From Candidatus Bathyarchaeia archaeon (lineage in GTDB: Archaea; Thermoproteota; Bathyarchaeia; Bathyarchaeales; Bathycorpusculaceae): a stretch of 64,000 nucleotides of DNA. Under the pieces are notes generated by a model that saw only the letters and a program-made list of their open reading frames with translations, was not told the DNA's origin and made no database searches. Both the position numbers and the translations under genes were made by a program. Within the stretch, counting starts at the first letter, position 1, and each line of letters starts with the position of its first letter. Location of the stretch: positions 16,017 to 80,016 of the forward strand of contig JBMFMB010000002.1 of assembly GCA_049970895.1 (NCBI GenBank), in the 5' to 3' direction. Of this stretch, positions 1 through 64,000 are shown piece by piece.

Positions 1-1
1 A

Positions 2-835
2 AATTTCCCCTGGTAGGTGCTTCAAAAACTCGTGAATGCCTGTTTCTGGCCAGTGATGCTCGCCGAAGGTTTCATAGTCTGGGAATATGTTTATGCAGTT
101 TCCCGGTGTTGCTGCCAGCCAGCTTGCGTATTTGTCTGCGGTTAGTGGCCACTCGCTCCACCATCTTGCGGAGAACCTAAAGCCTATGTCATCCGTTAGC
201 TTATAGTTTCTGAGGAGTACTTTGATTTTCCTGCATCCTTTCGGCTTATACACGTAGTTGGGCGACTTTTCATGAAGTATTTTTTCTGTTCCTTCCGTGA
301 ATATTCCAGCAAAGCCAAACTCTTCTGCAATTCTTGCTATGACATTGTTGTATAATAGCTCGGTGTTCTCGAAGACTCGTGGCGTGTAGCCCAACAGGTC
401 CTTTATTGCTTGCCTGTGCATTTTTATCTGTTCAATGAACTCCGTTTTTTCTGGGTAGAGGCTTGCAAGTGAATGGTAGTATGTTTGGTTTAGAAATTCC
501 ACACAGCCAGTTTCCCCAAGCTGTTTGAAGGACTCTAGCAAATCTTTGTTAAACATTTCACACTGTTCGAGGAAGGTTCCAGAAATGCTAAAGGAGACTT
601 TTACTTGTTTTTTCTCCCGCTTATACTTGTCTATTAGGTCTAGCAGTATCTGGTTTGATGGAAAATAGCACTTTTTGCATGCTCTTTCGAAAATTTCCTT
701 GTCTAGTTCATGGTTAAAATAGTAGTTGAAGAGCTCCTCCCTTTTTAGACGTTTGAAAAGCTTGTTCTCCCAAAAGTAGTTCTTCCTTAACCTATGGGGC
801 TGGTGGACTTCGAACACGAAAACTATGTCCGTCAA
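2..835 (-). CDS. Glycoside hydrolase family 57 (alpha-amylase/amylopullulanase-like), runs off the left edge
   Basis: Not in the ORF track. Hand translation from TTG at 835: MTDIVFVFEVHQPHRLRK...SFSISGTFLEQ...QTYYHSL...FENTELLYNN, the GH57 HQP and catalytic-Glu motifs. Confidence 0.9.
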   Translation of the reverse strand, partial: MTDIVFVFEVHQPHRLRKNYFWENKLFKRLKREELFNYYFNHELDKEIFERACKKCYFPSNQILLDLIDKYKREKKQVKVSFSISGTFLEQCEMFNKDLLESFKQLGETGCVEFLNQTYYHSLASLYPEKTEFIEQIKMHRQAIKDLLGYTPRVFENTELLYNNVIARIAEEFGFAGIFTEGTEKILHEKSPNYVYKPKGCRKIKVLLRNYKLTDDIGFRFSARWWSEWPLTADKYASWLAATPGNCINIFPDYETFGEHHWPETGIHEFLKHLPGEI

Positions 836-1129
836 TCTGTTAGCCTCTGTTCTTGTGTTTGTTATTGTTCTTTTTTGCCTTATATTTCTGATTTGCTAAG
901 TTTTAGATTGATTCGGATTTGATTTCTATAATTTCATTTCTTAAAACAAAGGTGAATAGCGTGTCGACTGAAAAAATAGCATTGAAAGTCGCCAAGAGCT
1001 GAAGCAGATGATGGTCAACGAGATAAACCTTGTGAAAAGGGTTTAACCGTGATTTGACATTTTCATTATACAACGTTTTAAATGCAACCAAGTTCACTAA
1101 TAGCATGTTAAATAAGGAAGACTGCATTT

Positions 1130-1650
1130 ACGAGTTGTCTCGTCCACGACTGGTTGAGTAGCATAGCCGGAATCATAATAAAGAATGAGACAAAGGTACC
1201 AGTTGCTTTCACGTCTACAGCACGGAGTGGGAAGAAGTGGTGGGCGAGGCTCGGATGCTGTCTCCTATCTTGAGTGTGCTACCGCGCGAGGACTGACAGA
1301 TAGTAACCGCCAGCCATGCAATGCAAGAGGCTGACTTGGGTTAAGGACGTCATAAACCCTTGTTCAAGCCATGCCCATGATTTGGCTGAATATCCAAAAA
1401 CTAAGCTTGTTATTTTGGGCAAGGGAGAGCAGCAAAACGACATAATTGAGGCTGCTGTTAGGCTTGGAATAAGCGAAAAGCTGATTTGCAGATTTGACTT
1501 CGTGCCGGAAAAGGTGCGCATACTAATTATGCGGCGGCAGACGTCTGTGTTTTTCCTATGTTAATGGTGGAAACCCCTGCTGACATAGCATGGGGGCATA
1601 AAAGAGGTTTTATGCGACCCTAAAAGAGCCAATAATGAGGGAGAAGATTA
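1130..1650 (+). pseudogene. Decayed GT4/glycogen-synthase-like glycosyltransferase
   Basis: Fragments in shifting frames: VHDWLSSIAGIIIK, RLTWVK, LVQAMPMI, KLVILGKGEQQNDI, YAAADVCVFP, NPADIAWG. The 5' end and the EPFG..LEAM motif are missing. Confidence 0.75.
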
Positions 1651-1684
1651 CAAAAAATAAAATGGAAATTTGGCGAAATCAAAG

Positions 1685-2914
1685 TTAACGCTTGCGAGCC
1701 GTTGCCTTTTCTAAGGCTACCACGCCTGGAAGCTTCTTACCCATTAAGAACTCTATTAAGGCTCCACCAGCAGTGCTCACGTAGGATATTTTGTTGGATA
1801 AGCCCAACTCTTGAAGGGCTGCTATTGTGTGGCCTCCACCGGCTAAAGAGAACGCCTTCGAGTTGGCGATTTCCTCGAAAATTCGTTTCGTTCCATAGAT
1901 GAATTCGCTGTTTTCAAAAACCCCCATGGGACCGCTTACCACAATCGATTTTGCGTTGCGTATTATTTTTGCATAGTTTTCAACGGTCTTTGCTCCGATA
2001 TCAAATATTGGATAGTCTGTTGGAAGTTTTTCAACAGGGATTTCTTTTCGCTTTTTTTCAACTTCTACGGCTACGTCTGCTGGAACCTTAATTTTTTCAG
2101 GATACTTCCCCATTAGCTCCTTTATTCCAGAAACTAAGCCCATCAGTTTTTTCTCTTCTAGGAATTTCATGTTTGGCTTGCCTAGGTCATATCCCTTTGC
2201 AACCATGAAGACGTGGCCGACAACGCCACCCGTTAATACATAGTCTGCTATTCCGTTGTCCAAAACATATTTTGAAATTTCGAGGGAGTCGTCTGCCTTA
2301 GCGCCGCCGAGCACGTAGACGCATGGTTTTTCCGGGTTTTCCAGCACTCTGCTTAGGGATTTCAGTTCCCTCTCCATAATTCTTCCGGCGACGCTTGGCA
2401 AAACAGCCGTGAAGCCAACCATTGAAACGTGGGCTCTGTGGGCTGCCGCAAAAGCGTCGTTAACGAATATGTCTACCAGTGGCGCTAATGCCTTAACAAG
2501 CTCTGTTTTTGCATGTTCTTCTGGTGTGCCTTCCTTTGTTTCTCCAGCAAAGTTCCTAACATTGTCTAGGACTAGGATTTCGCCGCTTTTCAGCTCCTTA
2601 ATCGCTTTTTGGGCTTTCTCCCCAAAAACGTCGTCCACAAACTTCACTGGTTTGCCCAAAACTCTGCTTAAGATTTCTGCGTGCTGTTTTAATGGTATAA
2701 AGTCTGGGTCGCCTTTTCTTCCTTGGTGGGCAAGCACAACCACTTTGGCACCTTTTTCGGCCAGCTCTTTTAAAGTGGTTTCGCCATGTGCCCTAATCCT
2801 TGTGTCATCTAGAACCTTCTTCGTTTCCGGGTCCACGGGAGAGTTAAAGTCAACTCTTACAAGAACAACTTTGTCTTTCACGTCAACATCGTCTAGGGTT
2901 AAATATTTAGCCAT
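1685..2914 (-). CDS. pgk: Phosphoglycerate kinase
   Basis: RVDFNSP, AHQGR, DAFAAAHR, LGGAK, GPMGVFE, GGGHT, STAGGA. Confidence 0.98.
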   Translation of the reverse strand: MAKYLTLDDVDVKDKVVLVRVDFNSPVDPETKKVLDDTRIRAHGETTLKELAEKGAKVVVLAHQGRKGDPDFIPLKQHAEILSRVLGKPVKFVDDVFGEKAQKAIKELKSGEILVLDNVRNFAGETKEGTPEEHAKTELVKALAPLVDIFVNDAFAAAHRAHVSMVGFTAVLPSVAGRIMERELKSLSRVLENPEKPCVYVLGGAKADDSLEISKYVLDNGIADYVLTGGVVGHVFMVAKGYDLGKPNMKFLEEKKLMGLVSGIKELMGKYPEKIKVPADVAVEVEKKRKEIPVEKLPTDYPIFDIGAKTVENYAKIIRNAKSIVVSGPMGVFENSEFIYGTKRIFEEIANSKAFSLAGGGHTIAALQELGLSNKISYVSTAGGALIEFLMGKKLPGVVALEKATARKR

Positions 2915-2992
2915 ACCATTATCCCCTCTTTTAGGCTTTGGAACAAAAAATAGAGAGGGGTTGTTTGTTTTAAAGTTTTATATTTGGCTTGG

Positions 2993-4006
<1,014 letters not shown>

Positions 4007-4098
4007 TTAAATCACCATTTTACGCTAAATTTCGGATATTATTGGAATTGTTTCTCTTATTAATTTTCCGACGGAGATAAAAAGAAAAGTATGGGTTT

Positions 4099-5445
4099 TT
4101 AGCGGAGTTTCATCAGAACCATTTCAGCAGCTAAAACAAGGGGCTCCCAAGTCTCGTTTAGGGGCGGTGCGTAAGCCGTATCCGCCTTAGCCAATTCTCG
4201 TACAGTCATTTGCTTTTGTATGGCGAATGAGACAGCATTTATGCGTTGGGTTACCTCTTCCCCGCCTATAATTTGGGCTCCGATAATGCGCTGAGACTCC
4301 TTCTCCGCGATAAGCTTAACTTTTATTGGTAAGGCGCCAGGGTAATAGTCTGCCTTTGTCTTTGAGGTTATGGTTCCTACGACCGTTTCTATTCCAGCCC
4401 TTTTTGCCGCTGTCTCGGTCAAGCCTGTCGCTCCTATTTGCATATCGTATAGTTGGGTTACCGACGAGCCTATTACGCCTGGAAATAGTGCGTAGCCTCC
4501 CGCCGCATTTATTCCCGCCACTTTTCCTTGTCTTACAGCCACTGTTCCAAGCTGTTGGACGACTGGTTTTTGTGTGACAATGTGGATGGATTCTGCACAG
4601 TCGCCAACAGCGTAAACGTCTTTAACATTGGTTTCCATCCTTGCATTTGTCTTAATGAGTCTAGTTTCGCCTATTGCTATTCCGGCATCTACAGCAAGTT
4701 GTGTATTTGCCCTAACACCGAAGGCGCTGACAAAGAGGTCTGCGCTTATTTGTTCGCCTCCAGCCACTATGCCTGTCACTTTTTCTGTTCCGAGAAATTC
4801 TTCAACTGGTTTGTTGGTCATGATTCTTATGCCCTTCTTCTCCAGCTCTTCTTGGACGGTTTTGGCCATGTCTGCGTCAAGCATGGCTGGCAAAACTTGG
4901 GGTAGCATTTCCACAACTGTCACTTTTAAGCCCCTTTCTTGTAGGGCTACGGCTGTTTCCAAGCCTATGAGTCCAGCACCCATTACAACGGCTGTTTTTG
5001 CGCCTTCCTTTATTGATTGGTCTATTCGTTGTCCATCCTCAATTGTTCTTAGGGGCAAGATGCCTTGCTTTTCCCTTCCTTTTATTGGTGGTGTGAAAGC
5101 GCTGGCACCTGCGGCCATTATTAGGCTGTCGTAGGGGATTTCCTCCGTTTTTCCAGCCTTATCCACTGTTATGACTGCCTTTTTGCTGGTGTCTATTTTT
5201 GTCACTTTTGTTTCCGTTTTTAGGTTCAGTTTCATCATTTGGAAGTAGCTTGGCGGGAAGACTATGAGGTTGCTGAAGCTTGTTATTTGTCCGCCTATAA
5301 CGAAGGGTAAGCCGCATCTGGAGTAGCCGGCATACTTCTCGTCAGTTATTAGGGTTATTTCGGCTGTTCGGTCTGTTTTTCTAGCGGCTGAGGCTGCATC
5401 TACCCCGGCGGCATGCGCCCCAATTATTACTATGCGTCTCGGCAA
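4099..5445 (-). CDS. FAD-dependent pyridine nucleotide-disulfide oxidoreductase (NADH oxidase / CoA-disulfide reductase class)
   Basis: IGAHAAG FAD motif, single redox Cys in YSRCGLP, GAGLIGLE, YAVGDC, C-terminal YAPP. Confidence 0.9.
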   Translation of the reverse strand: MPRRIVIIGAHAAGVDAASAARKTDRTAEITLITDEKYAGYSRCGLPFVIGGQITSFSNLIVFPPSYFQMMKLNLKTETKVTKIDTSKKAVITVDKAGKTEEIPYDSLIMAAGASAFTPPIKGREKQGILPLRTIEDGQRIDQSIKEGAKTAVVMGAGLIGLETAVALQERGLKVTVVEMLPQVLPAMLDADMAKTVQEELEKKGIRIMTNKPVEEFLGTEKVTGIVAGGEQISADLFVSAFGVRANTQLAVDAGIAIGETRLIKTNARMETNVKDVYAVGDCAESIHIVTQKPVVQQLGTVAVRQGKVAGINAAGGYALFPGVIGSSVTQLYDMQIGATGLTETAAKRAGIETVVGTITSKTKADYYPGALPIKVKLIAEKESQRIIGAQIIGGEEVTQRINAVSFAIQKQMTVRELAKADTAYAPPLNETWEPLVLAAEMVLMKLR

Positions 5446-5448
5446 GGG

Positions 5449-5868
5449 CTACTTCCCTTCTTTAATTAGGCTTTTGTGCCACTCAACAGCCGCGTTAAAG
5501 TCCATTAGGTTTTTCAGTTCCGCCTGCAGGTTTGAGGGCTTTATAACGAGAAGCCAGCCCTTTCCATATGGGTCTTCATTTAGGAGTTCTGGTTTTGACT
5601 GGACTTCTGTGTTTACCTCTTCTATTGTTCCGCTTACTGGCGCCACAAGGTCTGATACGGCTTTTACTGATTCAACTGTGCCGTATGGCTCGTTCTGTTT
5701 TGTTGTGGTTCCCGGGCTTGGCAATTCCGCGTAAACAATTTCTCTTAGCTGTTTTTGGGCGTAGTCTGTTATGCCTACGCGGACTTTGTCTCCCTCAATT
5801 TTGAGCCATTCAAAATCCTTTGAATAATATAGTCCTTCTGGAACCTCGTATCCGTCAACTTTAACCAC
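5449..5868 (-). CDS. gcvH: Glycine cleavage H-protein family lipoyl carrier
   Basis: VGITDYAQ, GTVESVKAVSD (lipoyl Lys), LLNEDPYGKGWL. Confidence 0.95.
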   Translation of the reverse strand: MVKVDGYEVPEGLYYSKDFEWLKIEGDKVRVGITDYAQKQLREIVYAELPSPGTTTKQNEPYGTVESVKAVSDLVAPVSGTIEEVNTEVQSKPELLNEDPYGKGWLLVIKPSNLQAELKNLMDFNAAVEWHKSLIKEGK

Positions 5869-5978
5869 TTCATTCCACCTCGCATGTAGTTGTTAATCTC
5901 CTATTTTCAAGCCTTTAAAATTAACTGTTCAACCATGTGAGAGGTCATGTTTGAGGTTGGAGAAAAGCGGCAAATACG

Positions 5979-6123
5979 CTACCCCCTCTTGGTTTTTCAA
6001 CAATTTTTGGTTGCCGAGAAAGGCCTAAATTGACTACCCCCTTCTAGATTTTTGAAGTCTTCCATCTTGAATTTAGCTGCGTTTTTAACTTTATTTTCGC
6101 CTCCCCCTTCCTCTAGTTTTTCG
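5979..6123. repeat. Three imperfect direct repeats in the gcvH/purF divergent intergenic region
   Basis: CTACCCCCTCTTGGTTTTTCAA (5979-6000), CTACCCCCTTCTAGATTTTTGAA (6034-6056), CTCCCCCTTCCTCTAGTTTTTCG (6101-6123). Confidence 0.55.
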
Positions 6124-6219
6124 CTCGCTTACGAAGTTTCATGCGCTTTTTGGTTTTCAATGCTTTTGATTTAAACTTGTTCTAAAAGTTGATAAAGAGG
6201 CTTTAATTTATCCCCGACC

Positions 6220-7725
6220 ATGGGAGAGCAGCTAAAAATAGCATGCGGGGTCTTCGGTGCAATAAATTTTGAAAGGCAGCCCATTTTCCCATATGTTTAT
6301 TGGGGTTTGAGGGCTCAGAATCATAGGGGACATCAGTCCCACGGCTTTCTTACATATGCTGATGGAAAATTCTATGTGCATAGAAGCCTAGACCTTGTGC
6401 CTAAAATAAAGACAAGCGCCCTCGAGGAGTGGTTTGGGCGTTTGCCAGGGCACATTGGGATAGGAAATGTTAGATACACAACTTCTGGGAAGACGGATGA
6501 AACGTCTCTTATAAGGGGCACCCAGCCTGTCACTGCTTCCAAAAACGGTTTAAGGTTGGCTATATCCTTTAACGGCAATGTCGTCAACACTTTTAAGCTT
6601 AAAAAGGTAATCTCCAAAGAGTTTCCAAACTTCTCTTATGAGTGCGACGCCGACCTCATCTGCCACAAACTCCTAATAGAGCTAGACAAGAGCAAAGATT
6701 TGGCTTCTGCCGTGAAATTGTGCATGCAGGAAGTTGAGGGTGCCTTTTCCGTTGCTGGAATAACTGGCGACGGCAAGTTTTTCGCTTTTAAAGACCCTTA
6801 TGGTATAAGGCCTCTCTGTGCTGGTCGTGGTGATGGGGGGAAAACCTATGCTTTTTCTTCTGAGAGTGTTGGTTTGGACATAAACGGTTTATGTCGGGTC
6901 TTTGAGGTGGAGCCCGGCGAATTCATAACGGTCTCCGAAGAGGGGTTTAGGCGTGAAAGGCTTGTAAATTCTGGGCGAAAAGCCTTTTGCGCCTTCGAGT
7001 TTGCCTATTTTGCCAGACCAGATTCCATTTTCGACAAGCGATATGTTTATGAGATTCGCGAGGAGTTTGGAAGAAACCTCGTGAGGGAGAACTCGGACAT
7101 TGTTAGGGATGCAGATATAATTATTTCTATGCCGGAAACTGGCGATGACGCTGCTTTTGGGGTTCATGAAGAGTCTGGTTTGAGGTGGGAGAGGGCAACC
7201 CGTAGGCATCGCTATGTGACTGAGCGTGCCTTCATACTGCTTAACAGGGAGCGTTACGCCACCATAGACAAGAAAATTAATATTTTAGCCTCAAAAGTAA
7301 ACGGTAAAAGGGTTATAGTGGTGGATGACAGCATCGTCAGAGGCGACACAACAAGGATTACTATTGAGAAGCTTCGCAGAATGGGCGCAAAGAAAGTCTA
7401 CTTATTTGTGACTTTCCCCCGCATAATTGGTCCATGCTTCTATGGAATAGACATGGCAACTTATGGGCAGCTCATTGGTGCAAAGCACACACCCGAAGAG
7501 ATAGCCAAAATTATAGGGGCGGATGCCGTCTGCTACCAGTCGATAGATGGACTTGTGAGGGCCACTGGCTTCAGAAGGGAAGAGTTATGCCTAGGCTGTT
7601 TAACTGGCGAATATCCAACGCCGCTGGCGCAGAAGATTGCGGATGAGATGAAGAAGAGGTTTTTGGAAGGCTTTGAGGAGACTGGAAGGCTTTATGAGAT
7701 TCCAGAGCTTGTTGGCGAGGATTAG
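6220..7725 (+). CDS. purF: Amidophosphoribosyltransferase
   Basis: CGVFG Ntn nucleophile after a short propeptide, QNHRG, RYTT, CAFEFAYFARPDS, VDDSIVRGDT, CFYGID. Confidence 0.96.
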   Translation: MGEQLKIACGVFGAINFERQPIFPYVYWGLRAQNHRGHQSHGFLTYADGKFYVHRSLDLVPKIKTSALEEWFGRLPGHIGIGNVRYTTSGKTDETSLIRGTQPVTASKNGLRLAISFNGNVVNTFKLKKVISKEFPNFSYECDADLICHKLLIELDKSKDLASAVKLCMQEVEGAFSVAGITGDGKFFAFKDPYGIRPLCAGRGDGGKTYAFSSESVGLDINGLCRVFEVEPGEFITVSEEGFRRERLVNSGRKAFCAFEFAYFARPDSIFDKRYVYEIREEFGRNLVRENSDIVRDADIIISMPETGDDAAFGVHEESGLRWERATRRHRYVTERAFILLNRERYATIDKKINILASKVNGKRVIVVDDSIVRGDTTRITIEKLRRMGAKKVYLFVTFPRIIGPCFYGIDMATYGQLIGAKHTPEEIAKIIGADAVCYQSIDGLVRATGFRREELCLGCLTGEYPTPLAQKIADEMKKRFLEGFEETGRLYEIPELVGED

Positions 7726-7776
7726 TGGCAAAATAGATTAGCGTCCTCCAGCATTTAGCATTTAAGCGCCAGAAGG

Positions 7777-9201
7777 GTGTGGCAAATCTTGGTCGAAAAG
7801 GTTGGCATACTCGTAGTTTCTTACGGCGCCCGCGAAGTGGCAATGGTTGACGCTTTTTTGCGAAGCACAAAATACGATGTAGAGGTTTATGTTGCTGATA
7901 AACAGCGAAACCCGTTTAACATGAAAAACGCAACGGTGCACGTTGTTATACCAGACTTGAATGTTGAGGCTATATGCAAATTCACCGAAAAACATAAAGA
8001 CCGCATAGACTTCGGCATTGTCGGTCCAGAAAAGCCCATAATTGAGGGCGTCCGCAACCTTGTCGAGAAGCGCACTGGCATACCGATGATTTGTCCAACT
8101 AAAGAGTACGCAATAGAAGCCAGCAAAGTTCAACAGCGCCTGCTGTTCCAGGAGACTGCTCCAGAGGTGAATCCCCGCTTCCGAATCTTCCATCCAAAAG
8201 AGTTTAAAACACAGGAGGAGGCACGTAAAGCCCTTTACAAGTGGCTTGACGAGCTTGAAAATATGGCTGTTGTTAAGCCGGACAAGCCAGCAGCTGGCAA
8301 GGGTGTAGGCGTATGGGGAGACCACTTCACCACCCGCGAACAGCTCTTTGAGCATTTTTGGGAAAACCTGCGGCACGGTGCGGTTATAGTTGAAGAGAAA
8401 ATTGATGGTGAAGAATCCAGCTTCCAAGCTTTCTGTGATGGAAAGCACTTGGTGCCGCTTCCAGAAACGAGGGACTATAAACGCGCCTTCGACGATGACA
8501 AGGGTCCAAACACTGGCGGTATGGGCTCCTATAAGGATTCTGGCGAAATATTACCATTCATGATAGTGGCGGACAGAGAAAATGAGCTTGAAATCGTAAA
8601 CAAGATTTTTAGCAGGTGGAAAGCCCAAGACAACCAAGCCCTGAGAGGCATACCCTTCTACGTGGCTTTCATGCACACAGGCAAAGAGCCGAAAATCCTT
8701 GAGAACAACAGCCGCCCAGGCGACCCGGAAATAATTAACATTCTGCCAATTTTGAAGGATGACTTTGTTGATGTGTGCTTCAAAATTCTTGACGGCAACT
8801 TAACCCGCATAGAAATTGAGAGGATGGCAACAGTAGTGACCTATAAGGTGCCGCCAAGTTATGGAGGCTATGCCGAGGCTTTTCCAGAACGCGTGAATAG
8901 GGCGGAAATAGGCAAGCCAGTAGATCTAACAAAAGCCTATGAACTTGGCAGAAAGTATGGCGACAGAATTCGCGTTTATCCAGCTTCTATGGAGCTCCGC
9001 GACGGCAAAACCTACGCCCTAAAGTCTAGGGCTGTTTGTGTGGTTGGCATAGGCGAGACGATTGAGGATGCCAGAAAAATCTCCTTAGAGGGCATCAAAG
9101 CCATAAATGGCGGAGCTTTGTGGCACCGGAACGACATAGCCTCAAAACAGCATATAGAAAAGAGCATACGCCACATGGAGGCGCTCAGAAAACGAGGATG
9201 A
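7777..9201 (+). CDS. purD: Phosphoribosylamine--glycine ligase (divergent archaeal form)
   Basis: VGPE, IEASK, VVKPDKPAAGKGV, VEEKIDGEE, DYKRAFDDDKGPNTGGMGSY, RPGDPE, RNDIA. Confidence 0.93.
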   Translation: MWQILVEKVGILVVSYGAREVAMVDAFLRSTKYDVEVYVADKQRNPFNMKNATVHVVIPDLNVEAICKFTEKHKDRIDFGIVGPEKPIIEGVRNLVEKRTGIPMICPTKEYAIEASKVQQRLLFQETAPEVNPRFRIFHPKEFKTQEEARKALYKWLDELENMAVVKPDKPAAGKGVGVWGDHFTTREQLFEHFWENLRHGAVIVEEKIDGEESSFQAFCDGKHLVPLPETRDYKRAFDDDKGPNTGGMGSYKDSGEILPFMIVADRENELEIVNKIFSRWKAQDNQALRGIPFYVAFMHTGKEPKILENNSRPGDPEIINILPILKDDFVDVCFKILDGNLTRIEIERMATVVTYKVPPSYGGYAEAFPERVNRAEIGKPVDLTKAYELGRKYGDRIRVYPASMELRDGKTYALKSRAVCVVGIGETIEDARKISLEGIKAINGGALWHRNDIASKQHIEKSIRHMEALRKRG

Positions 9202-10280
9202 AAAAAGTTTTCATTTCGGACTGTGAGGGACCAGTTTCCAAGAATGATAACGCCTTTGAACTAACAGCCCATTACGTGCCTAACGGCGAGCACCTCTTCA
9301 CGGTTATAAGCCGATACGACGATGTGCTCGCAGATGTTGTTAAAAAGCCCGGCTATAAGGCTGGCGACACGCTGAAGCTTATACTGCCCTTTCTAAAGGC
9401 TTATGGCGTAACAGACCATAAAATGCAGAGTTTTTCTGCCAAGACGCTTCTGCTAATCGCTAATGTTAAGGAGAGTTTGGCTTTCATCCAGAAAGTTGCC
9501 CACGCCTTCATTGTTAGCACAAGCTACGAGCATTATGTTAGGGTGCTGTGCCAAGCTATAGACTTCCCTTTCAAGAAAGTTTACTGCACAAGAGTGAATA
9601 TTGACAAGTATTCGCTTAGCCAAAAAGAGCGGGATAGGCTTAGGGAAATTGCAGCCGAAATTGCCAAAATGCCAATAATCGAAATTCCGAAAGGTGCAAG
9701 CTCAATCCAAGACTTTCCCAAAGAGCACCAGCAAGTCATAAGGCGGCTTGATGAAATCTTCTGGGAAGAAATAGCCAAAATGCAGATTGGAAGAGTTTTC
9801 AAAGAGGTTAATCCTGTGGGCGGACGTGAAAAAACCGAGGCGGTTATGCAAATAGCCAAAAAGCTGGACATAAGCTTTTCAGAAATTGTTTATGTTGGCG
9901 ACAGCATAACCGACGTTGAAACCTTCAAAACAGTCCGCAACGCAAATGGCTTAACAATATCTTTCAATGGCAACGAATACGCCATAAGAGAGGCTGAAAT
10001 AGCCATAATGTCTGAAAAAGCCCTTGTAATAGCATTGCTAACAGCAGTTTTCTGCAAGTTTGGCAAAGAGGGCGTAATCGAGCTGGTAAACAACTGGAGC
10101 TTTGAAAGGCTTAGGGAGCTTGACGTGGACGCGGAACTGAAAAGTAAGTTTTTTGAGGCTTATGGCGAGAAACTTCCACATGTGGAAGTTATCACGGCGG
10201 CAAATATGGAGAGGCTGGCGGAGGAGAGCAAAGCCTTTCGCAAAACAGTTCGGGGCGAAGCAATAGGGCGTTTGGGCTAG
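9198..10280 (+). CDS. HAD-superfamily hydrolase, EhaR-like
   Basis: ATG at 9198 overlaps the purD stop (ATGA). Motifs SDCEGPVSKNDNAFEL, IVSTSY, GGREK, YVGDSITDV, SFNGNEYA. Confidence 0.8.
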   Translation: MKKVFISDCEGPVSKNDNAFELTAHYVPNGEHLFTVISRYDDVLADVVKKPGYKAGDTLKLILPFLKAYGVTDHKMQSFSAKTLLLIANVKESLAFIQKVAHAFIVSTSYEHYVRVLCQAIDFPFKKVYCTRVNIDKYSLSQKERDRLREIAAEIAKMPIIEIPKGASSIQDFPKEHQQVIRRLDEIFWEEIAKMQIGRVFKEVNPVGGREKTEAVMQIAKKLDISFSEIVYVGDSITDVETFKTVRNANGLTISFNGNEYAIREAEIAIMSEKALVIALLTAVFCKFGKEGVIELVNNWSFERLRELDVDAELKSKFFEAYGEKLPHVEVITAANMERLAEESKAFRKTVRGEAIGRLG

Positions 10281-10353
10281 GCTTGTCAAAGGTTTAATAG
10301 CCTAAAGCACCAACCTAAAATAATCCCAACGTGAAGCGTGGAGCGGAGGTCTC

Positions 10354-11265
10354 TTGGCGAAAAAGGAGCTTGTGGAGGATACTTACGCGGAAGCTTTCGA
10401 GGGTATCTACTGCCGAGTTGTCGTTACGGCTGATGATAAGGAAACTCTGCGGAAGGTGGCACTGCATGCAACAGCCACACCATCCATAGTCATCGGCAGA
10501 GTTGAAGGCGGAATAGAAAGGTGGCTGAGCGAAAAGGAAACACCAGACGAGCGCAAAGGTGTGATCCTCCAGTTCTGGGGTGGAATAGACCCCAAAAAAC
10601 CCTTTTCCGACTCCCTCAAAAAATTCGAAATTGAGCTCTCCTATCGTATAAGGCAGGATATCCTCGTGAAACCCTTCACGGCGGTTTTTGACGCCTTAGA
10701 GAATCCGCTGGGCAAAATTGACATGATGGAGCGTGTCGGCCACTGCGGGGACGGCTATGAGTGGGAGGAAAAACGCTACAACCGCCACGTCATAGTTGTG
10801 CCCATCATGGTTCCAGACTTCATAATAGAACGGTTTTTGGGCTATGCCCGCGGGGTTATGGGCGCGAACTTCTGGATAATGTGCAAGACAAAAGAGGCTG
10901 TTATGGAGGCTGGGGCAAAGGCTTTGGAAGCCATCCATAAAGTTGAAGGCGTAATAACGCCCTTCGACATTTGTTCCGCCGGTTCAAAACCCGAAACCCG
11001 CTATCCATGGATAGGACCGACGACAAACCACCCTTACTGTCCATCATTGAAGAGGCTGCTTGGCGAGGAGTCAAAGGTTCCAGAAGGCGTGAACTACATC
11101 CCGGAGATTGTGATAAACGGTGTTTCGCTTGAGGCTGTTAAAAGGGCTATGAAGGCTGGCATTGAGGCTGCATTAAAAGTGCGGGGTGTCGTGAAAATTT
11201 CAGCTGGAAATTATGGTGGAAAACTTGGCGATTACAAGATTCATTTGCGTGAGCTGTTCCCATGA
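10354..11265 (+). CDS. ftr: Formylmethanofuran--tetrahydromethanopterin formyltransferase-like protein (Ftr/EhaS-like)
   Basis: [52 protein letters not shown]. Confidence 0.9.
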
Positions 11266-12176
11266 AACGTTTTGACGTTATAGGTTTCGGCGCCCTAAAC
11301 GTGGACAAACTCTACAAGGTTAATAAGATAGCTGGACCAGAAGGGGAAGGCTTCATAAAAGGCTTCGAAGAGGCATGCGGAGGCTCGGCAGCCAACACCA
11401 TTGTGGGCTTGGCGAGGCTAGGCTGCAAAGTTGGCTTTATTGGGAAGGTTGCCAACGACCGCGAGGGCAAAATGCTGCTAGAAGATTTCCGCAAGGAAGG
11501 CGTAAACACAAAGGGCATTATAAGGGCGAAAACTGGACGAAGCGGAATAGTCATGGGCTTCGTAGATGAAATGGGCGAAAGAGCCTTATACGTGGACCCG
11601 GGCGTAAACGACACCATAAGCTTCGAAGAAATAGATTTGGGATATGCCTGCCAAGCAAAATTCATCCACTTAACGTCCTTTGTCGGCGAAATGTCCTTCG
11701 AAACCCAGAAAAGGCTTGTGAAAAACCTCCCAGAAGACGTTAAAGTAAGCCTAGACCCGGGCGAGCTTTATGCAAGAAAGGGCATAAAAGCCCTAAACCC
11801 AATTCTGGAGAGAACCTTTGTTTTTATGCCAAATTCTCGTGAGCTGGCACTCTTGACGGGCATGGAGGACCATGTTAAGGGTGCCGAAAAAATGTTGGGG
11901 CTTGGGGTGAAAATTGTTGCAGTCAAACTTAGCGGCAGAGGATGCTACGTCACAGATGGGAAGGAGAGCCACCACGTGGAAGCCTTCAAAGTGCACATTG
12001 TGGACACAACTGGTGCTGGAGACGCCTTTTGTGCTGGCTTCCTCTACGGCTTGTTAAACGCTAAAAGCCTAAAAGAGTGCGCAAGACTAGGCAATTTTGT
12101 TGCTTCCCGTTGCATAATGAAGATGGGTGCCCGCACTGGGCTTCCACGCCTAGAAGAATTAAAATTGCTTCTCTAA
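11262..12176 (+). CDS. PfkB/ribokinase-family (nucleoside) kinase, EhaT-like
   Basis: GGSAANT and [13 protein letters not shown] signatures; ATGA overlap with the ftr-like gene. Confidence 0.93.
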
Positions 12177-12977
12177 ATAGTCGATTAGGTTTTCGAAGAT
12201 TAGTTTTCCATCACCGTGTTGTGGCATAAGCCTCTGCCTTGTCCAGTCTGGCTGCTGCCACCAGTAGAAGGCTCTTTCTGGGTGGGGCATCAAGCCAAAA
12301 ACTGTTCCTTCTGGGTTGCATATGCCAGCAATGTCGTGGAAAGAGCCGTTTGGGTTTATTGGATAACGTCCCTCAGCATATGTGCCATCACTTGTGCAGT
12401 ATCTAAAAACCAGCTGGTCGTTTTCATAAAGCTTCTTCAAATACTGTTTTTCCTTTTCTTTGGCGAATAGGAATCTGCCCTCCGCGTGGGCGACCGGCAT
12501 GCGCAAAACCTTTCCTTTCGGAATTTTCCTCGTAAACACGCATTTGCCGTTGTTTTCGTGCCGTATGTAGACCCAGCGGCAATTATAGCCCGGAGGATGG
12601 TTTGTGGCTAGCGCCGCCTCTGGATAGGGGCTTATGCCATCAAATGCTGGAAGTAAGCCAGCCTCAACAAGCACTTGGAAACCATTGCATATGCCGAGAA
12701 TTGGGCGTCCCTCATCAACGAAAGCCTCCAACTCTTTGCCCATTTTTGAAAGCATCCACTTCGCCCAAATCGCGCCGGCACGCACATAATCCCCATAGGA
12801 GAAGCCGCCTGGAAAAACCAGAGCATGGTAATCCATAAGGTTTCGCCGCTTAACCACCTCATTCACGTGGAGAATTTGAGCTTGAACGCCTAAATCCTCA
12901 AAGGCTGTCTTTGTTTCAGCGTCGCAGTTTGTTCCGCCAACACGAAGAATACAGACTTTAATTTCTTCGCGTTTCAT
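12159..12977 (-). CDS. purQ: FGAM synthase glutaminase subunit
   Basis: GTNCD, PGGFSYGD, LGICNGFQ, HAEG, NPNGS, GLMPHPER. Confidence 0.98.
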   Translation of the reverse strand: MKREEIKVCILRVGGTNCDAETKTAFEDLGVQAQILHVNEVVKRRNLMDYHALVFPGGFSYGDYVRAGAIWAKWMLSKMGKELEAFVDEGRPILGICNGFQVLVEAGLLPAFDGISPYPEAALATNHPPGYNCRWVYIRHENNGKCVFTRKIPKGKVLRMPVAHAEGRFLFAKEKEKQYLKKLYENDQLVFRYCTSDGTYAEGRYPINPNGSFHDIAGICNPEGTVFGLMPHPERAFYWWQQPDWTRQRLMPQHGDGKLIFENLIDYLEKQF

Positions 12978-12978
12978 G

Positions 12979-15372
12979 TTAGGCTTCGCCACTGCCACTG
13001 CCGCTTAAGGTGTGCTTCCACCAAGCCAACAACTCACTTATGGACGCATCCACAACAACATTCCCATCCAAGCCATAAACACAAAGTTTTGGCGTAGCTG
13101 TAACTTTTCCAATTCTTGCAAAAGTGCATCCCCGCATAACAGCCTCAAAGTCCCTTTCGCATTTTTCCGGGACCTCCACGAGAAAGCGGCTATTAGATTC
13201 TGCGAAGAGAATGAAGTCGTTTCTTTTCAAGCCTTTTGTTGGGACAAGCCGCAAATCCAGTTCCATGCCATAGCCGCCGGAAAAAGCCATCTCCGCCGCC
13301 GCAACAGCCAATCCCCCTTCCGACAAGTCGTGGCAAGCATTAACCAAGCCATGGTCGATAGCCCTACCTATCGCCTTAAACGTTTTTCTGGCTTGGCTGA
13401 CCCGCACCTTAGGCACAGTTTTCCCAGCAAAACCCAACAGCCTATAATATTCTGAGCCGCCAAGCTCATGGTAGGTTTTGCCAACAATGTAGATGGAGCT
13501 GCCAGGCTCCTTAACATCCGACGAAACCACAACACGGATGTCTGGAATTATCCCAACAGCCGTTATCAGTAGCGTCGGCGTTACAGGACCAAGGGGCGAC
13601 TCATTGTATAGGCTGTCCTTACCAGAAATGAAAGGCGTCCCAAAGGCTTTAGCAAAATCATAGCAAGCCTCACAAGCCCTTACAAGACTTCCAAGCCTAT
13701 CTGGTTTTTCAGGATTACCCCACGTAAAATTGTCAAGGAGCGCTATTCTTCTTCCGCCGACAGCCACATTGTTCCTTAATGCCTCATCTATGGCTGAAGC
13801 CGCCATCCAGTATGGGTCAATCTTCCCATATTGCGGGTTTATGCCACAGGAAATCACCAGACCACGCCACGAATCTTTTAGAGGCTTTAGGACTGCCGCA
13901 TCATTTGGGCCGCCAAACTCCCCATGCAAGGGCTTTAGAACTGTGTTCCCCTTAACCTCATGGTCGTAAGTTCTGATGACGCTCTCCTTGCTGGCAATGT
14001 TCGGCGAAGAAAGCAGCCTCAAAACAGTGCTGGTCAAGTCTTTTGGTTCTGGTAAGGCTGGTTCCGTAAAAGCTGGTGGCTTATACTCGGCAACCCTAAC
14101 TGTTCGGGGCGGTTCGAAAAGGAATGAGATGTCCAGCTCAGCAACCTTTACTCCGCCATAATAAATGCGCAAAATCTTGTCATCAGTATACCGCCCAATA
14201 GCAGTGGCTTCAACATCCTCCCCCTCAAAAACCTCCAAAACCCGCGTAAGGTTTTCTGGCGGAACAGCTAAGAGCATCCTCTCTTGAGACTCGGAAATGT
14301 AAATTTCCCAAGGAGCCAAGCCCGGATATTTCAGCGGCACCTTTTCAAGCTCCACAACAGCACCGCAGCCAAAACGTTTGGCGGTTTCGCCAACAGCGGA
14401 GGATAAGCCGCCCCCACCAAGGTCTGTTATGGCTGAAGCTAACTCCAAATTCCTTATGGCGATTATTGCCCTCTTAAGCTTCTCCTCCTCAATGGGATTC
14501 GCAATTTGAACAGCTGGTCTGGAAACCTCCTCAGACTTTTCCGTTAACTCCGCAGAAGCAAAAGTAACCCCGTGGATGCCGTCTCTTCCAGTTTTTCCTC
14601 CAGCCAAAACAATAAAGTCGCCTGGTTTCGCGTTTCTCCTAAACTTTTTTAGTGGCAGAAGCCCGACGCATCCACAATAGACAACCACGTTGCCTATATA
14701 GCTCTCATCAAAGCATATGGCGCCATTAACCGTCGGTATCCCCATGTTATTGCCATAACTCCCAATACCAGCGACAACGCCCAAATACACGTATTTTGGA
14801 TGCTTAACCCCAGGCGGAAGCCTCTCATAAGGATAATCCAAAGGACCGAAGCCCAAAACATCCATACACGCAATCGGATCAGCCCAAACCCCCAAAATAT
14901 CGCGTATGACGCCACCTACACCAGTGGCTGCACCGCCAAAAGGCTCTATAGCTGAGGGGTGATTATGAGTTTCAACCTTCACGGCTATACCATAACCATT
15001 TTCAAAGCGTATTATACCCGCATTATCTTCAAAAACAGAAAAGCACCAGCGGGGATTAAGCTCCCTTGTAACTCTTGCAATATAAGTTTTGAAGAGGCTG
15101 TCAATCTCTTTCCCATCAAACTTTACTATGCCTTTAAAGGTTTTGTGAAAACAGTGCTCAGACCAAGTCTGCCCAAGGGTTTGGAGTTCAACATCTGTTG
15201 GATTTCTACCCTTCTCCTTAAAGTATTTTTGAACAGCCTGCATCTCTTCAAGGTTTAAACCCAAACCAAGCTCACGGCTAACATCCAACAACTGCTGGTC
15301 AGAGGCATAAGCCAAAGCCACTTCAAAAAGTGGGAAGGGTGTCTCCCTGCGAATGTAGAGGTTTCCGCTCAT
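12979..15372 (-). CDS. purL: FGAM synthase synthetase subunit
   Basis: WSEHC, ETHNHPSAIEPFGGAATGVGG, TGRDGIHG, DLGGGG, SESQERM, HDLSEGG. Confidence 0.98.
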   Translation of the reverse strand: MSGNLYIRRETPFPLFEVALAYASDQQLLDVSRELGLGLNLEEMQAVQKYFKEKGRNPTDVELQTLGQTWSEHCFHKTFKGIVKFDGKEIDSLFKTYIARVTRELNPRWCFSVFEDNAGIIRFENGYGIAVKVETHNHPSAIEPFGGAATGVGGVIRDILGVWADPIACMDVLGFGPLDYPYERLPPGVKHPKYVYLGVVAGIGSYGNNMGIPTVNGAICFDESYIGNVVVYCGCVGLLPLKKFRRNAKPGDFIVLAGGKTGRDGIHGVTFASAELTEKSEEVSRPAVQIANPIEEEKLKRAIIAIRNLELASAITDLGGGGLSSAVGETAKRFGCGAVVELEKVPLKYPGLAPWEIYISESQERMLLAVPPENLTRVLEVFEGEDVEATAIGRYTDDKILRIYYGGVKVAELDISFLFEPPRTVRVAEYKPPAFTEPALPEPKDLTSTVLRLLSSPNIASKESVIRTYDHEVKGNTVLKPLHGEFGGPNDAAVLKPLKDSWRGLVISCGINPQYGKIDPYWMAASAIDEALRNNVAVGGRRIALLDNFTWGNPEKPDRLGSLVRACEACYDFAKAFGTPFISGKDSLYNESPLGPVTPTLLITAVGIIPDIRVVVSSDVKEPGSSIYIVGKTYHELGGSEYYRLLGFAGKTVPKVRVSQARKTFKAIGRAIDHGLVNACHDLSEGGLAVAAAEMAFSGGYGMELDLRLVPTKGLKRNDFILFAESNSRFLVEVPEKCERDFEAVMRGCTFARIGKVTATPKLCVYGLDGNVVVDASISELLAWWKHTLSGSGSGEA

Positions 15373-15620
15373 CTTTCCTCCTCAACCATTATGGTGTAAT
15401 TGTCCTTTGTGGGGTTAGCCAAAAGCCTCTTACACATCTCCTCAGCCTTAGCCAAGGCTTCATCCCTAGAATCGGCTAAAACAATAACGCTGTAAACCTT
15501 GCTAACGCCAACCCTTTCAACTCTATAGCCAAGCTCCTTAAGCAAACGGGCTGTGGTTTCGCCTTCTGGGTCGCTGTGCCCCGGTTTCAAGCCAACCTCA
15601 ATTTTAAGACGATACCTCAT
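15369..15620 (-). CDS. purS: FGAM synthase subunit PurS
   Basis: LKPGHSDPEG...MCKRLLANP; overlaps the purL start. Confidence 0.95.
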   Translation of the reverse strand: MRYRLKIEVGLKPGHSDPEGETTARLLKELGYRVERVGVSKVYSVIVLADSRDEALAKAEEMCKRLLANPTKDNYTIMVEEER

Positions 15621-15675
15621 AGGCTAAATTAAACCCAAAGCCGATTTAAACACTTTCACCACAGAAAAGGCAAAC

Positions 15676-16773
15676 TTACCTTTTTAAAACAATTCTCCTA
15701 CCCTTATAAAAGATTCGGATTCCACGAGTACCCGTAACACGCCCAATCGCTTCGGCGTGCACCCCAGACCTTTCCAAAACGTCAACAGCCTTATCCACCT
15801 CTTGTTTTTCAACCACTATTGCAAAACCCCAACCCATATTAAAAGTCTTAAACATCTCCTCATCTGATATTTTGCCGCCAAGCTCGGAAGCAGCCCTCTG
15901 AATGACTTCAAAAATGGGCTGAGGCTTAAAATTGTCAAACTCAAAGCCTATACCCTTCGAGAAAAGCGTCAAACGGTCAAATTTTAAGTAGGCATCACCA
16001 GTAATATGCACAGCGGCCTTAACCCTAACCTCGTCTGCAACCCGCAGAAAAGGCTTAACATAAATTTTAGTGGGCTCTAAAACCTCATAAACCAATTCCC
16101 TTTCAAGAGGCTCAACAACGTCAAACTGGTCGTATCTACCACCCCAACACTTAAACAAAACCTTACGCGCCAAAGTCACACCATTGCTGTGGATTCCAGA
16201 ACTCCGCAGGCCAACAACAACATCGCCGGGCTTCAAATTCCTCCCATAAATAACCTTGTCTTTAGAAACTTCGCCAACAGAGGCAAAAACCATGTCAAAA
16301 CCCTTCCCCTCCGCCAAACCCCTAATCAACTCGGCAACATCACCAATCTCACCGCCCGGAACAACACATTCAGCCTCCACGGCACCTTTCACTATACCCT
16401 TCATCCACTCCCTAACCAAAACCGGATCAGAAACCTGAGCGTGAATATTATCCACAACAGCCAAAGGCCTAGCCCCGGAACGAATAACATCATTAACAGC
16501 CATAGCCACACCATCAACACCAATAGTATCATATTTGTCGGCCAACTGAGCCACCAAAACCTTAGTGCCAACCCCCTCCACCACAAGATCCAAAAAATAG
16601 CCATCACGAAAAGGAAAAATCACACCATAAGGAAGCCGCACAACCCCACCATAACGACTAAAACCATAAGTCCTCCGCAAAAGACGCAAAGCACCTTTCG
16701 CCCTCGTCCTCAACCCCCTATCAACACCGGCACCAGCATAAGTAAAATCCCTACGCAACAATAATCCTCCCAA
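15676..16773 (-). CDS. purM: AIR synthase (phosphoribosylformylglycinamidine cyclo-ligase)
   Basis: TYAGAGVD, EGVGTK, AMAVND, GGE, SSGIHSNG, HITG, TFNMGWG. Confidence 0.95.
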   Translation of the reverse strand: MGGLLLRRDFTYAGAGVDRGLRTRAKGALRLLRRTYGFSRYGGVVRLPYGVIFPFRDGYFLDLVVEGVGTKVLVAQLADKYDTIGVDGVAMAVNDVIRSGARPLAVVDNIHAQVSDPVLVREWMKGIVKGAVEAECVVPGGEIGDVAELIRGLAEGKGFDMVFASVGEVSKDKVIYGRNLKPGDVVVGLRSSGIHSNGVTLARKVLFKCWGGRYDQFDVVEPLERELVYEVLEPTKIYVKPFLRVADEVRVKAAVHITGDAYLKFDRLTLFSKGIGFEFDNFKPQPIFEVIQRAASELGGKISDEEMFKTFNMGWGFAIVVEKQEVDKAVDVLERSGVHAEAIGRVTGTRGIRIFYKGRRIVLKR

Positions 16774-16924
16774 ACAGCCAACCTATCATAAGAAAATCCC
16801 TTTTAAAAGTGTTCACTCAAAGACATCTGCAAACAACGCTAACTTGCGCTCTGTTTCAGCGAAGGTTTTAATACATGTTTAATTTACAAACCAAAATGGC
16901 AGAAAGATTCAGATACATTTTATT

Positions 16925-17000
16925 GCGGCCGTAGTCTAGCCTGGCAGGACTTCGGCCTCCCGAGCCGGCGACCCGGGTTCAAATCCCGGCGGCCGCACCA
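16925..17000 (+). tRNA. tRNA-Gly(CCC), CCA encoded
   Basis: Acceptor GCGGCCG/CGGCCGC-A-CCA; anticodon arm TCGGC-CTCCCGA-GCCGG; T arm CCGGG-TTCAAAT-CCCGG. Confidence 0.97.
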
Positions 17001-17109
17001 CCGTTTACTAAATTTTATTTTGCAGCTGAAATTGGAATGGCAAACGTTAAAATGGTTTGCATGTTTCAACATATTAGACGGTTAAGTTGCTTTGAAATGT
17101 GCGTGAAGT

Positions 17110-18003
17110 TTGTGGTGTTTGGATTTGCACTTGCCAGTTATGAAGAATGAGGTTATTCGTTTTCTTGCTCCAAAGTTGGGTGAGGATTTTGTTGATTGCA
17201 CCGTGGGTTTAGGTGGTCATGCTTTGGCGATTTTGGATCGGACGAGGCCTTCTGGTAGGGTTTTGGGGATAGACGCCGACCCAACAATCTTGGAGAGGCT
17301 CAAGCGCAAACTGGAGGGTACAGATTATGAGGAGCGTTTAGTTCTTGTATGCGATAACTTTGCAAACTTGGGCGAGATAGTTAAGAAATACTCCTTTAGA
17401 AGTGTTTCTGGAGTTTTGTTTGATTTGGGTTTGTCCAGTTGGCACTTAGAGGAAAGTGGTCGTGGATTTTCTTTTCTCCGAAATGAGCCGCTGGATATGC
17501 GGTACAGTCCGGAGAGTCCGCTGACAGCCGAGGCCATAGTGAACTTTTGGAGTTTGAAAGACCTTTGGAGGATTCTGAGGGTTTATGGGCAGGAAAGGTT
17601 TTCGAGGAGAATTGCCGAGGAAATTGTGCGGTCCAGACCTTTGAGGACGACTGTGGATTTGGTTATGGCTGTTGAGAGGGCGACGCCTTCATGGTATCAT
17701 AGGGGGAGAATCCATTTTGCAACAAAAACCTTTCAGGCTTTGAGAATAGCCGTGAACAATGAGTTGGAGAATTTGGAGAGGGCCCTGCCTCAAGCCCTCG
17801 ACATAATGGGTAATGGTGGCAGACTTGTGGTTATAGCTTTCCATTCTTTGGAAGACCGCATTGTTAAGAATTTTCTGAGGGAAAAGGCCAAGGAAGGTGT
17901 TGTTAAAATTTTGACGAAAAAGCCTGTCCGACCATCTAAGGCTGAGGTTGCGGAGAATCCTAGGGCTAGGTCGGCAAGGCTTAGGGCTGCATTGAAGGTT
18001 TGA
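17110..18003 (+). CDS. rsmH: 16S rRNA (cytosine1402-N4)-methyltransferase, bacterial type
   Basis: HLPVM, DCTVGLGGH, DLGLSS, RGFSF, PLDMR, TFQALRIAVNNEL, FHSLEDRIVK, NPRARSARLR. Confidence 0.95.
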   Translation: MWCLDLHLPVMKNEVIRFLAPKLGEDFVDCTVGLGGHALAILDRTRPSGRVLGIDADPTILERLKRKLEGTDYEERLVLVCDNFANLGEIVKKYSFRSVSGVLFDLGLSSWHLEESGRGFSFLRNEPLDMRYSPESPLTAEAIVNFWSLKDLWRILRVYGQERFSRRIAEEIVRSRPLRTTVDLVMAVERATPSWYHRGRIHFATKTFQALRIAVNNELENLERALPQALDIMGNGGRLVVIAFHSLEDRIVKNFLREKAKEGVVKILTKKPVRPSKAEVAENPRARSARLRAALKV

Positions 18004-18019
18004 GCCTTTTAAGGTTGCA

Positions 18020-18436
18020 CTATGGTGGTTTTATGGCTTTCAGTGTTGGTTCAAGTTCTTTAATTCTTTTGAGGATTATGTCTGAGTGGATGGTTATCCA
18101 TGGGCTTGGGTTTTTAATTTTGCATATGCATATGGTTTTCTTACCCCTCATTTTTGCGTAGAACAGCTCCATGCATGTTCCAGCGGAAAGTTTAGGCATG
18201 TAGGCGATTAGGATGTCGCATTTCTCTATGTCTTCTAAATCCCTTTTAATGAAGTCTGCTGCTGGCACTTTCTCCCACCAACCATGTTCTTTGCTTCTAT
18301 AGATTATTTTTTCGCGTTGCCACGGGTCGATGGGCTCGTATCCGCAGCGGATGCAGATGCGCCTAATTGTCTCTCTATAAGACTGCCTTTTCTCCATTCC
18401 CTGTATTGGACCTGAAATGAAGACTTTACACCTCAT
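18020..18436 (-). CDS. Nucleoside 2-deoxyribosyltransferase / nucleotide N-hydrolase family
   Basis: VFISGPI, DLEDIEKCDILIA, SAGTCMELFYAKMRGK. Confidence 0.8.
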   Translation of the reverse strand: MRCKVFISGPIQGMEKRQSYRETIRRICIRCGYEPIDPWQREKIIYRSKEHGWWEKVPAADFIKRDLEDIEKCDILIAYMPKLSAGTCMELFYAKMRGKKTICICKIKNPSPWITIHSDIILKRIKELEPTLKAIKPP

Positions 18437-18513
18437 AGTGTGGCACTTTTCGTGTTTTATGGAAAGGATTAAGTGTTGGGTGTATATTTTGGTTTTCTAA
18501 AACTTGGAAAGGG

Positions 18514-19797
18514 ATGCTTGGTTTGGGATTGCTTGATCCTTTGACGGCTGTGGTGATTTCCTTCTGCTTTCTCGGAGTTTTGCTTTATAGACGTGTTAAT
18601 TTGGGGATAACGCTAACCGCCACAGCTGTTCTTTTGGCTTTGCTTTCACTGGATTGGCGGAGTATCCCGGGCATAGCCTATGCAACTGTTGACCCTTTGA
18701 AAAGTGAGGGGCTTCTTGCTATATCGGTTATTCTCGCAACTTTTGGCATAATGTGGCTTAGCCAACTCTACAAAGAGACTGGGGAAATCGCCAAACTGAG
18801 CGATAGCCTAAGCCGAATCATTAAAAATCCAAAAATTGTTCTAAGCGTGCTTCCAGCCGTGATAGGTTTCCTTCCAGTGGCTGGCGGAGCCTTAATGTCA
18901 GCTCCCATAGTGGATTCTGAGGCTGAAAAGTTGAAATTAAAGCCTGAAAGGAAGGCTTATGTGAATTTGTGGTTTAGACACACGATTTTCCCGGTTTATC
19001 CACTAAGCCAACCGCTTATAGTGACAGCGGCCTTAACAGGAATAGCTATATTCTCAATTATTTTACTTCAGATTCCAACAGTTATCGTAATGGTTGCTGT
19101 TGGCTTTTTGGTTGGCTTCTGGAAAATTCCAAGCGTAAAAAGTGGAGAAGATTCTGAAACAGCAAGAAGTAATGCCACCTTAGAGCTTAAACGTTTTCTC
19201 AAATCTTTCTCTCCTATACTGGTGACCATTGTTGTGGCTGTTTTTATTGATGCGCTGAGCTATGGCTTGTCCAGGCTGGGTTTTGATGTTTTAATCGCAA
19301 CTTTTGCTGGCTTAGTGGCTTTAGTCATAATTTCAAGAATGAGCCGCAATTTTCTTGTGAAACCAATTAAGGAATGGGGAATTTACGGTGTGACGCTCGC
19401 CGTTTACGGAGCCTTTCTCCTTCGAAAAGTGATTGATGCTTCTGGGTTTTCCGAGGTTTTCAAGCAGTTTGTTGCCAGCGGAAATGTTGATGTTGCTTTG
19501 CCGTTGATTGTTATACCCTCAGTTTTGGGTTTTTTGACCGGTTCCCCGCTCGGAGCAATAGCCATAAGCGTACCCGTTTTGAAAGCAGAAGTTCTAACTT
19601 TTTCGCCAAAGACCGCCGCGCTTCTATATATTAGTGCCTACCTTGGATATACTATTGCACCCACACACCTTTGTTTCACGTTTACCGCTGACTATTTCAA
19701 AAGTCCATTGGGCAAAGTTTACAAGTACGTGATTCCCTCTTTTATAGTTACTTTTGCGACAGCAGTACTAGTTTATTTCCTACCTTTTCCCATCTAA
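18514..19797 (+). CDS. DUF401-family multi-pass membrane protein (putative transporter)
   Basis: About 11-12 hydrophobic segments; PAVIGFLPVAGGALMSAP, NLWFRH, PTHLCF. Confidence 0.75.
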   Translation: MLGLGLLDPLTAVVISFCFLGVLLYRRVNLGITLTATAVLLALLSLDWRSIPGIAYATVDPLKSEGLLAISVILATFGIMWLSQLYKETGEIAKLSDSLSRIIKNPKIVLSVLPAVIGFLPVAGGALMSAPIVDSEAEKLKLKPERKAYVNLWFRHTIFPVYPLSQPLIVTAALTGIAIFSIILLQIPTVIVMVAVGFLVGFWKIPSVKSGEDSETARSNATLELKRFLKSFSPILVTIVVAVFIDALSYGLSRLGFDVLIATFAGLVALVIISRMSRNFLVKPIKEWGIYGVTLAVYGAFLLRKVIDASGFSEVFKQFVASGNVDVALPLIVIPSVLGFLTGSPLGAIAISVPVLKAEVLTFSPKTAALLYISAYLGYTIAPTHLCFTFTADYFKSPLGKVYKYVIPSFIVTFATAVLVYFLPFPI

Positions 19798-19836
19798 AAT
19801 GCTTAAAAGTTTGCAGTGTTTTAAGCGTAAATAGGG

Positions 19837-20115
19837 GTGGAAATGGTTTTAGCACTTGGTGGTGAAACACTTTACGAGCTGGGCATAATCATAATCTTAG
19901 TAGGCGTCATAATAGTCTTCGCGGCTTTTGTACTGCTTTTTCTTTCAAGTATAAAGGGCGGAAAAGCGCGGGGTGGTGGAGCATTAATTATTGGACCCTT
20001 TCCAATAGTTTTTGGCAGCGATAAAGAATCCGTCAAGACCATTTTGTGGCTTTCGATAGCGCTCACCCTGCTTCTTTTTGTAGTTTTCATTGTGCTTTAT
20101 CTGTTGGGTGGGTGA
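19837..20115 (+). CDS. DUF131/TIGR00304-like small membrane protein
   Basis: TM - GGGALIIGPFPIVFGSD - TM. Confidence 0.8.
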   Translation: MEMVLALGGETLYELGIIIILVGVIIVFAAFVLLFLSSIKGGKARGGGALIIGPFPIVFGSDKESVKTILWLSIALTLLLFVVFIVLYLLGG

Positions 20116-20121
20116 AAACGG

Positions 20122-20397
20122 ATGGTGTCTGAAAAAGAAGAAGACGAACGGATTAAACGCTACATAATGTTATTTTTCATAGGCTTTTTCATAATCTTGG
20201 TGGGCGTTATAATAACGGTGGCCGCCGCACTACTATTTGGCGAAGGCACCGCAAGCCTCGGAGGCTTCATACTTATTGGGCCATTTCCAATAGTTTTTGG
20301 CGCTGGACCAGGAGCCACATGGCTTGCCTTATTCGCCATAATCCTTGGTATTTTAAGCCTTACACTACTCCTCATATTGTGGCGTAGGAAAAGTTGA
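20122..20397 (+). CDS. DUF131-like small membrane protein, tandem paralog
   Basis: TM - GGFILIGPFPIVFG - TM. Confidence 0.8.
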   Translation: MVSEKEEDERIKRYIMLFFIGFFIILVGVIITVAAALLFGEGTASLGGFILIGPFPIVFGAGPGATWLALFAIILGILSLTLLLILWRRKS

Positions 20398-20416
20398 GAA
20401 GGGGCTACCGAGGGGT

Positions 20417-20533
20417 TCAGCTTTCCTTCTCTTCCCTACCATAGAATATGTATAGGAATATTAGGACTAGGACGACAAAAGTTGCCGTCATTAATACGTA
20501 TTTGAGGGTTTCAAAGTATGCTCCAATATCCAC
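20417..20533 (-). CDS. 38-aa single-pass membrane peptide
   Basis: GTG start with GGGGA upstream; MDIGAYFETLKYVLMTATFVVLVLIFLYIFYGREEKES; below the ORF-track cutoff. Confidence 0.55.
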   Translation of the reverse strand: MDIGAYFETLKYVLMTATFVVLVLIFLYIFYGREEKES

Positions 20534-20579
20534 GTGAAATCCCCTTTTCTACGCCTCTTCTAATTCTAATTTGTGGTAT

Positions 20580-20990
20580 TTAAGGAGTTGGTTTTCTCCA
20601 TTCCCTCATCAATAGTTCGTATAGTTCGTCGTGCTCCTCTATCTTCTCGTACCATTCTAGAATGTTAGCTATTTTCTGAGCTATCAAGTGGTAGCATAGG
20701 TGAATTTTTCTGTCTAGCACTCGGAAGTAGAAGTCGTCGCATGTGCAGAACTCCGCATCTGGCATTATTAGGTAGTCGCGTTCTTTGCCAACAACCACCC
20801 AGACAACCCTACCGCTTGGCTTGAAAGTGTACTTTTTCACCCTGTTCTCCTTTAAGGCTTCAAAAGCCTTTGTAAAACGCTGCCCAAAAACCTCATAAAG
20901 CCTAGTAAGGTTTTTGCCAGTCAGTTTGCCCTCTGCCTTAACCTCTTTACATATGGCATTTAGAATATCACTTTCGGAGGCCTCGCTCAT
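20580..20990 (-). CDS. SWIM zinc-finger protein
   Basis: FCTCDDFYFR...CYHL (CxC...CxH). Confidence 0.8.
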   Translation of the reverse strand: MSEASESDILNAICKEVKAEGKLTGKNLTRLYEVFGQRFTKAFEALKENRVKKYTFKPSGRVVWVVVGKERDYLIMPDAEFCTCDDFYFRVLDRKIHLCYHLIAQKIANILEWYEKIEEHDELYELLMREWRKPTP

Positions 20991-21033
20991 AGAAGCACAG
21001 GCTTGAAATCCTATTGTAGTGTTTGCTAGCTTT

Positions 21034-21630
21034 TTATTCGATTTTTATTGGCTCGCCTTTGGGCTTCTTTTCTTCCTTTATCTTTGGAAGCTTAACCTCT
21101 AGAACCCCGTTTTTGTATTGAGTTTTGGCTTCTTTTATATTGACTTTGGCTGGGAGTGTCAACTCCTTGTAGTATTTCCGCTGGGGAGTGTCAACGCTTA
21201 TGGTTAGTGTATCTTCCGTGCCGTGAAGCTTGATATCCTCCTTCTCAACGCCTGGAAGCTCAGCCACAACATGAATTTCATTATCTGTCTCAACAATGTC
21301 CACCAGTGGTTCACGTTCCTCCTTAACTTTCGGTCCAAGACGGGTTGGTTTAACATTTCCAAACTCACGGATCTCAGGCTTGCCATCCGGCCCAATCTTT
21401 ATACTATAGCCATAGACGAAGGGTCCCCACTCCCTTATTGTTGTACCATCTGGTAATTTGCGTTCCCTAACATAGTCTCTCGGAATCCTCGATGTAAACT
21501 CTTTAAATTCTTCCTCCATCCACCTTTCCATTTCACGGAACACGCGATCAACGTCCTCGAAGAACCAGCCTCCGAAGAATGGGAAGCGTCTCCTCCTAAA
21601 CCATTCTGGAAAATCCTCTTCAGAAGGCAT
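21034..21630 (-). CDS. hsp20: Archaeal small heat shock protein Hsp20
   Basis: GPFVYGYS, IREFGNV, REPLVD, VAELPGVEKEDI, YKNGVLEV, C-terminal IKIE. Confidence 0.95.
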   Translation of the reverse strand: MPSEEDFPEWFRRRRFPFFGGWFFEDVDRVFREMERWMEEEFKEFTSRIPRDYVRERKLPDGTTIREWGPFVYGYSIKIGPDGKPEIREFGNVKPTRLGPKVKEEREPLVDIVETDNEIHVVAELPGVEKEDIKLHGTEDTLTISVDTPQRKYYKELTLPAKVNIKEAKTQYKNGVLEVKLPKIKEEKKPKGEPIKIE

Positions 21631-21670
21631 TTTCCCACCTAGTTAGTGTGGAAAACTTCAATCTATAAAA
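21631..21670 (-). promoter_or_regulatory. hsp20 TATA box followed by an imperfect inverted repeat covering the RBS
   Basis: Minus strand TTTTATAG (21670-21663), then TTTTCCAC-N9-GTGGGAAA directly before the ATG. Confidence 0.45.
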
Positions 21671-21678
21671 TCTTTGCG

Positions 21679-22524
21679 CTATTCAAGAATTCTAAGCTGG
21701 CTTAAAGCTCCAAGAAATGTTCCATCTAAAAGGTAGATTTCAGCATTTTCCATGTCAACAGCCTTTGTTCTCAAAATTGGTCCAACAATCTTTTCGCCTT
21801 TTGCCTCTTCACCAGAATTTTTCTCGTTTAATGGTTTTCCTCCCAAATACTCATTAAAGGAAGGCATGATGAAAAGCTGTGAAGTTTTGGGTTTAACTCC
21901 ATAATGTTTAAGCAAAGTTTGCTGTGGGCTGCCTTCAACCTTTATTCTATTCTTTTCCAACAGAATCTTCGTGAGATGCTCCTTGTCACAGTTCGCTTTA
22001 ACCCAAACCTGCCTCGTTATCCTAAACCCGGCTGGGTCGCGGAATGCCACAACCGGGTGGACATGCCCCATAACAATGGTTTTACATTTTAGAAGCGCAG
22101 GTGATGGCCAACGGTGACCGTGGAAAAACCCTACATCCCCCACAATAGTTCCGGATGACGGGAGGGTTTTTATGCCCTCTGGAAGCAACGGGTCTAGGTT
22201 TCCGTCATGGTTTCCCCGGATTACTTGTATTTCTTTGACGAGTGGTTTTAGTTCTGTGAAGAAGTCTGGGACGTCGTGCCACTCGCTTATTTCCGCTGCT
22301 GCCACAGTGTGTTTGACGTCGCCTATTATTAGGAGTTTTTCAGGCCTGTATAGGTTTATGAGCATCTTCAGTTTTTGTAGAAGTTTTGGCATCTGTGTTG
22401 GAACGTGTATGCCCTTTCCTGACAGGGCTATCTCCCACCCTATGTGCAAGTCCGCCACAACCAGAACTCTTGTTTCCCTTGTTTTTACGAGAGCTGCTGG
22501 ATGGGGCATTAAGGGAGTTATCAT
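21679..22524 (-). CDS. Calcineurin-like metallophosphoesterase
   Basis: ADLHIG, GDVKH, GNHD, FHGH, GHVHP. Confidence 0.9.
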   Translation of the reverse strand: MITPLMPHPAALVKTRETRVLVVADLHIGWEIALSGKGIHVPTQMPKLLQKLKMLINLYRPEKLLIIGDVKHTVAAAEISEWHDVPDFFTELKPLVKEIQVIRGNHDGNLDPLLPEGIKTLPSSGTIVGDVGFFHGHRWPSPALLKCKTIVMGHVHPVVAFRDPAGFRITRQVWVKANCDKEHLTKILLEKNRIKVEGSPQQTLLKHYGVKPKTSQLFIMPSFNEYLGGKPLNEKNSGEEAKGEKIVGPILRTKAVDMENAEIYLLDGTFLGALSQLRILE

Positions 22525-23366
22525 TTGCTCCGCTTCAACCTTTTCCCTATCAGGCTTAGAATCTTTTTATGAATCCCAGGGTTGGCCGACGCCACAAAAG
22601 TTAGCCTCTCCATAGGGTCTAATTTGGCATTTAGGGGTTCCCCATCGGGTGTTGTGATTATTGCTCCAGCCTCCTTTATTATTAGCCAAGCAGCCGCGGT
22701 GTCTGTTGCTCTAAGCTTTCCGCGGATGTCGATAAAGGCGTCTGTCGTCCCGTCAGCCACGTAGCACAGTTCCAGCGCGTTTGCTCCTAGGTGGCGTATA
22801 TGCTTTGTTTTTTCAATTAGGCTTGTTAGGTGTGGGGCAATTTCACGAGCCTTGTAGGTGTTTAGGTCTATGCCTATCACCGCATCTTCCAAGTCTGTCT
22901 GTTTTGAGGGAACAATTTTCTTATCGTTACAGTGCGCTCCTCTGCCTTTTTCCGCCGTGTATGTTGTGCCGTGGGAGAGGTCTGCCACAATTGCTGTGTG
23001 AACAGTGTTTAGTTCTGGTTTTGTGGAAACAGCTATGGATGTTGCGTAGAAGGGTATCCCCCTTGTTAGGTTTGTAGTTCCGTCTATGGGGTCTGCTGTC
23101 ACATAGTTTTCCTTGGGGTTTTTGCCGTACTCCCTTATACCGGATTCCTCGCTTATCAACGTGAAGGATATGTCTTGCCCAACAATGGTTTCCACTATGG
23201 CTTTTTCCGCCGCCATATCGATTTGCTTTATTGGGTCGCCGCCGGCCCCTATGCCAAGATTTGGCTGCTGTTGTCTGCGGGCAGTTTCCAGAAAGGGGGC
23301 TATATGCTCTTTCACGTTATCTCTGCACCGGATTAGTATTGGCAGCCAGTCGATTTTCCTTTCCAT
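22521..23366 (-). CDS. suhB: Inositol monophosphatase / FBPase (SuhB-type)
   Basis: SEESG, DPIDGTTN, RHLGANALELCYVA, TDTAAAWLIIKEAG. Confidence 0.9.
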   Translation of the reverse strand: MERKIDWLPILIRCRDNVKEHIAPFLETARRQQQPNLGIGAGGDPIKQIDMAAEKAIVETIVGQDISFTLISEESGIREYGKNPKENYVTADPIDGTTNLTRGIPFYATSIAVSTKPELNTVHTAIVADLSHGTTYTAEKGRGAHCNDKKIVPSKQTDLEDAVIGIDLNTYKAREIAPHLTSLIEKTKHIRHLGANALELCYVADGTTDAFIDIRGKLRATDTAAAWLIIKEAGAIITTPDGEPLNAKLDPMERLTFVASANPGIHKKILSLIGKRLKRSK

Positions 23367-23518
23367 TTTTCTCCGTTTTTATTACAGTTTTCGTTTGATA
23401 AAGACTTTGCTAGGATGCGGAAATCAGGAAGTTTAACATGGAATTAGTATGGGTGGTTGGGCAAAAAATATATGAAAACAGATGGGTAACACAATTCAAA
23501 ACTGGTTTAAGGGAGAGA

Positions 23519-24313
23519 ATGTGCTTGGACATTATTGTTTGTGTTAAGCATGTTCCGGAAACAGCAGAAGCAGAACTCAAAATTGACGTGACTGGAAAGG
23601 GCATAGAAAAGGCTGGTTTAGTCTTCGACATAAACGAGTGGGACGACTACGCCTTGGAAGAGGCTGTTCGCATAAAAGAGAAGTTCGGCGGAACAGTAAC
23701 AGCCATAACAGTTGGACCAGAAGACTCTGAAAGCACACTGCGGAAATGTCTAGCCCGCGGCGCTGATAAGGCTATACGTCTAACAGACCCAAAGTTTGCC
23801 GGCTCAGACGCCTATGCAACTGCAAAAATCCTTCATAGCGTAATTAGAAACCTTCACTTCGACCTAGTATTAACGGGGGCTCAGGCTGGCGACGATGGAA
23901 GCGCTGTTGTCGGGCCCGTCTTGGCTGAATTGCTTGGGATTCCACACGCTACTATGGTTAAGAAAATCGAGTTCAGCGACGGAAAAGCTATAGTCAACCG
24001 CGAGCTTGAGGGCGGCTTGGAAGAACGCCTAGAAGTTAAGTTGCCAGCACTTTTCGCTGTTCAAACGGGCATTAATGAGCCGCGTTATGTCTCCATAATG
24101 GGTATTCGCAAGGCTATGCAGAAAGAGGTCAAGGTTATGGGGTTGGCGGACATAGGCTTAACTGAAAACGATGTGGGTGAGGCTGGTTCATGGCTGAGGA
24201 TAGAGAAGCTTTACGTCCCGCCGGTTGAGAAGCAAGCAGAATTCCTCAAGGGAAGCCCAGACGAAATAGCCACAAAAATTGTTGAAATCTTAAAGTCTAG
24301 GGGGCTGATTTAG
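23519..24313 (+). CDS. etfB: Electron transfer flavoprotein beta subunit
   Basis: CVKHVPE, DDYALEEA, GAQAGDD, INEPRY; start reassigned to ATG 23519. Confidence 0.95.
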   Translation: MCLDIIVCVKHVPETAEAELKIDVTGKGIEKAGLVFDINEWDDYALEEAVRIKEKFGGTVTAITVGPEDSESTLRKCLARGADKAIRLTDPKFAGSDAYATAKILHSVIRNLHFDLVLTGAQAGDDGSAVVGPVLAELLGIPHATMVKKIEFSDGKAIVNRELEGGLEERLEVKLPALFAVQTGINEPRYVSIMGIRKAMQKEVKVMGLADIGLTENDVGEAGSWLRIEKLYVPPVEKQAEFLKGSPDEIATKIVEILKSRGLI

Positions 24314-25303
24314 ATGACCGAAATTTTTGTTTTAGCTGAGCATAGGCAAGGACAATTAAGAGACATAACCTTTGAAATGTTGACAAAAGCCAGAGAGCTA
24401 GCCGAAAAAACAAATGCGGAACCGGTGGCAGTTATTTTAGGCAAAGATGTTAGGGAACACGCAAAAAACTTGGCTGAGCATGCCAAAAAAGTTCTGTTGG
24501 TTGAGGATGCTAAGCTTGAGAACTTTAATTCAGAAGCCTACCAAAGGGTTCTTTCCCACCTAATTAAGGAGCATAAGCCCATTCTGACGATTATTGGGCA
24601 CACGTCCTATGGGGTTGAGCTTGCCCCAAGGTTGGCGGCATCCCTAAACATTCCATTGGCAACGGACTGCATAGACTTGGCTTTTGAAGGCGACACATTA
24701 ACAATTACAAGGCAGATGTATGGCGGGAAAGTGAACGCTAGGGCGACGCTTCGCCATGCTGAAAGTTACATGGTTACAGTCCGCCAAGCAGCCTTCCAAG
24801 CCCAAAAGCCGCCCACACCATTAAACGGGCAAATAGTTGAGGTTCCATCACCCCTAACAGAAGAGATAACGACAAAAAGGTTCTTGGAATACGTTTTACC
24901 ACCGCCTGGAGGTGTTGACATTACAGCGGCAGATGTGCTTGTGGGGATTGGAAGGGGCATAAAAGACCAGAGCAACATACCGATGGTTGAAGAGTTGGCG
25001 AAGATGCTTGGCGGAGTATTAGCGTGTTCTCGTCCAATTGTGGATAAGGGTTGGCTTCCAAGCGACAGGCAAGTGGGGACTTCTGGAAAAACTGTTAAGC
25101 CAAAGCTTTACATAGCCCTCGGCATAAGCGGCGCCTTCCAACACGTTTTAGGAATGAAAAACTCCGACCTAATAATAGCCGTGAACAAAGACCCAAAGGC
25201 TCCAATATTCAGTTTTTCAGATTACGGCGTTGTTGAAGACATGTTCAAGGTTGTGCCAGTGCTGAAGAACAAGATTAGCGAGTTAAAGGCTCAAAAGGCG
25301 TAA
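24314..25303 (+). CDS. etfA: Electron transfer flavoprotein alpha subunit
   Basis: GIGRG, SRPIVD, QVGTSGKTV, GISGAFQH, NKDPKAPIF. Confidence 0.96.
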   Translation: MTEIFVLAEHRQGQLRDITFEMLTKARELAEKTNAEPVAVILGKDVREHAKNLAEHAKKVLLVEDAKLENFNSEAYQRVLSHLIKEHKPILTIIGHTSYGVELAPRLAASLNIPLATDCIDLAFEGDTLTITRQMYGGKVNARATLRHAESYMVTVRQAAFQAQKPPTPLNGQIVEVPSPLTEEITTKRFLEYVLPPPGGVDITAADVLVGIGRGIKDQSNIPMVEELAKMLGGVLACSRPIVDKGWLPSDRQVGTSGKTVKPKLYIALGISGAFQHVLGMKNSDLIIAVNKDPKAPIFSFSDYGVVEDMFKVVPVLKNKISELKAQKA

Positions 25304-25332
25304 AACCCATTTTTATCAGTGGAGGAGTTTAC

Positions 25333-26481
25333 ATGCAATTTAAGCTGACCGAGGAGCAGATGGAGATTAAGCGGGCTGCCCGCGAGTTTGCAGAAAAGGA
25401 GTTCACACCAGAACTAGCCCTAAAATACGATCAGAAAGAGGAGTTTCCAATGGAGCTTTACAGGAAAGCCGCCAAAATGGGCTTTACAAGCATGCGCATA
25501 CCCCAAGAATATGATGGGCAAGGCTATGGCGTATTAGAAGAATGCCTAGTCGTTGAAGAATTCTGCCGTGTTGACCCAGGGTTGGGGGTGGCTGTTTCCC
25601 TTGGAAACTTAATGGTTCCAGATGTCTTGCTAAGGCATGGCACGGAAGAGCAGAAGGAAAAGTATATTCCGCCACTGGCTAGGGGCGATAAGGTTGCTGC
25701 GGCAGCCTTCACTGAGCCGGAACATGGAAGCGACATAACTAAATTGGACACGACAGCCGTTAAAGTTGGCGACGAGTGGGTGATTAATGGTTCTAAACAG
25801 TTTATAACCAACGCCCCAATAGCCGACACCTTCATAATCCTATGTCAAACAGACCCAAACGCAGTGCCACCCCACCGTGGACAAAGCCTCTTCTTGGCAG
25901 AGAAGGGCATGCCCGGCTTAGAGGCGACAAAGCTTCATGGCAAGATGGGTATAAGACCATGTGTCACAGGCTCTCTGGCTTTAAGCGATCTCCGCATACC
26001 AGCAAATAACCTTGTAGGCGAACTGAATAGGGGCTTCTATTACGCCCTTGAACTTTTTGATGGAACCCGCATAACAGTGGCAGCCCAAGCCGTCGGCATA
26101 GCCCAAGGAGCCTTTGAAAAAGCCCTAAACTATGCTAAGACCCGCAAACAGTTCGGCCAGCCAATAATCAATTTTCAAGGCGTCTCCTTCAAGTTGGCTG
26201 ATATGGCTATGAAAATTGAGGCTGCACGGTTGCTCACTTATAGGGCGGCTTGGATATACGACCATGAAAAACCAAGTCCAGCTGCGACTTCGATGGCTAA
26301 AGCTTATGCAAGCCGCGTAGCCATGGAAGTTACGGACGAAGCCATCCAAATATTCGGCGGGTATGGCTATTTGGCAGATTATCATGTGGAACGCTTCCAT
26401 AGATGTGCAAAAATAACTGAAATCTATGAGGGAACAAGTGAAATTCAAAAATTGACTATCGTCAACTTTTTAACAAAGTAG
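25333..26481 (+). CDS. Acyl-CoA dehydrogenase
   Basis: FTEPEHGSD, NGSKQFITN, KMG, RKQFG, GGYGY, IYEGTSEIQ. Confidence 0.96.
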   Translation: MQFKLTEEQMEIKRAAREFAEKEFTPELALKYDQKEEFPMELYRKAAKMGFTSMRIPQEYDGQGYGVLEECLVVEEFCRVDPGLGVAVSLGNLMVPDVLLRHGTEEQKEKYIPPLARGDKVAAAAFTEPEHGSDITKLDTTAVKVGDEWVINGSKQFITNAPIADTFIILCQTDPNAVPPHRGQSLFLAEKGMPGLEATKLHGKMGIRPCVTGSLALSDLRIPANNLVGELNRGFYYALELFDGTRITVAAQAVGIAQGAFEKALNYAKTRKQFGQPIINFQGVSFKLADMAMKIEAARLLTYRAAWIYDHEKPSPAATSMAKAYASRVAMEVTDEAIQIFGGYGYLADYHVERFHRCAKITEIYEGTSEIQKLTIVNFLTK

Positions 26482-26583
26482 GCCGATTCTCCCCTTATTT
26501 TTCCTTGTCTCGCTGCAAAGTCTAAAAAGTTTTATTAGGAATGTTGTCTACTCGTTTCTATTCTATATTGGGAGAGGTTTTGT

Positions 26584-27768
26584 TTGGCTGGAAAATTGAA
26601 GAAAGTTGCTGTGATTGGTTCTGGGGCAATGGGGCATGGAATAACGCAGCTTCTGGCAATGAGCGGCATAGAAGTGGCAATGGTGGACATCAGCGACGAA
26701 TTTCTGCAAAAGGGTATAGAGAAGATCAAATGGAGCCTCGGAAAGTTTGTCGAAAAGAAGAGGATAAGACAGGAAGATGCGGATGCTGCACTTTCAAGGA
26801 TAAAGACAACAACAAGCTATGAGGAGGCAGCCAAAGACATAGACCTAGCCATTGAAGCGGTTCCAGAAAACATGGAACTCAAAAAGCAGGTTTTTGCAAA
26901 ACTTGACAGCATAGCACCTCCACACGCGATTCTAGCTTCTAACACCTCAACCTTAAGCATAACTGAAATGGGAAACGCCACAAAACGTCCAGAAAAAGTG
27001 GCTGGAATGCACTTTTTCAACCCGCCGCAAATGATGGCTCTAGTGGAGGTCATTAAGGGCGAAAAGACAAGCCAAGAAACAATAGACACCCTGGTGGAAT
27101 TGGCCAAAAGACTTGGAAAAACTCCGGTGATTGTTAAAAAGGATGTGCGGGGCTTTATAGTCAACCGCGTTCTTGGTGTAGTTTTCAATGAGGCTTTCTG
27201 GGCATACCATCGTGGCGAAGCCACAAAAGAAGGCATAGACGCCTCAGTCAAATACAGCGGCGGTTTCCCAATGGGATGGTTTGAACTGGCAGACTTTGTT
27301 GGACTCGACATAGCCTACGAAGTTGGAAAAATCCTTTATGAGGCGTATGGCGAACGCTTCAAGCCATGCGCAGAAGTCATAGAACCTCTTGTCAAAGAGA
27401 AGAAGCTTGGACAGAAAACCGGCGTGGGCTTCTACGACTGGACTAAGGGGAGACCAAGAATACCCTTCAACCTTATGGAGGAGTACGACGTTGAAAGGTC
27501 TTGGGCCGTAGCAGTAAACGAAGCTGCATGGCTAATACATGAAGGCGCGGCAAGCCCAGCGGACATAGACACTGGAATGAAGCTTGGCACATATTGGCCT
27601 TCTGGACCATGCGAGTATGCGGATAGAACCGGCATAGACGTCATCGTCAACAAATTGAAGGAGCTCTACGCCAAATACAACATGGAAATGTATAAGCCAT
27701 GCCCACTATTAGAAGAGTATGTCAGCAAGGGCTGGCTTGGAAAGAAAACTGGAAGGGGGTTCTACTAA
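26584..27768 (+). CDS. 3-hydroxyacyl-CoA dehydrogenase (two C-terminal domains)
   Basis: GSGAMGHG, EAVPE, SNTS, GMHFFNP, GFIVNR, GQKTGVGFY and GKKTGRGFY. Confidence 0.95.
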   Translation: MAGKLKKVAVIGSGAMGHGITQLLAMSGIEVAMVDISDEFLQKGIEKIKWSLGKFVEKKRIRQEDADAALSRIKTTTSYEEAAKDIDLAIEAVPENMELKKQVFAKLDSIAPPHAILASNTSTLSITEMGNATKRPEKVAGMHFFNPPQMMALVEVIKGEKTSQETIDTLVELAKRLGKTPVIVKKDVRGFIVNRVLGVVFNEAFWAYHRGEATKEGIDASVKYSGGFPMGWFELADFVGLDIAYEVGKILYEAYGERFKPCAEVIEPLVKEKKLGQKTGVGFYDWTKGRPRIPFNLMEEYDVERSWAVAVNEAAWLIHEGAASPADIDTGMKLGTYWPSGPCEYADRTGIDVIVNKLKELYAKYNMEMYKPCPLLEEYVSKGWLGKKTGRGFY

Positions 27769-28923
27769 ATGAGGTTTGAATTGACGGAAGAGCAGATTGG
27801 AATAAAAAACGCCGTGCGAGAGTTCTGCGATAAAGAGTTCAAGCCAGAACTAGCCTTGGAACTTGACAGAAAAGAAGAGTTCCCCATGGAACTTTACAAG
27901 AAAGCCGCCAAACTGGGTTTTACAAGCATGTTCTTCCCGCAGGAGTATGGAGGCCAAGGCTATGGGCTCCTGGAAACATGTCTGGTAATTGAGGAAATGT
28001 GCAGGTCGGACTCTTCGCTTGGTGTGGCAGTTTCAAGCGGAAACTTTGGAAGCGAACTTATACTGGCTTATGGCAGTAAGGAGCAGAAGGAGAAGTATCT
28101 GCCGCCAATCTGCAGAGGCGATTTTATATCAGCGGCAGCCTTCACAGAACCGAACGTCAGCGGAAGCGACATAACCCGTATGGAGACTACAGCCACAAAA
28201 TATGGGAACGAGTGGTGGATTAATGGCACAAAAACCTTCATAACAAACGCCACAATAGCCGACTTCATCATCGTGTTGACGCAGACAGACACAAAGGTTA
28301 GACCAACCTATAGGGGCGAAACGCTTTTCGTTGTCGACAAGGGTACACCGGGGCTGGAAACAACGAAGCTCCACAACAAGATGGGGATAAGGTGTTCCGT
28401 AACTGGCGAGGTGCGTTTTGACAATGTTAAGGTTACGGACTGGAACATTGTAGGTGAACTGAATAGGGGCTTCTACCATTCCATGGAGTTCTTTGACAAG
28501 ACAAGGGTTGGTGTGGCAGCCCAAGCCGTTGGCATGGCTCAAGGCGCATGGGAAATAGCCTTCAAATACTCAAAGCAGAGGGAAGCCTTTGGACAGCCAA
28601 TAATCCAGCATGAAGCCATAGGCTGCACCTTGGCGGAATTGGCTACAAAAATAGAGGCTGCAAGACTCCTAACCTATAAGGCTGCATGGCTCATAGATGT
28701 TGGGAAAATGGATCCGATGGCAACAGCCATGGCAAAACAGTACGCAAGCCGCGTGGCAATGGAAGCCACAGACTTCGCCATCCAAACATTGGGCGGGTAT
28801 GGCTACTTGGGCGAGTACCGAGTTGAAAGATACCACAGAGACGCAAAAATAACCGAGATTTACGAGGGCACAAGCGAAATTCAAAAGCTGACAGTGTTGA
28901 AGTATCTGCTAAGAAAGTTCTAA
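27769..28923 (+). CDS. Acyl-CoA dehydrogenase, paralog of 25333-26481
   Basis: FTEPNVSGSD, NGTKTFITN, REAFG, GGYGY, IYEGTSEIQ. Confidence 0.96.
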   Translation: MRFELTEEQIGIKNAVREFCDKEFKPELALELDRKEEFPMELYKKAAKLGFTSMFFPQEYGGQGYGLLETCLVIEEMCRSDSSLGVAVSSGNFGSELILAYGSKEQKEKYLPPICRGDFISAAAFTEPNVSGSDITRMETTATKYGNEWWINGTKTFITNATIADFIIVLTQTDTKVRPTYRGETLFVVDKGTPGLETTKLHNKMGIRCSVTGEVRFDNVKVTDWNIVGELNRGFYHSMEFFDKTRVGVAAQAVGMAQGAWEIAFKYSKQREAFGQPIIQHEAIGCTLAELATKIEAARLLTYKAAWLIDVGKMDPMATAMAKQYASRVAMEATDFAIQTLGGYGYLGEYRVERYHRDAKITEIYEGTSEIQKLTVLKYLLRKF

Positions 28924-28974
28924 ATCTCCCAAAAGTAATATAGGCTATTCCACAAAACATGGTTTGGTGAAATT

Positions 28975-29763
28975 ATGAGCAAGGCGTATGAAACCATAAA
29001 AATTGAGAGGGAAGACAGCGTCTTATGGATAATCCTAAATAGGCCGCATAGGCTTAACGCCTTCAACGACGTCTTAATGGAGGAGCTTGCAGACGCCCTA
29101 GACACGGCTGAAAAGGACCCCTCAGTAAGATGTGTGGTGGTAACTGGCGAAGGTGACAGATCCTTCAGCGCAGGCGCAGATGTTACAATGTTTCCAAAGG
29201 CTACGCCCGTTAAGGCTGAGGAGTTCTCTAGGCTTGGGCAGAAGGTTTTCAGCAAAATAGAGGAGATGTCAAAACCAGTTATAGCGGCAATTAACGGCTT
29301 CGCCTTAGGCGGAGGTTTAGAACTGGCGCTGGCTTGTGACTTTAGAATAGCCGCAGAGCACGCGGAGCTTGGAAGCCCAGAAATAAACTTGGGTCTCATA
29401 CCCGGGTGGGGTGGGACTCAAAGGCTTGTGAGGATTGTTGGCTTGGCAAAGGCTAAGGAGATGGTTATGCTTGGAACACGGCTTAAGGCTGAAGAAGCCT
29501 TGAAAATAGGCTTAGTCCACAAGGTTGTGCATTACGAGAAGCTTAGAGACGAGGTTCGCGATCTGGCCAAAAAACTAAGCGAGGGACCACCAATAGCGCT
29601 GAAGTATGCGAAGTTCGCCATAAACTTTGGAACACAAGTACCATTAGAGGCTGGTCTACGCATTGAGTCTGGGCTTATGGCTTTAACCTTCTCCACAGAA
29701 GACTTAAAAGAGGGCGTAGAAGCCTTCATGTCAAGACGGAAAGCCGAATTCAAAGGAAAGTAA
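28975..29763 (+). CDS. Enoyl-CoA hydratase (crotonase)
   Basis: LNRP, FSAGAD, GGGLELALACDFR, PEINLGLIPGWGGTQRL. Confidence 0.96.
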   Translation: MSKAYETIKIEREDSVLWIILNRPHRLNAFNDVLMEELADALDTAEKDPSVRCVVVTGEGDRSFSAGADVTMFPKATPVKAEEFSRLGQKVFSKIEEMSKPVIAAINGFALGGGLELALACDFRIAAEHAELGSPEINLGLIPGWGGTQRLVRIVGLAKAKEMVMLGTRLKAEEALKIGLVHKVVHYEKLRDEVRDLAKKLSEGPPIALKYAKFAINFGTQVPLEAGLRIESGLMALTFSTEDLKEGVEAFMSRRKAEFKGK

Positions 29764-29826
29764 CATACCCCACCACCTCCCATATTTTTAATTGTTCAAT
29801 TTGATGTCTGATGGAAGAGTGGTGAA

Positions 29827-30999
29827 ATGAGGAAAGTTGCAGTCATAGGAGTTGGAAGCTCAAAGTTTGGCGTCAGGAACGATGTTAATGTTGCTGAACT
29901 CGCCTTTGAAGCTTTTAAGCCGTCTGTCGAGGACGCCGGAATAACGCCGAAAGACATAGAATTTGTTGCTGTTGGCTCAACGGGAGCCGGGGCATGGTAT
30001 GAAGAACTTCTCCCAGCCGTTGTCTCAGCCGAATATTGTGGCTTAACTGGGGCTGGGCTTGTGCGCTGTGAAGCCGCATGTGCAAGTGGAAGTGCAGCCT
30101 TCGCAACAGCTTATTGGGCTGTGGCAAGCGGGCAAGTCAAGATTGCGGCGGCTTTGGGTGTTGAGAAGATGCGGGAAATTGACACTCCAACCATGATGGA
30201 GTGGATTGGAAGAGCTGGATACTACCTCTGGGAGTTCCACAATTTCGGCTTAACCTTCCCAGCTTACTACGCCTTGTATGCAACAGCCCACATGGCTAAG
30301 TTTGGCACCACAGAGGAAGACTTGGCACTGGTTGCCGTTAAAAATCACAAGTACGCCTCAATGAACCCGATAGCGCATCTCCAAAACAGAATAACGGTTG
30401 ACGACGTGCTGTCTTCCATGGTCATTGCTGCACCCTTAAAACTCTTTGACTGTTGCCCAATATCCGACGGAGCAGCCTCGGTAATCTTAGCCTCCGAAGA
30501 CAAAGTTAAAGAACTTAAGGTTGACACTCCAGTCTGGGTTGCCGGGGTAGGATACGCCTCTGGAACAGCCAATATGAGCAAAAGGCTCGACTACGTTGGA
30601 TTAGAAGCCAGCGTGGCAGCAGCCCAAAAAGCCTACAAAATGGCGAATGTGACACCAGAACAGCTTGACGTCGCAGTGGTCCACGACTGCTTCACAATAG
30701 CCGAAATAATGGCATACGAAGATTTGGGCTTCTGCAAAAAGGGCGAAGGAGCCAAACTAATAAGGGAGGGACAAACCGAAATCGGCGGAAAAATCCCAGT
30801 GAACGTTGACGGCGGTTTAAAAGCGAAGGGTCACCCCATCGGAACAACGGGCTGCTCAATGATATATGAGTTGACAAAACAGCTTAGGGAAGAGGCTGTT
30901 GAAAAGAGCAGACAAGCTCCCGTGAAAAATTACATAGCCCTAGCCCACAATGTGGGCGGAACTGGACATTACTGTTACGTGACAATTTTAAGGAGGTGA
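29827..30999 (+). CDS. Archaeal (SCP2-like) thiolase
   Basis: EAACASG, GVEKM, DCCPISDGA, HDCF, GGLKAKGHPIG, HNVGG. Confidence 0.95.
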   Translation: MRKVAVIGVGSSKFGVRNDVNVAELAFEAFKPSVEDAGITPKDIEFVAVGSTGAGAWYEELLPAVVSAEYCGLTGAGLVRCEAACASGSAAFATAYWAVASGQVKIAAALGVEKMREIDTPTMMEWIGRAGYYLWEFHNFGLTFPAYYALYATAHMAKFGTTEEDLALVAVKNHKYASMNPIAHLQNRITVDDVLSSMVIAAPLKLFDCCPISDGAASVILASEDKVKELKVDTPVWVAGVGYASGTANMSKRLDYVGLEASVAAAQKAYKMANVTPEQLDVAVVHDCFTIAEIMAYEDLGFCKKGEGAKLIREGQTEIGGKIPVNVDGGLKAKGHPIGTTGCSMIYELTKQLREEAVEKSRQAPVKNYIALAHNVGGTGHYCYVTILRR

Positions 31000-31004
31000 T
31001 AAAG

Positions 31005-31436
31005 ATGGCTGCCATGCCCTCAATAAAATCGCGAGAAATAAAAATTGTTCAAGACATCCCCATAGGTAGGACGCTGCCATTCTGGGAAGCCCTTAAAGAA
31101 GGGAAAATCCTAGCCACAAAATGCAGAAAATGCGGAAAACTGTGCTTCCCGCCAGTTGCCGACTGCTCAAACTGCCTAACCTCAGACATGGAGTGGGTTG
31201 AACTCAGCAACGATGCAACAATAGAAACTTTTACGCATGTAGTTGTTAGACCAACAACCTTCCAGCAGGAAAAGCCCTACACAGTCGCCATAGGCAGACT
31301 TAAGGAAGGCGTTAGGGTGCTCGCGTGGCTTACAGGCTTTAAACTTTCAGAAGTTAAGGTCGGCATGAAAGCTAAACTTGTGGCAAAGATAACCCCCGAA
31401 GGACGCCCCACATACGAGTTCACGAGGCCGGAGTAA
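31005..31436 (+). CDS. DUF35 zinc-ribbon/OB-fold protein (thiolase partner)
   Basis: CRKC...FPP...CSNC then an OB fold; directly after the thiolase. Confidence 0.9.
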   Translation: MAAMPSIKSREIKIVQDIPIGRTLPFWEALKEGKILATKCRKCGKLCFPPVADCSNCLTSDMEWVELSNDATIETFTHVVVRPTTFQQEKPYTVAIGRLKEGVRVLAWLTGFKLSEVKVGMKAKLVAKITPEGRPTYEFTRPE

Positions 31437-31514
31437 AAACTGCTGCTTGCACAGCTTTGACTATGGAAAGTATTATTACTCCAAAAACCGCAAATATCTC
31501 TAATAGGGTTTAAT

Positions 31515-33248
31515 ATGTCAGCTAAAAGGAAAAAGAAGGTTGAAGAAGCAAAAATTGAAAAACCGCCGGAAAAACCATGGTACAAGTTTTGGCCTCCAGG
31601 CGTTAGGAAACACATAGACTATCCAGAAGTGCCACTTTTCGAGTTTTTAAGGGATTCTGCCAGAAAATATCCGGATAAGACCGCGATCATCTACTTTGAC
31701 AGAAAAATAACCTATAAAGAGCTTGACGTGCTTTCCGACAAGTTTGCAACAGCCCTAGTGGATTTGGGAGTGAAAAAGGGAGACAAGGTCGCAATTTTCC
31801 TTCCAAATATCCCACAGTTTGTAATTTCATATTATGGCGCGTTAAAGGCTGGAGCAATTGTAACGGCAATAAGTCCCCTCTACAAGGAGCGGGAGGTGGA
31901 GCATCAACTAAACGATTCTGAAGCTGAAACAATAATTGTCCTCGACATGCTTTACCCAATCGTGGAAAAGGTTTGGGAGAAAACAAAGCTTCGAAATGTC
32001 ATAGTGGCTAGTCTAAAGGATTATATGCCAACGTTTAAGGCTTTTTTGGGTTCTCTGCTGAAAAAGATTCCAGCACGTAAAGTAGAACGTAGGGCGAATG
32101 TTTACTTCTTCACAGAACTTATGGCAAGGTATGAGGCTAAGCCGCCAAAGGTTGAAATAAATCCGAGGGAGGATTTGGCTGCCCTCCAATATACTGGTGG
32201 GACCACAGGCATCTCTAAGGGGGCTATGCTCACCCACATGAATCTTGTTTCCAACGCAGTTATGTGTAAAGAGTGGCTGCAAGCCAAAGAGGCTGAAGAA
32301 GTTGTTTTAACGGTTCTTCCGCTTTTCCACATTTACGGCATGACAACAAGCATGAACGCCCCAATATTCTTCGTTGGAACAATGGTTATGCTGCCCCGCT
32401 TCGACGCGACAGCCGTCTTGGAAGCCATTCAAAAATATAGAGTGTCTGTGTTCTGCGGTGCACCCACAATGTATGCGATGCTTCTAGCCCACCCAGACAT
32501 CAAAAAATACAATCTTAGATCAATAAAGTTCTGCATATCCGGTGCGGCTCCACTCCCACCAGAGGTTCAGAAGAAGTTTATGGAGGTTACTGGCGGCGTT
32601 TTGGTTGAGGGTTATGGGCTTACAGAGTCATCGCCAGTAACACACGCCAACCCGCTTGACAAGACCATGAAAACGGTGAAGATAGGTTCAATAGGAATAC
32701 CATGGCCAGACACAGACGCGAAAATAGTTGACATAGAAACTGGCGAAAAAGAGCTCCCACCCGGAGAAGTTGGTGAGCTCATAGTTAAGGGTCCGCAGGT
32801 TATGAAGGGTTATTGGAAGATGCCGGAGGAAACAGCTGAGGTTCTAAGAAATGGTTGGCTCTACACTGGCGATATCGGCAAAATGGATGAGGATGGCTAC
32901 TTCTACATAACAGATAGGAAGAAAGATCTAATCAAGTATAAGGGTTACAGTGTTTATCCAAGGGAGCTTGAAGATATCTTATATGAGCATCCAGCCGTGA
33001 AACTATGCGGAGTTATTGGCAAACCAGACCCTGTTGCCGGTGAAATTCCAAAGGCCTTCGTTGTGCTTAAAGAGGGGATGACCACCACAGAAGAGGAACT
33101 TATGAAATTTGTGAATGAGAAGGTTGCACCCTACAAGGCAATAAGGGAACTAGAAATTCGCAGGGAGCTGCCACTTAGTGCTGTTGGCAAAGTTCTCCGA
33201 AGAGTATTGCGGGATGAAGAGCTTAAAAAACTGGCTGCTAAAACCTAG
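31515..33248 (+). CDS. Long-chain-fatty-acid--CoA ligase
   Basis: YTGGTTGISKG, EGYGLTE, YTGD, DRKKDLI, VGK. Confidence 0.95.
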   Translation: MSAKRKKKVEEAKIEKPPEKPWYKFWPPGVRKHIDYPEVPLFEFLRDSARKYPDKTAIIYFDRKITYKELDVLSDKFATALVDLGVKKGDKVAIFLPNIPQFVISYYGALKAGAIVTAISPLYKEREVEHQLNDSEAETIIVLDMLYPIVEKVWEKTKLRNVIVASLKDYMPTFKAFLGSLLKKIPARKVERRANVYFFTELMARYEAKPPKVEINPREDLAALQYTGGTTGISKGAMLTHMNLVSNAVMCKEWLQAKEAEEVVLTVLPLFHIYGMTTSMNAPIFFVGTMVMLPRFDATAVLEAIQKYRVSVFCGAPTMYAMLLAHPDIKKYNLRSIKFCISGAAPLPPEVQKKFMEVTGGVLVEGYGLTESSPVTHANPLDKTMKTVKIGSIGIPWPDTDAKIVDIETGEKELPPGEVGELIVKGPQVMKGYWKMPEETAEVLRNGWLYTGDIGKMDEDGYFYITDRKKDLIKYKGYSVYPRELEDILYEHPAVKLCGVIGKPDPVAGEIPKAFVVLKEGMTTTEEELMKFVNEKVAPYKAIRELEIRRELPLSAVGKVLRRVLRDEELKKLAAKT

Positions 33249-33280
33249 CCTTCCTCTTTCTTTATTGGCGCTGTTTACTT

Positions 33281-34822
33281 TTAAACTGGCTCGCTTAGCT
33301 TCTTCCCAAACTTTTCAGTCCACTCGCTGACTGAGATGGCGAACTGTTTTTCCACATTGTTTCTGTGGATGCTGTTGTATGTGCAGAAAGGTCTGACCTT
33401 GCCGTCTGGCGTTGCGTAGTGTATTACGCATCTTTGTACGCGGTCTAGGTCAAAGTTCCAAACGTCCATAAAGTGCATTATTCCAATCATGATTATTTTT
33501 CGCATGAAACTTCCAAGTGCCTCGTAGCTTCCCTTTGTTATAACGTCCTTAAGCAAGCCTCTAACAAGAGACGACTTCACCAGTGGCAGCAGCTCCAACA
33601 TCTTCATCTTCGCCTTCGTCCTCTTGCCCTTAACACCAGAGTAGTAAATGTCCCAGAAGATTTCGGCGAGACGGTCAACATCCACATATTGGGTTATAGG
33701 CTTGTATGAACCGTCCTTTTCAACTACTAGGAATGTCGCCGCCCCACACATGGGGTGCATAGTAAACTCGGGATAAATCCTGTTCTTCACAACGCCCATG
33801 CCCTTAGAAATTGGAACAGGCCAATTAACAGGCCTCCAGTCCCACCGTGTAACAACCCCGTTCGTCTGCTCTTCTATTAGTTTGATGGTTTCCGGCACCG
33901 TTATGCGCATTTTCCGCATTTCGTCTTTGCGAGCTCTTCCAGCCATGGAGATTGGCTGAATGTTGATGCATCTGACGACATCGTGATTTTCAACCGCGTA
34001 GCGGACTATGTCGCCTAAGTCTTTGTCGTTCACGCCTCTTGCGAGGGTGACCACCAAAACTATTGAGTCTAAGCCTACTTTTCGCGCGTTTTCCAATACC
34101 TTATGCTTTATTTGGGCAAGGTCTGTTCTACCCCTAGTCTTCTTGTAAATTTCTTCTCTTAAACCATCAAACTGCAGGTAGAGTGTGCTCATGCCAGCAT
34201 CAAAAAGCTTCCTGAAATAGTCTACGTCTTCTGCGATGCGTAAACCATTAGTGTTCACTTCCACATGTTCTATCCCAGCCTTTTTCGCTTCTGCGATAAG
34301 CTGTGGCAAATCGTTTCTTAGGGTTGGTTCGCCTCCGCTGAACTGTAGAGCGTTACACGCCCAGGGCTTGTTGTTCCTGAGCAGTTTAATCATTTCCACA
34401 ATCTGCTGATATTTTGGTTCATAAACATAATTGACCGCCCCAGCATAGGCAAAGCAGACAGGACAAGCCATGTTGCACCTGTTTGTTACATCTATTATGC
34501 CTAAAACTGTGTAGGACTTGTGCTGGGTGCATAAGCCGCAGTCGTATGGGCACCCGTTAACAGTTTTTGTATGAGGGTTCTCCAAGCCGTTTCCCATGTA
34601 TTTGGCGTTATACCATTCCCTGTAAATCCACTTGAAAAGTTCAGCGTCACCCCAATAGACATCTTCAAATTTCCCATGTTTGGGACATGTTTTTTCAAGG
34701 TAGATTACGCCGTTTTCCTCATAAATTCTCATGGGAACTCTGTTTAGGCATTCTGGGCACAGGCTTGTGGAATAGGCTTCAAATTTTGCCTCTTCTTCTT
34801 GTTTTTGCATTTCAATCGCCAT
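33281..34822 (-). CDS. tes: Tetraether lipid synthase (GDGT-MAS, radical SAM)
   Basis: N-terminal CPEC...CPKHG, CPYDCGLC, radical SAM CNMACPVC, LQFDG, MHFMD, RCVIHYATPDG, PFCTYN; architecture of the MJ0619 family. Confidence 0.9.
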   Translation of the reverse strand: MAIEMQKQEEEAKFEAYSTSLCPECLNRVPMRIYEENGVIYLEKTCPKHGKFEDVYWGDAELFKWIYREWYNAKYMGNGLENPHTKTVNGCPYDCGLCTQHKSYTVLGIIDVTNRCNMACPVCFAYAGAVNYVYEPKYQQIVEMIKLLRNNKPWACNALQFSGGEPTLRNDLPQLIAEAKKAGIEHVEVNTNGLRIAEDVDYFRKLFDAGMSTLYLQFDGLREEIYKKTRGRTDLAQIKHKVLENARKVGLDSIVLVVTLARGVNDKDLGDIVRYAVENHDVVRCINIQPISMAGRARKDEMRKMRITVPETIKLIEEQTNGVVTRWDWRPVNWPVPISKGMGVVKNRIYPEFTMHPMCGAATFLVVEKDGSYKPITQYVDVDRLAEIFWDIYYSGVKGKRTKAKMKMLELLPLVKSSLVRGLLKDVITKGSYEALGSFMRKIIMIGIMHFMDVWNFDLDRVQRCVIHYATPDGKVRPFCTYNSIHRNNVEKQFAISVSEWTEKFGKKLSEPV

Positions 34823-34852
34823 GTTATGGTTTAAGGTCTCGGCTTGTGGCTA

Positions 34853-34877
34853 TATTAAAATTTCCATAATTTTAATA
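34853..34877. promoter_or_regulatory. Back-to-back TATA boxes forming a 10-5-10 inverted repeat between tes and trmB
   Basis: TATTAAAATT-TCCAT-AATTTTAATA; each TTTTAATA lies about 25-30 bp upstream of a start codon. Confidence 0.65.
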
Positions 34878-34901
34878 GGATGAAAAGTGTTATTCCTTTA
34901 C

Positions 34902-35645
34902 ATGAGCGAAAAAGTAAAGATGATGCTGAGAAGGGTTGGACTTACAGACTACGAGGCAGACGCATACCTACTCCTTATGGCGAAAGGTGCATTAACAGCC
35001 AAACAAATAAGCTATGGAGCCCAAATACCCTACTCAAAAGTTTACCAGATCCTAAACAGCTTGGAAAAGAAGGGTTGGATAGAGGCGACAAGAAAAAGAC
35101 CAAGCAGATACTTTCCAAAATCGCCTGAAACAGCCTTAAAAACGGCCAAGGCAGCCTTTGAAAACGAGTGGCTTCAAATCGAGAAAACAATAACCGACGA
35201 GCTGCTCCCAATCTATGAAAAACTGAAAACTAAAGAGAAATATGATGTTTGGATTTTGCGAGGCGCATTAAACATAATTTCAAAGTTTAGGGAAATGACC
35301 AAAAAATGTAGGCAGGAGATGCTCATAGCCCTACCATTCATCAAAGAAGAGTTTCTGATGGATTTCCACCAACTGCTCCACTCTTTTATCGGCGATGGAG
35401 TGCAGGTCCGCTTCATGATGTTAAAGGGATTAAGCGAAAATGTGTATAGGGCTCTTTCAAAAATTGGCGAGGTAAAGTGCAGAACAAAAATGTTTGGCGG
35501 CGGCGCCATATCAGACGGCAGCGAAGTTCTATTGCTCTTCAGCGATGAAAGGGGTGAGATAAGTGCCATATGGTCTGACCATCCTGGCTTGGCGACATTA
35601 GCAAAAGACTACTTCAACTATTTGTGGAAGGAGCCTGAAGGGTGA
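34902..35645 (+). CDS. TrmB-family transcriptional regulator
   Basis: GLTDYEADAY...IPYSKVYQILNSLEKKGWI...PSRY wHTH plus a C-terminal effector domain. Confidence 0.9.
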   Translation: MSEKVKMMLRRVGLTDYEADAYLLLMAKGALTAKQISYGAQIPYSKVYQILNSLEKKGWIEATRKRPSRYFPKSPETALKTAKAAFENEWLQIEKTITDELLPIYEKLKTKEKYDVWILRGALNIISKFREMTKKCRQEMLIALPFIKEEFLMDFHQLLHSFIGDGVQVRFMMLKGLSENVYRALSKIGEVKCRTKMFGGGAISDGSEVLLLFSDERGEISAIWSDHPGLATLAKDYFNYLWKEPEG

Positions 35646-35697
35646 AACTTTAAAACCAGCTTTTCAACTGTGAATAAATTTCAAGAGATGGAATACG

Positions 35698-37977
35698 GTG
35701 CGAGTGAAGGTTAGAGTTACGGGCATAATTCAGGGCGTAGGATTCCGCCCCTTCATATATCGCATAGCCGTAAAAAATGGCCTGAAAGGCTATGTCAGGA
35801 ATATGGGCGATGCTGGTGTTGAAATCCTCCTAGAAGGTGAGGAAAACGCCATCAACAATTTCTTGAGGGATTTGAGGTGGAAGAAGCCGCCTTTGGCGCA
35901 GATTCAAGAAATTATCATAAGGGAGCTCGAAGGCGAGAACCAGTATACAAGCTTTACGATTGAGAAGAGCTCAGAGGAGTCTGAGCTTTCTGGTTCTGTT
36001 ATTCCGCCAGATGTAGCCATATGCGACGAGTGCCTAAAGGAGTTAAGGGAGAAGGGCAACCTCAGATACGAGTACTTTTTCATAACTTGCACTGATTGCG
36101 GTCCAAGATACACGATTATTGAGAGGCTTCCCTACGACCGTGAAAACACCACCATGCGGGACTTCCCCATGTGCAGCTTCTGCCAAAAAGAGTACAAAGA
36201 CCCATTGAATAGGCGTTTTCATGCACAAACTGTGGCTTGCCCAAAATGTGGTCCAAAAGTTTACCTAACAACGTGTAAAGGCGAACTTGTTTCCACTAAT
36301 GATCCAATAAGGGAGACTGGTAAACTGCTCGCGGAAGGCTTTATCGTCGCCATAAAGGGATACGGTGGCTTCCACGTGGCGGCTGCAACAACAAAGGATG
36401 AGCCTTTGATAAGGCTTAGGGAAGCGAAGCATAGAAGGCAGAAGCCCTTCGCTATTATGGCAAGAAGCCTCGAAGCCGTGCAGTCCTTCGCCGAAGTAAG
36501 CCCAAAAGAAGCCGAGCTTTTAATCTCCCATACACGTCCAATAGTACTTCTGAAAAAGAACAGCAAATACTACCTTTCAGATTTGATTGCTCCGGGCTTG
36601 CATAATGTCGGCGTCATGCTCCCCTATACTGGACTACACTATATGCTTTTTGACGAGGTGGACGAGCCAGCCTTTGTTATGACGAGTGCTAATCCACCAA
36701 ACCAGCCTATAGTTAAAGATGACGATGAAGCCCTAAAAACTCTTGGTGGCATTGTTGACTACTTCCTTTTTCATAATAGACGAATAGCCCATAGATGCGA
36801 CGACTCAGTTGTGCGGGTGCACGGCGAGAAAACGGTTTTTATTAGGCGTTCGAGGGGTTATGCGCCCGCCCCAATAATGCTGAGGGAAAAAGCCAAAAAA
36901 TGCGTTTTAGCATTGGGCGGAGAGCTGAACAACACTGCTTGTGTTTTGCTTGGCAATAAAGCCTTCATATCCCAGCACATAGGCGATGTGGAAAACATAG
37001 AAACCCGCGATTTCTTGGAGAATGCAGCCAAACATTTAATTCGCCTAACAAACAGCAAGGTGGACGCTGTTGCATGCGATTTACACCCAAAATTCACAAC
37101 AACAAAGCTTGCAAAAGACTTGGCGGAAGGGAATGATTGGCAGTTCTTCCAAGTTCAACATCACTATGCACATGTTGCAGCCTTGATGGCTGAACATGGC
37201 ATATCCGAAATCGTTGGCATCTGCTGCGACGGCTATGGTTATGGCGTTGACGGCGAAGCTTGGGGAGGCGAAATAATACTAGGCTTAAGGGACTCGATGG
37301 AGTTTAAACGCCTAGCCCACCTTGAAAAACAGCCTATGATCGGCGGGGATTTAGCCACCAGCTATCCGCTCAGGATAGCGGCTGGAATACTACACAAAAA
37401 AGTGAACGTGGAAGACTGGCTCATGCAAAATAAGGGGCTTTTTCCGCATGGCGAAAAGGAAGCCCAGCTAATTTTTCAGCAATTGAAAACGGGGCGCGGC
37501 ACGGTTAAAACAACAAGTTGTGGAAGGGTTTTAGACGCTGTTGCCGCCGTTTTAGGAGTGTGCCATGAGCGAACATATGAGGGCGAGCCAGCTATGAAGC
37601 TGGAATCAACAGCCATAAAAGGAAAAGACGTCTTGAAATTAAAGCCAATAATTGAAGACAACACCCTCAACACGACAGAACTGCTATTGGAGATATTTGA
37701 AAACAGGGAAAGATATGGCATACATGATTTGGCTTTCTCCGCCCACGCCTACCTAGCAAAAGGCTTGGCAGAACTAGCCATAGAAAAGGCGTTAGAGAAT
37801 GACGTTAAAGCAGTGGGCTTTTCTGGCGGAGTTGCATGCAACGAAATACTAGCAAGAATCATACGGGAAACTGTTGAGGCATCTAACCTAAAATTTCTCG
37901 TTCACGAGGCTGTTCCGTCGGGTGATGGCGGCTTATCTTTTGGTCAAGCTTTCGCCGCTGGATTCCTGCCACCATAA
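35698..37977 (+). CDS. hypF: Carbamoyltransferase, [NiFe]-hydrogenase maturation
   Basis: QGVGFRPF, CTDCGPRY, RRFHAQ, QHHYAH, DGYGYG, SGGV, DGGLSFGQ. Confidence 0.97.
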   Translation: MRVKVRVTGIIQGVGFRPFIYRIAVKNGLKGYVRNMGDAGVEILLEGEENAINNFLRDLRWKKPPLAQIQEIIIRELEGENQYTSFTIEKSSEESELSGSVIPPDVAICDECLKELREKGNLRYEYFFITCTDCGPRYTIIERLPYDRENTTMRDFPMCSFCQKEYKDPLNRRFHAQTVACPKCGPKVYLTTCKGELVSTNDPIRETGKLLAEGFIVAIKGYGGFHVAAATTKDEPLIRLREAKHRRQKPFAIMARSLEAVQSFAEVSPKEAELLISHTRPIVLLKKNSKYYLSDLIAPGLHNVGVMLPYTGLHYMLFDEVDEPAFVMTSANPPNQPIVKDDDEALKTLGGIVDYFLFHNRRIAHRCDDSVVRVHGEKTVFIRRSRGYAPAPIMLREKAKKCVLALGGELNNTACVLLGNKAFISQHIGDVENIETRDFLENAAKHLIRLTNSKVDAVACDLHPKFTTTKLAKDLAEGNDWQFFQVQHHYAHVAALMAEHGISEIVGICCDGYGYGVDGEAWGGEIILGLRDSMEFKRLAHLEKQPMIGGDLATSYPLRIAAGILHKKVNVEDWLMQNKGLFPHGEKEAQLIFQQLKTGRGTVKTTSCGRVLDAVAAVLGVCHERTYEGEPAMKLESTAIKGKDVLKLKPIIEDNTLNTTELLLEIFENRERYGIHDLAFSAHAYLAKGLAELAIEKALENDVKAVGFSGGVACNEILARIIRETVEASNLKFLVHEAVPSGDGGLSFGQAFAAGFLPP

Positions 37978-38023
37978 GCCATAAACGATTTATCCCTGTT
38001 TGTTTTGCTATTTTCAGATAAAA

Positions 38024-38269
38024 ATGTGTTTAGCTATCCCCGCAAAGGTTGTAAGCATTCAGGGCAATGTTGCAAAAGTGGATTTTGGAGGGGGCATAAT
38101 AAGGGAGGTTGACGTAAGCCTCGTAGACGTCAAGCCCGATGATTATGTGCTTGTTCATGCGGGTTATGCCATTCAAGTGCTAAGTAAGGAAGAAGCTGAA
38201 GAAACGCTTCGTTTATGGAGTGAAATTCTAGAAGCTGGAGAAAAGCTTGAACGAAATGATTTGCGATGA
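38024..38269 (+). CDS. hypC: Hydrogenase maturation protein HypC
   Basis: MCLAIP, YVLVHAGYAI. Confidence 0.96.
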   Translation: MCLAIPAKVVSIQGNVAKVDFGGGIIREVDVSLVDVKPDDYVLVHAGYAIQVLSKEEAEETLRLWSEILEAGEKLERNDLR

Positions 38270-38275
38270 GCTGAA

Positions 38276-39376
38276 ATGTTTGAGCATTTAAAATTCAGAG
38301 ATCCAAAATTAGCGAAACGTGTCGTTGAAAAAATCCACGAAGTTGCACCAAAACGTGATACCGTGAAGATATGCCATGTCTGCGGCACTCACGAGTGGAC
38401 AATAACCCATTATGGGCTTAGAAGCCTTTTACCACAAAATGTTGAGGTTATAGCTGGACCAGGATGCCCAGTGTGCATTACACCAGCCTCTGAAATAGAT
38501 GAGGCTGTGCAACTCGCCCTAAAAGGGGTTGTTGTGACATGCTTTGGGGATGTGCTCCGCGTACCGGGCTCCGAAAAATCACTATTAGACGCCAAAGCGG
38601 AAGGAGCAGATGTCCGAGTTGTTTATAGCGCATTAGACGCGGTTAAAATGGCTGAAAAAGAGCCGGATAAAGAGTTCACCTTTTTCGCTATAGGTTTTGA
38701 AACAACAGCTCCATCAACAGCCCTTGAAATCTTGAAAATGCCGCCAAAAAACCTAAGCTTTCTGGTCTCTCATCGTCTTATACCACCAGCAATGGAGCTT
38801 CTCCTTGGAATAGGCGACCTCCACATAGATGGTTTCATCGCTCCAGGACATGTGAGCACCATTATAGGCTTAAAGCCATATGAGATTTTCCCGAAAGCTT
38901 ATCGCATGCCAACAGTGGTAGCTGGCTTTGAACCTTTAGATGTATTATTTGCCATATACATGGTCTTAAAACAGATTAAGGATAATACGGCACGTTTAGA
39001 AAATGAGTATGTTAGGGCTGTAAGCTGGGAAGGCAACGCTAAAGCGCAAGAGCTAATGCACAAGGCATTCCAAACTGTAGACGGAGAGTGGCGTGGTTTA
39101 GGAAAACTTCCATCATCAGCATTCAAATTAAGGGAAGAACACCGCACTTTTGACGCAAGGGAAAAGTTTGGAGTAAAAATTAGTCGCGGAAGAGACCTAC
39201 TGCCAGGATGCCAATGCCACCTCGTGATGATTGGGAAGATTGAGCCTACAGAATGCCCGCTATTCATGAAGGCTTGCACTCCGCAAAAGCCCATGGGTGC
39301 ATGCATGGTCAGTGCAGAAGGAACATGCAGCATATGGGCAAAGGCAATAAATACAACAGAAAATAGAATAGCGTAA
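38276..39376 (+). CDS. hypD: Hydrogenase maturation protein HypD
   Basis: CGTH, GPGCPVC, GFETTAP, PGHV, CMVSAEGTC. Confidence 0.97.
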   Translation: MFEHLKFRDPKLAKRVVEKIHEVAPKRDTVKICHVCGTHEWTITHYGLRSLLPQNVEVIAGPGCPVCITPASEIDEAVQLALKGVVVTCFGDVLRVPGSEKSLLDAKAEGADVRVVYSALDAVKMAEKEPDKEFTFFAIGFETTAPSTALEILKMPPKNLSFLVSHRLIPPAMELLLGIGDLHIDGFIAPGHVSTIIGLKPYEIFPKAYRMPTVVAGFEPLDVLFAIYMVLKQIKDNTARLENEYVRAVSWEGNAKAQELMHKAFQTVDGEWRGLGKLPSSAFKLREEHRTFDAREKFGVKISRGRDLLPGCQCHLVMIGKIEPTECPLFMKACTPQKPMGACMVSAEGTCSIWAKAINTTENRIA

Positions 39377-39388
39377 TATGTGATGCCT

Positions 39389-39550
39389 ATGTCAGAAAAA
39401 ATGTAAGAAAAGAAGTCATGGAGCTTAGAGAAAGGGTTGTAAAACTAGAGGTAAAGGTTGAAGAACTCACAAACGCGTTGATAACCTTCAAACTATGCAA
39501 GAGAACTTTATAATTACTTGCAAAAACAAGCAAGCAAACCAACATTTTAA
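39389..39550 (+). pseudogene. Small coiled-coil protein broken by single-base indels (pseudogene or assembly error)
   Basis: Restoring one base in three short homopolymer runs gives MSE..VRKEVMELRERVVKLEVKVEELTKRVDNLSNYARELYNYLQKQASKPTF. Confidence 0.5.
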
Positions 39551-39565
39551 GATAAAAGAAAAGGA

Positions 39566-39994
39566 TTATGGCGGGGGGTGGCGGCGGAGGCCCTTTTCCA
39601 AAGAAAGCTTTGACATGCGGTCTCGTTAAGTAATACAATATCAGTATGTCAATGATTAAGCTGATTACTCCTGATGGAAGCGACAGAATACCAAGGATTA
39701 AGCCAATAATTGAAAATACTAGGCATAGGGTCCAAGCCCATCCTTTACCAGTCCATAAACCATAAGCGATGAAAAAGAAATGAGTCCAAGAATGACCATC
39801 ACGACCCCTATTACAATCAACATTCCAGCGACAAGCCCGCCCAGCACCCCAGGAGCCTCAGGCATTTCTCCTACGATAGTTCCAATGAAACCTGCTGCTG
39901 CAAGCATTAAAGCACCAGCACCTAACGAGAAGAGCTCACTAACGATTTCTAAAATTGCAAGCACCGTAACTCCAAAAGGTCTCTCCATTGCCAT
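39566..39994 (-). pseudogene. Multi-pass membrane protein with Pro-rich tail, frameshifted
   Basis: MAMERPFGVTVLAIL... continues after a frameshift near 39775 as IAYGLWTGKGWAWTL...YYLTRPHVKAFFGKGPPPPPP. Confidence 0.6.
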
Positions 39995-40147
39995 TTTATT
40001 TCTCCAAACTCTCTTTGGTGTATTTACGTTATTTACGTTTAATTATATTATCTTCGGTTTGGAATAATTTCTGCGGCAGTTTTGAACATTTAACGTTATT
40101 GTTTTTAACTCGTCATAAAGAAAATAAATTGTAGGCAAAAACATGGC

Positions 40148-41218
40148 TTAGCATATTCTTGGAACAGGGTCTCCTACTGGTCTAGCGATTATTCTTTTTC
40201 CTCCAACTATCGTTTGCATTGCCACTCCACTAAACTCTCTTGTGGCTTCGCCTATAATCTCGGCGTCCTTGCCTTCTTCGGTGGCTTTTAGAAACTTTAA
40301 AACTTCTTCGGCTTTCTCCTTTACGACGCCTATGATTATTTTTCCTTCGTTGCCGACCTCGAGCGGATCCAAGCCTAGCATTTCGCATGCTGCGCGTACA
40401 TTTTCCTTTATTGGTATCTTTTCTTCATAGATTAGTATGCCCACTTTGGATTTTTCGCTGAACTCGTTTAGGGCGTCTGCCAAGCCTCCGCGTGTTGGGT
40501 CTTTCATGGCGACTATGCCGCCAACATTGCTTAGCAACTGCTGAATGAGGCGGTTTAGGGGTTTAACGTCGGATTTTATTTCGCTTCCAAAGCTTAAGCC
40601 CTCTTGGGCTGATAAAACTGCCAAGCCATGGTCGCCTATTGTGCCGGACAATATTATTTTGTCTCCGGGTTTAAGGTTTGAATCTAAAATCCAACGTGTC
40701 TTAAAGTTGTCTCTAAAACGTTTAACAACTGCCAAATTTTTTTCTAGGGCTTCTGTTCTTCTGCCAATTCCAGAAACGTTTACCACACAGCCGCCTAGGC
40801 TTCCTTTCTCAACAACTTTTGTGTCGCCCGTCACTATGCTTACATTTGCTTCTCTGCATGTTTCTTGCATGCTGGCCAAAATCTTTTCAAAATCTGTTAA
40901 GAGTAAGCCCTCCTCCAAAATGAAACCACACGCCAAGGCATAGGGTTCAGCCCCCAAAACCGCAATGTCATTAACGGTGCCAGAGACAGCCAGACGTCCA
41001 ATGTCTCCGCCAGGGAAGAATATGGGCTTTACAGCATGGGAGTCGCTTTTCAAAACAATATTGCCTACAACCGCCGCATCGTCCAAAGCCTCAAGGGGCA
41101 CCTCAAAATTCGCGCCTTCAGTGCCACCAAAGTACTTTAAAATGTAGTTTTTGACGAGGTCATGCATAACCGTTCCGCCAGCGCCGTGCAGCATAGTGAT
41201 GTGTTTGTTCTGCTTCAT
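40148..41218 (-). CDS. hypE: Hydrogenase maturation protein HypE
   Basis: HGAGG, FPGGDIG, GDTKVV, DPTRGG, NEG, C-terminal PRIC. Confidence 0.97.
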   Translation of the reverse strand: MKQNKHITMLHGAGGTVMHDLVKNYILKYFGGTEGANFEVPLEALDDAAVVGNIVLKSDSHAVKPIFFPGGDIGRLAVSGTVNDIAVLGAEPYALACGFILEEGLLLTDFEKILASMQETCREANVSIVTGDTKVVEKGSLGGCVVNVSGIGRRTEALEKNLAVVKRFRDNFKTRWILDSNLKPGDKIILSGTIGDHGLAVLSAQEGLSFGSEIKSDVKPLNRLIQQLLSNVGGIVAMKDPTRGGLADALNEFSEKSKVGILIYEEKIPIKENVRAACEMLGLDPLEVGNEGKIIIGVVKEKAEEVLKFLKATEEGKDAEIIGEATREFSGVAMQTIVGGKRIIARPVGDPVPRIC

Positions 41219-41421
41219 AGTTTCACCATTTTAGGTGCCAATAAGGTTTAGGTTAAACATAAATGCATCGAGGGCCTCAAAAGTTTAGTAATGCTAATTC
41301 ATTAAATTTTGAAATTGGCTTGTTTTGTTGGTGTTTGGTAAACTTTAAAATGTACTAGTTTATGGAAAACCATATAAACCGCCATGTAGCTGTTCAATTG
41401 CACAGTTGGAGAGTCTATCAA

Positions 41422-41913
41422 GTGCCAAAATGGGGATACTCCATACCAGAAGAAGCATTAGACCCAGAAAAAACGGTTAAGGCAAGCGGGCGAGAGGTTA
41501 GGGTATCCCATAAATCCACCCGTGAAATATGCAACGCAATAAAGGGCATGATGCTTTCAGAAGCGAAAAAGTTTTTGAGAGATGTTATAGCCAAAAAGAG
41601 AGCTGTCCCATTTACAAGGTTTAAGAAGAAAGCTGCCCATCGTCGTGGGTTGGAAAAGGCTTATGCTGGCAGATACCCCGTAAAGGCGGCTAAACAAATC
41701 CTAAAAATTCTTGAAGGCGCTGAAGCTAACGCAGAGAATAAGGGATTAGACACTGAAAGGCTCAAAATAATTCATGCTTCGGCTTATCCTGGAATGAAGA
41801 TTAAACGTTACATGCCGAGGGCTTTTGGTAGAGCCACGCCAAAATTTGAAACCTTAACCCACATTGAACTAGCCCTAGAAGAGCAACCCGAAGCTGTCGC
41901 GGAGGAAGCCTAA
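41422..41913 (+). CDS. rpl22: 50S ribosomal protein L22
   Basis: GRYPVKAA, RYMPRAFGRA; GTG start at 41422. Confidence 0.96.
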   Translation: MPKWGYSIPEEALDPEKTVKASGREVRVSHKSTREICNAIKGMMLSEAKKFLRDVIAKKRAVPFTRFKKKAAHRRGLEKAYAGRYPVKAAKQILKILEGAEANAENKGLDTERLKIIHASAYPGMKIKRYMPRAFGRATPKFETLTHIELALEEQPEAVAEEA

Positions 41914-42608
41914 TGTCCGTCGTTAAACATTTTATTTCAAAGTCGAGGAAGAGGGCGGAAATCGACGAATTTCTGCAGAAAAAACTTGAGAAGGCCGGTT
42001 ATGGCGGGGTAAACATTTCAGAAACCCCCCTCGGAACCCACATAGTCATTTATGCTATGCGCCCAGGCCTTGTGATAGGAAGGAGCGGCGAAACCATAAG
42101 GGAACTCGCAAAAATACTGGAAGAGAAATTTAAGGTTCCGAACCCACAAATCTCAGTTTCAGAAATCGAGGTTCCAGAGCTAAACCCATACATTGTTGCC
42201 ACCCGCATAGCCTCAGCCCTAGAGAGAGGTGTGCACTTTAGACGCGCTGGTTTCTGGGCTTTAAACCAGGTTATGGAAGCTGGCGCCTTAGGAGCTGAGA
42301 TAATCATTAGTGGGAAATTACGAACTGAACGTGCCAGATATGAAAAGTTTAGAAGCGGCTACTTGCCAAAATGTGGAGACCCAGCCCTAAAGTATATGCG
42401 AAAAGCCGAAGTGCATGTCCAGCTTAAACCGGGCATTTACGGCGTAAAGGTTAGGATAATGCCACCAGACGCCAAGTTTCCAGATAAAATCCAAATAGTT
42501 GAGGCTCCACCGACAGAGGAAAAACACGAAGAGGCTTTAGAAGAGGTTCAAACAGAGGAGACCAAAGATGCAAGCGAGGAAGAAGGAGAGGAGGAGGCTG
42601 CCGAGTAA
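41913..42608 (+). CDS. rps3: 30S ribosomal protein S3
   Basis: RPGLVIGRSG KH motif, ISGKL, GIYGVKVRI. Confidence 0.97.
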   Translation: MSVVKHFISKSRKRAEIDEFLQKKLEKAGYGGVNISETPLGTHIVIYAMRPGLVIGRSGETIRELAKILEEKFKVPNPQISVSEIEVPELNPYIVATRIASALERGVHFRRAGFWALNQVMEAGALGAEIIISGKLRTERARYEKFRSGYLPKCGDPALKYMRKAEVHVQLKPGIYGVKVRIMPPDAKFPDKIQIVEAPPTEEKHEEALEEVQTEETKDASEEEGEEEAAE

Positions 42609-42848
42609 ATGCCAATAATTAGGGTTAAGGAAATAAGGGAAATGTCCCCGGAAGAACGCCTTAAAAAGCTTAACGAGTTTAAAACAGAGCTTCTTAGGCT
42701 TAAAACTATGGTTAAGGCTGGTGGTACGGTAGAAAATCCTGCAAGGATAAAGGAGCTGCGAAGGGCAATTGCTAGAATATTGACCATAGAAAATGAGCAA
42801 AAACTTGAAGCTAAAAAGGCAGAGGGCAAGGAGAAGAGAGACAAATGA
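42609..42848 (+). CDS. rpl29: 50S ribosomal protein L29
   Basis: ENPARIKELRRAIARILT. Confidence 0.95.
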   Translation: MPIIRVKEIREMSPEERLKKLNEFKTELLRLKTMVKAGGTVENPARIKELRRAIARILTIENEQKLEAKKAEGKEKRDK

Positions 42849-43126
42849 AGGTGACGCCAGACGTAATCCGCTACGAGTTCATCGGAACCGAGGCGAAAGT
42901 TGCTCGAAGCACTCACTGCGGCTACGTTGGGTTACGTGGCAAAATAATTGACGAGACACGAAACACTTTCACCATGCTCCATGATGGTAAAAGGAAAATT
43001 GTTGTGAAAGATTCTTCTGTTTTCCATTTCAAGTTCCCCGACGGAACTGTTGTTGAAATTGATGGTAAGCTTCTTGTTGGAAGACCTGAAGACCGACTTA
43101 AAAAGCGTGTTAGGAGGCTTTGGTGA
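42845..43126 (+). CDS. rnp1: Ribonuclease P protein component 1 (Rpp29)
   Basis: EFIG, GKIIDETRNT, GRPEDR; canonical position in the cluster. Confidence 0.92.
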   Translation: MKVTPDVIRYEFIGTEAKVARSTHCGYVGLRGKIIDETRNTFTMLHDGKRKIVVKDSSVFHFKFPDGTVVEIDGKLLVGRPEDRLKKRVRRLW

Positions 43127-43446
43127 TGGCACTAACCTTTAAAAAGCCTAAGAAAACATGCAATGACCGCAACTGCCCATTCCATGGGAATCTTCCAATA
43201 AGAGGCCGAATATTAGAGGGTGTGGTTGTAAGCGCCAAAATGGATAAAACCGTCATAGTGCGCCACGACTATTTGAAATACGTTCCAAAATTCATGAGGT
43301 ATGAAAGGCGCCGCAGCCGCATTCCATCCCATAACCCGCCATGTATAGACGCAAAAGAGGGCGACCGTGTCGTAATAGCTGAATGCCGACCAATAAGCAA
43401 GACAGTCTCCTTCGTAGTGGTGGAGAAGAAGGAGGAGGCGAAGTAG
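43126..43446 (+). CDS. rps17: 30S ribosomal protein S17
   Basis: [21 protein letters not shown]. Confidence 0.97.
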
Positions 43447-43447
43447 A

Positions 43448-43888
43448 ATGGCGGCAAAAGCGAAAACAAGGGGTCTAGTTGCTAAAGGGGTGATTGGTCA
43501 GAGACCAAAAATCTCCAGGGGTTTGCCAGCCGGCTCTATCCTGAAATGTGCCGACAACACTGGAGCCCGAGAGCTGCGCCTAATACAGGTTATGGGTTAT
43601 AAGGGTAGGCTTAGGCGTGTGCCCTCCGCGGCTGTCGGCGACCGCATAACAGTCTCTGTTAAGCATGGCACACCGGACATGAGGAAGAAAATTTTCCAAG
43701 CGGTTGTTGTCAGGCAGAGAATGCCCTTCAGAAGGGCTGACGGCGTCTGGGTTCAATTTGAAGACAATGCCGCGGTAATAATAACTCCGGAGGGCGAGAT
43801 GAAAGGCTCTGAAATCCGCGGACCGGTGGCGAAGGAGGCGGCTGAAAGGTGGCCCAGAATAGCAAGTGCCGCCAGCATCATAATATAA
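43448..43888 (+). CDS. rpl14: 50S ribosomal protein L14
   Basis: [21 protein letters not shown]. Confidence 0.97.
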
Positions 43889-43902
43889 TGTGGTGAAGTT
43901 AT

Positions 43903-44526
43903 ATGCAGACAATAGCCCAAACATCAAAACCTTCAAAACAAAGGAAAATGCTCTTCCAAGCCCCAGACCACATACGCTATAAGCATTTCGCCGCACCATT
44001 GGCACCAGAGCTTAGAAAATCTTATGGAACTAGAAGTCTTCCTGTAAGGAGTGGCGACACGGTTCGCGTTTTAAAGGGAGACCACAAAGGGTTTGAGGGA
44101 AAAGTTGCCCGCGTTGATAGGAAAAAGTTTAGAATTTATGTTGAAGGCTTAACCCGTGAGAAGGTTGACGGCTCAACAGTTTTTGTTCCAATCCATCCGT
44201 CAAAGGTTATGATAACAAAGCTTAACCTTGACGACAAGTGGCGAAAGAAAATTCTGGAAAGGCGCAAGAAAGCCAAAGAAGCCATAGAAAAAGTTGTGGA
44301 AAAACCGCCAGAAGAAGTAAAAGTTGTTGAAGAAAAACCAGTCGAGGAGAAGCCTTCAGTCATAGAAGAGCTACCACCGCCAGAAGAGAAAAAGCCAGCG
44401 GGGAGGAAAAGAGCCGCGAAGAAGCCTAAGGAAAAAGTTGCAGAAAAAGCGGAGGAAAAGGCGCCAGAGAAAAAGAAAAGGACTGGAGGAAAGCGCAAGA
44501 AAACGGAGGAATCCAAGCTTGGGTAG
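43903..44526 (+). CDS. rpl24: 50S ribosomal protein L24 with long charged C-terminal tail
   Basis: KPSKQRK, GDTVRVLKG, PIHPSKV, then roughly 85 aa rich in K/E/P. Confidence 0.95.
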   Translation: MQTIAQTSKPSKQRKMLFQAPDHIRYKHFAAPLAPELRKSYGTRSLPVRSGDTVRVLKGDHKGFEGKVARVDRKKFRIYVEGLTREKVDGSTVFVPIHPSKVMITKLNLDDKWRKKILERRKKAKEAIEKVVEKPPEEVKVVEEKPVEEKPSVIEELPPPEEKKPAGRKRAAKKPKEKVAEKAEEKAPEKKKRTGGKRKKTEESKLG

Positions 44527-45277
44527 GAAAGGCGGCTCAACAACCCTAAAACGGAAGCCTGCGCCTAGAATTTGGCCAATACATAGGAAAGAGTATGTTT
44601 GGGTTGTGAAGCCTACTCCTGGCCCCCACTCTTTGGAAAGTTGTCTGCCCATAACCTTGCTTTTGCGTGACATTTTGGGTGTTGCAAAAACAAGGAAGGA
44701 AGCAAAAATAATAACTGCTCAGGGAAAGGTTTACGTTGATGGAAAAGTCAGATGGGACGACAAGTTTCCAACGGGACTTATGGATGTGGTTTCGCTTCCC
44801 GATTTGGATAAACATTTCCGCATATTACCATCCAATAAGGGTTTAATTCTCCATCCCATAAGCAAGGAGGAAGCCAGCTTCAAGCTTTGCAGAATAGAGA
44901 ACAAAACCATAGTAAAGAATGGGCATATACAACTGAATCTCCACGACGGTTCGAACGTGCTTGTTAAAGTTGCCGACCCAAAGAACCCTCAAGAGGATGT
45001 TTACAGCACCTTTGACACCGTTAAAATCAGTCTTCCCGATAGGCAAATTCTCGGGCACATTAAGATGAAAGAGAACGACTATGTAATAATCACTGGTGGG
45101 AAAAACGTAGGAAAGCACGGCAGAATTGTTGAAATCGAGAAGGTTAAGGGTAAAAAGCGCAAAGACGCCATAGTAACAGTGGAGGACGAGAAGGGCAACC
45201 GTTACCAGACAATTATGGATTTCGTTTTTGCCGTGGGCGAGGAAAAACCGCTGATATCTTTGCCGGAGGCTTCATAG
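44519..45277 (+). CDS. rps4e: 30S ribosomal protein S4e
   Basis: LKRKPAPRIWPI, PGPH, GLMDVV, QLNLHDG; TTG start after GGAGG. Confidence 0.96.
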   Translation: MGRKGGSTTLKRKPAPRIWPIHRKEYVWVVKPTPGPHSLESCLPITLLLRDILGVAKTRKEAKIITAQGKVYVDGKVRWDDKFPTGLMDVVSLPDLDKHFRILPSNKGLILHPISKEEASFKLCRIENKTIVKNGHIQLNLHDGSNVLVKVADPKNPQEDVYSTFDTVKISLPDRQILGHIKMKENDYVIITGGKNVGKHGRIVEIEKVKGKKRKDAIVTVEDEKGNRYQTIMDFVFAVGEEKPLISLPEAS

Positions 45278-45278
45278 G

Positions 45279-45818
45279 ATGTCTGAGGATGAAATTAGAA
45301 AGAAGTGGGAGGAAAATCCGATGCTAAAACCAAGGATAGAAAAGGTTGTCGTTAACATAAGCGTTGGAAAGTCAGGCGAGCCTCTTGAAAAGGCTGCAAA
45401 GGTGCTGAAGGATTTGACTGGGCAAACGCCTTGCAAGCGGAAGGCAAAGAAAACCATTAGAGATTTCGGAATAAGAAGAGGTGAACCGATGGCTTGTATT
45501 GTCACTCTTAGAAAGCAGAAAGCCATAGAATTCCTAAAGAAAGTCTTACATGTGGTTGATTATAAGATTCCGAAAAGCTGTTTTGATAGGTTTGGTAACT
45601 TCGCATTTGGAATAAAGGAGCATATTGAAATCCCAGGGGTCAAATATGACCCTGAAATAGGGATTTTCGGCATGGACGTATGTGTGTCCCTGAGCAGACC
45701 AGGGTGGCGTGTTAAAAACAGGCGGAGGGGCAAGGCAAAGATAGGTTCAAGTCATCTTTTAACGCCCGAGGAGGCTATGGTTTTTGTTAAAGACACTTTG
45801 GGGGTTGAAATAGTTTAA
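45279..45818 (+). CDS. rpl5: 50S ribosomal protein L5
   Basis: [24 protein letters not shown]. Confidence 0.97.
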
Positions 45819-45841
45819 TCAGCTGTTTAGAGGGAGAATTT

Positions 45842-46006
45842 ATGGGTAAAAAGAAGCCTAAAAAGGAAAGAAAATATGGCAAGGGTGCCAGACCATGCGT
45901 AAGATGCGGCTCATATGGCCCCATTATACGGCGTTATAATTTATATTTGTGTAGGCATTGTTTTAGGGAAGTAGCCAAAAAGCTTGGTTTCCAAAAATAT
46001 GAGTGA
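45842..46006 (+). CDS. rps14: 30S ribosomal protein S14
   Basis: Not in the ORF track. [54 protein letters not shown]. Confidence 0.96.
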
Positions 46007-46016
46007 TGAGGAAAGC

Positions 46017-46403
46017 ATGATGGATGTGCTGTCAAATGGCCTAACAACAATATTAAACAATGAGATGCGCAACAAACGTGAATGTGTGATTAGCCCAGCC
46101 TCTAAACTTTTGGGCAAAGTTTTGAGGGTTATGCAGTTAAACGGCTACATTGGCGAATTCGAATTTATAGATGATGGACGCTCTGGAAAGTTCAAAGTTC
46201 AGCTTTTGGGCAGAATAAATAAGTGTGGCGCCATAAGGCCACGGTTCGCTGTTAAGGTTAACGAAATTGAGGATTGGGAGAAGAAGTTTCTGCCATCAAG
46301 AGAAGTGGGGCTACTAATAATCTCAACTTCAAAGGGTGTACTGTCTCACAGAGAGGCCAAGGAAAAAGGCATCGGAGGCAGACTCTTAGCCTACGTCTAT
46401 TAA
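46017..46403 (+). CDS. rps8: 30S ribosomal protein S8
   Basis: [29 protein letters not shown]. Confidence 0.97.
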
Positions 46404-46416
46404 GGGGGATTTGCAG

Positions 46417-46965
46417 ATGCGGGCTGTTGAAGTCTCAAAGGTTGTTCAAATTCCAGATGATGTGGAATTAACCCTCGAAGGCAAAAAAGTGACTGTTAAA
46501 GGCGCAAAGGGAACTTTAACAAGAGACTTCTCCTACGCCCCAGTTTCAATGGAGTTGAAGGGTAAAAGCCTCCGCATTTGGGCTAATTGGCCTCGCAAAA
46601 AAGAGAGCGCCTTAGTCGGCACAATTTATGCCCACATTAACAATATGATTACCGGAGTTAGGAAAGGCTTCACGTATAAGCTGAAGATAGTTTTCTCCCA
46701 CTTCCCAATTTCAGTTAAGGTTCAAGATGGAATGGTGCTTATTGAAAACTTTACCGGTGAAAGAAACCCGAGGAAGGCAAAAATTGTCGGTGACGCCAAA
46801 GTGAAGGTTGTCGGTGACGACGTAATAGTTCAAGGAATAAACCTTGAAGATGTAAGCCAAACAGCCGCCAACATAGAGCAAGCCACAAAAGTGCGGAGGA
46901 GAGACCCCCGCGTCTTCTTGGACGGCATATACCTATACGAGAAAAGCGAGGGAATGGAGGCATGA
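46417..46965 (+). CDS. rpl6: 50S ribosomal protein L6
   Basis: [21 protein letters not shown]. Confidence 0.97.
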
Positions 46966-47528
46966 AAGAACAAAACCCAGCTGTTGTGGAAAAAGCCTTA
47001 AGGATAAGGGCTAAACTCAAAAAGAAAAAGCCTGACTTTGTACGGCAGGAAAGCTGGCGTTACGACCGGTTAAAGGAGAACTGGCGAAGGCCAAAGGGCA
47101 TAGACAACAAAATGAGGAGAAAAATTAAGGGCTGGCCCCAAACAGTAAACGTTGGATATAGGGGACCGAAAGCCGCTAGAGGGCTTCATCCATCCGGCTG
47201 TGAAGAGGTTTTAGTGCATAATGTTGACGAACTTAAGAAGGTGAACCCAAAAACCCAGGCTGTGCGAATCGCCCACACCGTTGGCAGAAGGACTAGACTG
47301 CAAATTCTTGCAGAGGCTAGAAAGAAGAAAATAACAGTATTAAATGTGGGAGTTAAGGAAGAAGAAAAGAGAGAAGAAGCGGAAAAAGCTGAGGCTGAAG
47401 AAAAGGAAAAGGCTGAAAAAGAGGCCTGGAAGGAAAAAGCTGAGGAAGAAAAGCCGATTGAGGAAGAGAAACCGAAGCCTAAGCGTAAGAGGGCGAAGAA
47501 AAGCGAGGGAGGGGAAAGAGAAAAGTGA
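46962..47528 (+). CDS. rpl32e: 50S ribosomal protein L32e with K/E-rich tail
   Basis: [24 protein letters not shown], then roughly 60 aa rich in K/E. Confidence 0.95.
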
Positions 47529-47980
47529 CAAGTCTGAAAAGCCAAAGACGGCTAGCAGCCCAAATATTGAAGGTTGGTCAAGATAGGGTTTGGATAGACC
47601 CTAATAGGATAGAGGATGTTGAAGCCGCCATAACCCGTGAGGAGATTAGGAAGCTTATCCACGAGGGTGTGATTAAGCCTTTAAAGGAGAAAGGTGTCAG
47701 CCGGGCAAGGGCAAGAATTGTTCACCAAAAGAGGAAAAAGGGTTTAAGGCGGGGACGAGGAAGCAAAAGCGGCGCGGTTCGGGCGAAAATTTCTAAAAAG
47801 GAGGTTTGGATGAACAAGGTTCGGGCATTGAGGAAGAGGCTTCGCGAGTTAAAGGCTAACAAAATAATCACTGAAAGCACCTATAGAAAGCTCTACACAA
47901 TGGTTAAAAGTGGAAGGTTCACGTCTGTCACCGACATGGAAAGGTTCTTAAAAGCTCATGACCTCTGGAGGAAACGCTGA
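47525..47980 (+). CDS. rpl19e: 50S ribosomal protein L19e
   Basis: [27 protein letters not shown]. Confidence 0.97.
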
Positions 47981-48597
47981 TGGCTAAGGGTTCCAGTTAT
48001 AGCGTGCCATATCGCCGAAGAAGAGAAGGGAAAACAGATTATCGGAAAAGAAAAGCCCTAATTCTCTCTAGAAAGCCGAGGCTTGTGGTTCGCGGCTCGC
48101 TCAAAAATATTATTGTCCAGATAATTGCTGCCAAGCCCCACGGCGACGAGGTTTTAGTTTCAGCCCACAGTAGAGAACTCCTTAAAAATTATGGTTGGAA
48201 AGCTCCTAGGGGAAACCTCCCAGCAGCCTATTTAACAGGACTTTTATGCGGACTGAAAGCTAAAGCGAAGGGGATTAAAGAGGCGGTTTTAGACATTGGA
48301 CTGCACTCTCCAACAAAGGGTGCAAGGGTTTTCGCAGCCCTTAAAGGGGTTTTAGATGCTGGTTTAAATGTTCCGCATGGAGAGGAAAAACTGCCAGACG
48401 AAAAAAGAATTCAAGGTGTTCACATAGCCCAGTGTGCAAAGATGCTTTCTGCAAGCACTGAGAGGTATATGGCGGCGTTTTCAAAATATCTTGAGAATAA
48501 AATTCCTCCAGAAAGCCTTCCAGAACACTTTGCGGAGGTTAAGAAGGCTATAATTGCCGCATTTAAGAGTGGAGGTAAAAGCCATGGCGGTGGATAG
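47980..48597 (+). CDS. rpl18: 50S ribosomal protein L18
   Basis: [26 protein letters not shown]. Confidence 0.97.
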
Positions 48598-49219
48598 GGC
48601 TAAAAGTTTAGAGGAATGGGTTCCCAAAACCCGTCTTGGAAAACTGATTCATGAGGGTAAGATAACCTCTATTGAAGAGGTTTTTATGGAAGGCTTACCC
48701 ATCCGTGAACCTCAAATTGTTGACGCTTTACTTCCAGACCTCCAAGAAGAAGTTATAAACATAAACCTGGTGCAAAAGCAGACTGACGCCGGTGAAAAGT
48801 CAAGGTTTAAGGCGATAGTTGCCGTTGGAAACCGTGACGGCTACATTGGGCTTGGGGCTGGAAAGGCTAGCCAGGTGCGAACAGCCATAGAAAAGGCGGC
48901 TGCAGACGCCAGACTAAACCTTGTTCCGATAAGGCGGGGTTGCGGAAGCTGGGAATGCGGTTGTGGAAAACCCCATTCTGTTCCGTTCCAAGTTGAGGGC
49001 AAGTGCGGCGGCGTAAGAGTTGTTGTAATCCCCGGACCAAGAGGCTTAGGGTTGGTTGCCAGTGAAGTTGCAAAGGTAATTCTTGGACTTGCGGGGATAA
49101 AGGATTGTTGGACAAGGAGTTATGGCTCAACGAGAACAGTTCCGTCTTTTGCATATGCGGTTTTTGACGCTTTGAAGAAGACTTACAGCCTAATAACGCC
49201 GATGGATTGGGTGAGATAG
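48584..49219 (+). CDS. rps5: 30S ribosomal protein S5
   Basis: [28 protein letters not shown]. Confidence 0.97.
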
Positions 49220-49708
49220 TTGCCAGAAGAAACAGAAAGCCGCAAATGTATAGTGGCGGTACGTGTTCGTGGAATTATAAGTGCGCCACTGCAAGTTAGG
49301 GAAACCTTGAAAATGTTAAACTTGAAAAGGAACAATTATGCAGTTTTAATTGATAATAGACCTTCTTTCCTTGGAATGTTAAAAACAGCGCAAAGCTTTG
49401 TTACATGGGGTGAAATTTCAAAGGAAACCTTGACGGCGTTGCTGAAGGAGAGGGGAAGACTCGTTGGGAACAAGAGATTGACGGATGATTATGCCAAGAA
49501 GCTTGGTTACGCCTCTTTAGAAGAGCTTGCAGAGGCAATATACAACTGCAAAGTTGAATATTGGAAACTTCCAAACATCCAGCCATATTTTAGGCTGCAC
49601 CCGCCAACTAAAGGTTTTAGGGGCAAGATAAAGAAGGGTTACGGGATGGGCGGCGAACTTGGATACCGCGGCGAAAAAATTAACGAACTTTTGGAGAGAA
49701 TGATTTAA
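49220..49708 (+). CDS. rpl30: 50S ribosomal protein L30
   Basis: VRVRG, TWGEI, FRLHPP, GELGYRG. Confidence 0.96.
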   Translation: MPEETESRKCIVAVRVRGIISAPLQVRETLKMLNLKRNNYAVLIDNRPSFLGMLKTAQSFVTWGEISKETLTALLKERGRLVGNKRLTDDYAKKLGYASLEELAEAIYNCKVEYWKLPNIQPYFRLHPPTKGFRGKIKKGYGMGGELGYRGEKINELLERMI

Positions 49709-49785
49709 AAGCTCTTCTATTTTGTGGCGATACCTTTTATAGTTGGTTTTTGAATGCGTTTGTGTTAAGGGGAGGAGAAGCCAGC

Positions 49786-50226
49786 GTGAGATGGCGAAGG
49801 AGTGAGAAACGCCCAAAATGGTTCAGAACAGCAAAAAGACCAAGCAGAACTGAGGATAAAATTTTAAGGTTTGAAAATTTGAGGTTTAAGGGGCGAAGCC
49901 CACGTAAGTATAAAAGTTTGAAATCTTTCAAGGTTAAAAATTGGAAGGAACCCGAGCCTTTGGTGGATGTTTTTAGAGAAAAGGATAGAATTGTTGTTGT
50001 CGCGGAGCTTAAGGGCTTTAAGAGGGAAAACATAAAGGTTCAAGCTGAAAAACAGCGGCTAACTTTGGTGGCAAAGGCTCAGGGACGCAGGTACTATAAA
50101 AGTTTAAATCTTCCAGACGCTGTGATTCCAGAAGCAACCCGCATAACATATAAGAATGGAGTCCTCGAAATAGAGTTAAAGAAAGCCCTTGAAGAAGAAA
50201 AACCATTAAACAAGGTTGCTGATTAA
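49786..50226 (+). CDS. Hsp20/alpha-crystallin-domain protein inserted in the spc cluster
   Basis: EPLVDVF, VAELKG, YYKSLNLP, YKNGVLEI; basic N-terminus; GTG start after GGAGG (TTG at 49750 also possible). Confidence 0.85.
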   Translation: MRWRRSEKRPKWFRTAKRPSRTEDKILRFENLRFKGRSPRKYKSLKSFKVKNWKEPEPLVDVFREKDRIVVVAELKGFKRENIKVQAEKQRLTLVAKAQGRRYYKSLNLPDAVIPEATRITYKNGVLEIELKKALEEEKPLNKVAD

Positions 50227-50228
50227 GG

Positions 50229-50666
50229 ATGCCCCATAAGCTTAGGAAAATCCGCAAAAAACGCGGCACACGGACATGTGGCTACGGCAGAGTAGGACAA
50301 CACAGAAAGTCAGGTTCAAAAGGCTATCGAAAGGCTGGACGCCACAAGCACGGATGGACATACGTAATAAAATACGAGCCAGACTATTTCGGGAAAAATG
50401 GTTTCACATCACCCAAAAGCTTGAGGCGAGAAGTTAAGGTCATAAATGTTGGAGAGCTTGAAGAAATAGCCGAAAAATACGGAAAAACTGAAGACGGGAA
50501 GATTCTAATAGACTTGGAAGGTTTAGGCTACACGAAGCTTCTAGGCTCTGGAAAAGTAACAAAGCCCATTATTGTTAAAGTTTCATCATGTTCGAAATCA
50601 GCGGTTGAAAAAATAGAGGAGGCTGGCGGGAAAGTCTTAATGGAATCTCAACGAGTTGAGGAGTAG
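50229..50666 (+). CDS. rpl15: 50S ribosomal protein L15
   Basis: RGTRTCGYG, FGKNGF, KLLGSG, KIEEAGG. Confidence 0.97.
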   Translation: MPHKLRKIRKKRGTRTCGYGRVGQHRKSGSKGYRKAGRHKHGWTYVIKYEPDYFGKNGFTSPKSLRREVKVINVGELEEIAEKYGKTEDGKILIDLEGLGYTKLLGSGKVTKPIIVKVSSCSKSAVEKIEEAGGKVLMESQRVEE

Positions 50667-50676
50667 CTGTTAGCCC

Positions 50677-52089
50677 ATGGCTGGAAGATTCCTAAACCTA
50701 TTCAAACCCATTGCGCGGTTCATCCCAGAGGTAAAAGCTCCAGAACGCAGGGTAAGCTTTAATGAAAAACTCTTCTGGACAGCCATCGCCTTGATAATAT
50801 ATTTGGTAATGTCTAGCAACGCTTGCCGCCTATATGGAATTCCCAGCACTGTGGAGGAAAGGTTTGCACCTCTAAGGATAATTTTTGCGTCGAACAGAGG
50901 GACCCTCATGGAACTGGGCATAGGACCCATAGTTACCGCCGGGCTTATTTTGCAGCTTCTGGTCGGTTCTGCCATGATAGAATGTGACATGTCGAAGCCT
51001 GAAGATAGAGCCTTATTTACGACAGCAAGCAAAGTTTTAGCGGTAATTCTCACGGGAGTGCAAGCTTCAGCCTACATAATAAGCGGAATGTACGGCAACC
51101 TGCCAGGCACAACAGCAATAATAGTTTTCCTGCAACTTGTAGCTGCCGGATTTATAGTCCTACTCTTAGACGAGCTTGTCCAAAAAGGTTGGGGTTTTGG
51201 CAGCGGAATAAGCCTCTTCATAATGGCAGGTGTTGCACAGCAAATATTCTTACAATGCTTTGATACGGCTGGAGCTGTTGACCAATACTATATGCATGGA
51301 ATTTTTCCAGCATTGGCAAGCGCAATTATCAATGGAAAACCGCTCACGGGGTTATGGTTAAGGGGCAATCTTCCATCCTTAACAGGGCTTATGGCAACAA
51401 TAGCTGCCTTTCTTGCGATAATCTACATGGAAGGCGTTAGAGTGGAGCTGCCACTTTCCTATGCAGGCTATCGTGGCTTTAGAAGCCGATACCCAATAAA
51501 ACTATTATACGTTTCAAACCTTCCAGTAATTTTTGCGTCAGCACTTTTCGCCAACATATACTTCTTCTCATACCTCCTCTGGAATTGGGATAGAAATAAT
51601 CCATGGATTCGACTTTTAGGATGGTATAAGCTAGAGGGACAGCAGTATGTACCTGCTGGAGGTCTAGTTTATTTTGTAACTTCACCGGGCAACCTTACAA
51701 ACGTTATTAATGAGCCACTAAGAGCCTTTGGATATTTGGCAATTCTCATAATCTTCTGTGTAATTTTCTCGCTCACTTGGCTTGAGGTTGGTGGTTTAGG
51801 GCCATCAACAGTCGCGAAGCAGCTTGTGGATGCCGGCATGCAGATTCCGGGTTATAGGCGTTCAGGAAAGGCTGTTGAGCAGATTCTTAAACGCTACATT
51901 CCCGCAGTCACTGTGTTAGGCGGAATAATTGTGGGACTGATTGCAGGCTTGTCAGATTTCTTCGGAGTTTACGGCTCAGGCATAGGGATTTTGCTTTCCG
52001 TAGGCATAATCTACCAGTATTACGAGATTTTGGTGCAGGAGAGGGCTGCTGAAATGTATCCAGCCTTTAGAAGAATATTTGGAGAGTGA
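50677..52089 (+). CDS. secY: Preprotein translocase SecY
   Basis: ELGIGPIVTA, GSGISLFI, YPIKLLYVSNLP, IPGYR. Confidence 0.98.
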   Translation: MAGRFLNLFKPIARFIPEVKAPERRVSFNEKLFWTAIALIIYLVMSSNACRLYGIPSTVEERFAPLRIIFASNRGTLMELGIGPIVTAGLILQLLVGSAMIECDMSKPEDRALFTTASKVLAVILTGVQASAYIISGMYGNLPGTTAIIVFLQLVAAGFIVLLLDELVQKGWGFGSGISLFIMAGVAQQIFLQCFDTAGAVDQYYMHGIFPALASAIINGKPLTGLWLRGNLPSLTGLMATIAAFLAIIYMEGVRVELPLSYAGYRGFRSRYPIKLLYVSNLPVIFASALFANIYFFSYLLWNWDRNNPWIRLLGWYKLEGQQYVPAGGLVYFVTSPGNLTNVINEPLRAFGYLAILIIFCVIFSLTWLEVGGLGPSTVAKQLVDAGMQIPGYRRSGKAVEQILKRYIPAVTVLGGIIVGLIAGLSDFFGVYGSGIGILLSVGIIYQYYEILVQERAAEMYPAFRRIFGE

Positions 52090-52562
52090 ACTCAGGCATG
52101 CCCTTTCCACCAACAAGTCCTCCTTGGTCGACACTTTTCATTTTCCTCCTCGCCGCTGCTATATCATTTCTAATGTCCCTTGCAAACCGTCTAACAACAG
52201 ACCCTGAAAAAACTAAGGCTTGGAGAAAAGAAATCGCTGAATGGAACGAACAATTTCGCGAGGCTCGGAAAAGCGGAAACAAGAAGCAGATGGAGAAGCT
52301 TATGAAAAAACAACAGTACATACTCCAAATTCAAGCGAAAATGTCGTGGCAATCAATGAAAGTATCACTTCTCTTCTTTATTCCATTAATGATAGTCTGG
52401 TTCTTCTTAAACAATACATACAGAAAGCAGCCAATTGCATATTTTCCAGGAATCGGCCCACAATTGCTTTGGCTTCCACCTCTGTTCTGGTGGTATCTTT
52501 TGTGCTCCTTCTTTTTCAGCACGTTATTCTCCCACTTATTAGGCCTTACAAGTGTGGAGTGA
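52086..52562 (+). CDS. DUF106 / EMC3-TMCO1 (Oxa1 superfamily) membrane protein
   Basis: TM, coiled coil, two TMs with WWYLLCS; canonical position after secY. Confidence 0.88.
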   Translation: MNSGMPFPPTSPPWSTLFIFLLAAAISFLMSLANRLTTDPEKTKAWRKEIAEWNEQFREARKSGNKKQMEKLMKKQQYILQIQAKMSWQSMKVSLLFFIPLMIVWFFLNNTYRKQPIAYFPGIGPQLLWLPPLFWWYLLCSFFFSTLFSHLLGLTSVE

Positions 52563-52568
52563 TGGGGT

Positions 52569-52847
52569 ATGCCCAGACCAGCCCAGCGGACCCGCAGCCG
52601 AAAACGCGTTTATAAGGCTTTACCTGGAGGACGAACGGGCATACATTTTAAACGTGAAGTTCCAAGGGGCAGTAGTTGTGCCAGATGCGGCAAACCTTTA
52701 GCTGGGATTCCCCGTCTTCTTCCTTACGAGACGAGGAAGCTTAACAGAACAAAGAGGAGTATTTCAAGGATTTACGGTGGGCATCTCTGCCCCAGCTGCC
52801 TAAAAACGGCCCTAAAACAAGCAGCACGAACACCTAGTACTACATGA
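52569..52847 (+). CDS. rpl34e: 50S ribosomal protein L34e
   Basis: PGGRT, CARCGKPLAGI, RIYGGHLCPSC. Confidence 0.94.
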   Translation: MPRPAQRTRSRKRVYKALPGGRTGIHFKREVPRGSSCARCGKPLAGIPRLLPYETRKLNRTKRSISRIYGGHLCPSCLKTALKQAARTPSTT

Positions 52848-52857
52848 GGCCCTTAGT

Positions 52858-53436
52858 ATGGCAAAGGAACCATTAATTATTTGTGTTTGTGGAATGGCTG
52901 GAAGCGGCAAAAGCACATTAGCAAAGAAGCTGGCTGAAAAGTATGGGCTCAAATACTATTCAGGCGGGGATGCATTAAAGGCCCTGGCGTTGGAGAAAGG
53001 GCATAAGCCAGCGGAGCACGGCTGGTGGGAAAGCAAGGAAGGCCTATCCTTCCTAGAGAAGAGGGAAAAGAACCCCGAATTTGACAAGGCTGTGGACCAG
53101 AAGCTTTTGGAAGTTGCAAAAAAGGGAAACGTCGTCCTAGACAGTTGGACAATGCCATGGCTTCTTGAAAATGGCTTTAAGATATGGCTTGAGGCTTCGC
53201 CAAGAAAAAGGGCTGAAAGGGTGGCAAAAAGAGACAAGATAACCGTGAAAGAGGCATTAAAAGCCTTGAGAAAAAAGGAGGAGAAGACAAAAGCGATATA
53301 CGAGAAAATTTATGGCTTCAAATTGGGCGAGGATTTCACCCCCTTCCACATCATATTAGACACTGACAACTTGTCGGCTGAGGAAGTTTTCCAAGTCTTA
53401 AGCACCGTTTTGGACAAGCTGGTTTTTAGTAAATAG
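52858..53436 (+). CDS. cmk: Cytidylate kinase, archaeal type
   Basis: P-loop GMAGSGKST; canonical position after rpl34e. Confidence 0.92.
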   Translation: MAKEPLIICVCGMAGSGKSTLAKKLAEKYGLKYYSGGDALKALALEKGHKPAEHGWWESKEGLSFLEKREKNPEFDKAVDQKLLEVAKKGNVVLDSWTMPWLLENGFKIWLEASPRKRAERVAKRDKITVKEALKALRKKEEKTKAIYEKIYGFKLGEDFTPFHIILDTDNLSAEEVFQVLSTVLDKLVFSK

Positions 53437-53601
53437 AACGCCGCGTAAATTTTCTAAAGTTATATAGAATAGAGAAAGCTTCTAGAAAATTGCCTTCCTC
53501 CCAAGTTTGGAGCCTTAAAACCTAAATTTAGAAAGCCTCATAGAGAGAACGACTGTTAAAATTTAATGGTTAGATTGGACAAGAAAAGAAGAGGCCCGCT
53601 A

Positions 53602-55005
53602 ATGTTCTTCCTAGAGTGCATAGCATGTGGCGCAAGGTTTGAAGCTTATCCGCCACAACATGACTGTAAGAAATGTGGCGGTCTATTAGAGTATAAATTC
53701 GATGATGAAACACTTAAAACTGGCAAATTTTCTGGTTCCTTCACTTTTTGGCGTTATAGGAAACTTTTGCCAAAGGTTAAAAACGTTGTCTCCATGGGCG
53801 AGGGAGGAACCCCACTTATCAAGGCGAAGAGGCTTGCCAAAAACGTTGGGTTAGACGATTTATGCTTTAAAGATGAGACGCGAAACCCAACGAATTCTTT
53901 TAGGGATAGATGCGCCACCCTAATTGTTTCTAACGCTGTCGATTTGGGATATGGGTCAATTGTTTGCGCTACAAATGGAAACCTTGGGGCTTCTTTGGCT
54001 GCATACTGTGCAAAGTCTGGATTAACATGCTATATTGTAGTGCCGAAAAATGTGGATATGGGAAAACTTGCCCAAATGCTCATCTACGACGCTGTAATTG
54101 AAGAGCATGGAGAAATAGTTGACGATTCGCTGAAAATAGCCTATGAATTAGCCAATGAAATGGGCTGGTATCAAGGTTCTGCAGAGTTTAATCCACTATC
54201 CATAGAAGCCCTAAAAACCATTGCGTACGAGGTCTACGAGCAGATGGGTGTACCAGACTGGTTTATAGCCTCCATGGGGAGCGGAGGAACATTATACGCC
54301 ATTTGGAAAGGCTTCAAAGAGCTTCAAATAAGGGGTGAAGCAAACTCACTTCCAAGGATGGTTGGCGTTCAAGCTGAGGGGTGCTCACCAATTGTGAAGG
54401 CTTACATGCAAAATGTTCAAGAGCCTACTCTTAAAACGAAACCTTCAACCCACGCGCTTGCCATACTTGTCCAAAATCCACGATATGGCAAACTGGCCCT
54501 AAAAGCCATCAAAGAATCTCAAGGAACAGCCACATCAGTTTCAGACGAAGAAATCTTTGTGGCAGAGCAAGAGATCGCAAAGCTTGAAGGCATTTTCGCT
54601 GAACCGGCAAGTGCAGCAACATACGCGGCACTAAAGAAACTTGTAAACGGATGTGTGATAGACAGAAAGGCGAAGGTTGTGTGCTTGATAACTGGAAGCG
54701 GTCTAAAGGCAACGGATATTCTCCAAGCCTTAACAAAGAGAAGGAAAACAGCCATTGTAGGGTTGGAGCTTAGCACAAAGGAGAAAATATTGCGGATTCT
54801 ATGTGAAAGGGATGCTTATGGTTATGAATTATGGAAAAAACTTGGAAAAGTGATGACGAGGGCAGCAGTTTACCAGCATTTAGGCGAATTGTCAAGAAAT
54901 GGGTTAATTTCAAGTTATGAAAAGGATGGGCGGAGATATTTTAGAATAACAAAGCGTGGAATGAAAGCCCTCCGTGCACTCGACAACCTAAAACTTCTGC
55001 TATAG
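53602..55005 (+). CDS. Threonine-synthase-like PLP-fold protein with PLP Lys replaced by Arg, fused to a C-terminal winged HTH
   Basis: CxxC...CxxC ribbon, MGEGGTPL, NPTNSFRDR, TNGN, MGSGG, EPASA, ITGSGLK, then ILRIL...YGYELWKKL...VYQHLGELSRNGLI...YFRIT. Confidence 0.88.
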   Translation: MFFLECIACGARFEAYPPQHDCKKCGGLLEYKFDDETLKTGKFSGSFTFWRYRKLLPKVKNVVSMGEGGTPLIKAKRLAKNVGLDDLCFKDETRNPTNSFRDRCATLIVSNAVDLGYGSIVCATNGNLGASLAAYCAKSGLTCYIVVPKNVDMGKLAQMLIYDAVIEEHGEIVDDSLKIAYELANEMGWYQGSAEFNPLSIEALKTIAYEVYEQMGVPDWFIASMGSGGTLYAIWKGFKELQIRGEANSLPRMVGVQAEGCSPIVKAYMQNVQEPTLKTKPSTHALAILVQNPRYGKLALKAIKESQGTATSVSDEEIFVAEQEIAKLEGIFAEPASAATYAALKKLVNGCVIDRKAKVVCLITGSGLKATDILQALTKRRKTAIVGLELSTKEKILRILCERDAYGYELWKKLGKVMTRAAVYQHLGELSRNGLISSYEKDGRRYFRITKRGMKALRALDNLKLLL

Positions 55006-55046
55006 TTTTCGTTTCAGCAGAGCCACAAATCTAAAATAGTTGAAAA

Positions 55047-55072
55047 AATAGTATAGTTACAACTATACTATT
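55047..55072. promoter_or_regulatory. Perfect palindrome, candidate operator
   Basis: AATAGTATAGTT-AC-AACTATACTATT ending 14 bp before the ECF S-component ATG. Confidence 0.75.
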
Positions 55073-55086
55073 AAAGGTTTTGCACG

Positions 55087-55839
55087 ATGTCGTCAAAGTC
55101 CGCTGCGAAACTGGCAAGGCAGTTAAGCATTACGGGTGTTTTTACAGCCCTTGTTTGTATAGCGACAATAAGCTTCACCGTTTATGTGCCAAGCACTAAA
55201 GGCTATTTTAACATAGGGGAAACAATGGTTTACACATCAGCCTTGCTTTTCGGTCCTTTCGTAGGAGCTTTTGCTGGTGGTGTTGGTTCTATGCTTGCGG
55301 ATGTTTTCCTTGGCTACTATTATTATGCGCCTGCAACTTTGGTGGTTAAAGCCTTTGAAGGCTTTCTTGTCGGTTTTCTCAGTCGAAAAGGGCGGGTTTT
55401 TGTCAAGTCTCATACTAAACGTGAGTGGAGAATTTTCACGATTGAAATAGGTATACTCATAGGATTGCTCATCAGCCTTATTGGTTTCCTCTACTATAGT
55501 GGTCTCGTCGAATTATATTCTGGCATGGTTTCCACGGAAAATCCGGCATCAAAGTTTTTCATTCCGGTTGAGTTTTGGTTTGGAATAGGAATCCTCACAG
55601 TAATCCTAATAACAGTTTTAGCCTTGACATCAGAGCCCGAATTCAGCCTAGCCATGGTTTCATGCGTATTTGGAGGGTTGTTGATGGTTTTTGGCTACTT
55701 CCTCTACGAGCAATTTTTCCTCGGAGTGTTTGCCTTTGCAGAAGTTCCCATAAACATTGGACAGATGACTGTGGGTGTAATTGTTGCCACACCAATCGTT
55801 CGAGTTGTAAAGCAAGCTCTGCCACAGCTTAAAAGCTAA
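55087..55839 (+). CDS. ECF transporter S component (HmpT/PdxU-like)
   Basis: GYFNIGETMVY...LLFGP...GGVGSMLAD...APATLVVKAFEG, C-terminal EVPINIGQ. Confidence 0.85.
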   Translation: MSSKSAAKLARQLSITGVFTALVCIATISFTVYVPSTKGYFNIGETMVYTSALLFGPFVGAFAGGVGSMLADVFLGYYYYAPATLVVKAFEGFLVGFLSRKGRVFVKSHTKREWRIFTIEIGILIGLLISLIGFLYYSGLVELYSGMVSTENPASKFFIPVEFWFGIGILTVILITVLALTSEPEFSLAMVSCVFGGLLMVFGYFLYEQFFLGVFAFAEVPINIGQMTVGVIVATPIVRVVKQALPQLKS

Positions 55840-55869
55840 CACGCTGAAATATTTGCTGAGGCGTTAAAA

Positions 55870-56895
55870 TTGAAACTGCCGTTTGGAAAAGTTCCCATCG
55901 AAATATTGAAGGAAGTTGTCTTCAAAAATTTGGGATTTAAACGCTGGGAGGTTGTCCTTGGACCCTCGGCTGGCTATGATGGCGCCGTTGTAGATTTCGG
56001 TGAGAAATCTTTGGTGGCTTCGATGGACCCTATAACTGGTGCTGTTGAGCGTATTGGCTGGCTTGCAGTAAATATCAACGCAAATGACATTGCCACTTTC
56101 GGCGTAGAGCCAGCCTACTTCCTTTCATGCATATTACTTCCAGAAAACGCCGATCGGGAAATCATTGAGGTTATATGTTCTCAAATGGATGCCGCAGCAA
56201 AGGATTTAAAAATGGCAATTATCGGAGGGCACTGCGAAGTAACACCTGAGCTCACCAATCCGGTTGTTATAGGATGCGCCTTTGGAATAACAGATAAAGG
56301 ACATTATGTCACCGCCGGAGGAGCACAGCCCCTAGACAAACTTATTCTAACAAAAAGTGCCGGCATCGAGGGAACAGCCATCCTCGCAACTGAACGCTAT
56401 AATATGCTTCTAAATATGGGTGCCGATGATAAGCTGTTAAAGTCTGCCCAGAAGTTTTTCGAGAAAATAAGCGTCGTTAAAGAGGGCATTGCAGCCTTCA
56501 AAACAGGCGGAGTAAACGCCATGCACGACCCAACAGAAGGCGGCATTCTTGGAGGCATCCATGAAATGGCGGACGCCTCACAATTAGGCGTTAAAATTTT
56601 CGAAGAGAAAATTCCAGTGGCAGAGGAAACAGCGGAAATCTGTAGGCTTTTGAGTATAGACCCCTTACAGCTGATAAGTTCTGGAGCCATGCTTATCGCG
56701 GCAAAACCAGAATACACAGAATACATCATCAAGAAATTGGAGGAAGAAAAGATTGAAGCATCTGTGATTGGTGAGTTCTTAAGCGACCCGAAAACGCGTG
56801 TAATGGTTCGAAAAGATAAACGCGAAACAAGTCTCCCCCGTCCAGAGTGTGACCATTTATGGTTGGCATTGACAAGGCATAAAGAGTTTCCATGA
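55870..56895 (+). CDS. PurM/HypE/ThiL-superfamily (AIR-synthase-like) ATP-dependent enzyme
   Basis: DPITG, NANDIA, GGHCE, MHDPTEGG, DPLQLISSG; lacks the HypE PRIC end and the PurM GVGTK motif. Confidence 0.85.
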   Translation: MKLPFGKVPIEILKEVVFKNLGFKRWEVVLGPSAGYDGAVVDFGEKSLVASMDPITGAVERIGWLAVNINANDIATFGVEPAYFLSCILLPENADREIIEVICSQMDAAAKDLKMAIIGGHCEVTPELTNPVVIGCAFGITDKGHYVTAGGAQPLDKLILTKSAGIEGTAILATERYNMLLNMGADDKLLKSAQKFFEKISVVKEGIAAFKTGGVNAMHDPTEGGILGGIHEMADASQLGVKIFEEKIPVAEETAEICRLLSIDPLQLISSGAMLIAAKPEYTEYIIKKLEEEKIEASVIGEFLSDPKTRVMVRKDKRETSLPRPECDHLWLALTRHKEFP

Positions 56896-56912
56896 TTGTA
56901 AAATGTTGCATG

Positions 56913-57947
56913 TTAACGTCTTTTTAGGAAGAATCTTACATTACGCCACTTGTCCCTAACTATTTCAATGTTACCAGCAACACTTCCATGAATTGAATAG
57001 AAAATATAACAAAGGTAGGTGCATCTTTCACATTCACTAAACTTTCGCCTGAGAGTTTCAAACCTCTCACTTTCCCAGAGGGTTGGCAGCTCAAAAATTG
57101 AGGCAACTGGCTCATGAAGGTGGCAACCGGCAACTTCACCCAGATGATTTATTACGAAGAAACTCTGTAGTGCGCGGCACCTCCAAATTCTCTTATTCTC
57201 CAAATAAAGGTGTTTAACAGCTTCCAAAACTTTTGTTGTAATCAAAACGTTATCATCCTTTTGCTTCATTTCAAGAAGTGAGTCGCAAACCTTCACCATG
57301 GCATCTCTATCCCTTATTATGAAATGGTCTTCCTCCTTGCCTATCTTGAAAAGCGAGTTTGAACATCCAACGGCATCATAAGAGTATAGGGAATACCATA
57401 CTGGGATCCCTCTGCTTAGGAAGTATTTGGTGAAATCAATAATCTCGTAAAGGTTAGCTTGCGAAATGGTCGGCGTTACACTTACGTTGATGCCCTCTCT
57501 GTGAAGCTTTTCAACGGTCTCCATAGCCCTTTTCCATGCGCCTTTAACGCCTCTTATGCGGTCGTTTTTCTCCGGGTTTAAGCTGTCTATTGAAATTGCG
57601 ACGAAATTTGCGTGTCTTAAGGCGGCGATTTTTTCAGCTGCCATGCTACCGTTATCATAAACTGTTGTGAAAAAGTAACGTGATGCATACTCAATTATTT
57701 CATCAATATCCGCCCTTAAAAGCGGGTTGCCGCCAGATATTAAAACTTCGACAACTCCTAATTTTCGAAGAATATCTAGACCTCGTTTAATTTCCTCGGT
57801 TGACAGTTCTTCGCTATCTTGCTCTCGCCAGACATTACATCCAGCACATCTGTAGTTGCATCTTCTTGTTACCATCCATTGAACATGGTAAGGTCTGTTT
57901 GGGACTAAGACCCGTGATACAATGCCTAAGGCTTTCCTAATGGACAT
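56913..57947 (-). CDS. Radical SAM protein with C-terminal SPASM/twitch-like Cys cluster
   Basis: CNYRCAGC, SGGNPLLR, C-terminal C...GC...CERCTYLC. Confidence 0.88.
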   Translation of the reverse strand: MSIRKALGIVSRVLVPNRPYHVQWMVTRRCNYRCAGCNVWREQDSEELSTEEIKRGLDILRKLGVVEVLISGGNPLLRADIDEIIEYASRYFFTTVYDNGSMAAEKIAALRHANFVAISIDSLNPEKNDRIRGVKGAWKRAMETVEKLHREGINVSVTPTISQANLYEIIDFTKYFLSRGIPVWYSLYSYDAVGCSNSLFKIGKEEDHFIIRDRDAMVKVCDSLLEMKQKDDNVLITTKVLEAVKHLYLENKRIWRCRALQSFFVINHLGEVAGCHLHEPVASIFELPTLWESERFETLRRKFSECERCTYLCYIFYSIHGSVAGNIEIVRDKWRNVRFFLKRR

Positions 57948-58126
57948 TTAAGGCACCGCTTGAATTCGCGTCACTCATTTCGAGTCAAATTCAATACTTT
58001 TGGCTTGAGATATAAAACTGTTGTCGGCGTGGATGAAGCTTTAAAATTTGAAGGGTTATAAATCCTTTTTAATCTCCTGAAATTACCATTTTGATAATTA
58101 TTGCACGCAATGAGATGGTGTAGCTG

Positions 58127-58867
58127 GTGACCCTTCAGAAAGTGGACGTTGTGGTGCTCACCAAAAACAGCGAAAGAGTTCTAGAAAAGTGCCTAAACTC
58201 AATTTACAGGAACATTCCAGTGAACCGCCTAATAATAGTTGATGGATACTCAACCGACCATACCTTAAAGATTGTTGAGAAGTTTAGAGAGAAATACGGG
58301 AACGTGGTATTGTTGATGGACAACGGAACGCGGGGAAGCGCAAGAATGAAGGGTATAAACGAAGCTGTAACGGAGTGGTTCGTCTTTGTGGACAGCGACG
58401 TTGTGTTGTGCGACAAATGGTTTGAGAAAGCCAAAAATCTCGTAAAAGAGGATGTTGGAGGGGTCTGGGGTATAGAAATATGGCATGGCATCAAGAACCC
58501 AATTGTTCTGAAGCTCTTTCTTAAAATAACCAGGAAAATTTTCGATTTACGCGGAGGAACCCATGATCTTCTTGTACGCCGAGACGCAATTAAGGACATA
58601 AACATACCGAGGGATTTGCACGTGTTTGAGGACGCCTTCATTAAGGAATGGATAGAGAGGAAAGGCTATAGTTTAGTTGCAACATATGACCCATACTGCA
58701 TACATTATAGACCACCAGAAGCTTGGACGATAAATGGAAGCATCCGCATACTTATTGATAACCTTCGCTTTGTAACGCTTCGCAAGCTTCCAAAATTATG
58801 CATGGCATACGCGTTCTACACAGTTTATGTCTTGTACGGAAGCTTATCTAGAAAGATTAAAAGCTAG
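58127..58867 (+). CDS. Glycosyltransferase family 2
   Basis: VDGYSTD, FVDSD, VFED. Confidence 0.9.
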   Translation: MTLQKVDVVVLTKNSERVLEKCLNSIYRNIPVNRLIIVDGYSTDHTLKIVEKFREKYGNVVLLMDNGTRGSARMKGINEAVTEWFVFVDSDVVLCDKWFEKAKNLVKEDVGGVWGIEIWHGIKNPIVLKLFLKITRKIFDLRGGTHDLLVRRDAIKDINIPRDLHVFEDAFIKEWIERKGYSLVATYDPYCIHYRPPEAWTINGSIRILIDNLRFVTLRKLPKLCMAYAFYTVYVLYGSLSRKIKS

Positions 58868-58876
58868 GCGACAATT

Positions 58877-59587
58877 TTATGGATAGTCTCTTGAGTACCG
58901 TGATAGCAAAGCCCTTTTTGTCAATATATAAAAAGAGCCAATCATGAACCATAAGAGAGAAACTTTTAGGTAGCCATTTTTCTCAAATCTCCTCATTGAA
59001 ACATGTCCCTTTGCGTTGCGGACGAATTTGATTTTTCCACGCTTCCTTAATTTTAAGGACATATCCACATCTTCGCCACATGCATTTTTCTCAGTGAAGC
59101 CTCCGACTTTTTCAAAGGCTTCCCTTTTAATAGCCACGGCTGTTCCTAATTTTCCAAAACATGGAATTTTTGCCCTTCTTAAAACTAGATTTGACAATTC
59201 CTCTTTGCCGTACGCCAGCCACGCTTTCAACGTTCCCTCTTTAGGAAACAAATCTCCGTATGCCGCCACAACGTTGTCCTCGTTTAGATATGGCAAAACA
59301 ATATCAATCCAGTTTGAGAGGAGAGCTATGTCGGCGTCTACAAAGAGGAAGACGTCGCCTCGTGCCTCCCTTGCTCCGATGTTTCTTCCAGCGGGTATTA
59401 TGCAGTTTTGAATCAATATCTTGTCTGCATATTTTCTGGCGATGTCCACAGTTTTATCCTTAGAACATGAATCAACAACGATTATTTCCTTGTTGTTATA
59501 TGTTTGATTCTTCAGGGACCTTAGGCAGTCTTCTATGTAGTGCTCCTCGTTGAGGGTTGTAACTATTATTGAGACTAATTTTGACAT
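58877..59587 (-). CDS. Glycosyltransferase family 2
   Basis: VDSCSKD, GRNIG, FVDAD, GGF...ED, SMRRF. Confidence 0.92.
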   Translation of the reverse strand: MSKLVSIIVTTLNEEHYIEDCLRSLKNQTYNNKEIIVVDSCSKDKTVDIARKYADKILIQNCIIPAGRNIGAREARGDVFLFVDADIALLSNWIDIVLPYLNEDNVVAAYGDLFPKEGTLKAWLAYGKEELSNLVLRRAKIPCFGKLGTAVAIKREAFEKVGGFTEKNACGEDVDMSLKLRKRGKIKFVRNAKGHVSMRRFEKNGYLKVSLLWFMIGSFYILTKRALLSRYSRDYP

Positions 59588-59722
59588 GGCAGTTCCGTTT
59601 TACCCGGTTTAGTTTATGGCTTTATTCTCTTTTTTACTAGTTAAAAATTTTCATGGAAAGCCGGGGAAAACCTAAATTGTATGTTTGCAGATTGTGTTAG
59701 CAAGTTGTCGGGTTGATGGTTC

Positions 59723-60097
59723 ATGGCAGGAGAGGGAGACCCTGTTAAGTTGCATAAGGATGGAAACACGCTTTACGAGACTGGCAAGTATGAGGAGGCT
59801 AAAGAGAAGTTTCTGAAGGCTTCTGAACTGTACAAGAAAGCAAACAATTTCTTTGACGCCACATACGCTCTCTTCAAGGCTGGCGAGTGTGCTTTCATGC
59901 TGAAGGATTATGCCGGAGCGGTTGAATACTTCCTAAAGTCTGCGGAGCTTTCCTTCCAAAAGGGCTTTGACAGGTTCGGCGTCAGCGCATTGGAGTATGC
60001 AAGAGACTGTTATAGGGCTTTAGGTGAAAGCGAAAAGGTTTCTGAGACCGAGAAAAAGATAATAGAGGTTAAAGCAAAGTTGGAAGAGTCTTTTTAA
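59723..60097 (+). CDS. Small TPR/SNAP-like helical repeat protein
   Basis: Repeated G...Y..A...F.KA/S.EL helical pairs. Confidence 0.7.
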   Translation: MAGEGDPVKLHKDGNTLYETGKYEEAKEKFLKASELYKKANNFFDATYALFKAGECAFMLKDYAGAVEYFLKSAELSFQKGFDRFGVSALEYARDCYRALGESEKVSETEKKIIEVKAKLEESF

Positions 60098-60192
60098 AAG
60101 CGCCACACCTTTCTTTTTATCATGCTATTCTACACTAAAAACGGTTTTAATTTTGGCTACATCATTTTAGTATGGTAGGACTGAAGTGTTGT

Positions 60193-61896
60193 ATGCCCAT
60201 GCCGTTTAGGGCTCTGGCGGAATTATGCGAGAGATTGGAGGGCATGAGCCGGCGGATTCCGGCCATAAATCTTGTAGCAGACTTTCTAAAAAACCTTGAA
60301 CCAGGCGAGGTTGAGCCGGCGGTTTCAATGATTTTGGGGAGGCCTTTTCCAAAGTGGAGCCAGCAAACTCTTGATGTGAGCTGGGCAACTTTAAGCGAGA
60401 TTATTAGGCGTATAACTGGGGTTGAGTGGAAAGTTTTCCTAGAAGCCTTTAACAAGACTGGAGATGTTGGTTCTGCTGCCAGAGTTGTTTTTGAAAGCTG
60501 CAAGGTTAAGCGGCAAGCCGTGCTATTTGAAAAGCCTTTAACAATATTGGAGGTTAGGCGTAGTTTTGAGGCTATAGCTGAAACCGTTGGATACGGCTCC
60601 AGAGAGAAGAAAGAACGTCTAGTGGAGGCTTTGCTTAGTTTGGCTTCTCCGCTTGAGGCAAAATATTTGGTTAAAATATTCATTGGAGAGATGCGGACGG
60701 GCTTCCATGAGGGGCTAATGGAGCAAGCCGTCTCTAAAGCCTTTCAGATACCGCTTGAAACCGTTAAAAGGGCAAGCATGGTTTTAGGCGATATTGGCAC
60801 TGTGGCGGCACTAATAAAAAATGAAGGCAAGGAAGCGCTTTCAAAAATCGGTTTTCAAGTTTTTAGGCCTGTTAGGCTTATGCTGGCTCAGATGGCTAAT
60901 GATGTGGCTGAAGCCTTAAAAGAGCATGGTGGAAAAACCGCCTTCGAATATAAACTTGATGGTGCTAGGGTTCAGATTCATAAGCATGGCAATGATGTGC
61001 GAATTTTCAGCCGCAGATTAACAGATGTCACTAAAAGTTTGCCGGAAATAGCCGACATGGTAAGGAGAGAAGTTAAAGCCAGTGAAGCCATTGTGGAAGG
61101 CGAAGTAATAGCTGTAGATGATAAGGGGCATCCCATTCCCTTCCAGCATCTCATGCGGAGATTTAAAAGAGTCCACGAGGTAGAGGATTTGGCTGAAACA
61201 ATTCCGGTTAGGCTTTACCTCTTCGACATTTTATACTTGAACGGTGAAAGCCTGATTTCACTCCCCTATCTTCAGCGAAGACAAATTTTGGCTGAAAATG
61301 CTGGGGGAATACCACTAACAAGGCAGATAATTACAGACAGTGCTGAAGAAGCTGAACAGTTTCTTAAGGAGGCTGTTGACTGCGGGCATGAGGGGCTTAT
61401 GGCTAAGAGGCTGAACAGCGAATACACGCCGGGAACCCGTGGAAAACACTGGTTAAAGATAAAGCCAACTCTTGAACCCTTGGACTTGGTCATTGTTGCG
61501 GCTGAATATGGTTATGGACGGAGACGCGAGTGGCTTTCAGATTATTATTTGGCTGCACGTGACGCTGAAACTGGCGAATTTTTGGTTGTTGGTAAAACCT
61601 TCAAGGGTTTAACAGACTCCGAAATCATCGAAATGACGAGGCGCCTAAAAGAATTAGCCATAAGAGAGGAGTACCGCAGGGTCTACGTTACTCCAAAAAT
61701 TGTTGTAGAGGTAGCCTACAACGAAATTCAGAAAAGCCCAAAGTATAAGTGTGGCATGGCACTGCGTTTTGCGAGAATAACCCGGATAAGGGATGATAAA
61801 AACCCAGAGGAAGCCGACACCATACAGAGGGTTAGGGAAATCTACCAAAAACAGTTCTTGAAAAAGGGTAATATAAGGCTAGAAGACAGCATTTAA
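60193..61896 (+). CDS. lig: ATP-dependent DNA ligase
   Basis: EYKLDG, EGE, FDIL, EGLMAK, WLKIK, LRFARI.RIRDDK. Confidence 0.97.
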   Translation: MPMPFRALAELCERLEGMSRRIPAINLVADFLKNLEPGEVEPAVSMILGRPFPKWSQQTLDVSWATLSEIIRRITGVEWKVFLEAFNKTGDVGSAARVVFESCKVKRQAVLFEKPLTILEVRRSFEAIAETVGYGSREKKERLVEALLSLASPLEAKYLVKIFIGEMRTGFHEGLMEQAVSKAFQIPLETVKRASMVLGDIGTVAALIKNEGKEALSKIGFQVFRPVRLMLAQMANDVAEALKEHGGKTAFEYKLDGARVQIHKHGNDVRIFSRRLTDVTKSLPEIADMVRREVKASEAIVEGEVIAVDDKGHPIPFQHLMRRFKRVHEVEDLAETIPVRLYLFDILYLNGESLISLPYLQRRQILAENAGGIPLTRQIITDSAEEAEQFLKEAVDCGHEGLMAKRLNSEYTPGTRGKHWLKIKPTLEPLDLVIVAAEYGYGRRREWLSDYYLAARDAETGEFLVVGKTFKGLTDSEIIEMTRRLKELAIREEYRRVYVTPKIVVEVAYNEIQKSPKYKCGMALRFARITRIRDDKNPEEADTIQRVREIYQKQFLKKGNIRLEDSI

Positions 61897-61932
61897 TATG
61901 CCCGCTGCCAACACAGTTAAGGAAGATTTGAA

Positions 61933-62979
61933 ATGTCGAAAACACGGAAAACCCGCATTTCATACGACGAATTTTACAGTCGACAAATTGTCATGAAGGA
62001 AATTGGACGCAAAGGACAAGAAAAGCTTGCAAAGGCAAAGGTCGCCGTTGTGGGGCTCGGCGGACTTGGCACAGTTGCATCGCTTTATCTGACGCTTGCT
62101 GGTGTCGGCTACCTACGCTTAATAGACCAGGACACTGTGGAACCACATAATCTTCATAGGCAAGTTTTGTATACGCCAGAGGATTTACATTATCCAAAGG
62201 CTGAGGTTTCGGCAAAGAAGCTTATGGAAGTGAATCCTTTCGTTAGGGTTGAGGCTTTTCCAGAAAACTTGAACGTGGACAATGCCGAAAAACTATTGAA
62301 GGGCATGGACTGTGTTGTTGATGGCTTGGATAACATGCGCACCCGCTACATTGTCAATCGGACTTGCATAAAACTTAAAATCCCATATGTTTTCGGGGCA
62401 GCCATAGGCGTAGAAGGCAACCTTTCAGTTTTCGCCCCACCCGAAACCCCATGCCTAGAATGTGTCTTGCCAAACATTGAGGACAACAGCCTACTAACAT
62501 GCGATGTTAGAGGAGTTTTAGGCGCAACTCCCGGGATTATTGGAACAATGGAAGCCATGGAAACAATAAAACTCCTTGCTGGAATAGGCACGCCATTAAA
62601 GGGTAAGCTTATGGTATGCGACTTCAGCGACATGTACTACACCATAATAGACATATACAAAAGGGAAAACTGTCCAGCCTGCCGAGGAGAAGCCGCAACC
62701 CAAAAACCACGAGAAAAGCTTGTGTGGCTGTGTGGAAGGAACACCGTCAACATAAACCCGGAAAAACCAACAAAACTAAACCTCGAAACTATCCACCAAA
62801 AAATAGGGCAAAAATTTAAGGTGCGTGTAAAATCTTCAATGGCAATAGTCTTCACATACAAAAACCACGAAATAACACTGTTCAACGGTGGGCGCATGCT
62901 AATAAAGAACGTAGAAGATGAAGAAAGAGCCTTAAAAATTTATAGAGAAATAGCCCAAAAAATAGGGTTAAACCAATAA
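61933..62979 (+). CDS. MoeB/ThiF/E1-like adenylyltransferase
   Basis: YSRQ, GLGGLG, NLHRQ, DGLDN, CLEC, CPAC. Confidence 0.93.
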   Translation: MSKTRKTRISYDEFYSRQIVMKEIGRKGQEKLAKAKVAVVGLGGLGTVASLYLTLAGVGYLRLIDQDTVEPHNLHRQVLYTPEDLHYPKAEVSAKKLMEVNPFVRVEAFPENLNVDNAEKLLKGMDCVVDGLDNMRTRYIVNRTCIKLKIPYVFGAAIGVEGNLSVFAPPETPCLECVLPNIEDNSLLTCDVRGVLGATPGIIGTMEAMETIKLLAGIGTPLKGKLMVCDFSDMYYTIIDIYKRENCPACRGEAATQKPREKLVWLCGRNTVNINPEKPTKLNLETIHQKIGQKFKVRVKSSMAIVFTYKNHEITLFNGGRMLIKNVEDEERALKIYREIAQKIGLNQ

Positions 62980-63019
62980 AAACTTATTACACACCCAACA
63001 AAACTTTAATTGAAAATGC

Positions 63020-63092
63020 GCCGGGGTGGCCGAACGGTTCAGGCGGCTGCCTGCAGAGCAGCTATATGTGGGTTCAACTCCCACCCCCGGCT
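63020..63092 (+). tRNA. tRNA-Cys(GCA), CCA not encoded
   Basis: Acceptor GCCGGGG/CCCCGGC with U discriminator; anticodon arm GCTGC-CTGCAGA-GCAGC; T arm GTGGG-TTCAACT-CCCAC. Confidence 0.96.
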
Positions 63093-63135
63093 TTTTGGAA
63101 TGAACCCCCGGCCTATGAGGGCTTATCTGGGAAGC

Positions 63136-64000
63136 TTACTTGCGTTTCCTAAACAGTTTGACACCGTCAATGTCGCAGACATACTCAAATCCACCTCTAT
63201 CAGTTTAGATGCTTCCTCAATGTTACGCGCAGCCTTACACACGAATTCATCAGCTTCAAAGTTAATCAGCTGAGTGTAGATCAGCGTGTTTTTAATGTTC
63301 TTGTGACCTAAAATCTTCATTACATAAAGTATGTCTTTTGTTTTGGCGTATTCCATGGTTGCTTTCCAATGGCGGAAGGTGTGAAAGGTTATTTGCATCA
63401 ACCTTGGATTTCCATAGCGTTGAGCTAAAACCTTCTTTCTTCTCTGGAAGCACCGTGCAAATCCCCTTATTGGATAATCGCCGAAAATTTTCTGAGATTT
63501 TTTGGGTAGGCTATTTAACATGCAAAGCAGTTTGCTTGAAACTCTGAAGATTCTTGGACTGCTCCCTTTTTCAGGTTCCACGCTTCGCCCGCCCTTATTC
63601 CTGTTTCTTTTAGTAATTGTAGAAAGGCTGATGTTTTGGGTCCACATCCGTTAATGAGGGTGTCAAGCTCCTGCTCTGTCGGGATGAAAGGTAACTTTGC
63701 CACACGTTTGTATTTTGGTGGGCTCCATTTTCCGCCGACCATTAGTAGGTAGCTGCTGTATGCTTCAACTGCCAGCTCTTTTCTCCCTTCACTCCAACCT
63801 CCCTGTTTTGCGATGACTTCTTTCACGCTTTCAGGGTCGGTAGTGGTTTGCTCCACGCTTAACAAGGGTTTTTAGAAGCTTAACCCTCCCAGTTATTGTT
63901 GATTCTGAATAGCCCTGTTTTTTAAGCCACCACGCGTATTCAAGGATTTTTGCGTCAGGGGTGGGTTTGTTGTATATGACTTTTCTGTGGCTCCCGCAGC
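63136..64000 (-). pseudogene. Tyrosine recombinase/integrase, frameshifted, next to tRNA-Cys; continues past the right edge
   Basis: ETGIRAGE, HTFRH, LGH, TLIY catalytic motifs split across frames; at least three lesions. Confidence 0.85.

Follow-up and report, generated by a model that had tools for sequence, protein, structure and literature searches.

A candidate GAR-formylation module comprising an Ftr paralog, a HAD-fold protein and a PfkB-family kinase in a Bathyarchaeia purine gene cluster

Formylation of GAR, the third step of purine synthesis, is carried out by the folate-dependent PurN or the formate/ATP-dependent PurT, neither of which needs a HAD-fold protein or a kinase. Since 2011, several archaea have been described as missing an enzyme for this step. 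The original prediction for the present locus had noted that some archaea lack purN and purT, and such a gap is indeed published for Archaeoglobi, Methanobacteriales and Methanopyrus (PMC3261824). PMC9012536 describes a clade of uncharacterised Ftr2 proteins in the same three groups and in ANME-1. Methanothermobacter carries ehaR-ehaS-ehaT at the end of its ehaA-T operon; the initial annotation of EhaS was as an Ftr and that of EhaT as a ribokinase, and the trio is described as co-transcribed with the hydrogenase operon (Kaster et al., 2011; PMC3087415). Structures have been solved for Ftr1 (1FTR/2FHJ/2FHK, 1M5H and 1M5S) and for FhcD (6S6Y), in which Glu252 is a protonated residue that stabilises the tetrahedral oxyanion (PMC6926001). 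Here we describe a trio of the EhaR, EhaS and EhaT families that is the best candidate for the missing purine step.

The window, a stretch of 64,000 nucleotides from a Bathyarchaeia genome that is 97% complete, was annotated using open reading frames and Pfam/NCBIfam profile matches. On the forward strand, purF (6220..7725; amidophosphoribosyltransferase, step 1; TIGR01134 318.6 bits, GATase_7) and purD (7777..9201; GAR synthetase, step 2; GARS_N/A/C) are followed by the genes for an EhaR-like HAD-IB fold protein (9198..10280; HAD PF12710 30.2 bits), an EhaS-like Ftr paralog, Ftr2 (10354..11265; FTR PF01913 149.7 bits, FTR_C PF02741 204.1 bits), and an EhaT-like PfkB/ribokinase-family kinase (11262..12176; PfkB PF00294 179.7 bits). 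Facing this set on the reverse strand are purQ (12159..12998; step 4, glutaminase subunit; GATase_5 237.3 bits), purL (12979..15372; step 4, FGAM synthetase; AIRS, AIRS_C and FGAR-AT_linker), purS (15369..15620; step 4, small subunit; PurS PF02700 71.5 bits) and purM (15676..16773; step 5, AIR synthetase; AIRS/AIRS_C). The profile matches bear out the predicted cluster of steps 1, 2, 4 and 5 around the trio, and the sequence itself shows the predicted ATGA overlaps at the purD stop/HAD start and the Ftr2 stop/PfkB start. The start codon of Ftr2 is TTG, preceded by GGAGG. The purD product is divergent (TIGR00877 256.6 bits, below the curated cut-off of 288) and is the sole PurD match in the genome. 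Upstream of the locus lie genes for PGK, GAPDH, an Lpd-like flavoprotein and GcvH, and downstream those for RsmH and DUF401; as predicted, no fwd, mch or mtd genes adjoin the trio in these flanks.

The three families stand in the same order as in Methanothermobacter EhaR-EhaS-EhaT. This likeness, drawn from annotation, had been pointed out in the original prediction and holds through the JGI name for close relatives of the HAD protein, 'energy-converting hydrogenase A subunit R', and through the annotations in PMC3087415. Unlike the Methanothermobacter trio, the present one belongs to a lineage that is not methanogenic, lies in a pur cluster and has no hydrogenase operon, and no hydrogenase genes were found near the trio in the flanks here or at 23 related Bathyarchaeia loci. 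Assignment of the window proteins as Eha hydrogenase subunits was rejected on the basis of these flanks and of a bacterial counterpart described below.

A profile search of the host genome returned no PurN candidate, and the top match to the PurT model reached 38.2 bits, compared with a cut-off of 502. Two Ftr homologs were found, Ftr2 in the window and a canonical Ftr1 on a separate contig (C16), so that Ftr2 is not the sole Ftr of its host. FwdA and Mch are encoded on a contig other than that of the trio; formate-THF ligase was searched for in the genome and not found. The presence of FwdA, Mch and Ftr1 suggests that formyl donors are available for Ftr2.

Ftr2 belongs to the Ftr family over its full length, with the FTR N-lobe and the FTR_C proximal lobe, and scores 354.5 bits against NF002554 (cut-off 297) and 181–186 bits against solved Ftrs. 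However, it falls below the fhcD equivalog cut-off (TIGR03119, 242.5 vs. 292.6 bits) and shares 37% identity with the host Ftr1, being a second paralog rather than an ortholog of the characterised enzymes. The two paralogs share 46 invariant positions and differ at 15 class-discriminating positions, including C131 and the 209–223 loop. As predicted, the motif [15 protein letters not shown] stands in Ftr2 where the host Ftr1 and the Ftrs in the PDB have GFATSVIM.PAEAG. E251 of the EIVING motif, invariant in 16 Ftr2 and 6 Ftr1 sequences, aligns with the oxyanion-stabilising Glu of 6S6Y_D, 1FTR and 1M5S. Across genomes, Ftr2-type genes score 334–569 bits and Ftr1-type genes 146–207 bits. Ftr2 thus has the fold and the oxyanion Glu of Ftr1 and FhcD, but its genomic company is purine genes rather than fwd/mch. 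We consider it a candidate GAR (or GAR-riboside) formyltransferase; in contrast to PurN and PurT, its fold is unrelated, its donor would presumably be bound to methanofuran or H4MPT, and it is accompanied by both a HAD protein and a kinase.

The EhaR-like protein has an ortholog-level match (117 bits) to AF1437 of Archaeoglobus fulgidus (1Y8A), a structural-genomics 'hypothetical protein', and its predicted structure (pLDDT 96.4) superposes on 1Y8A with a TM-score of 0.81. HAD motifs I–IV are conserved (D8, S107/S109, K212, D235 and D239 in alignments of 50 and 122 sequences), although motif I is DxE rather than DxD, with an invariant Glu (E10) at position +2. After AF1437, the nearest solved folds are HAD-IB enzymes of the phosphoserine-phosphatase type, not 5'-nucleotidases, and they include ThrH, a phosphotransferase. 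Identity with SerB itself was rejected (TIGR00338 27.3 bits vs. a cut-off of 144; TM ≤0.48). These features suggest that the protein probably hydrolyses or transfers phosphate, and does so on the acceptor/product side of the formylation. The EhaT-like protein is a member of the PfkB/ribokinase family in which NxD and GG..N, which we take to bind the sugar, and DTxGAGD, presumably catalytic, align with solved ribokinases; ribokinase proper (RbsK) was rejected (TIGR02152 171.7 vs. a cut-off of 299.65 bits). Salmonella aminoimidazole riboside kinase, also of the PfkB family, converts a purine-intermediate riboside to the ribotide and is a precedent for such a kinase, a likeness drawn from its description; unlike EhaT, it is a salvage enzyme outside any formylation module.

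The distribution of the trio was profiled in one phylum, on 201 genomes of Thermoproteota with a completeness of 80% or more, with counts conditioned on PurD (137/201). Among these 137 genomes, 24 carry the EhaR trio, 65 PurN only, 44 a PurT-like gene only, one PurN and a PurT-like gene, and three neither; in two of these three, the PurD match is a fragment at the end of a contig. PurN or PurT-like genes occurred together with the trio in none of the 24 genomes, so the predicted anticorrelation was complete in this sample. PurT-like genes were called at E ≤ 1e-60, the curated cut-off being reached in 0/201 genomes, and 24 of the 46 calls scored just 206–267 bits; 14 of the 65 PurN-only genomes match below the cut-off, at 118–127 bits, and these matches (family f17) could be PurU-like. 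As the EhaR-positive archaeal genomes all belong to one class, the clean partition depends on few independent events, namely the switch in f6 between genera g18 and g19 and the formyltransferase swap in f7. EhaR was found in 25 of 28 Bathyarchaeia genomes, Ftr2-type genes in 23 of these 25, and PurD directly upstream of EhaR in 22. The order purD-EhaR-Ftr2-PfkB is colinear in 16 of 23 other EhaR-positive genomes and is broken by contig ends in three more. Both PurD-positive Bathyarchaeia without EhaR have a PurT-like gene, and a third EhaR-negative genome jointly lacks PurD, Ftr2 and the EhaT-type kinase; one EhaR-negative genome, with 4% contamination (G282), contains a partial Ftr2-like stretch.

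The formyltransferase part of the module is interchangeable. In the two EhaR-positive Bathyarchaeia without Ftr2, a PurN-like gene adjoins purD, and EhaR and a PfkB are present. Furthermore, in many Dehalococcoidia and Armatimonadota, a divergent PurN-like enzyme takes the place of Ftr2 beside EhaR-like and EhaT-like genes. PurN-like and EhaR-like proteins are encoded together in 223 stretches from species-representative genomes; 50 bacterial genomes with both contain no PurN over the cut-off and no PurT, while PurD is present in 44. In a sample of 131 Dehalococcoidia genomes, 13 have canonical PurN and 31 have EhaR, with no overlap, and none of the 31 has canonical PurN or PurT. An EhaT-like PfkB, at 200–269 bits to the window kinase, adjoins the module in 37 of 80 retained bacterial loci. 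Fusions join the PurN-like enzyme to EhaR (P0182, P0278 and P0279), to PfkB (P0273) and to PHP, a second, unrelated phosphoesterase (P0277), which also occurs adjacent to it, and a PurT/PurK-type ATP-grasp protein to EhaR (P0211 and P0212). All 80 bacterial loci lack pur genes within 10 kb of the module.

We favour, as a probable explanation of this comparative pattern, a purine step-3 module in which Ftr2 would replace PurN/PurT as a second, Ftr-fold kind of formyltransferase and EhaR and EhaT would act on the ribose-5'-phosphate end. That the module supplies GAR formylation is very probable from the genomic comparisons, in line with the predicted role of the trio. Ftr2 would transfer the formyl group of formyl-methanofuran or N5-formyl-H4MPT, the C1 carriers of the host, to the glycinamide amine, giving the formylglycinamide product that PurLQS needs. 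N5-formyl-H4MPT is a weak formyl donor, which counts against the proposal. EhaR and EhaT would be independent of the donor, working with Ftr2 in organisms that use H4MPT or methanofuran and with a divergent PurN-like enzyme elsewhere; since they are kept whichever non-canonical formyltransferase is present, the ribose-5'-phosphate end of acceptor or product is their most likely site of action. We infer GAR as the substrate, as well as the formyl donor and the chemistry of the HAD protein and the kinase.

Within this explanation, a plausible, tentatively held sub-hypothesis is an obligatory riboside detour, in which EhaR would convert GAR to its riboside, the formyltransferase would form the formyl-riboside, and EhaT would use one ATP to give FGAR. 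The gene order purD-HAD-Ftr2-kinase matches the proposed reaction order, the HAD catalytic residues and the 5-OH kinase motifs of ribokinases are conserved, and all three parts occur in every Bathyarchaeia genome that could be examined. The detour is also favoured by retention of HAD and kinase where a PurN-like enzyme substitutes for Ftr2, by the formyltransferase-HAD and kinase-formyltransferase fusions, by the absence of EhaR from genomes with canonical PurN/PurT, as if it were needed by non-canonical enzymes alone, and by the PHP associations, including PHP-formyltransferase-PfkB strings without EhaR in four genomes. However, the scheme is weakened because some bacterial genomes have the formyltransferase and EhaR but no EhaT-type kinase: 23 of the 31 EhaR-positive Dehalococcoidia have this kinase and eight do not (E ≤ 1e-40), and in five of these eight that were examined the PfkB-family genes score just 38–69 bits against EhaT-like kinases. 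Orthologous PurN-like enzymes also occupy the same syntenic slot without EhaR, PHP or PfkB nearby, and the position of PHP next to them may reflect a gene order inherited within Dehalococcoidia. Moreover, the reaction would already be pulled by PurL, making the need for an extra ATP not obvious, and the EhaR fold neighbours are not 5'-nucleotidases. A dispensable kinase would be expected if GAR were formylated directly, with EhaR binding the phosphate to present or channel GAR, perhaps by way of a short-lived aspartyl-phosphate like that of phosphomutases, and EhaT merely rescuing escaped riboside. This would account for the strict coupling and fusion of formyltransferase and EhaR alongside a patchy kinase, for the translational coupling of purD and EhaR, and for the DxE variant, and ThrH among the fold neighbours is in keeping with it; we nevertheless regard it as doubtful, the complete catalytic set of EhaR pointing to turnover over mere binding.

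A role outside purine step 3 appears quite unlikely, whether in serine supply with EhaR as a phosphoserine phosphatase, in ribose/PRPP supply, in methanofuran/H4MPT synthesis or in the Eha hydrogenase. SerB-type enzymes are among the EhaR fold neighbours, the host has no SerB over the cut-off, its EhaR-like protein being the top match to the SerB model (27.7 bits), and a ribokinase-like EhaT could feed PRPP. However, bona fide SerB stands beside EhaR in four EhaR-positive genomes and does not track it, and a supply role leaves the exclusive pairing with non-canonical formyltransferases and the exclusion of PurN/PurT unexplained. A cofactor role fits poorly with Dehalococcoidia and Armatimonadota, where the partner is PurN-like. 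The Methanothermobacter co-transcription and the distance of the bacterial modules from pur genes are counter-points to the step-3 module and favour another pathway, but a hydrogenase role is at odds with the flanks at the 24 loci. The location of the trio in pur clusters of organisms that are not methanogens, together with the existence of a counterpart in bacteria, supports the prediction that EhaRST belong to purine synthesis and not to the hydrogenase.

Archaeoglobi, the host group of AF1437, the ortholog-level match of EhaR, are among the archaea without PurN and PurT (PMC3261824).

The trio, composed of an EhaR-like HAD protein, an EhaS-like Ftr paralog (Ftr2) and an EhaT-like PfkB kinase, lies within a purine biosynthesis cluster. 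On the forward strand, the open reading frames of purF (6220–7725), purD (7777–9201), the HAD-fold gene (9198–10280, 360 aa), the Ftr-family gene (10354–11265, 303 aa) and the PfkB kinase gene (11262–12176, 304 aa) follow one another, and purQ, purL, purS and purM (12159–16773) are convergent with them on the reverse strand. Steps 1, 2, 4 and 5 of the pathway are clustered together and a recognisable enzyme for step 3, the formylation of GAR by PurN (folate) or PurT (formate/ATP), is missing. The original prediction placed the trio in this step-3 position, and each point it observed was borne out by the open reading frames and profiles, including the ATGA overlaps at purD/HAD and Ftr/PfkB, which were read in the window sequence. 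Genes of glycolysis and glycine cleavage border the cluster at one end, and RsmH and DUF401 at the other; neither hydrogenase genes nor, as already noted in the original prediction, fwd, mch or mtd genes adjoin it. Divergent from purF, the reverse strand at 4099–5868 encodes an Lpd-like flavoprotein and an H protein of the glycine-cleavage system, and therefore glycine/C1 genes stand beside a glycine-consuming purine operon.

The genome to which the window (C2:16017–80016) belongs is assembled into 1.34 Mb on 79 contigs and is 97% complete; where close relatives of the window's proteins carry a name, it is Candidatus Bathyarchaeia. Searching it returned zero candidates for PurN, a best PurT match of 38.2 bits against a cut-off of 502, and a second, canonical Ftr on contig C16 (186 bits to PF01913, 37% identity to the window Ftr2), all as the original prediction would have it. 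In addition, FwdA (835.5 bits) and Mch (424 bits) are neighbours on contig C22, and formate-THF ligase was not found in this genome; together with the canonical Ftr, this result points to MFR/H4MPT C1 chemistry in the organism. A PurP-type domain for the later purine formylation was also found.

The distribution of the trio was evaluated in 201 Thermoproteota genomes of at least 80% completeness, drawn identically for every query, with thresholds of E ≤ 1e-25 for PurN, E ≤ 1e-40 for PurD and E ≤ 1e-60 for PurT-like proteins, where control genomes with only PurK give no match. EhaR-like proteins were present in 25 genomes, all Bathyarchaeia (25/28 of the class), PurT-like proteins in 46, none of which reaches the curated cut-off, PurN in 69 (55 above the curated cut-off; 14 matching at just 118–127 bits) and PurD in 137. 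Counts were conditioned on PurD, which excludes organisms without the purine pathway from the denominator. The 137 PurD-positive genomes were thereby divided into 24 with EhaR, 65 with PurN only, 44 with a PurT-like protein only, one with both and three with neither, two of which hold only PurD fragments at contig ends. The anticorrelation foreseen in the original prediction was observed, with PurN or PurT in 0 of the 24 genomes carrying both EhaR and PurD, and the independent events behind it are few because all trio genomes of the sample fall in one class. Among the 64 genomes without PurD, an EhaR fragment occurs in one, PurN in three and PurT in one. Moreover, two PurD-positive, EhaR-negative Bathyarchaeia of one genus carry a PurT-like gene and a sister genus within their family carries the trio, and the single Bathyarchaeia genome without PurD is also without Ftr2 and the EhaT-type kinase. 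Of the 25 EhaR-positive genomes, 23 have an Ftr2-type gene (at least 58% identity); outside these, there is only one partial Ftr2-like stretch in the contaminated assembly G282, an EhaR-negative genome with a PurT-like gene and 4% contamination. This stretch (contig C129, 5551–5982; 72% identity over residues 119–264, inside a 471-aa open frame) may reflect contamination or a fusion.

Gene order links the trio to purD. In 16 of 23 loci fetched around EhaR, purD, EhaR, Ftr2 and PfkB stand in line, three further loci end at a contig edge inside Ftr2, and in nine the cluster is as complete as in the window, purF and purQLSM included. Two genomes have both the purD-EhaR and the Ftr2-PfkB pair, but at separate places, and the gene immediately preceding EhaR is purD in 22 of 25 genomes. 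PurD itself scores 206–270 bits in EhaR-positive Bathyarchaeia (window 7777–9201 and loci L112–L132), under the TIGR00877 cut-off of 288, and 370–376 bits in two EhaR-negative Bathyarchaeia; PurD proteins of other Thermoproteota are mostly over the cut-off (108/137).

The EhaR-like HAD protein belongs to a distinct family, with 646 representatives at E ≤ 1e-3 and 242 at E ≤ 1e-30 in a search space of 1.84 billion protein representatives. The family is represented structurally by AF1437 of Archaeoglobus fulgidus (PDB 1Y8A, 117 bits), to which the predicted model (pLDDT 96.4) aligned with a TM of 0.81; the next fold neighbours are the HAD-IB enzymes SerB, ThrH and MtnX (TM ≤ 0.48). The HAD catalytic set (D8, S107/S109, K212, D235 and D239) is kept, and so are family-specific residues that include two C-terminal arginines; position +2 is always Glu. 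Ftr2 shows the Ftr fold over its full length and scores 181–186 bits against solved Ftrs (1M5S, 1M5H and 1FTR). Its E251, invariant in 16 Ftr2 sequences, aligns with Glu252 of FhcD, described in PMC6926001 as the stabiliser of the tetrahedral oxyanion. Comparison with six Bathyarchaeia sequences of the canonical enzyme, Ftr1, gave 46 positions invariant in both classes and 15 fixed differently, mostly in the 209–223 loop and at C131. Since E251 is invariant while these 15 positions differ, Ftr2 has likely retained formyl-transfer catalysis with substrate pockets different from those of Ftr1. A modelled complex of EhaR and Ftr2, scored 0.00 in a run without controls, carries no weight for or against their association. 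The EhaT-like kinase is ribokinase-like and under every equivalog cut-off, and retains the NxD, GG..N and DTxGAGD motifs of solved ribokinases; kinases of the bacterial module loci score 200–269 bits to the window kinase, versus about 105 bits for solved ribokinases.

The formyltransferase of the module is interchangeable. The two EhaR-positive Bathyarchaeia without Ftr2 have only an Ftr1-type gene, and they carry a divergent PurN-like gene adjoining purD, with EhaR and PfkB about 12 kb away. Furthermore, three representatives of the EhaR family are fusions. P0182 has a PurN-like N-terminal domain, and in the PDB it matches nine GAR transformylases best after AF1437; among relatives of this domain, the fusion partner is EhaR in P0278 and P0279, a PfkB kinase in P0273 and a PHP phosphoesterase in P0277. 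By NCBI names, EhaR fusions of this PurN-like type belong to Dehalococcoidia. P0211 and P0212 (900–970 aa) join an ATP-grasp region of about 590 aa to a C-terminal EhaR-like domain. An identification of this region as PurT was rejected (33 bits to NF006766; PDB PurT at E = 0.06–0.38), hence its weak match is described as PurT/PurK-type. The neighbours of such ATP-grasp–EhaR fusions in metagenomic loci L137 (10001–12895) and L138 (10001–12913) are uninformative for function, and the DUF505 and archaeal-type AspRS genes nearby suggest an archaeal host.

In bacteria, 223 stretches combining PurN-like and EhaR-like genes were found in species-representative genomes, and the 80 loci kept belong to Dehalococcoidia, other Chloroflexota, Armatimonadota/Fervidibacter and one 'Deltaproteobacteria' MAG. 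The order is PHP-formyltransferase-EhaR in 39 of these loci, the same followed by PfkB in 27, and formyltransferase-EhaR-PfkB in eight; three are true formyltransferase–EhaR fusions and three have other arrangements. No pur genes lie within 10 kb of the module in the 80 loci. Among 50 module-carrying genomes, picked for longer contigs from 76 listed, PurN over the cut-off and PurT were found in none and PurD in 44, and the PurN-family genes comprise the module's own and an Fmt-sized gene, with no others. PurD of bacterial carriers is canonical at > 500 bits. In G035, the module has a near-full-length PurN-like or PurU-like gene (locus L064, 7862–8737; 117 bits, below the cut-off) 2 kb away. 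Among 131 evenly sampled Dehalococcoidia, canonical PurN occurs in 13 genomes and EhaR in 31, with no co-occurrence. The EhaT-like kinase is present in 27 of the 131, of which 23 have EhaR and four without it have PHP-formyltransferase-PfkB strings. Eight of the 31 EhaR-positive genomes are without an EhaT-type kinase, and the five examined hold just generic PfkB proteins (38–69 bits). PurN-like enzymes also occur without EhaR or kinase in the same slot, pepP-efp-PHP-FT followed by clpP-tig-aspS. In a quick tree, the EhaR-linked enzymes form approximately one clade plus an Armatimonadota clade, a pattern compatible both with and without a specificity shift, and with either an obligatory or an accessory EhaR. 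In the same tree, a PurN-like gene of G246, from a low-GC Bathyarchaeia family (locus L134, 17699–18535), falls, on a long branch, within the EhaR-linked clade of Dehalococcoidia, which suggests transfer between domains.

The proposed assignment of the trio to step 3 is well supported by these independent comparative lines. The strongest argument that the module is devoted to GAR formylation is the exclusion of EhaR from genomes with canonical PurN or PurT; therefore, the non-canonical enzymes appear to need something extra. What varies with the C1 cofactor is the formyltransferase, and the HAD protein and kinase are constant. The formyltransferase is of the Ftr fold where MFR/H4MPT is made and of the PurN fold in bacterial lineages; because the HAD protein and kinase stay constant while it changes, they would, by elimination, act on the acceptor or product common to all versions.

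How they would do so allows several readings. An obligatory detour through the riboside, the scheme of the original prediction, in which GAR is dephosphorylated by the HAD protein, formylated and rephosphorylated by the kinase to FGAR, fits the exclusion of EhaR from canonical PurN/PurT genomes, but the EhaR-positive Dehalococcoidia without an EhaT-type kinase and the PurN-like enzymes that fill the same syntenic slot without either partner weigh against it; it is plausible, though less likely than not. In the other mechanism retained, EhaR would be a phosphate-binding or phosphate-holding partner and EhaT a rescue kinase. A minor rival, that EhaR is the missing phosphoserine phosphatase, draws on the SerB-type enzymes among its fold neighbours and on the own genome, which has no SerB over the cut-off and where EhaR is the top SerB-model match at 27.7 bits, the others being P-type ATPases; however, four EhaR-positive genomes have SerB over the cut-off, and SerB does not track EhaR over the 201 genomes. 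Returning to step 3, we tentatively envisage a cycle of three enzymes in which the intermediate has lost its phosphate, or in which the HAD aspartate holds this phosphate for the time being. Phosphatase, donor-specific formyltransferase and ribokinase-type kinase would then form a portable cassette, whose formyltransferase slot was filled at least twice (Ftr-fold with MFR/H4MPT; PurN-fold with folate) and possibly a third time (ATP-grasp with formate), used by Bathyarchaeia, Asgard archaea, several euryarchaeal orders, Dehalococcoidia and Armatimonadota. Such a cassette would be a new route rather than merely a new enzyme.

Brown et al. (2011; PMC3261824) report purN and purT absent from two Archaeoglobi, four Methanobacteriales-type species and Methanopyrus kandleri, with pathways otherwise intact. 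Ftr2 paralogs, as yet uncharacterised, are described for ANME-1, ANME-2a/b, Archaeoglobales, M. kandleri and Methanothermobacter by Chadwick et al. (2022; PMC9012536), who also give PurN and PurT as missing from ANME-1, Archaeoglobales and Methanobacteriales, two observations not joined in the available text. The supplements of both papers may give per-genome gene calls bearing on the phyletic claim. As far as the available sources indicate, GAR formylation has stood in print since 2011 as the sole de novo purine step for which Methanobacteriales, Archaeoglobi, Methanopyrus and ANME-1 have no assigned enzyme, and our counts place the same gap in most Bathyarchaeia. In the literature searched, which covered main texts outside subscription journals, there was no prior assignment of trio function. 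To the extent of the look-ups made, the fusions, the occurrence in bacteria and the counts conditioned on PurD are new. In Kaster et al. (2011; PMC3087415), EhaS and EhaT are taken as hydrogenase subunits because of co-transcription, a role contradicted for EhaR/S/T by gene context here and in bacteria. If the step-3 assignment is true, these 'hydrogenase subunits' become purine enzymes, and an Ftr-fold GAR formyltransferase would make a direct connection between nucleotide synthesis and the C1 pool of methanofuran/H4MPT. The presence of EhaRST on the anaplerotic Eha operon would be accounted for as well, since formyl groups drawn for purines would need replenishing. A widespread annotation would be corrected and a gap closed in metabolic models of methanogens, methanotrophs and abundant sediment archaea. 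Folate dependence is probable for the PurN-like version of bacteria, and therefore the question is testable in E. coli purN purT mutants.

A PHP phosphoesterase gene (CehA/McbA-type, 76 bits; for example locus L091, 7165–9636) immediately precedes the PurN-like gene in 69 of the 80 bacterial loci (L007–L086). Replacement of EhaR by this protein was considered and not established, as those 69 loci have EhaR as well and PHP-FT is part of a conserved Dehalococcoidia block; the link may reflect the synteny of pepP-efp-PHP-FT rather than function. The own genome has two PHP homologs, on contigs C15 and C6, away from the trio.

What the first reader, a model, noticed from the sequence alone, without database searches (positions are those of the whole stretch)
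53602..55005. Pseudo-enzyme transcription factor: threonine-synthase fold lacking the Schiff-base lysine, fused to a winged HTH
Seen: the family motif NPTGSFKDR reads NPTNSFRDR (AGG at 53902-53904). The PLP phosphate loop (MGSGG) and ring-contact motifs (GN, EPASA, TG) are kept, and about 75 C-terminal residues form a PadR/ArsR-like wHTH. No thrA, asd or thrB is nearby. Established: that Lys is essential for catalysis in fold-type II PLP enzymes. Archaea build vitamin regulators from enzyme-HTH fusions (ThiR, RbkR), and bacterial PdxR/MocR sense PLP with a fold-type I domain. Inference: a B6-vitamer-sensing regulator built on a fold-type II scaffold, probably mis-annotated as thrC.
Basis: partly seen in the sequence, partly recalled or inferred. 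Interest (0 to 1): 0.86.

Follow-up and report, generated by a model that had tools for sequence, protein, structure and literature searches.

The report
Archaeal vitamin B6 regulator, mislabelled enzyme
A gene that databases call threonine synthase most likely encodes a DNA-binding switch, built from a catalytically dead enzyme fold, that controls vitamin B6 uptake and synthesis genes in archaea, which were not known to have a B6 regulator.

Summary
ORF 53602-55005 (+) is a threonine-synthase (ThrC) fold joined by a flexible linker to a PadR winged helix. The Schiff-base lysine is Arg101 (AGG, 53902-53904).

This is not a sequencing error. None of 119 close homologues with a readable motif has Lys. 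Among 150 distant representatives the HTH-fused forms almost never have Lys and the unfused ones almost always do.

- **Neighbour:** the next gene is an ECF S component of the PdxU/HmpT family.
- **Operator and its targets:** a perfect 12-2-12 palindrome (55047-55072) sits about 27 nt before its ATG. The same palindrome precedes this gene in relatives, and precedes pdxS-pdxT in 3 of 3 testable relatives.
- **Co-occurrence:** in 61 genomes of the order, 26 of 30 with the fused gene have it, against 1 of 31 without.
- **Sister clade:** this clade is divergent from pdxST or the transporter.
- **Auxotrophy:** this genome has no pdxS, pdxT, pdxJ, hom or thrB.

- Arg is not universal. Another clade has Leu, Ile, Met or Val, and two subclades have Lys.
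- Ligand and DNA binding are inferred, not shown.

This scan reached the same reading earlier on other genomes (unchecked AI notes). I found no paper describing it.

The parts
53602..55005 (+). Gene for the ThrC-fold/PadR fusion protein (467 aa plus stop). An upstream in-frame ATG at 53566 would give 479 aa.
   Evidence: Most of the 120 close homologues are 467 aa. AF2 model: mean pLDDT 93.1.
53617..53676 (+). N-terminal four-Cys zinc ribbon (C6, C9, C22, C25), shared with the nearest canonical archaeal ThrC.
   Evidence: these four Cys are kept in 86-90% of fused rows and 90-94% of canonical rows.
53788..54696 (+). Fold-type II PLP-enzyme domain (residues 63-365), taken here to be the sensor.
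   Evidence: PF00291, E 5e-76. Foldseek top hits are threonine synthases, TM-score on target 0.85-0.88.
53902..53904 (+). AGG codon for Arg101, at the position of the Schiff-base lysine.
   Evidence: In one search it is the only column, among those at least 85% conserved in canonical ThrC, that is lost in the fused family.
54727..54765 (+). Flexible linker (residues 376-388).
   Evidence: pLDDT below 50 only here.
54787..54975 (+). PadR-type winged helix-turn-helix (residues 396-458).
   Evidence: PF03551, 45.7 bits against cut-off 27. Y424, H426, L427 and L430 are nearly invariant in 72 fused proteins.
55047..55072 (.). Perfect 12-2-12 palindrome, the candidate operator. Its centre is about 27 nt before the ATG of the S-component gene.
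   Evidence: Unique in the 1.34-Mb genome at up to 4 mismatches. Conserved 5' of the orthologous gene in relatives.
55087..55839 (+). ECF-transporter S component of the PdxU/HmpT family (called F1 in my analysis), the predicted regulated B6-vitamer importer.
   Evidence: PF07155, 105.3 bits against cut-off 26.7. The only PDB sequence match is 4hzu_S, E 6.6e-10, which is HmpT with pyridoxamine as substrate (PMC4860826).
55870..56895 (+). AIR-synthase-family gene (called F4), 30 nt after F1 on the same strand. Probably the same transcript. Function unknown.
   Evidence: PF00586 and PF02769. Below the HypE, ThiL and SelD cut-offs. Next to F1 in 14 of 56 loci and in 6 of 6 relatives that lack the regulator.

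Best explanation
The protein is a transcription factor, not a threonine synthase.

**Proposed mechanism**
- A ThrC-derived domain has kept its PLP pocket but lost the Schiff-base lysine. It serves as a sensor of the cell's vitamin B6 status, most likely binding free PLP reversibly and without a covalent bond.
- The protein dimerises through this domain.
- Its two PadR winged helices bind the palindrome TAGTATAGTT-NN-AACTATACTA. This site overlaps the expected TATA/BRE position of the next gene's promoter.
- In this genome the target is the PdxU/HmpT-like ECF S-component gene, probably together with the AIR-synthase-like gene behind it.
- In relatives that can make B6, the same operator also precedes pdxS-pdxT.
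- The likely logic is repression when B6 is plentiful.

**Shown here by sequence analysis**
- The domain architecture.
- The family-wide loss of the lysine.
- The conserved operator and the genes it precedes.
- Co-occurrence of the operator with the regulator.
- Absence of known B6 synthesis genes from this genome.

**Inferred**
- DNA binding by this particular protein.
- The identity of the ligand.
- The sign of regulation.
For: **1. Architecture**
- PALP plus PadR domains.
- AF2 mean pLDDT 93.1, with a disordered linker at 376-388.
- ThrC fold, TM-score on target 0.85-0.88.

**2. Selective loss of the lysine**
- I compared columns that are at least 85% conserved in 68 canonical ThrC with the same columns in 71 fused proteins. 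Only Lys101 falls below 20% retention (3%).
- N95, P96, T97, S99, D102, R103, G126, N127, G226, G228, T364 and G367 stay at 90-100%.
- The fused family is one clade in a FastTree of 170 rows, support 100.

**3. No threonine pathway here**
- The genome is 97% complete.
- PF00742 (homoserine dehydrogenase) gave no match.
- thrB gave nothing over its cut-off; the best hit was 38.8 bits against 168.
- The other PALP genes are one CysK-like gene and three TrpB2-like genes.

**4. The operator**
- In 61 genomes of the order, the palindrome at up to 3 mismatches occurs in 27, usually once. The reversed-pattern control hit 3 genomes.
- 25 of the 27 sites lie directly 5' of the F1 orthologue. In 5 of them the regulator gene is not within the roughly 1.5 kb fetched on either side; in two of those genomes it lies on another contig.
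- 26 of 30 genomes with the fused orthologue have the palindrome, against 1 of 31 without. That one site has 3 mismatches and no F1 beside it.
- Six genomes have an F1 orthologue but no regulator. None has a palindrome within 6 mismatches in the fetched DNA.
- Background at up to 4 mismatches: the only hit in the 1.34-Mb own genome is this site. In 814 kb of neighbouring loci, 34 of 35 hits are at the F1 5' end.

**5. The B6 link**
- PdxS occurs in only 4 of the 61 genomes.
- In the 3 with upstream DNA available, a palindrome of the same type (3-4 mismatches) sits 23-29 nt before pdxS-pdxT.
- In the sister clade, pdxS-pdxT is divergent from the fused gene in L087, L092 and L093.
- F1 belongs to PF07155, the family of PdxU and PdxU2/HmpT (PMC9997740, passages). 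Its only PDB match is HmpT.
- The bacterial PdxR regulon consists of pdxST, pdxK and pdxU (PMC5320631, passages).

**6. Need for import**
- The own genome has no PdxS, PdxT or PdxJ.
- It has one EcfT.

**7. Dimer model**
- ipSAE 0.84 in 3 runs; best of 3 controls 0.00.
- In the tool's calibration this mark was reached by 20 of 30 proteins solved as pairs of one chain and by 1 of 23 solved as single chains.
- The runs agree in at least 62% of contacts, and pLDDT is at least 86.
- Threonine synthase is recalled to be a homodimer (not from a call; some PDB entries hold several chains), so the pass may reflect that likeness.
Against: - No experiment and no expression data exist. No RNA run was listed.
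- The specificity of F1 is inferred from its family. PF07155 also holds riboflavin and other S components. Of the HmpT pocket residues I could map, only Glu41 is identical; W76 is Tyr, H84 is Lys and Q87 is Glu.
- pdxST linkage rests on few genomes: 3 in this order and 3 genera of one family in the sister clade.
- Relatives are not independent, so the 26/30 against 1/31 contrast overstates the evidence.
- Four genomes with the regulator lack a palindrome at up to 3 mismatches: G106, G181, G212 and G214. G181 has a variant with 4 mismatches. The fused-gene matches in G106 and G214 are partial.
- In one family the fused gene is divergent from a canonical thrC (L053, L054, L058, L059; also nearby in L050 and L060). 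This could point to threonine metabolism.
- Two fused subclades keep, or regained, Lys. Loss of the lysine is therefore not required for the role.
- The variable replacement (Arg, Leu, Ile, Met, Val, Thr and others) says nothing positive about what is bound.
- The palindrome is AT-rich and overlaps a TATA-like stretch.
Confidence: 0.7

Rival explanations
1. It is a regulator of the same genes, but the sensed molecule is not a free B6 vitamer. It could be an amino acid or a PLP-amino-acid adduct, such as threonine, O-phosphohomoserine or an external aldimine. The ThrC pocket would report amino-acid status.
For: Nearly the whole ThrC active-site shell is conserved, not only the residues expected to touch PLP. 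A canonical thrC lies divergent or nearby in L050, L053, L054, L058, L059 and L060.
Against: The operator is absent from the 200 nt upstream of the fused gene in 0 of 41 loci. That stretch includes the intergenic regions shared with the divergent thrC. The genes carrying the operator are a PdxU/HmpT-family importer, pdxST and an ECF ATPase. This genome has no hom or thrB, so it has no O-phosphohomoserine pathway to report on.
Confidence: 0.12
2. The palindrome is bound by some other transcription factor, or is only a promoter element. The fused protein would then do something unrelated, and its position next to the transporter gene would be synteny.
For: No binding data exist. The site is AT-rich and lies where a TATA box is expected. 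In clade 1 the two genes are simply in tandem. My genome-wide search with the clade-2 motif was no more frequent than its control.
Against: - The operator tracks the presence of the fused gene: 26 of 30 genomes against 1 of 31. It is missing from 6 of 6 genomes that keep the transporter but lack the fused gene.
- The fused gene and F1 are linked in both orientations and in several phyla, in 24 of 34 named loci.
- The two regulator clades have two different palindromes.
Confidence: 0.1
3. It is a bifunctional enzyme-regulator. It still catalyses a ThrC-like or other PLP reaction without the lysine, or with it in the Lys-bearing subclades, as RbkR is both enzyme and regulator.
For: TIGR00260 thrC scores 221 bits against a cut-off of 167. 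The active-site shell is conserved. Two fused subclades have Lys. RbkR is listed as a bifunctional regulator and enzyme (PMC8305020, one passage).
Against: The Schiff-base lysine is established as essential in fold-type II enzymes (established knowledge, not a call). It is replaced by chemically unrelated residues across the family. This genome has no pathway that makes the substrate. Many relatives carry a separate canonical ThrC beside the fused gene.
Confidence: 0.05

Closest known systems
PdxR and other MocR-subfamily regulators of Bacteria (GabR, TauR)
   Same: A PLP-enzyme fold is fused to a winged helix and used as a sensor. The PdxR regulon is pdxST, pdxK and pdxU (PMC5320631), the same kinds of genes that carry the operator here.
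   Different: - MocR proteins have an N-terminal GntR wHTH and a fold-type I aminotransferase-like domain. This protein has a C-terminal PadR wHTH and a fold-type II ThrC domain.
- As I recall, MocR proteins keep the PLP lysine.
- MocR is reported as not present in Archaea (PMC5320631).
- The two are analogous, not homologous.
Threonine synthase (ThrC; TIGR00260, NCBIfam PRK05638)
   Same: Same fold, same zinc ribbon, about 40% identity, and nearly all conserved columns are kept. NCBIfam NF004170 (PRK05638) aligns over residues 4-460, so that model already includes the HTH tail.
   Different: No Schiff-base lysine. An added DNA-binding domain. No hom or thrB in the genome. Score of 401.7 bits is below the PRK05638 cut-off of 421.
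Archaeal enzyme-derived vitamin regulators RbkR (riboflavin) and ThiR (thiamine)
   Same: Same design idea: a vitamin-pathway enzyme fold fused to an HTH controls genes for that vitamin in archaea. RbkR: PMC8305020, one passage. ThiR is recalled and not seen in a call.
   Different: Unrelated folds and DNA-binding domains. RbkR is still an enzyme. Here the donor enzyme is a user of the vitamin, not part of its pathway.
PadR-family repressors (PadR, LmrR)
   Same: PF03551 winged helix, a palindromic operator, and a predicted dimer.
   Different: Classical PadR proteins are small and, as I recall, dimerise through a C-terminal helix. Here the wHTH is C-terminal to a 375-residue sensor, and the modelled interface lies in that sensor domain.

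Membership tests
Threonine synthase (EC 4.2.3.1) | Fold-type II PLP fold with ThrC-specific sequence signature | tested here: met
   TIGR00260 scores 221.1 bits against cut-off 167.1. Foldseek TM-score on target is 0.85-0.88 to solved ThrC.
Threonine synthase (EC 4.2.3.1) | Schiff-base lysine in the NPTGSFKDR motif | tested here: not met
   Arg101 here. None of 119 close homologues has Lys. Lys is kept in 3% of 71 fused representatives against 100% of 68 canonical ones.
Threonine synthase (EC 4.2.3.1) | Pathway context that supplies O-phosphohomoserine (hom, thrB) | tested here: not met
   PF00742 gave no match. TIGR00191 gave at best 38.8 bits against 168. The genome is 97% complete.
NCBIfam NF004170 (PRK05638, named 'threonine synthase') | Whole-protein score over the curated cut-off | tested here: not met
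   401.7 bits against cut-off 421. The alignment covers residues 4-460 of 467 and positions 2-441 of 442 in the model.
PadR-family transcription regulators | PF03551 winged helix over the cut-off | tested here: met
   45.7 bits against 27, residues 396-458.
PadR-family transcription regulators | Binds an inverted-repeat operator as a dimer | not testable with these tools
   Only indirect support: a conserved palindrome that co-occurs with the gene, and a homodimer model with ipSAE 0.84 against 0.00 for the best control.
MocR/PdxR PLP-dependent regulators | GntR-type N-terminal wHTH plus fold-type I aminotransferase-like domain | tested here: not met
   The domains are PadR and PALP (fold-type II). 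No GntR or aminotransferase hit appears among the 5 Pfam families.
MocR/PdxR PLP-dependent regulators | Regulon of B6 synthesis and uptake genes (a functional likeness, not membership) | tested here: met
   The operator lies 5' of the PdxU/HmpT-family gene at 25 of 27 sites and 5' of pdxS-pdxT in 3 of 3 cases.
PdxU / PdxU2(HmpT) B6 S components (for the neighbouring gene 55087-55839) | PF07155/COG4720 membership | tested here: met
   105.3 bits against 26.7. The only PDB match is 4hzu_S, E 6.6e-10.
PdxU / PdxU2(HmpT) B6 S components (for the neighbouring gene 55087-55839) | HmpT pocket residues Glu41, His84, Gln87, Tyr120, Asn140, Gln143 | tested here: inconclusive
   Glu41 is kept as E45. His84 is K88 and Gln87 is E91. 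The last three fall in a poorly aligned stretch.

The most novel reading that the evidence does not exclude
This family is the missing general vitamin B6 regulator of Archaea. It is an independently evolved counterpart of bacterial PdxR, built on a fold-type II pocket that reads free PLP without a covalent bond. It is found in Bathyarchaeia, Asgard lineages, Thermococci, Nitrososphaerota, Desulfurococcales and Methanomethylicota. Its conserved target pair, the S component and the AIR-synthase-like protein, would form a new B6 salvage module, with the AIR-synthase relative acting as a new kind of B6-vitamer kinase or activating enzyme.
Probability: 0.25. Interest if true: 0.88.

Novelty: new variant of a known kind. 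Interest (0 to 1): 0.8.

Why it matters
- **Regulation gap.** Archaea have no described B6 regulator. The bacterial one (MocR/PdxR) is reported as absent from them (PMC5320631). B6 transport and salvage are called poorly known (PMC9997740).
- **A testable candidate.** This family offers a concrete regulator with a defined 22-nt operator and a small regulon.
- **Annotation.** A widespread annotation is probably wrong. 'Threonine synthase' here would make metabolic reconstructions credit threonine synthesis to genomes that lack it. In this genome the gene is the only ThrC homologue.
- **Ecology.** Only 4 of 61 sampled genomes of this order have PdxS. That suggests B6 auxotrophy, and hence dependence on community-supplied B6.
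- **Evolution.** It is a clean natural example of a pseudoenzyme turned sensor. Among the conserved columns, one catalytic residue alone is removed.

Tried and rejected
- **Sequencing error at codon 101.** Rejected: none of 119 close homologues has Lys.
- **The palindrome as a terminator hairpin of the fused gene.** Rejected. The two arms are separated by only 2 nt. The site follows the transporter gene and pdxS even when the fused gene is elsewhere.
- **Autoregulation, or control of the divergent thrC, in clade 1.** No palindrome within 6 mismatches in the 200 nt upstream of the fused gene in any of 41 loci.
- **Other sites in this genome.** None at up to 4 mismatches.
- **Genome-wide search with the clade-2 motif in 5 genomes.** At 2 mismatches the hits were no more frequent than the reversed-pattern control. 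Only the known sites at 0-1 mismatch stand out, so no regulon was derived.
- **Substrate-phosphate residue of ThrC.** I wanted to test loss of Arg160 (T. thermophilus numbering, recalled). The papers were not held, and the column is not at least 85% conserved in the nearest canonical set. I dropped the claim.
- **Expression.** No RNA holder was listed; 4 DNA runs from hot-spring metagenomes hold the stretch.
- **Sigma-70 promoter scan.** Not used, because the organism is an archaeon.
- **The AIR-synthase-like gene.** The Atlas search returned only 'AIR synthase family' clusters. The nearest PDB match is HypE at 2.9e-28. No function was assigned.
- **Literature.** Ten searches found no paper on a ThrC-HTH regulator. 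Subscription journals and supplements were not visible, so a mention there cannot be excluded.
Full report
**1. What is there**

The window carries an ORF at 53566/53602..55005 on the + strand. Read from 53602 it gives 467 aa, the length of most of its 120 closest homologues.

- Pfam finds a PLP-enzyme domain: PF00291, E 5e-76, residues 63-365.
- Pfam also finds a PadR winged helix: PF03551, E 6.5e-12, 45.7 bits against a cut-off of 27, residues 396-458.
- The family motif reads NPTNSFRDR. Its Arg is residue 101, codon AGG at 53902-53904.
- An AlphaFold2 model built on 72 family members has mean pLDDT 93.1 and pTM 0.81. The only disordered stretch is 376-388, between the two domains.
- Foldseek places the large domain with solved threonine synthases (2zsj, 2d1f, 6nmx, 1v7c; TM-score on target 0.85-0.88). 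No solved chain covers the tail.

**2. The lysine is missing from the family, not just from this gene**

- Of the 120 closest homologues (67-100% identity, labelled Bathyarchaeia where named), 119 had a readable motif and none has Lys. There are 115 Arg, 2 Ser and 1 Met, and one motif was not found.
- Among 150 representatives at 50% identity, proteins with a C-terminal extension of 70-100 residues carry Leu 19, Arg 16, Ile 14, Thr 5, Val 4, Met 4, Phe 3, and one each of Ser, Tyr, Ala, Asn and His. Only two carry Lys.
- In the same set, 70 of 72 proteins without the extension carry Lys. Five Lys-bearing proteins with extensions of about 215 residues are a different fusion, which I did not study.
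- I compared every column that is at least 85% conserved in 68 canonical ThrC with the same column in 71 fused proteins. The Schiff-base position is the only one that falls below 20% retention (3%).
- The neighbouring N95, P96, T97, S99, D102 and R103 stay at 90-100%. So do G126/N127, the glycine loop G226/G228, and T364/G367.
- The pocket is therefore under selection, and one catalytic residue has been taken out.

**3. Evolution of the family**

- In a FastTree of 170 rows the fused proteins form one clade against 32 canonical ones (support 100).
- Inside it there are two clades. One has hydrophobic residues at position 101 (67 rows). The other has Arg or Lys (71 rows).
- The 24 Lys-bearing fused rows sit in two groups nested among Arg-bearing ones: a Bathyarchaeia family, and Promethearchaeia/Hermodarchaeota-labelled loci.
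- The fewest Lys/non-Lys changes on the tree is 3.
- This fits one loss followed by two Arg-to-Lys reversions, each a single base change. Several independent losses are also possible. A FastTree without a proven root cannot decide between these.

**4. It cannot be this organism's threonine synthase**

- The genome that holds the window is 1.34 Mb in 79 contigs and 97% complete.
- It gave no match to homoserine dehydrogenase.
- It gave nothing above the cut-off for homoserine kinase.
- Its other PALP genes are a ParB-domain/CysK-like fusion and three TrpB2-like genes.
- Many relatives carry both a fused orthologue and a separate canonical ThrC.

**5. Neighbours**

- Directly downstream lie a PF07155 ECF S component (55087-55839; here F1) and an AIR-synthase-family gene (55870-56895; here F4).
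- I fetched 55 loci from the same class, called ORFs and clustered them.
- F1 is next to the fused gene in 34 of 56 loci: 29 of 41 in the Arg/Lys clade and 5 of 15 in the hydrophobic clade.
- In the Arg/Lys clade F1 lies downstream on the same strand. In the hydrophobic clade it is divergent.
- In the named genome collection, F1 is adjacent in 24 of 34 fused loci. These include loci labelled Promethearchaeia, Hermodarchaeota, Thorarchaeota, Nitrososphaerota and Desulfurococcales.
- In three hydrophobic-clade loci (L087, L092, L093; three genera of one family) the divergent neighbour is pdxS-pdxT.
- In one family a canonical thrC is divergent from the fused gene (L053, L054, L058, L059).

**6. 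The operator**

- A perfect 12-2-12 palindrome lies at 55047-55072. Its centre is about 27 nt before the F1 ATG. That is where a TATA box and BRE would sit if the transcript has little or no leader (inference).
- It is the only match in the whole genome at up to 4 mismatches.
- The same palindrome is found in front of F1 in the orthologous loci.
- From 56 distinct sites the consensus is TAgTAtAGTT-at-AACTATACTA, with A7, G8 and T16 invariant. This is biased by the search pattern, but the core is more constant than the pattern required. 8 F1 genes had no site.

A search of 61 genomes of the order gave these results:

| Question | Result |
|---|---|
| Genomes with the palindrome (up to 3 mismatches) | 27, usually one site each |
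| Genomes hit by the reversed-pattern control | 3 |
| Sites directly 5' of F1 | 25 of 27 |
| Sites where the fused gene is not within the ~1.5 kb fetched each side | 5 (on another contig in two of those genomes) |
| Genomes with the fused orthologue that have the palindrome | 26 of 30 |
| Genomes without it that have the palindrome | 1 of 31 (3 mismatches, no F1 beside it) |
| Genomes with an F1 orthologue (E < 1e-58) but no fused gene that have a palindrome within 6 mismatches | 0 of 6 |

- These genomes are related to one another, so the counts overstate independence. The direction is nevertheless clear: the site goes with the regulator, not merely with the transporter.
- The hydrophobic clade has a different inverted repeat, ATATATAAG-N6-CCTATATAT. 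It lies in the regulator's own upstream region, which is shared with divergent F1 or pdxS. A genome-wide search with it was no better than its control.

**7. The link to vitamin B6**

- Only 4 of the 61 genomes have PdxS.
- For three of them the upstream DNA is available (G082, G056, G213). In all three a palindrome of the same type, with 3-4 mismatches, sits 23-29 nt before pdxS-pdxT.
- The background rate of such matches is about one per 2 Mb outside the known sites.
- PF07155 is the family of PdxU and PdxU2/HmpT, two of the three B6 transporters known in prokaryotes (PMC9997740, passages).
- F1's only sequence match in the PDB is 4hzu chain S (E 6.6e-10). That chain is Lactobacillus brevis HmpT, whose bound substrate was identified as pyridoxamine (PMC4860826, passages).
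- Of the HmpT pocket residues that align, Glu41 is kept, Trp76 is Tyr, His84 is Lys and Gln87 is Glu. The vitamer is therefore open.
- This genome has no PdxS, PdxT or PdxJ. It has one EcfT and several PLP enzymes, so it must import B6.
- In five genomes of the Lys-bearing subclade, extra operator-like sites precede two further F1 paralogues. In three of those genomes a site precedes a 485-aa double-ABC ATPase that looks like an ECF energising subunit.
- The set of genes behind the operator mirrors the PdxR regulon of Bacteria, which is pdxST, pdxK and pdxU. MocR regulators are reported as not present in Archaea (PMC5320631, passages).

**8. Mechanism proposed**

- A dimer forms through the ThrC-like domains. 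The homodimer model with two PLP riding along scored ipSAE 0.84 in three runs, against 0.00 for the best of three controls.
- In the tool's calibration this mark was reached by 20 of 30 proteins solved as pairs of one chain and by 1 of 23 solved as single chains. The runs agree in at least 62% of contacts and pLDDT is at least 86.
- Threonine synthase is recalled to be a homodimer (not from a call), so this may be likeness rather than evidence. The confident contacts are all in residues 46-378.
- The two winged helices, on flexible linkers, would read the two half-sites and compete with TBP/TFB.
- Without the lysine, PLP could bind only non-covalently. That suits a sensor which must follow the free pool and must not turn substrates over.
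- All of this is inference, as is repression when B6 is plentiful.

**9. Rivals**

- **An amino acid or PLP adduct as ligand.** Supported by the conserved substrate shell and the thrC neighbours. Weakened because the operator is missing from the 200 nt upstream of the fused gene, shared thrC intergenic regions included, in all 41 loci, and because this genome has no O-phosphohomoserine pathway.
- **Another factor binds the palindrome.** Not excluded without binding data, but the co-occurrence pattern argues against it.
- **A bifunctional enzyme.** Unlikely for the lysine-less members, and open for the Lys-bearing ones.

**10. What is known, and novelty**

- Databases name the family threonine synthase. 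NCBIfam NF004170 even models the HTH tail under that name.
- Ten full-text searches found no paper on it (calls listed under Tried and rejected). Supplements and subscription journals were not visible.
- Earlier AI notes of this scan reached the same reading on other genomes. I had stated mine before seeing them. They are not independent evidence.
  - the regulator/operator/transporter three-way contrast in 61 genomes;
  - the operator in front of pdxST in the same order;
  - the finding that Lys101 is the single lost conserved column;
  - the Lys-bearing subclades nested among Arg-bearing ones;
  - the widespread lack of PdxS in the order.
- I class it as a new variant of a known kind, an enzyme-derived vitamin sensor fused to an HTH. 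It is analogous to PdxR and not homologous to it.

Noticed in passing
window 55870-56895 (+); also L205-L210: An AIR-synthase-family protein scores below the HypE, ThiL and SelD cut-offs. Its nearest PDB match is HypE. It is the steady partner of the S-component gene, adjacent in 6 of 6 relatives that lack the regulator and next to the fused gene in a Nitrosopumilales-labelled locus (L176). The genome's only PF08543 kinase is a ThiD/ThiN-type protein. This gene could therefore be an unrecognised B6-salvage enzyme.
   Followed up: partly
G000 contig C3 (L002 649-2379) and C1 (L003 2636-3289): A 576-aa protein joins a ParB-like N-terminal half to a CysK-like PALP domain. A stand-alone ParB-like ORF lies directly after one TrpB2 gene. 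ParB-like serine kinases feeding O-phosphoserine to cysteine synthase are recalled from Thermococcus, so this may be a fused version of that pair.
   Followed up: no
whole genome G000 and 61 genomes of its order: PdxS was found in only 4 of 61 sampled genomes of the order. The own genome also lacks PdxT, PdxJ and homoserine dehydrogenase and has no homoserine kinase over the cut-off. This points to B6 and threonine auxotrophy in a small (1.34 Mb) hot-spring archaeon.
   Followed up: partly
L061-L078 and L142-L147: HTH-fused family members that carry Lys at position 101 form two groups nested inside the Arg-bearing clade. They keep the same neighbour and, in the Bathyarchaeia group, the same type of operator (TATTATAGTT-NN-AACTATAATA). 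They may be Arg-to-Lys revertants that bind PLP covalently.
   Followed up: partly
L232, L234, L235 (G075, G162, G135): In three genomes of the Lys-bearing subclade, an operator-like site with 2-3 mismatches lies about 45-70 nt before a 485-aa protein with two ABC_tran domains. This is probably a fused EcfA-EcfA' energising subunit.
   Followed up: partly
L053, L054, L058, L059 (also L050, L060): In one family the fused gene is divergent from, or close to, a canonical Lys-bearing thrC. This may be a remnant of the duplication that gave rise to the regulator. No operator lies between the two genes.
   Followed up: partly
window 56913-57947 (-) and 58127-59587: A radical SAM/SPASM gene (best NCBIfam hit PTO1314 family, below its cut-off) and two GT2 glycosyltransferase genes travel with the F1-F4 pair in several relatives (families F13 and F5). 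I read this as synteny and did not examine it.
   Followed up: no
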